Virus record (IMG/VR): IMGVR_UViG_3300011871_000042 | Source of the DNA: an uncultured virus (IMG/VR IMGVR_UViG_3300011871_000042) | Taxonomy: Duplodnaviria > Heunggongvirae > Uroviricota > Caudoviricetes | Length of the DNA: 20,000 bases | Strand: one strand, 5' to 3' | Part shown: positions 1 to 20,000 of the stretch, piece after piece | How positions within the stretch are numbered: the first letter of the stretch is position 1 | How the letters are laid out: the number at the start of each line of letters is the position of its first letter | Made by a program: the position numbers and the translations under genes | Notes under the pieces: generated by a model | Seen by the model: the letters and a program-made list of their open reading frames with translations, nothing else | Told to the model about the DNA's origin: nothing | Databases searched by the model: none

Positions 1-2
1 AA

Positions 3-746
3 AGAGAGAGTGGAGAGAAAAATGGAGATTCATTATTAAGTAATTCCCACCAAACAGATTTTGCGTTAGATTATCTTTATAAAAATTTAGAAAAAGTAAA
101 AAAAATGGATATAAAGAACTATGCCAGTTTTGCAATGGAAGCCTCTAGCCGCTCTGTTATTTATATTTTAAACTCTAATAGAGAAATGGTTAAAAAAATA
201 TCATTTAATAATGAAGGTGACTGGGTTCAAGGTAGTTCAAATAATAGAGTGGGTGAACAAGGATTAGATCTTATAAATCAAGTTATTGGTTCTTACAGAG
301 ATAATGTTTTTAATTATGCTAAAGTATTAACATACAAACAAACAATAGAACCTAATACGTTAGAAACATCTTACAAAAATGATATACCAGAAACTACAAG
401 AAGAGTAATAAATAGTACGAACTTACTTGATAAAGTAAAAATAAATAGTACAAGAGTAAATAACCATGAGATATCATGGAATATAGAAGGTGGTGAAGCA
501 GGGAAAACAGCAGTATTTGTTATGCTTAATGGTAAAAAGTTAGACTTTGAAATGTCTAAACTAAAAGATAAATACAACTATAATGCTTTCCAAGAAAATA
601 TAGAAAAAGTATTAAAATCACCTTATGAATTAAATGAAGTAAAAGCTGATAATAAAGCTGAAAAAATACAAACCTTAAAGAAGGTTTTAGCGAATAGCCC
701 TTTCCAAAATGATAGAATGAAAGCGAAAACATTAAAATTAAAATAA
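3..746 (+). CDS. Hypothetical protein, 5'-truncated by the window edge
   Basis: The frame of ORF 105..746 is open back to position 3 (RESGEKNGDSLLSNSHQTDFALDYLYKNLEKVKK-MDIK...), so the start probably lies upstream of the window. It ends TAA just before a terminator; C-terminus RMKAKTLKLK. No family recognised. Confidence 0.75.
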   Translation, partial: RESGEKNGDSLLSNSHQTDFALDYLYKNLEKVKKMDIKNYASFAMEASSRSVIYILNSNREMVKKISFNNEGDWVQGSSNNRVGEQGLDLINQVIGSYRDNVFNYAKVLTYKQTIEPNTLETSYKNDIPETTRRVINSTNLLDKVKINSTRVNNHEISWNIEGGEAGKTAVFVMLNGKKLDFEMSKLKDKYNYNAFQENIEKVLKSPYELNEVKADNKAEKIQTLKKVLANSPFQNDRMKAKTLKLK

Positions 747-750
747 ATTA

Positions 751-780
751 AAAAAACCAAATCGCCTGATTTGGTTTTTT
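751..780. terminator. Bidirectional intrinsic terminator
   Basis: Perfect inverted repeat AAAAAACCAAATC-GCCT-GATTTGGTTTTTT between convergent genes, giving a U-tract on each strand. Confidence 0.9.
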
Positions 781-804
781 ATTTGTAAATATGAAAAAAT
801 ACCC

Positions 805-1560
805 TTATTGACCTAAAAGAAATTTGGTTTGACCTAATAAATCATTAGCGCTATAAGGTTTAGGAAGGAAGCTATCCACGCCCTCATGTGCTCCTATTTT
901 AAAATGTAGTTCAACATTTCCTGTAACAACAATAATTGGAATGTCAGATAAGGCAAGTGTTTCTTTCATTCTTGTGACTAAATCTAATCCATTAAGTCTT
1001 GGCATATCAACATCCGTAACAACTAGATCTGGTTTTTTCTCTCTCATTTTTTCTAAAGCATCAATACCGTCTTCTGCTGTTATAATATTATAGTCTTTTT
1101 CTAATGCTCTAGTAGCACTTTTTAAAGATGTTTTTGAATCGTCAACAATTAATATAGTAGGCACTTTTTCCTCAGCTCTTGTAATGTTAATATTCGAAAT
1201 ATTATTATTTAAATCCAAGTCTAAGGATTGTTTAAGAATTTCATTATCTGGAACATTATGAGATCCTAAAACGTCAAGAACAGCATCATTTCTTATTTTG
1301 CTATTATCTTGCTTATCTTGAGGAATTAAACGAGGTCTAACTTTTATTTTTTTATTCTTTTTTTCTTCATCTTCATCAATAACAATTCCATCGGGATTTC
1401 CCGGAGAATATCTTTTTCTTGTATTTTTTTGTTGCTTTTCTTTTTCTTGTAAGTTTTTTATTTCCAATTGCTTTTTCTTATTTTTTTGATTCAATAAAAA
1501 AATAATAACAATTGAGGCTAACAAAACAGCACCACCAGATAGTATAAATAAATTATTCAT
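805..1560 (-). CDS. Membrane-anchored response-regulator receiver (CheY-like REC) protein without output domain
   Basis: N-terminal hydrophobic helix (LFILSGGAVLLASIVIIFLL), a charged linker and a C-terminal REC domain: ILIVDDS, PDLVVTDVDMPRLNG (phospho-Asp), IPIIVVTG, FLPKPY. GAGG RBS upstream. Confidence 0.9.
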   Translation of the reverse strand: MNNLFILSGGAVLLASIVIIFLLNQKNKKKQLEIKNLQEKEKQQKNTRKRYSPGNPDGIVIDEDEEKKNKKIKVRPRLIPQDKQDNSKIRNDAVLDVLGSHNVPDNEILKQSLDLDLNNNISNINITRAEEKVPTILIVDDSKTSLKSATRALEKDYNIITAEDGIDALEKMREKKPDLVVTDVDMPRLNGLDLVTRMKETLALSDIPIIVVTGNVELHFKIGAHEGVDSFLPKPYSANDLLGQTKFLLGQ

Positions 1561-1755
1561 TTTTTCCTCATATTTTCTTAAAACTCTTTATTATTTACTG
1601 TCTAAGTAAAAAAAAGTAAATAGCAAAATATGAAAACGATATTTATTTTATTAGAAATTTGTAATTATTATTAAAATATTATATTTTCAGAGTAGTATAT
1701 CATAATTTGAATTAAGTGATATTATAATAAATATATTAACCATTAAGAGATAGAT

Positions 1756-2733
1756 ATGGATAAAAATAGAATTTCCAATCATAATTGGATTTGTAGAACA
1801 CTAACTGGAACAATAGCATTAGAAGAAACTTCTATGACACTTAAACAAAGAAATTTTCTAAGGCAATTATCTAAACCCGTTCGTGTTAGTGATCTTTACA
1901 AAATATTAAAAGAAAAATATCCGAATGATTACAGTAGAACAAGTGATTTTGTAGAAATCGTTAATTTTACAAATAAAAAAATATGGATAGAAAAGGTCGA
2001 AAAACCTCAACTATTAGAAGAATCTGATAGTAAGAAAGATGATTCTGAACATTCTCTTGAAGATTCAAGGGATAGTTCATCTCTGCCTGAAGAATTATTA
2101 AACCTATCAAGAAAAGCTCAAAGTGGTTATAGTGAAGAAAGTAACGTCTTTGCTGTAGAATTTGAAGATCCAGAAGAAAAAGAAGATATTAAAAAATGGT
2201 TTAATGAGGCAGATGAATATGAAGAACAACAAGTTGAATTTATTCATGATGAGCAAACTAAAGATTTAATTTTGAAATTAGGATTAGGCTCTGTAAATTC
2301 AAATAATATGGATGAGTTTGAAATTCCTGAAGATAATCCATTTATTAGTAAAGGTGGTAATGTAAGTAAGACAGAAGCTGCCGAACAGGTATTAAACTTT
2401 TTAGATCAATTTGATGAAAAAGATTTAGAGGATAATATTTCAGATGAAGAAGATAGTGAAAAAGAGATTTTTTATAATCAAGAAGAAAATATTAACCAAA
2501 TCTTCAACCAAGAAAAAGAAATAGTAGAAGATAAAGAAAATATTCATGAAGTAGAGCAAAAAAAAGAAGAAGATAATGTTAGGGAAATATCATCCGTTGA
2601 TAGAGAAAGTAAAAGACAGGAGAGATTAAGTAAAAGAAATAACTTACCTCCTATTAAAAAAAATGAACCCAAAAAAGAACAAGGTATACTTGGAAGTTTA
2701 AAAAATGGTATAAAAAAAATAATTGGAAAATAA
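1756..2733 (+). CDS. Hypothetical protein: small N-terminal domain, long acidic low-complexity region, C-terminal amphipathic helix
   Basis: 325-aa ORF with an E/D-rich middle, ending GILGSLKNGIKKIIGK. Confidence 0.75.
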   Translation: MDKNRISNHNWICRTLTGTIALEETSMTLKQRNFLRQLSKPVRVSDLYKILKEKYPNDYSRTSDFVEIVNFTNKKIWIEKVEKPQLLEESDSKKDDSEHSLEDSRDSSSLPEELLNLSRKAQSGYSEESNVFAVEFEDPEEKEDIKKWFNEADEYEEQQVEFIHDEQTKDLILKLGLGSVNSNNMDEFEIPEDNPFISKGGNVSKTEAAEQVLNFLDQFDEKDLEDNISDEEDSEKEIFYNQEENINQIFNQEKEIVEDKENIHEVEQKKEEDNVREISSVDRESKRQERLSKRNNLPPIKKNEPKKEQGILGSLKNGIKKIIGK

Positions 2734-2739
2734 GTAAAT

Positions 2740-3774
2740 ATGTATAAAGATTTTTTAGAAAAATTAGAAGATGAAGAAAATTTAAAAGATCGAGAGCTAT
2801 GGATTGAATTAGCTTATATCAATAATCCCTTAGTTGAGAAGAAAATAACTCAAAAAGGATATAGTTTTCTTAGTCCTATATTAAAGAAGTCTGATAATTT
2901 AGAAGAAGTAATTACCCCACTTCTTCTTTTGTGCTATGATAAAGAAATACCTAATAAAAATGAAATCCTTTCCAGATGGCTTGCTGAAACATTAATACAA
3001 GAAAAATTCACTAAAAGTAAAAATACAATAAATTATAGAAATCATCAACAAGAAAAGTTATTTATGTTTTTTATTGAACAAAATAATATAGATATGATAG
3101 AAAAAATAATTTATTGGAGTAAGGAAATGCCTTATCCTCATAAAGTTATAAGTTATGAAGATGTAAAAAAATATATATTTAAAAATCTTTCAATAGAAGG
3201 ATTAAAAAATTTTAGTTCTTCATGGAGTGACAATGTTTGGCTAACTAAATGGAAATTTGAAAAAAATTTATGGGATTACGAGCCTCATGACTTTGAGGCC
3301 AATCCTGAAAGTTTCTGGCCTATAGAAAGGCAATCATTTAATTTAGATTGGATGAAGGCCGTGTTAGAAGCAGGTTGTCCAACAAACATGTTAATGCAAG
3401 GTTTTTTTGATGAAAAAGAAATAGAAACAATAATGTTAAGAATATTAAAGCTTTCTTTTTATTTCCATAATCATGAATATCATAATAAAAATAACGAAAA
3501 TATAAAAAAGTTATGGATACGTGATGAAAAATATTTAATGAAAATGTTAAGCTTATTTGTTAGTCATGGAGGAAAAATAGAAGGCAATTGGAATGGTATC
3601 GCTTGGTGGGAAGAATGGAGAAATTTAAGGAAAAATATAAAGGATTGGACTAGTTGGAATGAACAAACATTATCATACATTGATAGTTTTGCTCAACAAC
3701 ATGAAATTAATAAAAAAATGAGTATAAGTATGGCTCATAAAAAAGTAGAAAAAAATCTTAAAGAAAGAATATAA
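2740..3774 (+). CDS. Hypothetical protein (Trp-rich)
   Basis: 344-aa ORF starting 6 nt after the previous stop, so probably co-transcribed. No family recognised. Confidence 0.75.
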   Translation: MYKDFLEKLEDEENLKDRELWIELAYINNPLVEKKITQKGYSFLSPILKKSDNLEEVITPLLLLCYDKEIPNKNEILSRWLAETLIQEKFTKSKNTINYRNHQQEKLFMFFIEQNNIDMIEKIIYWSKEMPYPHKVISYEDVKKYIFKNLSIEGLKNFSSSWSDNVWLTKWKFEKNLWDYEPHDFEANPESFWPIERQSFNLDWMKAVLEAGCPTNMLMQGFFDEKEIETIMLRILKLSFYFHNHEYHNKNNENIKKLWIRDEKYLMKMLSLFVSHGGKIEGNWNGIAWWEEWRNLRKNIKDWTSWNEQTLSYIDSFAQQHEINKKMSISMAHKKVEKNLKERI

Positions 3775-3781
3775 AAAATGC

Positions 3782-3811
3782 TTGACTTGAATGTTGATTT
3801 TCGTATATGAT
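3782..3811 (+). promoter_or_regulatory. sigma70-type promoter for the leader / Pth2-like operon
   Basis: TTGACT (3782-3787), 18-nt spacer, TATGAT (3806-3811). Confidence 0.6.
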
Positions 3812-3867
3812 GGTTTCGTTGAGCAAATCAACATACTTTAAACAATAAAACAAATAGGAAAATAAAT

Positions 3868-3969
3868 ATGAAACACTAGACTTTAAATGTAAGAGCACCT
3901 CCACCTTGGATTATTAATTTATTCATGCAGTTCTATTATATAAAATTTAATAATCAATCAAAAAGGTGA
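3868..3969 (+). promoter_or_regulatory. Putative leader peptide / translational attenuator MKH*TLNVRAPPPWIINLFMQFYYIKFNNQSKR* (in-frame TAG at codon 4, RAPP arrest-like motif)
   Basis: AGGA RBS at 3856-3859, ATG 3868, TAG 3877-3879, AGA GCA CCT CCA CCT (RAPPP) 3892-3906, TGA 3967-3969. Predicted pairing of CACCTT 3902-3907 with AAGGTG 3963-3968 (downstream SD) and of GATTATTAA 3909-3917 with TTAATAATC 3947-3955. Confidence 0.65.
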
Positions 3970-3974
3970 AAATT

Positions 3975-4412
3975 ATGACTACTTTAAATATCGAAAACAA
4001 ATCTTTTATTCTTTCTAAAGAAAAAGCATTAGAAGCTAAATCTATCTGGAAAGATCTATCAAAAAATAAAAAAGCAACATTATCTCATCATGTATTTTAT
4101 TTCTTATTAATATCACATGATCCAGAATTAGTGTTTAAAAAAGCTTTTTCTCCATTAGTAAATTCCAATAAAATTCAAAATGTTGGTGGTGATGTCTACT
4201 TTGCTGTCAAACAAGAATTAGGAAGTTTATCTTCTAAAAATTTAGAATTTAAATATATTGAGCCTTGGATTTCCATCTTATTGAATGAAGATGAATATAA
4301 AATAAAAGGTCATTGGTCTAAAATTGTTGAAACAGAATCTGAGCTTATTAATGATATTCGTAAAAAAGCTCAACTTGTTTTGGATTTTTTTAATGGTAAA
4401 AAAGAGGTTTAA
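3975..4412 (+). CDS. Hypothetical protein, first gene of an operon with the Pth2-like hydrolase
   Basis: The ORF track starts at GTG 3966, but ATG 3975 follows the SD AAGGTG (3963-3968) at 6 nt and is the more likely start. Motif-like segments HHVFYFLL and AFSPLVNSNKIQN. Ends 3 nt before the next ATG. Confidence 0.75.
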   Translation: MTTLNIENKSFILSKEKALEAKSIWKDLSKNKKATLSHHVFYFLLISHDPELVFKKAFSPLVNSNKIQNVGGDVYFAVKQELGSLSSKNLEFKYIEPWISILLNEDEYKIKGHWSKIVETESELINDIRKKAQLVLDFFNGKKEV

Positions 4413-4415
4413 TAA

Positions 4416-4790
4416 ATGTATTTAAAATATGATGGCAAGGCTCCTTTTGAAAAAGATGAAGCTAAATATGTATATGTATTAATCAGAACGGATTTATCAT
4501 TAGCTCAGCAAGGCGTACAGGCTGTTCATGCTGGTATGGCTGCTATACATGAATTTGGTGGTTTAACGGATGATACTCGTTTAGCAATGCTTTCTGTTAA
4601 TAGTGAAAAGGAACTTGAACTTTGGGCAGAAAGACTTGAAATGAATGGAATTAACTTTAAAATATTTTGGGAGCCTGATAATAATACTGGATGGTCAGCA
4701 TTAGCAACAGCACCAATTAGTAGACAAGAAGGGAAAGTGTTAAAAAAGTTAATGAGATGGAATCCTGAAAGAGATCTGATGGCAGCATAG
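4416..4790 (+). CDS. Peptidyl-tRNA hydrolase II (Pth2/PTRHD1)-like protein
   Basis: Pth2-fold pattern: YVYVLIRTDL...AQQGVQAVHA, LSVNSEKEL, GINFKIFWEPD...SALATAP...LKKL. GAGG RBS upstream. Ends LMAA-TAG-TAA. Confidence 0.8.
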   Translation: MYLKYDGKAPFEKDEAKYVYVLIRTDLSLAQQGVQAVHAGMAAIHEFGGLTDDTRLAMLSVNSEKELELWAERLEMNGINFKIFWEPDNNTGWSALATAPISRQEGKVLKKLMRWNPERDLMAA

Positions 4791-4799
4791 TAAAAATAT

Positions 4800-4830
4800 A
4801 ATAAAAAGGAAGCGCAGCTTCCTTTTTATT
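4800..4830. terminator. Bidirectional intrinsic terminator
   Basis: AATAAAAAGGAAGC-GCA-GCTTCCTTTTTATT between convergent genes. Confidence 0.9.
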
Positions 4831-5077
4831 TGATTAATGAAAGTTTTGGTTTTTTATAATAAGGTTTATCTAGCATAGGTTTCTCAAATCTTTCTAATTG
4901 AGGAAAAGTTTTCTCTAATGCTTCATATCTACTACTTGCTAATACATCTTTTGTTTTTATTCCTACTTTATTAAGATTGATCAATAAATTTAATGTAACA
5001 TCATTACTTTCGATAGAAATAAAATCATTAAGTTCTGTATCAAACCATACTTTATATAAAACTTGATTATCTTTCAT
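4826..5077 (-). CDS. Small hypothetical protein with an SspB-like C-terminal tail (KKPKLSLIK)
   Basis: 83-aa ORF with an AGGAAGGA RBS upstream on the minus strand; its stop lies within the terminator. Confidence 0.7.
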   Translation of the reverse strand: MKDNQVLYKVWFDTELNDFISIESNDVTLNLLINLNKVGIKTKDVLASSRYEALEKTFPQLERFEKPMLDKPYYKKPKLSLIK

Positions 5078-5200
5078 TTATCCTTCCTATTGATATTTTA
5101 ATACTATGTCTATATCATACATATAATATATAAAAAAACAAAAAAAATAGTGAAAGTAAGTACGAAAGTGTGATATAAAAGAAACAACAGAGGAGACACT

Positions 5201-6343
5201 ATGGAAAAAAGTACAAAAAGTTCTTGGCAAGAAGTTGTCTTTAAAACAAAAGAATGGCATAAAACATTAATTCAATTTGAATTAACAGATGAGTTAAGCC
5301 AACCACTAACAGCTTATAATCCTATTTTATGTGAAAAGGAATGGGATGCTATCCAAGCAATAAAAAAATGGAGAAATGAATCTGGTTTACATTTTTCTTT
5401 ACAAGATTTTGATGATAATGAAAGAATTTCATTTGAAAAATTAACAGAGAAAAGTAAAAACGTTTATTTTAAAAAGAATGATGCCAAACCATATAAAAAA
5501 GTATTTTATGTTCCTTTTGCTGTTTGGAATGATGATGTTGATGCTGCTCCAGATTTTATTCCATTAAAAGATAAGACAATAATAAGACAATATGCTAGTA
5601 GTTTATATAATAGTTTAAAAATAAGAGCTTTAAATTCCATGAATACTTTTTTTAATGGGGTTAAAGTAGGAACTGAATATGGATTTGAAACAGGAAGTTT
5701 GTGGTTAAAATCAAATATAGATAAATTATTACAAGATGGCATAGACCTATCTGAAATGGAATTAACAGATATAGATGAAAATTTAATTCATAGTCTTAGT
5801 GGGGTAACGAAAGAATTTCAGGAAGAATGGCTACAATCGGCATTAATACCAATAGTAATAGCTGCAACTGAATATGAAGATATTTCAGATTTTGATTTTA
5901 ATTATGATGGTCAGTTAGATGTTGAAATGAAAAGCTTAAAAACCATGAGAGCTGATTTTGAACAACCCATGAGTTTGAATAAAGCTTTAAAAAGATTGGA
6001 AGCTCTGAAATTTTCTTTATGGGCAAAAAGCGTAGTTTATGATAATTTCGTAGAAGGAGGAGTAAAAAGAGAAAGCGTTATCCAATTTCATATAAATAAT
6101 GGTGATGTGGTATACGTAAGTGTGGCTGTAATGGATATAGATAAAAATGATGAAGAATTGATTACTCTTACATATGGAAGAAGAATTAATGATCATTATG
6201 AAATACAAGAAACATTATTACCTTGGGTAATGTGTGCTGATCCTAGAATGACTTGGAGTGTTATGTATACCGAAGATGACTTTGAAGAAGATAATTTACC
6301 CAATAACTATAAAATTACTTATGAGAACACTACCATACATTAA
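5201..6343 (+). CDS. Hypothetical acidic protein
   Basis: 380-aa ORF with a strong GAGGAG RBS, followed by a terminator; ends TTIH. No family recognised. Confidence 0.8.
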   Translation: MEKSTKSSWQEVVFKTKEWHKTLIQFELTDELSQPLTAYNPILCEKEWDAIQAIKKWRNESGLHFSLQDFDDNERISFEKLTEKSKNVYFKKNDAKPYKKVFYVPFAVWNDDVDAAPDFIPLKDKTIIRQYASSLYNSLKIRALNSMNTFFNGVKVGTEYGFETGSLWLKSNIDKLLQDGIDLSEMELTDIDENLIHSLSGVTKEFQEEWLQSALIPIVIAATEYEDISDFDFNYDGQLDVEMKSLKTMRADFEQPMSLNKALKRLEALKFSLWAKSVVYDNFVEGGVKRESVIQFHINNGDVVYVSVAVMDIDKNDEELITLTYGRRINDHYEIQETLLPWVMCADPRMTWSVMYTEDDFEEDNLPNNYKITYENTTIH

Positions 6344-6344
6344 T

Positions 6345-6370
6345 AAAAAAAGGCCATCTGGCCTTTTTTT
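6345..6370. terminator. Bidirectional intrinsic terminator
   Basis: AAAAAAAGGCC-ATCT-GGCCTTTTTTT between convergent genes. Confidence 0.9.
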
Positions 6371-7053
6371 TATTTGGTAAGATTACTTCTGAAGCAAACT
6401 AAAGCATCTGGTTTAAGTTGGAAAAGTTCAGCAGGACGGTGTTTACCTGTTAAAACTTCACCTGTTTCTTCAAGAAAATCTAATTCATTTATTTTCTTTC
6501 TAAAAGCAGATTTATCAATTGGTGTACCTAAAACTTGCTCATAAACCTTTTGCAATTGTGTTTTAGTAAACTTTTTAGGCAACAAATAAACAGGAAGCGT
6601 AGAGTAGTTTACTTTATTTCTTAATCTTTCTAGTGCCATTTCAATAATGTTTTCATGATCGAAAGCAAGGCTGCCTTTTTTAATTTCATCAACAGCTTTC
6701 CACTCAATACCTGTAACGTTGCGCCCTGCCTGAGCATTTTCTACTTCTTCCCACGGCATTAAAGATACATAAGCAATACTAATAGACCAACCACGAGAAT
6801 CACGCTTAACAGAACCAAAAGTATGTAGTTGTTCAAAATAAGATGATTGAACACCTGTTTTTTGGAATAAAACTCTATTTACAGAATCATCTAAAGTTTC
6901 ATCTTGATCGGTAAAAATAAAACCACCGGGCAAGCCTAATTTACCTGCATAAGGTTCTTTCTCTCTCTCAACAAGTAAAACATGTAGTTTTTCATTTTTT
7001 AATGTCAGGATAACAGCATCAACTGAAGCAATAGGTGTATCATATTCTTTCAT
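6370..7053 (-). CDS. nrtR: NrtR-family transcriptional regulator (Nudix-like domain + winged HTH)
   Basis: SVDAVIL...LHVLLVER..EPY.G..GLPGGF, a degenerate Nudix box (DETLDDSVNRVLFQKTGV), FEQLHTFG...RDSRGWSISIAY, LAFDH, and a C-terminal wHTH FTKTQLQKVYEQVLG...KSAFRKKI...HRPAELF. AGGAG RBS. Confidence 0.92.
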   Translation of the reverse strand: MKEYDTPIASVDAVILTLKNEKLHVLLVEREKEPYAGKLGLPGGFIFTDQDETLDDSVNRVLFQKTGVQSSYFEQLHTFGSVKRDSRGWSISIAYVSLMPWEEVENAQAGRNVTGIEWKAVDEIKKGSLAFDHENIIEMALERLRNKVNYSTLPVYLLPKKFTKTQLQKVYEQVLGTPIDKSAFRKKINELDFLEETGEVLTGKHRPAELFQLKPDALVCFRSNLTK

Positions 7054-7073
7054 CTTTATCTCCTAATTTTAAC

Positions 7074-7110
7074 TTAGTGTAATAATACCACTATCTTATA
7101 TTAAAATCAA
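7074..7110 (-). promoter_or_regulatory. nrtR promoter with overlapping palindromic NrtR-type operator
   Basis: Minus strand TTGATT (7110-7105), 17 nt, TATTAT (7087-7082) with a TGn extension. Operator TTAGTGTAATAATACCACTA (7074-7093, TAGTG-N9-CACTA) covers the -10. Confidence 0.75.
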
Positions 7111-7228
7111 TATATTTATTCTTATTATTGTTTTTTAACATTATTATATAAAATTCAGTAAGTTAGAGTAATATTTTGAATTTTATTTTTTTTGTATTAC
7201 TATGTACAAATTACCAGTGGAGGTCAAC

Positions 7229-7543
7229 ATGAAAAATGATACTATAGATTCAACAGTGATAGAAAAAAAGTCCGACACAAGGATTCAAAAACCTTCAATG
7301 TATAATGTTATATATTTAAATGATGACTATACTACTATGGAATTTGTAATCTGGACTTTAATGAAATTTTTTAATAAAAATGAAGATCAAGCTGTCTTGA
7401 TAACTCAAAGCATTCATAAGGAAGGTAGAGGCGTTGCGGGATTATATTCAAAAGAAATTGCTGAAACAAAAATATATGAAGTACAAAATATAGCTAGGCT
7501 TAATGATTTTCCTTTAGTTTTAATAATGGAAAAAAGCGAGTAA
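7229..7543 (+). CDS. clpS: ATP-dependent Clp protease adaptor ClpS
   Basis: PSMYNVIYLNDDYTTMEFV...IHKEGRGVAGLYSKEIAETK...FPL. GGAGGT RBS precedes ATG 7229, preferred over the ORF-track start 7202. Confidence 0.93.
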   Translation: MKNDTIDSTVIEKKSDTRIQKPSMYNVIYLNDDYTTMEFVIWTLMKFFNKNEDQAVLITQSIHKEGRGVAGLYSKEIAETKIYEVQNIARLNDFPLVLIMEKSE

Positions 7544-7552
7544 GGAAAAATA

Positions 7553-8221
7553 ATGACTTCACCCTATTTAAAACAATCCATTATATGGTTATCTATTAGC
7601 AAGGAAATAAATACCTTAGAAAATAATATCAATAAATCTCCTGATAATGAAAGGCGTCAGAAATTATGGTTATCTTTATCAGAAAGACTTATTTATTTAA
7701 CAAAAATGAATATAAGTGATGAAAATACAAAAAAAATAACATTGGGTATTATACGGTATTTGAGATGTTTGTTTTTTTGGAATTGTCATAGATGGGATGA
7801 ACTAGAGTATGAAGTAAATATTGGAATAAAAGAAGATGTTGATTCATCTATTTATTTAATGATTAAAGGTTTTATTTATTTAAGACCTTTAGCTAACCCC
7901 TCAGTAGTTTCAGAGGTGTGGAGTGAAGGTTTTCCTTTTGATAAGAAAAAAGAATTACTTGCTTATGCTCAAAAATGTTTTAAAAAAGCAATAAAAAAGT
8001 CAAAAAGTAATCAAGGATCTATTAATATAGCTATTAAATGGACCAATGCTTGGATGTTATTAATATCTGGAAATATTGAAAAATCTGAAAAGTGTGTTTT
8101 AGAAGTATGGAGCTTAGAAGAAAATTTTGGTGAAGGGTGGTCATTATGGATGAGATGGTTAGGTGGTATTATAAGTGAAAAAGAACATATAAAATTAATA
8201 AAATGTCTAAAAAATACCTAA
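7553..8221 (+). CDS. Hypothetical helical (possibly TPR-like) protein
   Basis: 222-aa ORF 9 nt after clpS with an AAGGA RBS; TPR-like segments (AYAQKCFKKAIK, AWMLLISGNIEKSEKC). Fold call is weak. Confidence 0.65.
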   Translation: MTSPYLKQSIIWLSISKEINTLENNINKSPDNERRQKLWLSLSERLIYLTKMNISDENTKKITLGIIRYLRCLFFWNCHRWDELEYEVNIGIKEDVDSSIYLMIKGFIYLRPLANPSVVSEVWSEGFPFDKKKELLAYAQKCFKKAIKKSKSNQGSINIAIKWTNAWMLLISGNIEKSEKCVLEVWSLEENFGEGWSLWMRWLGGIISEKEHIKLIKCLKNT

Positions 8222-8299
8222 AATATAAAAAAATAGCTTTATTAGATTTTAATATAATGATAAAATATATACATTATCTTAACTTAAAAGGAAAAACAT

Positions 8300-9511
8300 A
8301 TGCCATTAGCTTCTTACGCTATTACTGATGAAAACAGTAAAGGTCGCCAATACCCAATAAAAAAAGCTCAAGATAGAGATGAATTTGAGCGAGATTTTGA
8401 TCGTATACTTCATTCTGGAGCGCATAGAAAACTCAGAGCTAAAACACAAGTTTTCCCTCATGATGCTGCAGGAGATATTTATCGTAGTAGATATGATCAT
8501 TCTATGGAAGTTTGCCAGATTGCAAAATCAATAGCCAAGGATCTTGGTTTAAATCAGCATTTAGCAGCAACATTAGCTATTTGTCATGATATCGGACATG
8601 CACCTTTTGGACATTTAGGCCAAGATACACTCGATGAATTAATGAAAGATCATGGAGGATTTGAACATAATATTCAAGCATTACGTATAGTAGATAAATT
8701 AGAAAGCCCTTATTTCCCTGAACATGAAGGTCTGAATTTAATGTTTGAAACTCGTGCTGGATTATTAAAACATTGTTCAACACAAAATGCAGTTTTACTT
8801 GGAGAAATAGCTGAAAGACATTTAATTGGAGAGCAGGGTTCTCTCGAATCTCAAGTGGTTGATAAATCTGATGCAATAGCTTATGTTCACGCTGATTTAG
8901 AGGATGCTTTTGTTCTTGATCTTTTAAAACCAACAGATTTATTTGAAGCTCCGGGATATATGTTGGCTTGGGAAAGAGTGAAAAAAGAACACCCTAATTT
9001 TGAGTTGCCATCAAATGATAATTATTTAAATGGCTCAAGAGATGAAATTAGAGCAACAAAAGGTATTGTAAGAACAATAATACGCGATATGTTCTCTTAT
9101 TCTTTAAATAATATAAAGACTAATACAGCAATGAGAATTAGAGATTCAGGAATAATCACTCCAGATGATGCTAAATCTTATAAAGAAGAGTTAGTGCAGT
9201 TTACCGATAATCAATATAAGCTTCATAAAGAATTGAAGAAATTCTCTAGAATCCATATTTATGAACATCCAACGATTGACTCTAATCGTCAGGTTCAGAA
9301 GCAAATGGTAATTGACCTATTTAATGCTTATAGTAAAGATCCGAAAGAAATGTCAGGAATAGGAGTAGATCCTAAAGAAGACTTTTATCGTTCTTTAGCA
9401 GATCATATTTCAGGCATGACTGATAGATTTGCTGTAATGGAACATAAAAGAATTTTGGAAGAACGTCCAGAATTAATAGCAAGAAATCAAAGAAGAATGA
9501 AACATTTTTAA
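8300..9511 (+). CDS. dgt: dGTP triphosphohydrolase (HD-domain dNTPase)
   Basis: RDEFERDFDRILHS..RKLRAKTQVF, RSRYDHSMEV, CHDIGHAPFGH, GGFEHNIQALRIVDKLE, DAIAY..ADLED, ADHISGMTDRFA. Confidence 0.93.
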   Translation: MPLASYAITDENSKGRQYPIKKAQDRDEFERDFDRILHSGAHRKLRAKTQVFPHDAAGDIYRSRYDHSMEVCQIAKSIAKDLGLNQHLAATLAICHDIGHAPFGHLGQDTLDELMKDHGGFEHNIQALRIVDKLESPYFPEHEGLNLMFETRAGLLKHCSTQNAVLLGEIAERHLIGEQGSLESQVVDKSDAIAYVHADLEDAFVLDLLKPTDLFEAPGYMLAWERVKKEHPNFELPSNDNYLNGSRDEIRATKGIVRTIIRDMFSYSLNNIKTNTAMRIRDSGIITPDDAKSYKEELVQFTDNQYKLHKELKKFSRIHIYEHPTIDSNRQVQKQMVIDLFNAYSKDPKEMSGIGVDPKEDFYRSLADHISGMTDRFAVMEHKRILEERPELIARNQRRMKHF

Positions 9512-9528
9512 TACCATTATTAAAGTAT

Positions 9529-9556
9529 AAAAGGATTACAGGTGTAATCCTTTTTT
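9529..9556 (+). terminator. Intrinsic terminator after dgt
   Basis: AAAAGGATTAC-AGGT-GTAATCCTTTT followed by further Ts. Confidence 0.88.
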
Positions 9557-9632
9557 ATTTGTAAAAAATATAGCTTGTAAAATCACTATAAATAGTTTAA
9601 AACAAAACTATATAAGAAAATAGGTAAATAAG

Positions 9633-11105
9633 ATGTTAAATGATGATCAGTATAAAGATATTATAATAAAGAAAATAGCTCCGACTCACATATTAATCAA
9701 CGATATTTTATCCTTGAGAAAACAACAGCTATATCCTGTATTAGATGAAGATATTTTAAATGATCTTGATGTTTTATGGGATGACTTAACCTATTGCACT
9801 TCCTCTGATGATTTAATTGAATGGATGTTATCATTTAGAGAGTATTTATGGGGCAATAAAAATGAATGGGATGAAGCCAAACAATGGTTTAGTATTGACG
9901 ATGAAGAATATTATATAAATAGGATAGATACCCTTGTTGGAGAAACTTTTTTTAAAATGATAATTGATGATAACTTTATTGAAAAATTTAATATGTCTGA
10001 ACAACTTGTTATAGATAGTATAAATAAAGAAGAGTCAAAAATTTCAAAAAGAAGTCGATATCATTTTAACACGAAAATTGAGTTAAATAATACTGTTATT
10101 GAGAAATATGCAAAACAAATTTCCGAAAAATATCATTTAAAATCTATTAACTGTAACTATTATTTATCCTTAAATGAAATATGGTCATATTTAAAATCAA
10201 TAGATAGAGCATTTAAAGAATTAGTAGTACTTCTAAAAACTGAAAACAGAAAAATAGGTTTTAATCAGTTATCGTTATTTTTTGAAGATGGGCAAGATAC
10301 AGATCGTTATTTTTATTCAACAAAGAATAAAACAATTTATTTAGGATTAGATTTTTATGGGTTTATAGCAGAAGCATGGATGAATTTCATTGATAATATT
10401 ATTGGCGAAAAATATAATATTACAAATGAGAATTTAAATTACTTAAGCCATCTTTCATTTTCAGCGTTAGGTGATACTCATGATAATATATTAGAGTTAA
10501 AAAAAGAAATAAGAAATAAATTTAGTTTGAACAATAGTGTTTCATCATCATTATTTGTTATGAAAAACACCCTAGAAACTTTACCCCTGCTTTTGTCACA
10601 TATCCAAATAAACCAAGATTCTATAAAAGAATTTGTAGATAATAGAATATTTGAAGCAAAAACAATAATAGCAAATATTATTGATAATGATTTGAGCGAA
10701 AAAAATTATGAAGAATGGAAAACATGGAGGGAGCACTCTGAGTTACTATGGAATGAAGTAAAAGATAATAAACAAAAACAAAAAATTCATAGAACTTGGG
10801 TTTATACAATAGCTCTAGTTGAAAAACTTTCTTTTAGTAAAGAACTTCCAAAACATAAAATGTGGTATATCTTTTCCGTTTTTAAGGATAAAGTTAAAAA
10901 CAATCAGAATAAATATTGGTCTTCTTATGAAATGTTACTTTCAAGAAGTTTTTCAGCTTATTTAAATAGTAGAATGTTAAATAATAATTGCTTATCAAAT
11001 GATAAAACTGATCCTATGCTTTATCCTCTAAAAAATGAGTTAAATTCAGAAATAGAATTTTGGGATAAATGGATAAATATTATGTTAGATATTATAGAGA
11101 ATTAA
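9633..11105 (+). CDS. LPD1 (large polyvalent protein-associated domain 1)-like protein with a degenerate metallopeptidase-like motif
   Basis: C-terminal YWSSYEMLLSRSFSAYL...NNCLS...LYP...E...FWD resembles the LPD1 pattern YxSxxxEmxARAFEaY...YP..E. The middle segment FY....KTIYL....GFIAEAWMNFIDN resembles HY......INL...GSLAHEWxHALD without the histidines. Recognised by eye only. Confidence 0.6.
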   Translation: MLNDDQYKDIIIKKIAPTHILINDILSLRKQQLYPVLDEDILNDLDVLWDDLTYCTSSDDLIEWMLSFREYLWGNKNEWDEAKQWFSIDDEEYYINRIDTLVGETFFKMIIDDNFIEKFNMSEQLVIDSINKEESKISKRSRYHFNTKIELNNTVIEKYAKQISEKYHLKSINCNYYLSLNEIWSYLKSIDRAFKELVVLLKTENRKIGFNQLSLFFEDGQDTDRYFYSTKNKTIYLGLDFYGFIAEAWMNFIDNIIGEKYNITNENLNYLSHLSFSALGDTHDNILELKKEIRNKFSLNNSVSSSLFVMKNTLETLPLLLSHIQINQDSIKEFVDNRIFEAKTIIANIIDNDLSEKNYEEWKTWREHSELLWNEVKDNKQKQKIHRTWVYTIALVEKLSFSKELPKHKMWYIFSVFKDKVKNNQNKYWSSYEMLLSRSFSAYLNSRMLNNNCLSNDKTDPMLYPLKNELNSEIEFWDKWINIMLDIIEN

Positions 11106-11323
11106 TTGGCACTACATAAATAGCCATTATCACTATTTGCACAAATAACATTTTCGCCGCTACCATTTTTACAATGTGTCTCACCATTAGTATCAATAAT
11201 ACAACTAATTTGATTCCCATTATCATCATTAAATGTAGTCTTTACATCTTTTGTTTCTGCATTGATAGAGAAAGAGAATAATAGTAAGGCTATCATGGAT
11301 AGTTTAGTTTTTTTATTGTTCAT
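11102..11323 (-). CDS. Small secreted cysteine-containing protein
   Basis: Sec signal peptide MNNKKTKLSMIALLLFSFSINA; mature region has four Cys in quasi-repeated NG-x(2-4)-C units; GAGGAG RBS. Stop overlaps the convergent stop (TTAA). Confidence 0.75.
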   Translation of the reverse strand: MNNKKTKLSMIALLLFSFSINAETKDVKTTFNDDNGNQISCIIDTNGETHCKNGSGENVICANSDNGYLCSAN

Positions 11324-11380
11324 TTTTTACTCCTCTGTTTTTTATATTTCTACTCATATTTAAAAAATAAAGCAAATTTA

Positions 11381-11423
11381 TTGATTTATTTTTTAGTTAG
11401 TGTTAAAATACAACTAACTAAAA
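11381..11423 (+). promoter_or_regulatory. nadD-like promoter with overlapping NrtR-type operator
   Basis: TTGATT (11381-11386), 17 nt, TAAAAT (11404-11409) with TGn. Palindrome TTTTAGTTAGT-N11-ACTAACTAAAA (11391-11423); its core TTAGTGTTAAAATACAACTA (11397-11416) matches the nrtR site at 17 of 20 positions. Confidence 0.8.
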
Positions 11424-11432
11424 GGGGGGCTT

Positions 11433-12059
11433 ATGAATTTTATTGAAGATATTAAAATATTAGAAAAAGAAAAAAATATAAATATAGTTTATGGTCTTGC
11501 CGGAGATCCACCACATTTTGGTCACCTTCAAGCTATTAAATATTTATTAAGTATAACAACAGCTAAAGTATGGATTATCTTATCTTCTTCTCATGCATTT
11601 GGAAAAAAGATGGCTCCTTATAAAAAGAGGAAAGAATGGTTAACCTCCTTAGTATTAGGTGAGAATAGCATATTAACAGAAGATGAGAAAAAAAGAGTTG
11701 TTTTAGATGATATAGAGGAAGCTATTATATTAAAAAATAATGTAAACGTTGTTTACTCTATTGATCTGATGAACTATTTTAAATCTTACTATAGTGGTAA
11801 TAATTTTTATTGGGCTTTCGGCAAAGATAATGCTAATGAAAGTAGCATGAAAAAGTTTAAAGATTATGAAAAATTATGCGAATGGCCTGTTATAGTACTG
11901 CCTGAATTCATGGAAGTTAGATCAACATTAGTAAGAAATGCTTTGAAAGAAAAGAATATTTCTTTTTTAAATGAAAAAATAGGTTATGAATTAACCAATC
12001 TTGTTAACGATTGGATTTCTGAAAAAGAAGGGGCGGAATGGTTATTAAATCGCATATAA
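11433..12059 (+). CDS. nadD: Nicotinate/nicotinamide mononucleotide adenylyltransferase (NadD-like)
   Basis: HxGH nucleotidyltransferase motif in GLAGDPPHFGH, plus SHAFGKKM, FGKDN and C-terminal VRSTLVRNAL; NrtR-type operator upstream. Confidence 0.82.
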   Translation: MNFIEDIKILEKEKNINIVYGLAGDPPHFGHLQAIKYLLSITTAKVWIILSSSHAFGKKMAPYKKRKEWLTSLVLGENSILTEDEKKRVVLDDIEEAIILKNNVNVVYSIDLMNYFKSYYSGNNFYWAFGKDNANESSMKKFKDYEKLCEWPVIVLPEFMEVRSTLVRNALKEKNISFLNEKIGYELTNLVNDWISEKEGAEWLLNRI

Positions 12060-12076
12060 ATAGTGATATTATTTAA

Positions 12077-14240
<2,164 letters not shown>

Positions 14241-14242
14241 TT

Positions 14243-14270
14243 AATAAAAGGGGCCTATGCCCCTTTTATT
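14243..14270. terminator. Bidirectional intrinsic terminator
   Basis: AATAAAAGGGGC-CTAT-GCCCCTTTTATT between ligA and the convergent gene, overlapping that gene's last codons. Confidence 0.88.
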
Positions 14271-14707
14271 TTTACTTTAGATGATGTTTTATATTCTTCG
14301 AGATATTGTTCTGAAAAGGCTTGTTCCAATCTTTTTAATAGTGTAGGAAACATAACAGAACCATCATTTTTCCTAATTGTAGAATCTTTTATTAAATAGT
14401 TTTCATTTGTTAAACTAGATATTACGTTCCCTTTAATTTCAAAGGTTTCTACATTATTTTGAGAGCATATTTGTTTTGTCGTAAACAAAATACTTTGAAG
14501 GTACATTAATGTTTTTATCTTTTGTTCTTCATTAGAAGAAAGGTTAACTTTAAAAACCTTTTTAGGATTACCTTCTTTAGAAGGTTCTTTTCCATCAAGC
14601 TTAAACATCATAGAATATAAAGTATTTAGGCAATCTTCTTTTGCTTTAGTGCTTGCTGATTTAGCTTCTATTTCTATAGTAAAAATAGTTTGTAATTGTT
14701 GTTTCAT
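14255..14707 (-). CDS. Hypothetical protein
   Basis: 150-aa ORF with an AGGT RBS; ends KVKIKGA-TAG. Confidence 0.7.
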   Translation of the reverse strand: MKQQLQTIFTIEIEAKSASTKAKEDCLNTLYSMMFKLDGKEPSKEGNPKKVFKVNLSSNEEQKIKTLMYLQSILFTTKQICSQNNVETFEIKGNVISSLTNENYLIKDSTIRKNDGSVMFPTLLKRLEQAFSEQYLEEYKTSSKVKIKGA

Positions 14708-14830
14708 ATATAATACCTAAATTTAAATAACTACTTCTATTTTATATCAAATATAAAAATATTCAATAGAATAAAAATATTTGATTTTATACTTTCTTAA
14801 TTCTAATTTAAATATAGAGAGGAAAATTCT

Positions 14831-15757
14831 ATGATATTTAAAAGTAAAAAAGAAAAAAAGCAGCAAAAAAAACAAGAGCAAGAACAAAAATTACAAGGAA
14901 TAGAAAAAGTAAACAAATTATCGTATGAAGTATCTAAGTCATTTTTACCACCTGAAAGGGAGTTTGATACAGCTCAAAAAAATATTTGGTTTGTCTTAAT
15001 CAATCCAGAAAGAGCGATAGAAGTTAGAGCTTGGCTCACTAAAAATAAAATGAAGGCACTTTTAATGCGAGGAGAACATGGAGAAACCATGTTGCATTGG
15101 GCTGTACTATCAGAATATGGTCTAATTGTTGATCTAATAGATGCCGGGCTAGGAGTAAATATTAAAGATAAATATGGTAAAACACCAATGGATTGGCTAT
15201 TAGAAAGATATTGGTACTCATGTGTAGTAAATGATACTTCATTAAATAAAGAAGGGAATTTAAAAATAAAAGGACAAACAGAAGATCTTGGAACTGTTTT
15301 ATGGTCTTTAGGTGGAAGGCCAAGTGAAAATAATGAAAATGCCTTAGATGCAAAATTAATTGCTGCACGAGGCGCTTTATGGTGGTATATCCAAGCTTTG
15401 AAAGAAACAGAAGGTGTAGAGTCATTAAAAAATTGGTCTAATGGTCGTTGTGTTTTACATGCTTGGATTTTATCAGAAAATAATGACCAAAAAGTAAGTA
15501 GAATAAAAAGAATGTTAGAATGGGGAATCTCTATAGATGAGCCTGATGAGAATGGAAGGACTTGTTTGTGGTATGCTCTTGATACATGGGAAAGAGATTT
15601 AGAAGTAGATCTTATGCTTAATATAATTCCAGAATTATTAGAGTTAGGAGCAGATCCTGATATAGAAGATAATTTTAATATTTCTCCAAGAAATTTACTA
15701 AGTGAGGAAAAGGCAGAAAAATTCGAAGAAATTATAAAAGAAAAAAGTATTCATTAA
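14831..15757 (+). CDS. Ankyrin-repeat protein
   Basis: GETMLHWAV...LIDAGLGVNIKDKYGKTPMDW, NGRCVLHAW, DENGRTCLWYAL, LLELGADPDIED; GAGG RBS; ends KSIH. Confidence 0.88.
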   Translation: MIFKSKKEKKQQKKQEQEQKLQGIEKVNKLSYEVSKSFLPPEREFDTAQKNIWFVLINPERAIEVRAWLTKNKMKALLMRGEHGETMLHWAVLSEYGLIVDLIDAGLGVNIKDKYGKTPMDWLLERYWYSCVVNDTSLNKEGNLKIKGQTEDLGTVLWSLGGRPSENNENALDAKLIAARGALWWYIQALKETEGVESLKNWSNGRCVLHAWILSENNDQKVSRIKRMLEWGISIDEPDENGRTCLWYALDTWERDLEVDLMLNIIPELLELGADPDIEDNFNISPRNLLSEEKAEKFEEIIKEKSIH

Positions 15758-15807
15758 TGTTCAAACATGTTATGATAATATTATCAATGTAAAAATGGAG
15801 AAATACC

Positions 15808-17934
15808 TTGGAAACAAATAGAACTGAATATGTCTTTCCTAAAGAGCAGCTTTTAATTAAAGATAAAATGCGTAAGAACCAATCTTATAAATTTGAAGAT
15901 TTTGTTTCTTTAATTAATGAAGAATACCCTAAAGCTCGTGGATCAGATATCGTAAAGTGGGTTAAAAACCTTGAGTTAGATGGAAATATTTTGCGTTTAG
16001 TAAATGAGGATGGAATATCATTTAGAACAACTCAATATTTGGAGGAAGTAGTAGGTAAAGTAGAATGGCAAGCTAGAGGTCATGCTATACTTTATTTACA
16101 GGATGAATCTGGTGAGAAAACAGGCGAAACGCTTTATTTAAATAGAAAAGAAGCCGCTCTTGTTGTTAATGGAGAAGTAGTAAAAGCCAAAAGGATTCCT
16201 AAAGAGTGGAGAGGCGTTACAACAGGTGGCGATGATGAAGGTTTAATAGTAGACGTTATATCAACCAAGCCTTATTTAACAGTAGCTCAAAATGTAGGTG
16301 GTGGAAGAAAGGATTGGTTAAGTGCTGTTAAGTTAATGGAACCAATGATGAAAGATGTTGTTCGCTTATCAGAAAAGCATCAAGAAACACTATCTAAAGA
16401 AGAAGTAGAAAAAGTTCAAGAGGAAGGTTCTTTTATTTCAGGTTACTTAAGAAGAACAGGTAAGTTTGAGCGCTGGTGTGGATTAAGAGCGTTTTTTGAT
16501 GTAGAAAGTTATGTTGGAAAAATTGATGAGCCGGGAATTGAAACTAAACTAGGTTTAGCTTGGATGAATGCTAAGGAAGGATTTACTGCTAATAGTATGA
16601 TGGAAGCAGAGATGTCTTCAAGTATCTCAATCAATGAAATATTAAAAGATAAAGGAAGAAAAGATTTAAGAAATATACCATTTGTTACAATTGATGGCGA
16701 ATCTACAAAAGATTTTGATGATGCTATAGCAACCATTGATAATAAAGATGGAACATTTACTATGTATGTAGCTATTGCGGATGTCAGTAGATATGTCTTA
16801 CCTGATGGAGCTTTAGATAAGGAAGCTAAAGAAAAATCCACAACTTTATATATGCCTCATAAAGCTGTTCCAATGCTTCCAGAAATATTATCAAATGGTG
16901 TATGTTCATTAAATCCGGGACAAGAAAACGCTGTAATGGTATGTGAAGCCCTCATTAATAAAGATGGTCTTGTGGGAATGTCTCAATTTTATCCTGCGGT
17001 AATAAGTTCTCATGCTCGTTTAACTTATAATGAAGTTGATGCTTATATTCATAGAGAATCTTTAGATTTGCCTAATTTAGCACCATTGGTTGAACCATCA
17101 TCAGGTTTGGAAAAACTCAAGCTTTGGGATAAAGAAACTGAATCTACGGTGATTAATAGCTTAAATGTTGCTAATATTTTAAGAGGTTATTCTCTTTCTA
17201 AGCCATTCGATAGAGAGCCAGAAGTTGAACCTGTTTTAAATAAAAAAGGTAAAGTTGATCACTTGAGAATCGTTTTAGATGCTACGCCTTCTAATAAATT
17301 AGTTGAAGAATTTATGTTATTTGCTAATAAAGAAGCTGCAAGAATGTTATCTTTATCTGGAAATCGTTCTGTTTTATATAGGAATCAAAAAGCACCAGAA
17401 GATGAATTATCACGTCCTCGTTCTGCTAAATATGAAAATGTAAATACAGGACACTATAGTTTAGGTCATGATAGCTATATGCACTTTACGTCTCCAATCA
17501 GACGTTATCCAGATTTAATGGCTCATAGAGCAATTAAAAATGCATTAGGTTATACAAATTATAATTTACCAAAAGATGAAGAAGTCGATATTATTGGTAA
17601 GTATTGTAATGAAAAACAAAGATTAGCAAAAGGTGCTAGTGATAAGGCTAATCAATGGTTGATCCTTCAGTATGCTGAACAATTCAAGCGTGAGATAGAA
17701 GATGTAAAAATTATTAGAGAGTCCAATAATGGTTGGTTTGTTCAGGGTGAAAAAACGAATATACAAGCCTTTGTATTAAAACCTAAGCATGAATCAGAAG
17801 TCGCTAAAGTGCTTGAAGCTGGTATAAAAGTTGAAGTTGAAAGAGTTGATTTACATGCTGAAAAAATCTTTTTAAGACTAAAAGATCCAGAGCCAGTATA
17901 TGAAGAAAAAGAATCAATAAAAGTTAAAATGTAA
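15808..17934 (+). CDS. rnr: RNase R / RNase II (RNB-domain) 3'-5' exoribonuclease
   Basis: DLRNIPFVTIDGESTKDFDDA (catalytic Asp cluster), VAIADVS, LSNGVCSLNP, LVEEFMLFAN, GHYSLG...YMHFTSPIRRYPDL. TTG start with a GGAG RBS. The N-terminal region is divergent. Confidence 0.88.
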   Translation: METNRTEYVFPKEQLLIKDKMRKNQSYKFEDFVSLINEEYPKARGSDIVKWVKNLELDGNILRLVNEDGISFRTTQYLEEVVGKVEWQARGHAILYLQDESGEKTGETLYLNRKEAALVVNGEVVKAKRIPKEWRGVTTGGDDEGLIVDVISTKPYLTVAQNVGGGRKDWLSAVKLMEPMMKDVVRLSEKHQETLSKEEVEKVQEEGSFISGYLRRTGKFERWCGLRAFFDVESYVGKIDEPGIETKLGLAWMNAKEGFTANSMMEAEMSSSISINEILKDKGRKDLRNIPFVTIDGESTKDFDDAIATIDNKDGTFTMYVAIADVSRYVLPDGALDKEAKEKSTTLYMPHKAVPMLPEILSNGVCSLNPGQENAVMVCEALINKDGLVGMSQFYPAVISSHARLTYNEVDAYIHRESLDLPNLAPLVEPSSGLEKLKLWDKETESTVINSLNVANILRGYSLSKPFDREPEVEPVLNKKGKVDHLRIVLDATPSNKLVEEFMLFANKEAARMLSLSGNRSVLYRNQKAPEDELSRPRSAKYENVNTGHYSLGHDSYMHFTSPIRRYPDLMAHRAIKNALGYTNYNLPKDEEVDIIGKYCNEKQRLAKGASDKANQWLILQYAEQFKREIEDVKIIRESNNGWFVQGEKTNIQAFVLKPKHESEVAKVLEAGIKVEVERVDLHAEKIFLRLKDPEPVYEEKESIKVKM

Positions 17935-17939
17935 AATAA

Positions 17940-17965
17940 AAAGAAGCAGGTCATCCTGCTTCTTT
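17940..17965. terminator. Bidirectional intrinsic terminator
   Basis: AAAGAAGCAGG-TCAT-CCTGCTTCTTT between convergent genes. Confidence 0.88.
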
Positions 17966-17969
17966 ATTT

Positions 17970-19517
17970 TTATTTCATTTTCATGGTATCTCTAACAGCT
18001 TCATTAACGGTTATTGCTTGTTGATTAATAAGTCTTTTCAGTTTATCAGATAATGACATTTTACCAGTAGATTGTTTAGGTGTATTTTTTTCTATTTCTA
18101 ATTGTCTTTCAGGTAATGGAAAAGATTCCGATTTTTCTTTTTTACTTTCGTATAAACCTTGTTTATTCAGTTCTTCAATAATATCTTTATTATCATAGAC
18201 TATTTTTTCTTCTCCTACTTTTTCTTTTGCTGCATTTAATTGTTTTTCTATTTTATCTAGAATCTGTTTTTGGCGTTCATATCTAGCGGTTTGTTTTGCA
18301 GATAGCTTTTTACCACTTGCTTTTTGCTCTTCATAAGTATCAACAGCTAAATGGGTAGTCTTAAATACTTTTTCCATTTCTCTAATTTTATATGTTTCTG
18401 GAATAGCAGATTTTAATGCCGCTAAGTTATTAGTTTGATTATATGTATCAAAAGTTCCAGCAGTTAAATATTCTTTACCTTGTTTCCCTGCTGTTAAAAA
18501 TGTTATAGCATTAATCAACCTTTGATTTTTATAATATACACCATCTTTATCTGTATGGCCTGTAGTAAAACTTTCAATAGCTGCTAAATAATCTCCGCGC
18601 TTATAGTTTTTTGTAAAATCTTTACCTAAAACGCGACCGCCATTATTATATGAAGCATATGCTGCACCTGCCATTTCTTCTACTGTCATATTATAAGCTG
18701 TAGTATACTTAGTCCCCACTTTTTTGCTAATTTCAGGATCGGAATAGTCAGACATTTTAAATCCCGGAACATCTACCGTAACAAGCGTAGTAGCATCATC
18801 TAATCCCCATAACTTTGGTCCAGCCCAAGTTTTAGCAATCTTAATATAGTCATCTTGTATTAAAGAGAATAGTGCTAATGATTTTTTAAAGTCTGTTTTG
18901 ATAGTTTTTGATTTACCCATAGCGTAGTTCATTACATCATCTACAGGATATCCAGCTTTGACAATAGTTTTATACATTTCAAGCTCAGAGCCAAAAGATT
19001 TTTTTTGTTGAACTAAATCGAAACCAGCCCCTAACGTAGGATTACCATTAACTTTAACTAAATCATGAGAGTCTTCAACAATAATCCCTATTCCCATCAT
19101 GTTATATCTTATTTTATCTTCTTTTGATAATGCTTTTTCAGATGCAGCAAAAAGCTGTTTAGCAACAGTAAATCTATTAGCATTCTCTTCGTCTATTTGA
19201 ATAGGTACACCACTTTGATCTACTTTTACTTTATTAAGTTCCGCTCTCATATTAGCAAAATACGTTGCTTTATTTTGTTTAAGCGTTTTATTTTTACTAA
19301 CATGTTTTTTTACTTGAGTTTGGTTTGTAGCTTTGTTATGATGTCCCGTATCAGCAAGAGATGGAAGGGTTGTCATAGCAAAAGCAGTTGTTAATAATAA
19401 TCCAACAACTTTACTTAAAGCTCTATTTTTAGCAGGTTTATCTCCTATAACATACGTTGTAGCATTTTCAGAAGATAGGCTATTTGCTACATCATTAANN
19501 NNNNNNNNTAATATCAT
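17970..19517 (-). CDS. Putative exported lysozyme-fold (GH24/pesticin-like) protein; start uncertain because of an N-gap
   Basis: Signal-like segment KVVGLLLTTAFAMTTLPSLA; VED...NGNPTLGAGFDL (compare E...GxxTIGxGxdL) and AYASYNNG...F...YKRGDYLAAI (compare xxFNxG...F......gd...A); long charged C-terminal extension. Confidence 0.55.
   Translation of the reverse strand: MILXXXXNDVANSLSSENATTYVIGDKPAKNRALSKVVGLLLTTAFAMTTLPSLADTGHHNKATNQTQVKKHVSKNKTLKQNKATYFANMRAELNKVKVDQSGVPIQIDEENANRFTVAKQLFAASEKALSKEDKIRYNMMGIGIIVEDSHDLVKVNGNPTLGAGFDLVQQKKSFGSELEMYKTIVKAGYPVDDVMNYAMGKSKTIKTDFKKSLALFSLIQDDYIKIAKTWAGPKLWGLDDATTLVTVDVPGFKMSDYSDPEISKKVGTKYTTAYNMTVEEMAGAAYASYNNGGRVLGKDFTKNYKRGDYLAAIESFTTGHTDKDGVYYKNQRLINAITFLTAGKQGKEYLTAGTFDTYNQTNNLAALKSAIPETYKIREMEKVFKTTHLAVDTYEEQKASGKKLSAKQTARYERQKQILDKIEKQLNAAKEKVGEEKIVYDNKDIIEELNKQGLYESKKEKSESFPLPERQLEIEKNTPKQSTGKMSLSDKLKRLINQQAITVNEAVRDTMKMK
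19499..19508. other. Assembly gap (10 N)
   Basis: N run near the 5' end of the minus-strand gene 17970..19517. Confidence 0.95.
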
Positions 19518-19538
19518 TTTACTATACCTTATAAAGTG

Positions 19539-19904
19539 TTAAGACATGCCCATTTTATTACTACGCTTTGGTTGATTATTAATATTGTTAACTTGATAAG
19601 CATATTCAATAGGGTTCCCATTTTTAAATCTATTTAATCCTGCAACAATGATTTGATCATATTGTTGAAGAGTGTTATATATTTCTTTATTAAAAGACAA
19701 AGGTTCTGTTATAAGTGAAATATTAGAATCATCACTTTTGACTTTAATAGAAAGACTATTTTCATTATAAGTCACATCCAATGGCTCCCATGTTAATGAT
19801 GAGCCAAAATCATTGATATCAAAAGATAAAATGATTATGGGATTATTCTCACTATTTTTTGTTTCTGTAATTTCATAATTTTTTAAAATATGTTCTTGAT
19901 TCAT
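19539..19904 (-). CDS. Hypothetical protein
   Basis: 121-aa ORF with an AGGA RBS; ends QPKRSNKMGMS. Confidence 0.7.
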   Translation of the reverse strand: MNQEHILKNYEITETKNSENNPIIILSFDINDFGSSLTWEPLDVTYNENSLSIKVKSDDSNISLITEPLSFNKEIYNTLQQYDQIIVAGLNRFKNGNPIEYAYQVNNINNQPKRSNKMGMS

Positions 19905-19935
19905 AATAATATCCTAAATATTTTTTTAAGAAATA

Positions 19936-19964
19936 TTGTCGAAAGCTATATTATATTGCATAAT
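19936..19964 (+). promoter_or_regulatory. Possible sigma70 promoter for a gene beyond the window
   Basis: TTGTCG (19936-19941), 17 nt, CATAAT (19959-19964). Confidence 0.35.
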
Positions 19965-20000
19965 ATAGTTATACTTAATTTAATTTAATACATTTAATTG

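What the first reader, a model, noticed from the sequence alone, without database searches (positions are those of the whole stretch)
3856..4790. Amber-stop plus RAPP arrest-motif leader controlling a Pth2-like operon: candidate stop-codon-readthrough sensor
Seen: downstream of a sigma70 promoter, an AGGA RBS precedes ATG AAA CAC TAG, and the same frame continues TLNV-RAPPP-WIINLF... to TGA at 3969, overlapping the SD of a hypothetical + Pth2-like operon. The ORF track misses it. Established: RAPP/RAGP is the core motif of the ribosome-arrest peptides ApdA, ApdP and SecM; UAG is decoded by RF1; Pth enzymes recycle peptidyl-tRNA. Inference: normally the ribosome makes MKH and terminates, leaving the operon off. 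If UAG termination fails (RF1 shortage or trapping, miscoding drugs, or an amber-suppressor tRNA such as those of recoded phages), the ribosome reaches RAPP, stalls and switches on a translation-rescue module. TAG ends only 2 of the 21 genes here, so its use looks deliberate. I do not know of this architecture being described.
Basis: partly seen in the sequence, partly recalled or inferred. Interest (0 to 1): 0.92.

Follow-up and report, generated by a model that had tools for sequence, protein, structure and literature searches.

The report
Stop-gated RAPP arrest leader before Pth2-like operon
A short leader in front of a two-gene operon (an unknown protein plus a peptidyl-tRNA-hydrolase-2-like protein) has a tiny start-and-stop reading frame followed, in the same frame, by a ribosome-stalling RAPP peptide, which could let the cell switch the operon on when ribosomes fail to stop at stop codons.

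Summary
AGGA (3856-59), ATG AAA CAC TAG (3868-79), then in frame TLNV-RAPPP... to TGA (3967-69), inside the Shine-Dalgarno (SD) sequence of gene A (3975-4412). Gene B follows (4416-4790).

Four other assemblies carry the same letters, so the TAG is not an error.

Three diverged lineages (window/L003; L004/L005; L007) all keep SD + ATG + 1-2 codons + in-frame stop + TLNxRAPP.
- All five nucleotide changes in the conserved codons are synonymous.
- The RAPP frame is the only frame open down to gene A's start site.
- RAPP occurs nowhere else in six frames of the window or of these loci.
- In every lineage the Pro codons pair with gene A's SD.

B has a Pth2 fold, but a weak sequence match and Gln where Pth2 has its GK lysine. 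A has no known fold or family.

My reading: a RAPP arrest-peptide attenuator that ribosomes enter only by passing a stop codon. L007 uses TAA, so an amber- or RF1-specific sensor is not supported. Readthrough, stalling and regulation are untested, and only three lineages were reachable.

The parts
3782..3811 (+). sigma70-like promoter TTGACT-18-TATGAT
   Evidence: 10 of 12 matches. TTGACT is kept in window, L004, L005 and L007 in alignment A2. The transcription start is not determined.
3856..3859 (+). Shine-Dalgarno (AGGA) of the mini-ORF, 8 nt before the ATG
   Evidence: AAGGA lies 7 nt before the mini-ORF ATG in L004, L005 and L007.
3868..3879 (+). mini-ORF ATG AAA CAC TAG (M-K-H-stop)
   Evidence: Identical in L003, L004 and L005; replaced by ATG TTG TAA in L007. 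No variant letters in contigs of the 4 runs, all of which cover this place.
3880..3969 (+). post-stop leader ORF TLNVRAPPPWIINLFMQFYYIKFNNQSKR, ending at TGA 3967-3969 inside gene A's SD
   Evidence: 0 stops in this frame against 3 and 3 in the other two frames. P(open | shuffle) 0.072 in the window, 0.028 in L004, 0.033 in L005, 0.049 in L007.
3892..3906 (+). [quoted passage not shown]
   Evidence: the only RAPP in six frames of the window, L004, L005 and L007. The mechanism is taken from PMC10951233 (abstract and passages); it was not tested here.
3896..3900 (+). CACCU, 5' arm of the SD-sequestering helix (an alternative register is CACCUU, 3903-3908)
   Evidence: MFE and centroid folds. The same pairing appears in L004 (CACCUUUAA:UUAAAGGUG) and L007 (CCUC:GGAG).
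3909..3955 (+). inner AU-rich stem-loop (arms 3909-3922 and 3940-3955)
   Evidence: The arm sequences GATTRWTAA and TTAWTAATC are kept in the alignments.
3963..3968 (+). SD of gene A (AAGGTG), 3' arm of the helix
   Evidence: Modelled P(unpaired) of the SD: 0.28 free, 0.29 with a ribosome at the mini-ORF stop, 0.36 with a ribosome on RAP|P. In L004 0.06/0.06/0.39, L005 0.03/0.03/0.46, L007 0.30/0.41/0.56.
3975..4412 (+). gene A, 145 aa, helical, no known family or fold
   Evidence: No Pfam or NCBIfam hit. AF2 pLDDT 81. Foldseek best E 0.74. VIA wide best Z 5.0. 50 representatives at E<=1e-3 among 1.84 billion.
4416..4790 (+). gene B, 124 aa, Pth2-fold protein; ends TAG followed directly by TAA
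   Evidence: AF2 pLDDT 87.7. Foldseek ranks 1-11 are all Pth2 or Pth2-family entries, E 1e-5 to 2.4e-4, TM 0.58-0.73. PF01981 only E 0.024. Gln aligns to the GK lysine of a solved peptidyl-tRNA hydrolase.
4800..4830 (.). hairpin terminator between the operon and the convergent ORF 4826-5077
   Evidence: 14 pairs. It was called on the minus strand; the sequence is also T-rich after the stem on the plus strand.

Best explanation
This is a translational attenuator built on a RAPP ribosome-arrest peptide, and ribosomes can enter the arrest frame only by passing a stop codon.

Proposed sequence of events:
1. One mRNA runs from the promoter (3782-3811) to the terminator (4800-4830). It carries the leader, gene A and gene B.
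2. Ribosomes load at AGGA/ATG (3856/3868), make M-K-H and normally terminate at TAG (3877-79).
3. A ribosome sitting at that stop reaches only to about 3889. The helix that pairs CACCU (3896-3900, inside the Ala-Pro codons) with AGGUG (3964-68, gene A's SD) therefore stays closed, and A and B are poorly translated.
4. A ribosome that passes the stop translates T-L-N-V-R-A-P. This could happen by near-cognate or suppressor tRNA decoding, or because release is scarce or blocked.
5. [quoted passage not shown] This is the known RAPP mechanism.
6. The stalled ribosome covers about 3886-3912, which includes the 5' arm of the helix. Gene A's SD is freed, and A and the tightly following B are translated for as long as the stall lasts. 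Rare readthrough events would thus be amplified.
7. When the stall resolves, the ribosome runs down the open frame and terminates at TGA (3967-69) within the SD. That may additionally couple to initiation of A.

The output is a Pth2-fold protein, presumably acting on an ester-linked tRNA species, together with an unknown helical partner.

Shown: the sequence anatomy, its conservation, the open frame, and the predicted pairing.
Inferred: readthrough, stalling, the direction of control, and the enzyme activity.

Rough odds: about 0.75 that this is a translated, functional RAPP leader controlling A-B; about 0.45 that passing the stop codon is the gate and the signal.
For: Anatomy:
- Read directly from the sequence.

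Conservation in 3 diverged lineages. Coding DNA of L004/L005 is about 66% identical to the window. L007's B is 57% identical and its A 32-35% identical.
- All keep SD + ATG + 1-2 codons + in-frame stop + TLN[V/C]RAPP.
- Between window and L007, the 7 conserved codons carry 5 nucleotide changes (TTA>CTG, AGA>CGA, GCA>GCG, CCA>CCT). All are synonymous. Random substitution gives this with probability 0.0003-0.0007.
- The RAPP frame has 0 stops from the mini-ORF stop to gene A's SD or ATG in all 4 distinct sequences. The other two frames have 3-7 stops. P(open | shuffle) is 0.072, 0.028, 0.033 and 0.049.
- RAPP is absent from every other place in six frames of the window (20 kb) and of L004, L005 and L007 (6.3 kb each).

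Gate:
- In the window lineage no ATG, GTG, TTG, CTG or ATH codon lies between TAG and RAPP.
- The TAG is present in L003 and in contigs of 4 of 4 laid runs.

RNA structure:
- Minimum-free-energy folds of all three lineages pair the Pro-codon stretch with gene A's SD, around a conserved inner stem.
- Masking the footprint of a RAPP-stalled ribosome raises the SD's P(unpaired) in 4 of 4 sequences. Masking a ribosome at the mini-ORF stop leaves it essentially unchanged in 3 of 4 and raises it from 0.30 to 0.41 in L007.

Literature:
- RAPP is depleted from proteomes. RAPP uORFs sit upstream of genes of diverse function. ApdA and ApdP need only short N-terminal regions (PMC12992588, sections 10 and 13 and passages).

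Operon output:
- B has a Pth2 fold.
- A and B also co-occur, in reversed order, in a 52%-GC locus, L017.
Against: - Only three independent lineages. Window and L004/L005 share an almost identical 34-nt block, so they are not independent for the frame relation. L007 being in frame has a 1-in-3 chance on its own.
- The helix is weak. The window leader folds no better than shuffles (z 0.51). L004 gives z -2.23 and L007 z -0.14.
- The modelled opening of the SD in the window itself is small, 0.28 to 0.36.
- RNAalifold gave a positive covariation term, only 2 of 18 pairs with compensatory change, and a total energy of only -3.31 kcal/mol.
- Between window and L004/L005 the block ATGAAACACTAGACTTTRAATGTAAGAGCACC is nearly invariant even at synonymous sites. 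Nucleotide-level constraint therefore also exists and is unexplained.
- Known RAPP arrest peptides are uninterrupted ORFs with the motif near the C-terminus, usually with a signal or membrane segment (PMC12992588, section 13). Here RAPP would be residues 9-12 of a 33-codon frame.
- Nothing shows that an 11- to 14-residue nascent chain stalls.
- L004/L005 (TTG) and L007 (ATT, ATA, CTG) do have possible weak start codons after the stop.
- No expression, ribosome-profiling or genetic data exist. The whole genome is not held, so release factors and suppressor tRNAs could not be inspected.
- B lacks the GK lysine and scores below Pfam's threshold.
Confidence: 0.45

Rival explanations
1. The same RAPP attenuator, but ribosomes enter it after normal termination of the mini-ORF rather than by readthrough. 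A post-termination ribosome that is not recycled resumes on the next codons, or reinitiates at a weak start. The 2-3-codon mini-ORF would work like a 'minigene' of the phage-lambda bar type. The signal would then be failure of ribosome recycling, or peptidyl-tRNA drop-off and Pth capacity. Alternatively, entry is constitutive and the regulated step is release of the short RAPP-stalled peptidyl-tRNA.
For: - The mini-ORF has a good SD and only 2-3 codons in all lineages.
- L004/L005 have TTG two codons after the stop. L007 has ATT directly after it, and CTG at the Leu position.
- A Pth-like output gene fits a drop-off signal. Minigenes and early drop-off load Pth (search listings and abstracts of PMC2490762 and PMC10192219).
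- Restart after the stop when RRF is lacking is recalled from the literature; I did not check it here.
Against: - The window lineage has TTA at the Leu position and no near-cognate start between TAG and RAPP. A start-codon-dependent version therefore fails there. This lineage was found in 18 runs of 10 studies.
- Start-independent resumption would not need the in-frame relation that all lineages keep.
- No SD precedes the post-stop codons.
Confidence: 0.2
2. The narrow version the first reader proposed: an amber-specific sensor of RF1 shortage or of amber-suppressor tRNAs, for example from recoded phages.
For: - TAG is rare as a stop here, 2 of 21 ORFs.
- TAG is kept in window/L003 and in L004/L005.
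Against: - L007 has TAA in the same role. Both release factors read TAA, and an amber suppressor does not.
- The TAG-bearing lineages share the whole 34-nt block, so they count as one observation.
Confidence: 0.1
3. An RNA-only element. The conserved block is an anti-SD hairpin, or a binding site for a protein or small RNA. RAPP is then a by-product of the CACCUCC-like anti-SD sequence, and the mini-ORF is an unrelated small uORF.
For: - GCACCTCC resembles an anti-SD sequence and pairs with gene A's SD.
- Near-total nucleotide identity of the block between window and L004/L005, including synonymous sites.
Against: - An anti-SD needs only about 5-7 nt. It does not explain conserved T-L-N and Arg with synonymous changes.
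- It does not explain a frame kept open for 29-35 codons in AT-rich DNA, in the RAPP frame only.
- No Rfam family matches at E<=1 in 3760-4000.
Confidence: 0.12
4. Chance arrangement with no function.
For: - Short ORFs and weak hairpins are common in 25%-GC intergenic DNA.
- The fold z-scores are unimpressive.
Against: - RAPP is expected 0.017 times per 20 kb, yet it is present at the homologous place in 3 lineages and nowhere else.
- The product of the open-frame probabilities for window, L004 and L007 is about 1e-4 (my multiplication of the values).
Confidence: 0.03

Closest known systems
RAPP-type arrest peptides (ApdA, ApdP, CruR, Streptomyces RAPP/RGPP uORFs) and SecM (RAGP)
   Same: - An R-A-P-P motif in a small upstream ORF.
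- The motif is otherwise avoided in proteomes.
- The predicted stall site lies in one arm of a helix that hides the downstream gene's SD, which is the secM-secA and mifM-yidC2 logic.
- Downstream genes of diverse function are already reported (PMC12992588, section 13).
   Different: - The frame is interrupted by a stop 1-2 codons after its only start codon.
- There is no signal peptide or membrane segment.
- RAPP sits near the N-terminus (residues 9-12), not the C-terminus.
- The downstream gene is Pth2-like. The main text of PMC12992588 holds no 'Pth', 'stop codon' or 'readthrough'; its supplements were not read.
prfB (RF2) autoregulatory recoding site
   Same: An early in-frame stop, preceded by an SD-like element, makes expression depend on how well termination works. 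(Recalled knowledge, not checked here.)
   Different: - prfB uses a +1 frameshift within the gene's own coding sequence.
- Here the continuation is in the zero frame, in a leader, and would act through an arrest peptide and an RNA helix on separate genes.
AMD1 readthrough tail (eukaryotes) and plant eRF1 readthrough autoregulation
   Same: - AMD1: ribosomes that read through a stop are stalled by a downstream arrest peptide, so rare readthrough is integrated over time (PMC13025110, abstract in the listings).
- Plant eRF1: its level is sensed through readthrough (PMC5397192, abstract in the listing).
   Different: - Both are eukaryotic.
- AMD1's tail follows the main ORF and represses it through ribosome queues.
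- Here the element precedes the genes and is predicted to activate them.
Drug- or stress-sensing leader ORFs (ermC-type attenuators; toiL upstream of topAI-yjhQ)
   Same: A ribosome stalled in a short leader remodels mRNA structure and switches on downstream genes (PMC12121999, abstract in the listing; ermC is recalled).
   Different: Those leaders are uninterrupted ORFs, and their stall depends on a drug or a hungry codon, not on passing a stop.
Peptidyl-tRNA hydrolase 2 (Pth2, PF01981)
   Same: - B's predicted fold matches archaeal and human Pth2 structures 3erj, 2zv3, 1wn2, 1q7s and 1xty.
- The R-x-D-L ... V-Q-x-x-H-A motif aligns.
- The nearest Atlas clusters carry PF01981 in 25-40% of members and are mostly phage.
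- Pth2 is known in jumbo phages (PMC7824862, passages).
   Different: - Sequence score is below Pfam's threshold.
- Invariant Gln31/Gln32 sit where the solved enzyme has G-K-K.
- B is paired with an unknown protein A.

Membership tests
RAPP-type ribosome arrest peptide | An R-A-P-P (or RGPP/RAGP) core that is conserved among homologues | tested here: met
   RAPP is present in window/L003, L004, L005 and L007 at the homologous place, with synonymous codon changes.
RAPP-type ribosome arrest peptide | An uninterrupted small ORF with its own start codon | tested here: not met
   The only SD-led ATG is separated from RAPP by an in-frame TAG (TAA in L007). There is no start codon after the stop in the window lineage.
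RAPP-type ribosome arrest peptide | The stall site is placed so that the stalled ribosome exposes the downstream gene's SD | tested here: met
   The predicted helix between the Pro codons and gene A's SD appears in 3 of 3 lineages. The modelled SD opening is 0.28 to 0.36, 0.06 to 0.39, 0.03 to 0.46 and 0.30 to 0.56. This is prediction only, and the effect is weak in the window.
RAPP-type ribosome arrest peptide | An N-terminal signal or membrane segment (the 'monitoring substrate' type) | tested here: not met
   At most 8-11 residues precede RAPP. There is no room for a localisation signal.
RAPP-type ribosome arrest peptide | Demonstrated translation arrest | not testable with these tools
   Needs toeprinting, a PURE translation system or ribosome profiling.
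Pth2 (PF01981) | Sequence match above the curated threshold | tested here: not met
   E 0.024, 15.3 bits against a cut-off of 23. The A1 profile against PDB gives E 0.047 to a peptidyl-tRNA hydrolase.
Pth2 (PF01981) | Pth2 alpha/beta fold | tested here: met
   AF2 pLDDT 87.7. Foldseek ranks 1-11 are all Pth2-family chains, E 1e-5 to 2.4e-4, TM 0.58-0.73.
Pth2 (PF01981) | Lysine of the G-K motif before V/A-Q-x-x-H-A (catalytic according to recalled literature) | tested here: not met
   The HMM alignment puts invariant Q31/Q32 of B opposite G-K-K of 24bt_A. The alignment is weak, so activity remains open.
prfB-like termination-sensing recoding | An early in-frame stop after an SD, with expression requiring that the stop be passed | tested here: inconclusive
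   The stop and the SD are present and conserved. That passing the stop is required, or happens at all, is not shown.
Known anti-phage defence systems (PADLOC) | A match of A or B to a defence-system model | tested here: inconclusive
   Only A against LmuC, E 0.011, 13.5 bits. B has no match.

The most novel reading that the evidence does not exclude
This would be a bacterial 'termination-failure integrator'. A 2-3-codon start-stop frame acts as a gate, and the RAPP arrest peptide behind it acts as a latch. Each rare ribosome that passes the stop becomes a long-lived stalled ribosome that holds the operon's ribosome-binding site open. The causes could be release-factor shortage or trapping, miscoding, an ochre or amber suppressor tRNA (for example from a recoded phage), or failed recycling. 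In this way the cell would measure stop-codon fidelity and answer with a Pth2-like tRNA-ester hydrolase and its partner. That answer could be a rescue response or an infection-triggered response. In three full-text literature searches I found no prokaryotic leader described with this logic.
Probability: 0.4. Interest if true: 0.9.

Novelty: new variant of a known kind. Interest (0 to 1): 0.75.

Why it matters
Arrest-peptide leaders are known to sense protein export, membrane insertion, metals, amino acids and drugs. Release-factor level is known to be sensed by the prfB frameshift.

A leader that places a stop codon in front of an arrest peptide would be a new design. It would report the fidelity of termination itself and turn rare events into a lasting signal.

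It would also:
- give a natural reporter for stop-codon readthrough in bacteria;
- link a bacterial or phage-type Pth2-like protein, and an uncharacterised partner family, to termination stress;
- show that surveys of arrest peptides based on annotated ORFs miss interrupted ones.

The design can be tested directly with a few reporter constructs.

Tried and rejected
Whole genome and relatives
- No genome is held for the window. The records behind L003, L004, L005 and L007 are not held either. Release factors, suppressor tRNAs, taxonomy and other leaders of the same design could not be examined.

Search for more lineages
- Genome contigs with the single protein found none. With the profile it found only 2 distant loci.
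- Viral contigs with the profile found 1 distant high-GC locus, L055, with no A gene and no leader seen.
- A degenerate DNA pattern of the TLNxRAPP codons in viral contigs gave 10 loci. All were unrelated frames inside other sequences.
It was repeated with L004 read with TAG=Q (40 aa), and no candidate was found.

Distant B homologues
- I scanned the 500 nt before the B homologue in all 54 loci. For the A-B loci L003-L005 and L007 that span does not reach the leader. Only L015 had RAPP there, 425 nt upstream, in a long open frame that I did not follow.
- L014, L015 and L021 share an 'RSPP' reading that is really a GC-rich hairpin.

RNA families
- Rfam: no match at gathering scores in the window, and none at E<=1 in 3760-4000.
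- No tRNA or tmRNA gene was found.

Protein A
- Foldseek best E 0.74. VIA wide best Z 5.0. The Atlas gave no usable hit.
- I scanned 30 of its 50 representative relatives. None had a Pfam family above its cut-off.
- PADLOC gave only LmuC at E 0.011.

A-B complex prediction
- Verdict 'no answer', score 0.00. This is no evidence either way.

Leader as a duplicate of gene A's start
- Local alignment against shuffles gave 139/500 (window), 4/500 (L004), 29/500 (L005) and 340/500 (L007). It is not consistent across lineages, so I kept it only as a note.

Considered from the sequence and rejected
- Frameshifting or hopping over the stop. RAPP lies in the zero frame, and no matching take-off and landing codons give a sensible product.

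RNA libraries
- Contigs from three metatranscriptome runs cover the leader. Contigs cannot show transcription, strand or ends, so I draw no expression claim from them.

Earlier notes of this scan
- Nothing by place, sequence or words.
Full report
**What is in the sequence**

The window is AT-rich (GC 0.24-0.35) and looks like bacterial chromosome. It carries genes for a response-regulator receiver, an NrtR/Nudix protein, ClpS, an HD phosphohydrolase, NAD-dependent DNA ligase, an RNB exoribonuclease and ankyrin repeats, alongside many ORFs with no family.

Between the ORF ending at 3774 and the ORF starting at 3975, one search shows:
- TTGACT-18-TATGAT (3782-3811; 10 of 12 matches, where such sites as a class are not enriched: 9 found, 8.2 expected);
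- AGGA (3856-59);
- ATG AAA CAC TAG (3868-79);
- in the same frame, ACT TTA AAT GTA AGA GCA CCT CCA CCT TGG ... down to TGA (3967-69).

That TGA lies inside AAGGTGA, the Shine-Dalgarno (SD) sequence of gene A (ATG at 3975, 145 aa). Gene B (4416-4790, 124 aa) follows after TAA TAA. A hairpin terminator sits at 4800-4830. Stop usage is TAA 18, TAG 2, TGA 1 among 21 ORFs.

**Is the TAG real?**

L003 is an independent metagenome contig, 99.8% identical to window 1416-7788, and it has the same leader. I laid contigs of four public runs on 3700-4800. They show no other letter, insertion or deletion where they cover the stretch. Two of them (X14, X3) span it in one piece. The other two leave gaps inside gene A but cover the leader. 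The stretch is held with half or more of its sampled words by 18 runs, and 19 holders come from 10 studies.

**Is it more than chance?**

RAPP occurs exactly once in the six-frame translation of the 20-kb window. A second-order Markov model of the window expects 0.017 per 20 kb. It also occurs exactly once in each of L004, L005 and L007, always in this leader.

**Related loci**

No genome is held for the window. B has 16 homologues in the large protein collection. A profile of them recovered 52 loci from metagenome contigs. The A-B pair with the upstream intergenic region is present in:
- L003, which is the same strain as the window;
- L004 and L005, syntenic over about 4.4 kb at about 66% DNA identity;
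- L007, where B is 57% and A 32-35% identical.

A-like proteins were found in 5 of 54 loci (L003, L004, L005, L007, L017). In L017 (52% GC) the order is B then A, which supports a functional tie between the two genes. L006 has B alone, behind a terminator-like hairpin.

The leaders read as follows.

| Lineage | Leader |
|---|---|
| Window / L003 | AGGA-N8-ATG AAA CAC TAG ACT TTA AAT GTA AGA GCA CCT CCA CCT ... |
| L004 / L005 | AAGGA-N7-ATG AAA CAC TAG ACT TTG AAT GTA AGA GCA CCA CCT ... |
| L007 | AAGGA-N7-ATG TTG TAA ATT GCT AAA ATA ACT CTG AAT TGC CGA GCG CCT CCT ... |

All three lineages therefore keep an SD-led ATG, one or two sense codons, an in-frame stop and then T-L-N-(V/C)-R-A-P-P.

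Three results speak for translation of the post-stop frame:
- Between window and L007, the seven conserved codons carry five nucleotide changes, all synonymous. Random substitutions achieve that with probability 0.0003-0.0007.
- The RAPP frame has no stop from the gate to gene A's ribosome-binding site (29-35 codons). The other two frames have 3-7 stops each. Shuffling gives an open frame with probability 0.072, 0.028, 0.033 and 0.049.
- The frame always ends at gene A's start region. In the window, TGA lies inside the SD. In L007 it is an ATATGA overlap. In L004/L005, TGA ends 13 nt past the A of gene A's ATG.

The peptide after RAPP is not conserved, but nucleotides of a stem are.

In the window lineage no ATG, GTG, TTG, CTG or ATH codon lies between TAG and RAPP. 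The only way into the frame there is through the stop. L004/L005 have TTG, and L007 has ATT, ATA and CTG, as conceivable weak starts.

**RNA structure**

In every lineage the minimum-free-energy fold pairs the Pro-codon stretch with gene A's SD, around an AU-rich inner stem-loop:
- window: CACCU 3896-3900 with AGGUG 3964-68;
- L004: CACCUUUAA with UUAAAGGUG;
- L007: CCUC with GGAG.

RNAalifold finds the same architecture. The SD sequence and its partner differ between lineages yet stay complementary.

The structure is weak, however:
- z-scores against shuffles are 0.51, -2.23 and -0.14;
- RNAalifold gives only 2 of 18 pairs with compensatory change and a positive covariation term.

I modelled ribosome footprints as unpaired stretches. 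The mean P(unpaired) of the SD was:

| Sequence | Free | Ribosome at mini-ORF stop | Ribosome with R-A-P in P site |
|---|---|---|---|
| Window | 0.28 | 0.29 | 0.36 |
| L004 | 0.06 | 0.06 | 0.39 |
| L005 | 0.03 | 0.03 | 0.46 |
| L007 | 0.30 | 0.41 | 0.56 |

The direction fits 'terminate = closed, stall = open', but the effect in the window itself is small.

By my arithmetic, the mini-ORF ATG lies 30 nt (10 codons) upstream of the predicted P-site Pro codon in the window and in L004/L005. That is about one ribosome footprint. In L007 the distance is 39 nt.

**The genes**

B:
- It scores only E 0.024 (15.3 bits, cut-off 23) against PF01981 and has no NCBIfam or direct PDB sequence hit.
- Its AlphaFold model (pLDDT 87.7) matches Pth2 structures at Foldseek ranks 1-11: 3erj, 2zv3, 1wn2, 1q7s, 1xty and 1rlk, with E 1e-5 to 2.4e-4.
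- A profile alignment to a solved peptidyl-tRNA hydrolase aligns R-x-D-L and V-Q-x-x-H-A. It puts B's invariant Gln31/Gln32 opposite G-K-K. That this lysine is catalytic is recalled, not checked.
- The nearest Atlas clusters carry PF01981 in 25-40% of members and are mostly phage.
- Pth2 genes are described in jumbo phages as possible ribosome-rescue enzymes (PMC7824862, passages).

A:
- It has a confident helical model (pLDDT 81), but no fold match, no Pfam, NCBIfam or PHROG family and no Atlas hit.
- It has few relatives: 50 representatives at E<=1e-3 among 1.84 billion. I scanned 30 of them and none has a Pfam family above its cut-off.

**Most likely mechanism**

Most ribosomes make M-K-H (M-L in L007) and terminate. 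The helix keeps gene A's SD hidden.

[quoted passage not shown] This is the mechanism solved for ApdA and ApdP, and a minimal RxPP is reported to suffice (PMC10951233, abstract and passages). RAPP arrest is reported as refractory to EF-P, and ApdA/ApdP as needing only short N-terminal regions (PMC12992588, abstract, sections 10 and 13, and passages).

The stalled ribosome occupies the 5' arm of the helix and frees the SD. Because such stalls are long-lived, rare events would be amplified. After release, the ribosome terminates at gene A's start region, which may add translational coupling.

Everything from 'passes the stop' onward is inference.

**What the signal is**

L007 uses TAA, so an RF1- or amber-specific sensor is not supported. 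General termination failure, ochre-type suppression, or failed recycling or drop-off after a 'minigene'-like mini-ORF all remain possible. I rank zero-frame readthrough first, because it is the only route that works in all three lineages and that explains the in-frame relation.

The near-invariance of the 34-nt block between window and L004/L005, even at synonymous sites, is not explained by the peptide alone. It may reflect stop-codon context or RNA structure.

**Comparison with known systems**

The element works like a SecM/MifM/ApdA-type arrest leader and carries their core motif. It fails two features of that family: an uninterrupted ORF with its own start, and a localisation signal.

RAPP uORFs upstream of diverse genes are already reported, but from annotated ORFs only (PMC12992588, sections 13 and 24). 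The main text of that paper does not mention Pth, stop codons or readthrough. I did not read its supplements, which list the downstream gene classes.

Closest in logic:
- the prfB frameshift site (recalled);
- the AMD1 readthrough-then-arrest tail in eukaryotes (PMC13025110, abstract);
- plant eRF1 autoregulation (PMC5397192, abstract).

Literature searches:
- 'stop codon readthrough' + 'arrest peptide' + 'leader' + 'release factor': 5 papers, 4 listed.
- 'readthrough' + 'RF1' + 'upstream ORF' + 'sensor' + 'bacteria': 7 papers, 6 listed.
- 'minigene' + 'peptidyl-tRNA drop-off' + 'Pth': 6 papers.

Judged from titles and abstract starts, none showed a bacterial leader with an in-frame stop ahead of an arrest motif.

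**Verdict**

This is a new variant of a known kind (an arrest-peptide attenuator) with one feature I did not find described, a stop-codon gate.

The evidence is purely comparative and rests on three lineages. Its weakest parts are the marginal RNA thermodynamics in the window, the unknown activity of B and A, and the absence of any expression or stalling data.

Noticed in passing
window 3791-3800 and 3825-3834: A perfect 10-nt inverted repeat (ATGTTGATTT / AAATCAACAT) brackets the -10 hexamer of the leader's promoter. L004 has a different 6-nt inverted repeat in the same place (ACACTT/AAGTGT). L005 and L007 show none of 6 nt or more there. It may be an operator, or a hairpin at the end of the upstream gene's transcript.
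   Followed up: partly
window 3880-3888 and 3981-3989: ACTTTAAAT (the T-L-N codons of the leader) recurs exactly in codons 3-5 of gene A. In L004 the leader around the stop resembles gene A's RBS and start (4 of 500 shuffles score as well). The similarity is not significant in the window (139/500) or L007 (340/500). The leader may derive from a duplicated gene-A start.
   Followed up: partly
window 4788-4793: Gene B ends TAG followed at once by TAA, a tandem stop. It is one of only two TAG-terminated ORFs in the window.
   Followed up: no
L014 1-246, L015 about 1460-1820, L021 about 2660-3020: Upstream of distant, higher-GC B homologues lies a conserved GC-rich hairpin (GGGTTGTGG...CCACAACCC) followed by T's. 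After it comes a 5-codon ORF (MSGFA or MSGFV) whose stop overlaps the GTG start of the B homologue. This is a different, also unexplained, upstream element for the same gene family.
   Followed up: no
window 3700-4800: Near-identical DNA is held by runs labelled microbial mat, gut, chicken gut, wastewater, soil and mouse metagenomes: 18 runs with half or more of the sampled words, with 19 holders from 10 studies. The organism is either very widespread or a recurrent contaminant. I did not pursue this.
   Followed up: no
L017 180-1072: In a 52%-GC metagenome locus, the B homologue (110 aa) comes first and an A-like protein (175 aa) follows. That is the reverse of the window's order.
   Followed up: partly
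window 1756-3774 and 5201-6343: Three sizeable ORFs flank the operon (325, 344 and 380 aa). They have no Pfam, NCBIfam or PADLOC match. They are kept in synteny in L004/L005.
   Followed up: no

Follow-up and report, generated by a model that had tools for sequence, protein, structure and literature searches.

A short leader upstream of two small genes in the window, the 20,000-nt stretch of uncultured-virus DNA analysed here, is read with better than even confidence as a translational attenuator gated by stop-codon readthrough, in which the stop would be decoded, probably by the element's own suppressor tRNA, and the ribosome would then pause at an RAPP motif; the operon is probably made only while the stop-reading tRNA acts. 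The Shine-Dalgarno sequence (SD) of the first gene (ORF_A), which is seen in the sequence, would be hidden by a predicted and conserved hairpin. Ribosomes starting at ATG 3868 are predicted to terminate as a rule at codon 4, a UAG that lies too far 5′ of the hairpin to affect it, and hence ORF_A, and ORF_B coupled behind it, would stay low. On decoding of the UAG, for which a CUA suppressor tRNA encoded by the replicon itself is the likeliest agent, the ribosome would proceed to RAPP(P) and, judging from the stalling described for RAPP and poly-Pro sequences, pause with Pro 11 in the P site, where it would cover both anti-SD registers and half of the inner helix and hold the SD open. Ribosomes that escape RAPP would end on the ORF_A start and may add coupling. 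Through the switch, synthesis of a protein with a peptidyl-tRNA hydrolase 2 (Pth2) fold and of its partner would depend on an active stop-reading tRNA, and the purpose of the switch could, speculatively, be to clear or limit the peptidyl- or aminoacyl-tRNA burden of suppression. The features are listed in Table 1.

Table 1. Features of the leader and operon in the window, with their coordinates.
Feature	Coordinates	Strand	Basis or remark
Sigma-70-type promoter TTGACT-18-TATGAT	3782..3811	+	10/12 match
Small 5′ stem-loop near predicted transcript start	3818..3832	+	Pair probabilities 0.98-1.00
Leader SD AGGA, 8 nt 5′ of ATG 3868	3856..3859	+	Sequence
Leader minigene Met-Lys-His-TAG (gate)	3868..3879	+	TAG at 3877-3879
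In-frame readthrough extension TLNVRAPPPW...KR	3880..3969	+	TGA 3967-3969 inside ORF_A SD
RAPP arrest-like motif, codons 9-12, third Pro next	3892..3903	+	Kept via synonymous changes
Anti-SD arm in Ala/Pro codons, two predicted registers	3896..3907	+	CACCT 3896-3900 major, CACCTT 3902-3907 minor
Predicted inner helix 3909-3917:3947-3955 plus 3918-3922:3940-3944	3909..3955	+	Pair probabilities
Occluded SD AAGGTG of ORF_A, 6 nt 5′ of ATG 3975	3963..3968	+	Mean unpaired probability 0.17 in the free RNA
ORF_A, 145 aa, no named family	3975..4412	+	No Pfam or PHROG match; 9 close homologues
ORF_B, 124 aa, Pth2 fold	4416..4790	+	Starts 3 nt past ORF_A stop
14-bp terminator-like hairpin between ORF_B and convergent gene	4800..4830	.	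Scored on minus strand

The leader is translated from ATG 3868 as MKH*TLNVRAPPPW...KR*. Its RAPP is the sole R[AG]PP in the six frames of the window, and the same is true of the leader RAPP in each of the orthologous loci L013, L014, and L016 (20 kb each); the RAPPP of the window would presumably also act as a poly-Pro pause. The leader is an upstream ORF with its own ribosome-binding site, co-oriented with ORF_A at 3975; its frame is interrupted, the stop being codon 4, and the mere eight codons that precede RAPP leave no N-terminal segment for sensing or localisation. Promoter-like sites are weak by themselves (12 in the window against 11.2 in shuffles); the TTGACT occupies an identical position in L013, L014, and L016, and AAGGA precedes the leader ATG in these three loci. 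One of the contigs from RNA runs starts at 3813 and others span the promoter, and these contigs give no start, strand, or level. An out-of-frame start-stop, ATG-TAA, lies within the leader at 3887-3892, is shared by L013 and L014, and is missing in L016. In Rfam, the leader had no match across 3600-5300 at E up to 5, and five sub-threshold matches fell elsewhere.

Evidence on RNA structure is computed throughout. The three pairings put forward in the earlier note are present in the sequence at the positions given there, namely CACCTT (3902-3907) with AAGGTG (3963-3968), the 9-bp pairing of GATTATTAA (3909-3917) with TTAATAATC (3947-3955), and TTTAT (3918-3922) with ATAAA (3940-3944). Within the inner helix, pair probabilities are 0.77-1.00 for the 9-bp part and 0.53-0.72 for the 5-bp part. 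The SD register requires an amendment: the one at 3902-3906 exists in the ensemble (p ~0.17), whereas the ensemble prefers 3896-3900, in the Ala-Pro codons (p ~0.82); the register at 3902-3907 is the one that matches the orthologues L013 and L014. As expected of an attenuator, the predicted default fold leaves the SD largely paired, its unpaired probability being 0.17 in the window and 0.00 in the three orthologues. On folding of 3815-3990 the hairpin forms with ordinary stability (z -0.26; 72/200 shuffles as stable), and the ensemble energy lies within the shuffle range in both the window (57/300) and L016 (65/300). The cost of opening the SD, 6.6 kcal/mol, is matched by 12/300 shuffles that keep the RAPP codons and the SD and by 23/300 in which all sequence 5′ of the SD is randomised, and the occlusion of the ORF_A ribosome-binding site ranks 2/17 in the window. 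Occlusion of the window SD modestly exceeds chance, and the predicted window hairpin by itself is suggestive, not decisive. The earlier note had also taken the hairpin as independent support for the leader model, a view that does not hold because the CCN Pro codons are themselves anti-SD sequence, and a null that keeps them gives 3.8 kcal/mol. The real support for the candidate hairpin is its conservation, not independence from the motif.

Conservation was assessed among loci returned by a metagenome scan with an ORF_B alignment (52 loci). L012 is a copy of the window across the stretch compared and is not independent; L013 and L014 represent one lineage (contigs of 454 and 866 kb), and L016 lies on a contig of 172 kb, with the gene order as in the window. 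A promoter, a stop-interrupted leader, RAPP, and an SD-hiding hairpin (predicted) are common to the three diverged orthologous loci. The leader of L013 and L014 reads MKH-TAG-TLNVRAPP, with the same gate codons as the window; a predicted helix of 9 bp joins CACCTTTAA to TTAAAGGTG there, and the inner helix has 11 bp, whose basal nine pairs show one two-sided change (U-A to A-U) and one one-sided change (A-U to G-U). The leader of L016 reads ML-TAA-IAKITLNCRAPP, with a Met-Leu-TAA gate; its SD has changed to GGAG and its arm to CTCC at the first Pro codon wobble, where the window, L013, and L014 have CACC:GGTG, and its Arg-Ala codons are CGA GCG as against AGA GCA, so that the peptide is kept and the codons are changed. 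The TAA of this gate is the main stop of its element (12/17 gene ends), and its suppression would be costly there, which counts against the model. Compensatory pairs were tabulated by coordinates because the automatic alignment was out of register for L016: MAFFT/RNAalifold misregistered its SD helix, and the resulting consensus reached just -1.95 kcal/mol, 3/18 pairs being changed on both sides. A covariation statistic is not meaningful here, as the exact hairpin occurs in three independent lineages only. Under the two types of null, the SD opening cost was matched in 9/300 and 0/300 shuffles for L013 and in 6/300 and 17/300 for L016; the occlusion of the ORF_A SD ranks 2/20 in L013, 5/20 in L014, and 1/16 in L016 among ORFs. 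A search of viral contigs with the leader pattern gave no match.

The predicted response of the hairpin to ribosomes was obtained from a footprint scan, in which a ribosome was placed codon by codon, covering 15 nt beyond the first P-site base, and the RNA 3′ of it was folded; a footprint of 12-15 nt past the P site is given in the part of PMC8012679 that was available. The check named in the earlier note, in which 3885-3918 is forced single-stranded, lowers the cost of SD opening from 5.75 kcal/mol in the free RNA to 1.85 kcal/mol. Its expectation that a ribosome terminating at the TAG would leave the hairpin alone and that one at RAPP would free the SD is borne out in the computed scan: with a ribosome at the leader start or stopped at the TAG, the SD stays closed (codons 1-5, 6.2-6.8 kcal/mol), the cost is ~5 kcal/mol at codons 6-7, and a ribosome at RAPP, from codon 8 onward, frees the SD (1.8-2.7 kcal/mol). 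Between a terminating ribosome and one at the first Pro codon, the cost falls from 6.2 to 2.7 kcal/mol in the window, from 8.3 to 2.8 in L013, from 7.6 to 2.4 in L014, and from 7.1 to 1.8 in L016. The threshold of opening lies at codon 8 in the window, 7 in L013, 7 in L014, and 10 in L016, where RAPP sits three codons further down; it tracks RAPP, not the stop. The predicted stall position covers the anti-SD arm and the default position does not, with a margin of several codons on either side between the closed and the open positions.

The leader TAG is a real stop, since the element uses the standard code. Amber recoding (code 15) was considered and rejected, the coding share under codes 11 and 15 being 0.89 and 0.90 in the window, 0.86 and 0.86 in L013, 0.81 and 0.82 in L014, and 0.83 and 0.85 in L016. 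Gene ends in the window comprise 16 TAA, 2 TAG, and 1 TGA. ORF_B itself ends in TAG TAA at 4788-4793, as does its orthologue in L014, and the L013 orthologue ends in TAG CAA TAA, an arrangement that fits amber leakiness; a backup stop behind other TAG-ending genes was looked for and is generally absent. In L012, a T run follows the stem of the terminator-like hairpin on the plus strand too.

ORF_B is, from its predicted structure, a Pth2-fold protein with putative hydrolase activity. Its model has a pLDDT of 86, and archaeal Pth2 and human Bit1 rank first in Foldseek (prob 1.00, E 2e-5 to 9e-4); by sequence, ORF_B itself has no Pfam PTH2 match, no plasmid match, and no PDB match, and its homologue in Xoo-sp13 matches Pfam PTH2 above the cut-off. 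ORF_B shares 14-25% identity with Pth2 and has Gln where the aligned Pth2 proteins have Lys before the QxxHA motif, a Lys with a catalytic role in Pth2. ORF_A is weakly related to a 108-aa protein of Mimasvirus and Eneladusvirus (tblastn E 3e-3 to 0.1, via the L016 orthologue), which has an amber-gated leader of its own, and its top Foldseek match in BFVD is likewise weak (a 108-aa protein of Yersinia phage fHe-Yen9-04; prob 0.75, E 0.55). Direct searches with ORF_A gave no phage match, no ESM Atlas match, and no solved fold above Z 4.9, which is not informative on novelty. Among viral contigs, one relative was confirmed with alignment A2 and none with ORF_A, ORF_B, or alignments A1 and A5. 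None of the genes of the window was recognised as phage structural, and homologues sit on contigs of up to 866 kb. A TrfA-like plasmid initiator is encoded at L016:39-791 (Pfam score 22.6 bits against a cut-off of 22), at a distance of ~8.6 kb from the orthologous leader, which suggests that these 170-870 kb elements are perhaps plasmid-like. For the window, a phage and a very large plasmid-like element are equally plausible.

Linkage between Pth2-like genes, early stops, and stop-reading tRNAs was found among relatives in 55 loci (L011-L065) from the contig scans, near-duplicates and two weak matches included. A stop-anticodon tRNA is present in 33 of these loci, and 35 of the 49 tRNA calls read stops. 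An early in-frame stop occurs in 20 of the 55 (16 TAG, 4 TGA), and stop and anticodon match in all 12 loci that have both, including a TGA/UCA pair in L024. If a Pth2-like gene is free of such a stop, the preceding gene is often stop-interrupted, or a leader is present, of the type ML*IKLHPP*, MT*IRGP*, or MTPKPFS-TAA-IRGPP, the last together with a UUA tRNA. L047 combines a TAA-gated RGPP leader with a UUA tRNA; all three stop codons are used as gates among the loci. Within the 20-kb window and within 10 kb of ORF_B in L012, L013, L014, and L016, no stop-reading tRNA was detected by a scan that spans these 20-kb loci, a result that counts against the tRNA input. Gly-Phe followed by Thr, Val, Ala, or Arg recurs just before the stop of the Pth2-like gene, TAG or TGA (L018, L023, L024, L027-L030, L032, L034, L038, and L060), and may tune readthrough.

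Comparable arrangements are found in phages. ORF_B matches 35 phage records, and in nine of the ten examined an ATG, one or two codons, and an in-frame TAG start the Pth2-like gene or its HD-like fusion. In XbC2, BF, CBB, and Yen9-03 the Pth2-like gene is interrupted by an amber codon, and each phage has one CUA tRNA and an amber-gated TGPP leader (M(M)L-TAG-xxSTGPP) whose Gly-Pro codons pair with the SD region; the leaders of these cultured phages carry TGPP, lacking the Arg of RAPP, which counts against the model. These leaders belong to weak homologues of ORF_A, which were examined in these four of 18 matching records and have weak fold support. In the CBB-like phages, ~4 kb separate the CUA tRNA from the Pth2-like gene and ~18 kb separate it from the gated leader, so that tRNA distance alone does not exclude a suppressor elsewhere in the element of the window. 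RaK2, a single case, has a Pth2-like gene with no early stop, and none of its nine tRNAs reads a stop. RsoM2USA is reported, in the portion of the source available, to carry a CUA tRNA. XacN1 has two CUA tRNAs whose target genes were described as not identifiable in the accessible part of PMC5852040; its Pth2-like ORF364 is preceded by an in-frame SD-ATG-AAG-TAG. In the records, the amber-interrupted Pth2-like gene is missed or truncated (L001:1486-1851, L003:943-1803, L006, and L008): RsoM2USA has no feature there, XbC2 and CBB have late starts, and ORF364 of XacN1 starts 21 nt past the gated ATG. In L002:964-1806, L003:964-1803, and L007, the Pth2-like domain follows an HD-like domain in a fused gene that opens with the amber gate. 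L010:1471-2656 carries tandem gates, an MK-stop at the Pth2-like gene and then MK*IKITIRGPT, with a CUA tRNA ~700 nt downstream.

A footprint test of 12 further stop-plus-Pro leaders was performed; they were hand-picked, L054 was left out as a copy of L053, and eight are metagenome leaders whose downstream genes are not established ORF_A homologues. Ten are predicted to open on stalling, nine of them by at least 2.3 kcal/mol, and L044 and L066 show no predicted SD switch. In seven of the 12 leaders the frame closes with PP-stop or GP-stop, leaving 48-79 nt to the next ATG, a distance at which coupling cannot act; six of these seven show predicted SD opening, and the arrangement speaks for a stall over coupling within the family. 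With confidence only slightly above even, the leader may be viewed as one form of a wider module of jumbo-phage and plasmid-like elements, in which a stop-reading tRNA is combined with a Pth2-fold gene and its partners behind the matching stop, the lock being either direct (codon 3-8) or imposed via a stalling leader and an SD-hiding hairpin; such a module would serve as a feedback sensor of suppressor-tRNA activity in UAG, UGA, and UAA versions and would represent the missing suppressor target in standard-code jumbo phages.

The need for a stall has to be weighed against the reading frame behind RAPP, which is open to -8 in the window, +8 in L013, +8 in L014, and +1 in L016 relative to the ORF_A ATG, the leader and ORF_A of L016 meeting in an ATGA overlap; stop-free extensions arise by chance in 12% of shuffles for the window, 4% for L013, and 8% for L016. 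As the frame is open to the ORF_A start in these four loci, coupling may add to or replace the stall. It is unlikely, though deserving of attention, that readthrough is coupled to ORF_A with no meaningful stall at all, the ribosome unwinding the hairpin and reinitiating or letting a new ribosome load, and the Pro codons acting mainly as anti-SD. Such coupling would agree with the leader frames of CBB, XbC2, and Yen9-03, which run in frame into the downstream gene, with the opening of the SD by any ribosome beyond codon 8, and with the short peptide chain ahead of RAPP, whereas it does not account for the Arg and Ala kept in L016 despite changed codons, as anti-SD pairing needs neither, or for the related leaders that end far from the next start. 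The same switch could also take weak termination as its input, through release-factor shortage or inhibition or near-cognate readthrough, comparable to the internal stop of prfB. We consider this quite improbable: a Pth-like protein would be useful if termination fails, TAG, TGA, and TAA all serve as gates, and no suppressor tRNA lies near the operon in the 20-kb loci, but the agreement of gate and anticodon (12/12, plus L047), the predominance of stop-reading tRNAs among those adjoining (35/49), and RaK2, the one case with neither gate nor stop-reading tRNA, argue for a dedicated tRNA.

Two further readings dispense with readthrough. The leader could be a chance product or a vestige, an AT-rich spacer whose anti-SD spells RAPP by accident and does no more than damp ORF_A constitutively, which would be in keeping with the z-score of -0.26 and the ensemble energies within the range of shuffles in the window and L016. 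This is very unlikely, as the SD, the ATG, the early stop, the in-frame RAPP, and the hairpin are kept among elements whose ORF_A proteins are ~30% identical, and as the leader RAPP is the lone R[AG]PP of each 20-kb locus. Alternatively, ribosomes ending at the TAG might restart at the out-of-frame ATG-TAA, where a footprint gives an SD opening cost of 2.3-2.9 kcal/mol in the window, L013, and L014; this is scarcely credible, since the start-stop has no SD, is a by-product of the Asn-Val-Arg codons, is missing in L016, and leaves the in-frame RAPP unexplained.

Among known systems, the readthrough-gated attenuator is closest in its output to secM-secA and ermCL-ermC, in which a ribosome stalled on the leader takes an anti-SD arm out of pairing, so that the downstream SD becomes free. 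The earlier note had equated the logic of the leader with these two; the output fits, as the SD would be freed by a leader ribosome, whereas the input would be passage through a stop ahead of the motif and not a modulated arrest, that is, stop readthrough in place of secretion status or macrolide binding (SecM is named in the available part of PMC12856214). According to the accessible portion of PMC12992588, RAPP/RGPP arrest peptides comprise ApdA, ApdP, ApcA, CruR, and S. lividans uORFs, together with SecM with RAGP; the arrested ribosome has Pro3 in its P site and Pro4 in its A site, the Arg is called irreplaceable, and the motif alone is insufficient for arrest. As in these peptides, the leader of the window places RAPP in an upstream ORF, with a predicted stall at Pro codons and a co-directional downstream gene; the known peptides, as far as that portion describes them, are much longer, and in most of them the arrest is modulated by a signal or membrane segment or by a metal site. 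By contrast, an 11-residue chain with no sensor domain lies behind an in-frame stop in the window, and the signal would be access to the motif. The early stop recalls prfB, where a translation-related protein depends on failed termination (PMC12421855, seen in part); prfB uses a frameshift within one ORF, whereas decoding in the window would involve no shift of frame, a separate leader carries the stop, and a codon-matched suppressor tRNA is suggested by the relatives. Suppressor tRNAs have also been proposed to gate expression in phage stop recoding (code 15, late-gene control; bioRxiv 10.1101/2021.08.26.457843, in the part available), unlike which the window has the standard code and a single regulatory stop at the 5′ end. 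ORF_B shares its fold with Pth2 hydrolases, including those of jumbo phages (PMC7824862, in part); the jumbo-phage Pth2 passages of that article do not mention gating or a link to suppressor tRNAs, and the words PTH2, suppressor, and phage are all absent from the text of PMC6514570. No description of a stop-gated stalling leader or of a suppressor tRNA-Pth2 link was found in a search of full-text literature that judged papers mostly from titles and abstract openings and covered few subscription papers. The finding names candidate targets and a mechanism for the suppressor tRNAs of standard-code jumbo phages, which are without known targets, and gated genes of this kind get missed or truncated in annotation. 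If true, the readthrough-gated attenuator would extend RAPP arrest to an 11-residue chain and make stop-codon decoding a new input to leader attenuation, and the leader would offer a compact natural readout of amber suppression.

Outside the operon, the window encodes an NrtR-like NUDIX regulator, ClpS, an HD dGTPase-like protein, a NadD-like nucleotidyltransferase, a protein that we take by its sequence to be NAD-dependent-ligase-like, and an RNB ribonuclease (in this order 6370-7053, 7202-7543, 8300-9511, 11433-12059, 12104-14152, and 15808-17934). The order of the set from NUDIX to RNB is largely kept in L014 and partly in L016. Runs of N near 14120-14135 and near 19500 interrupt the ligase C-terminus and the start of a 515-aa ORF. 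Basic protein tails are frequent in the window, L013, L014, and L016 (...KTLKLK, ...SIKVKM, ...DTMKMK, ...RPRMKM, and ...SKKRL), the window ORFs concerned being 105-746, 2740-3774, 8300-9511, 14255-14707, 15808-17934, 17970-19517, and 19539-19904; we take these tails to resemble C-terminal type IV secretion signals.
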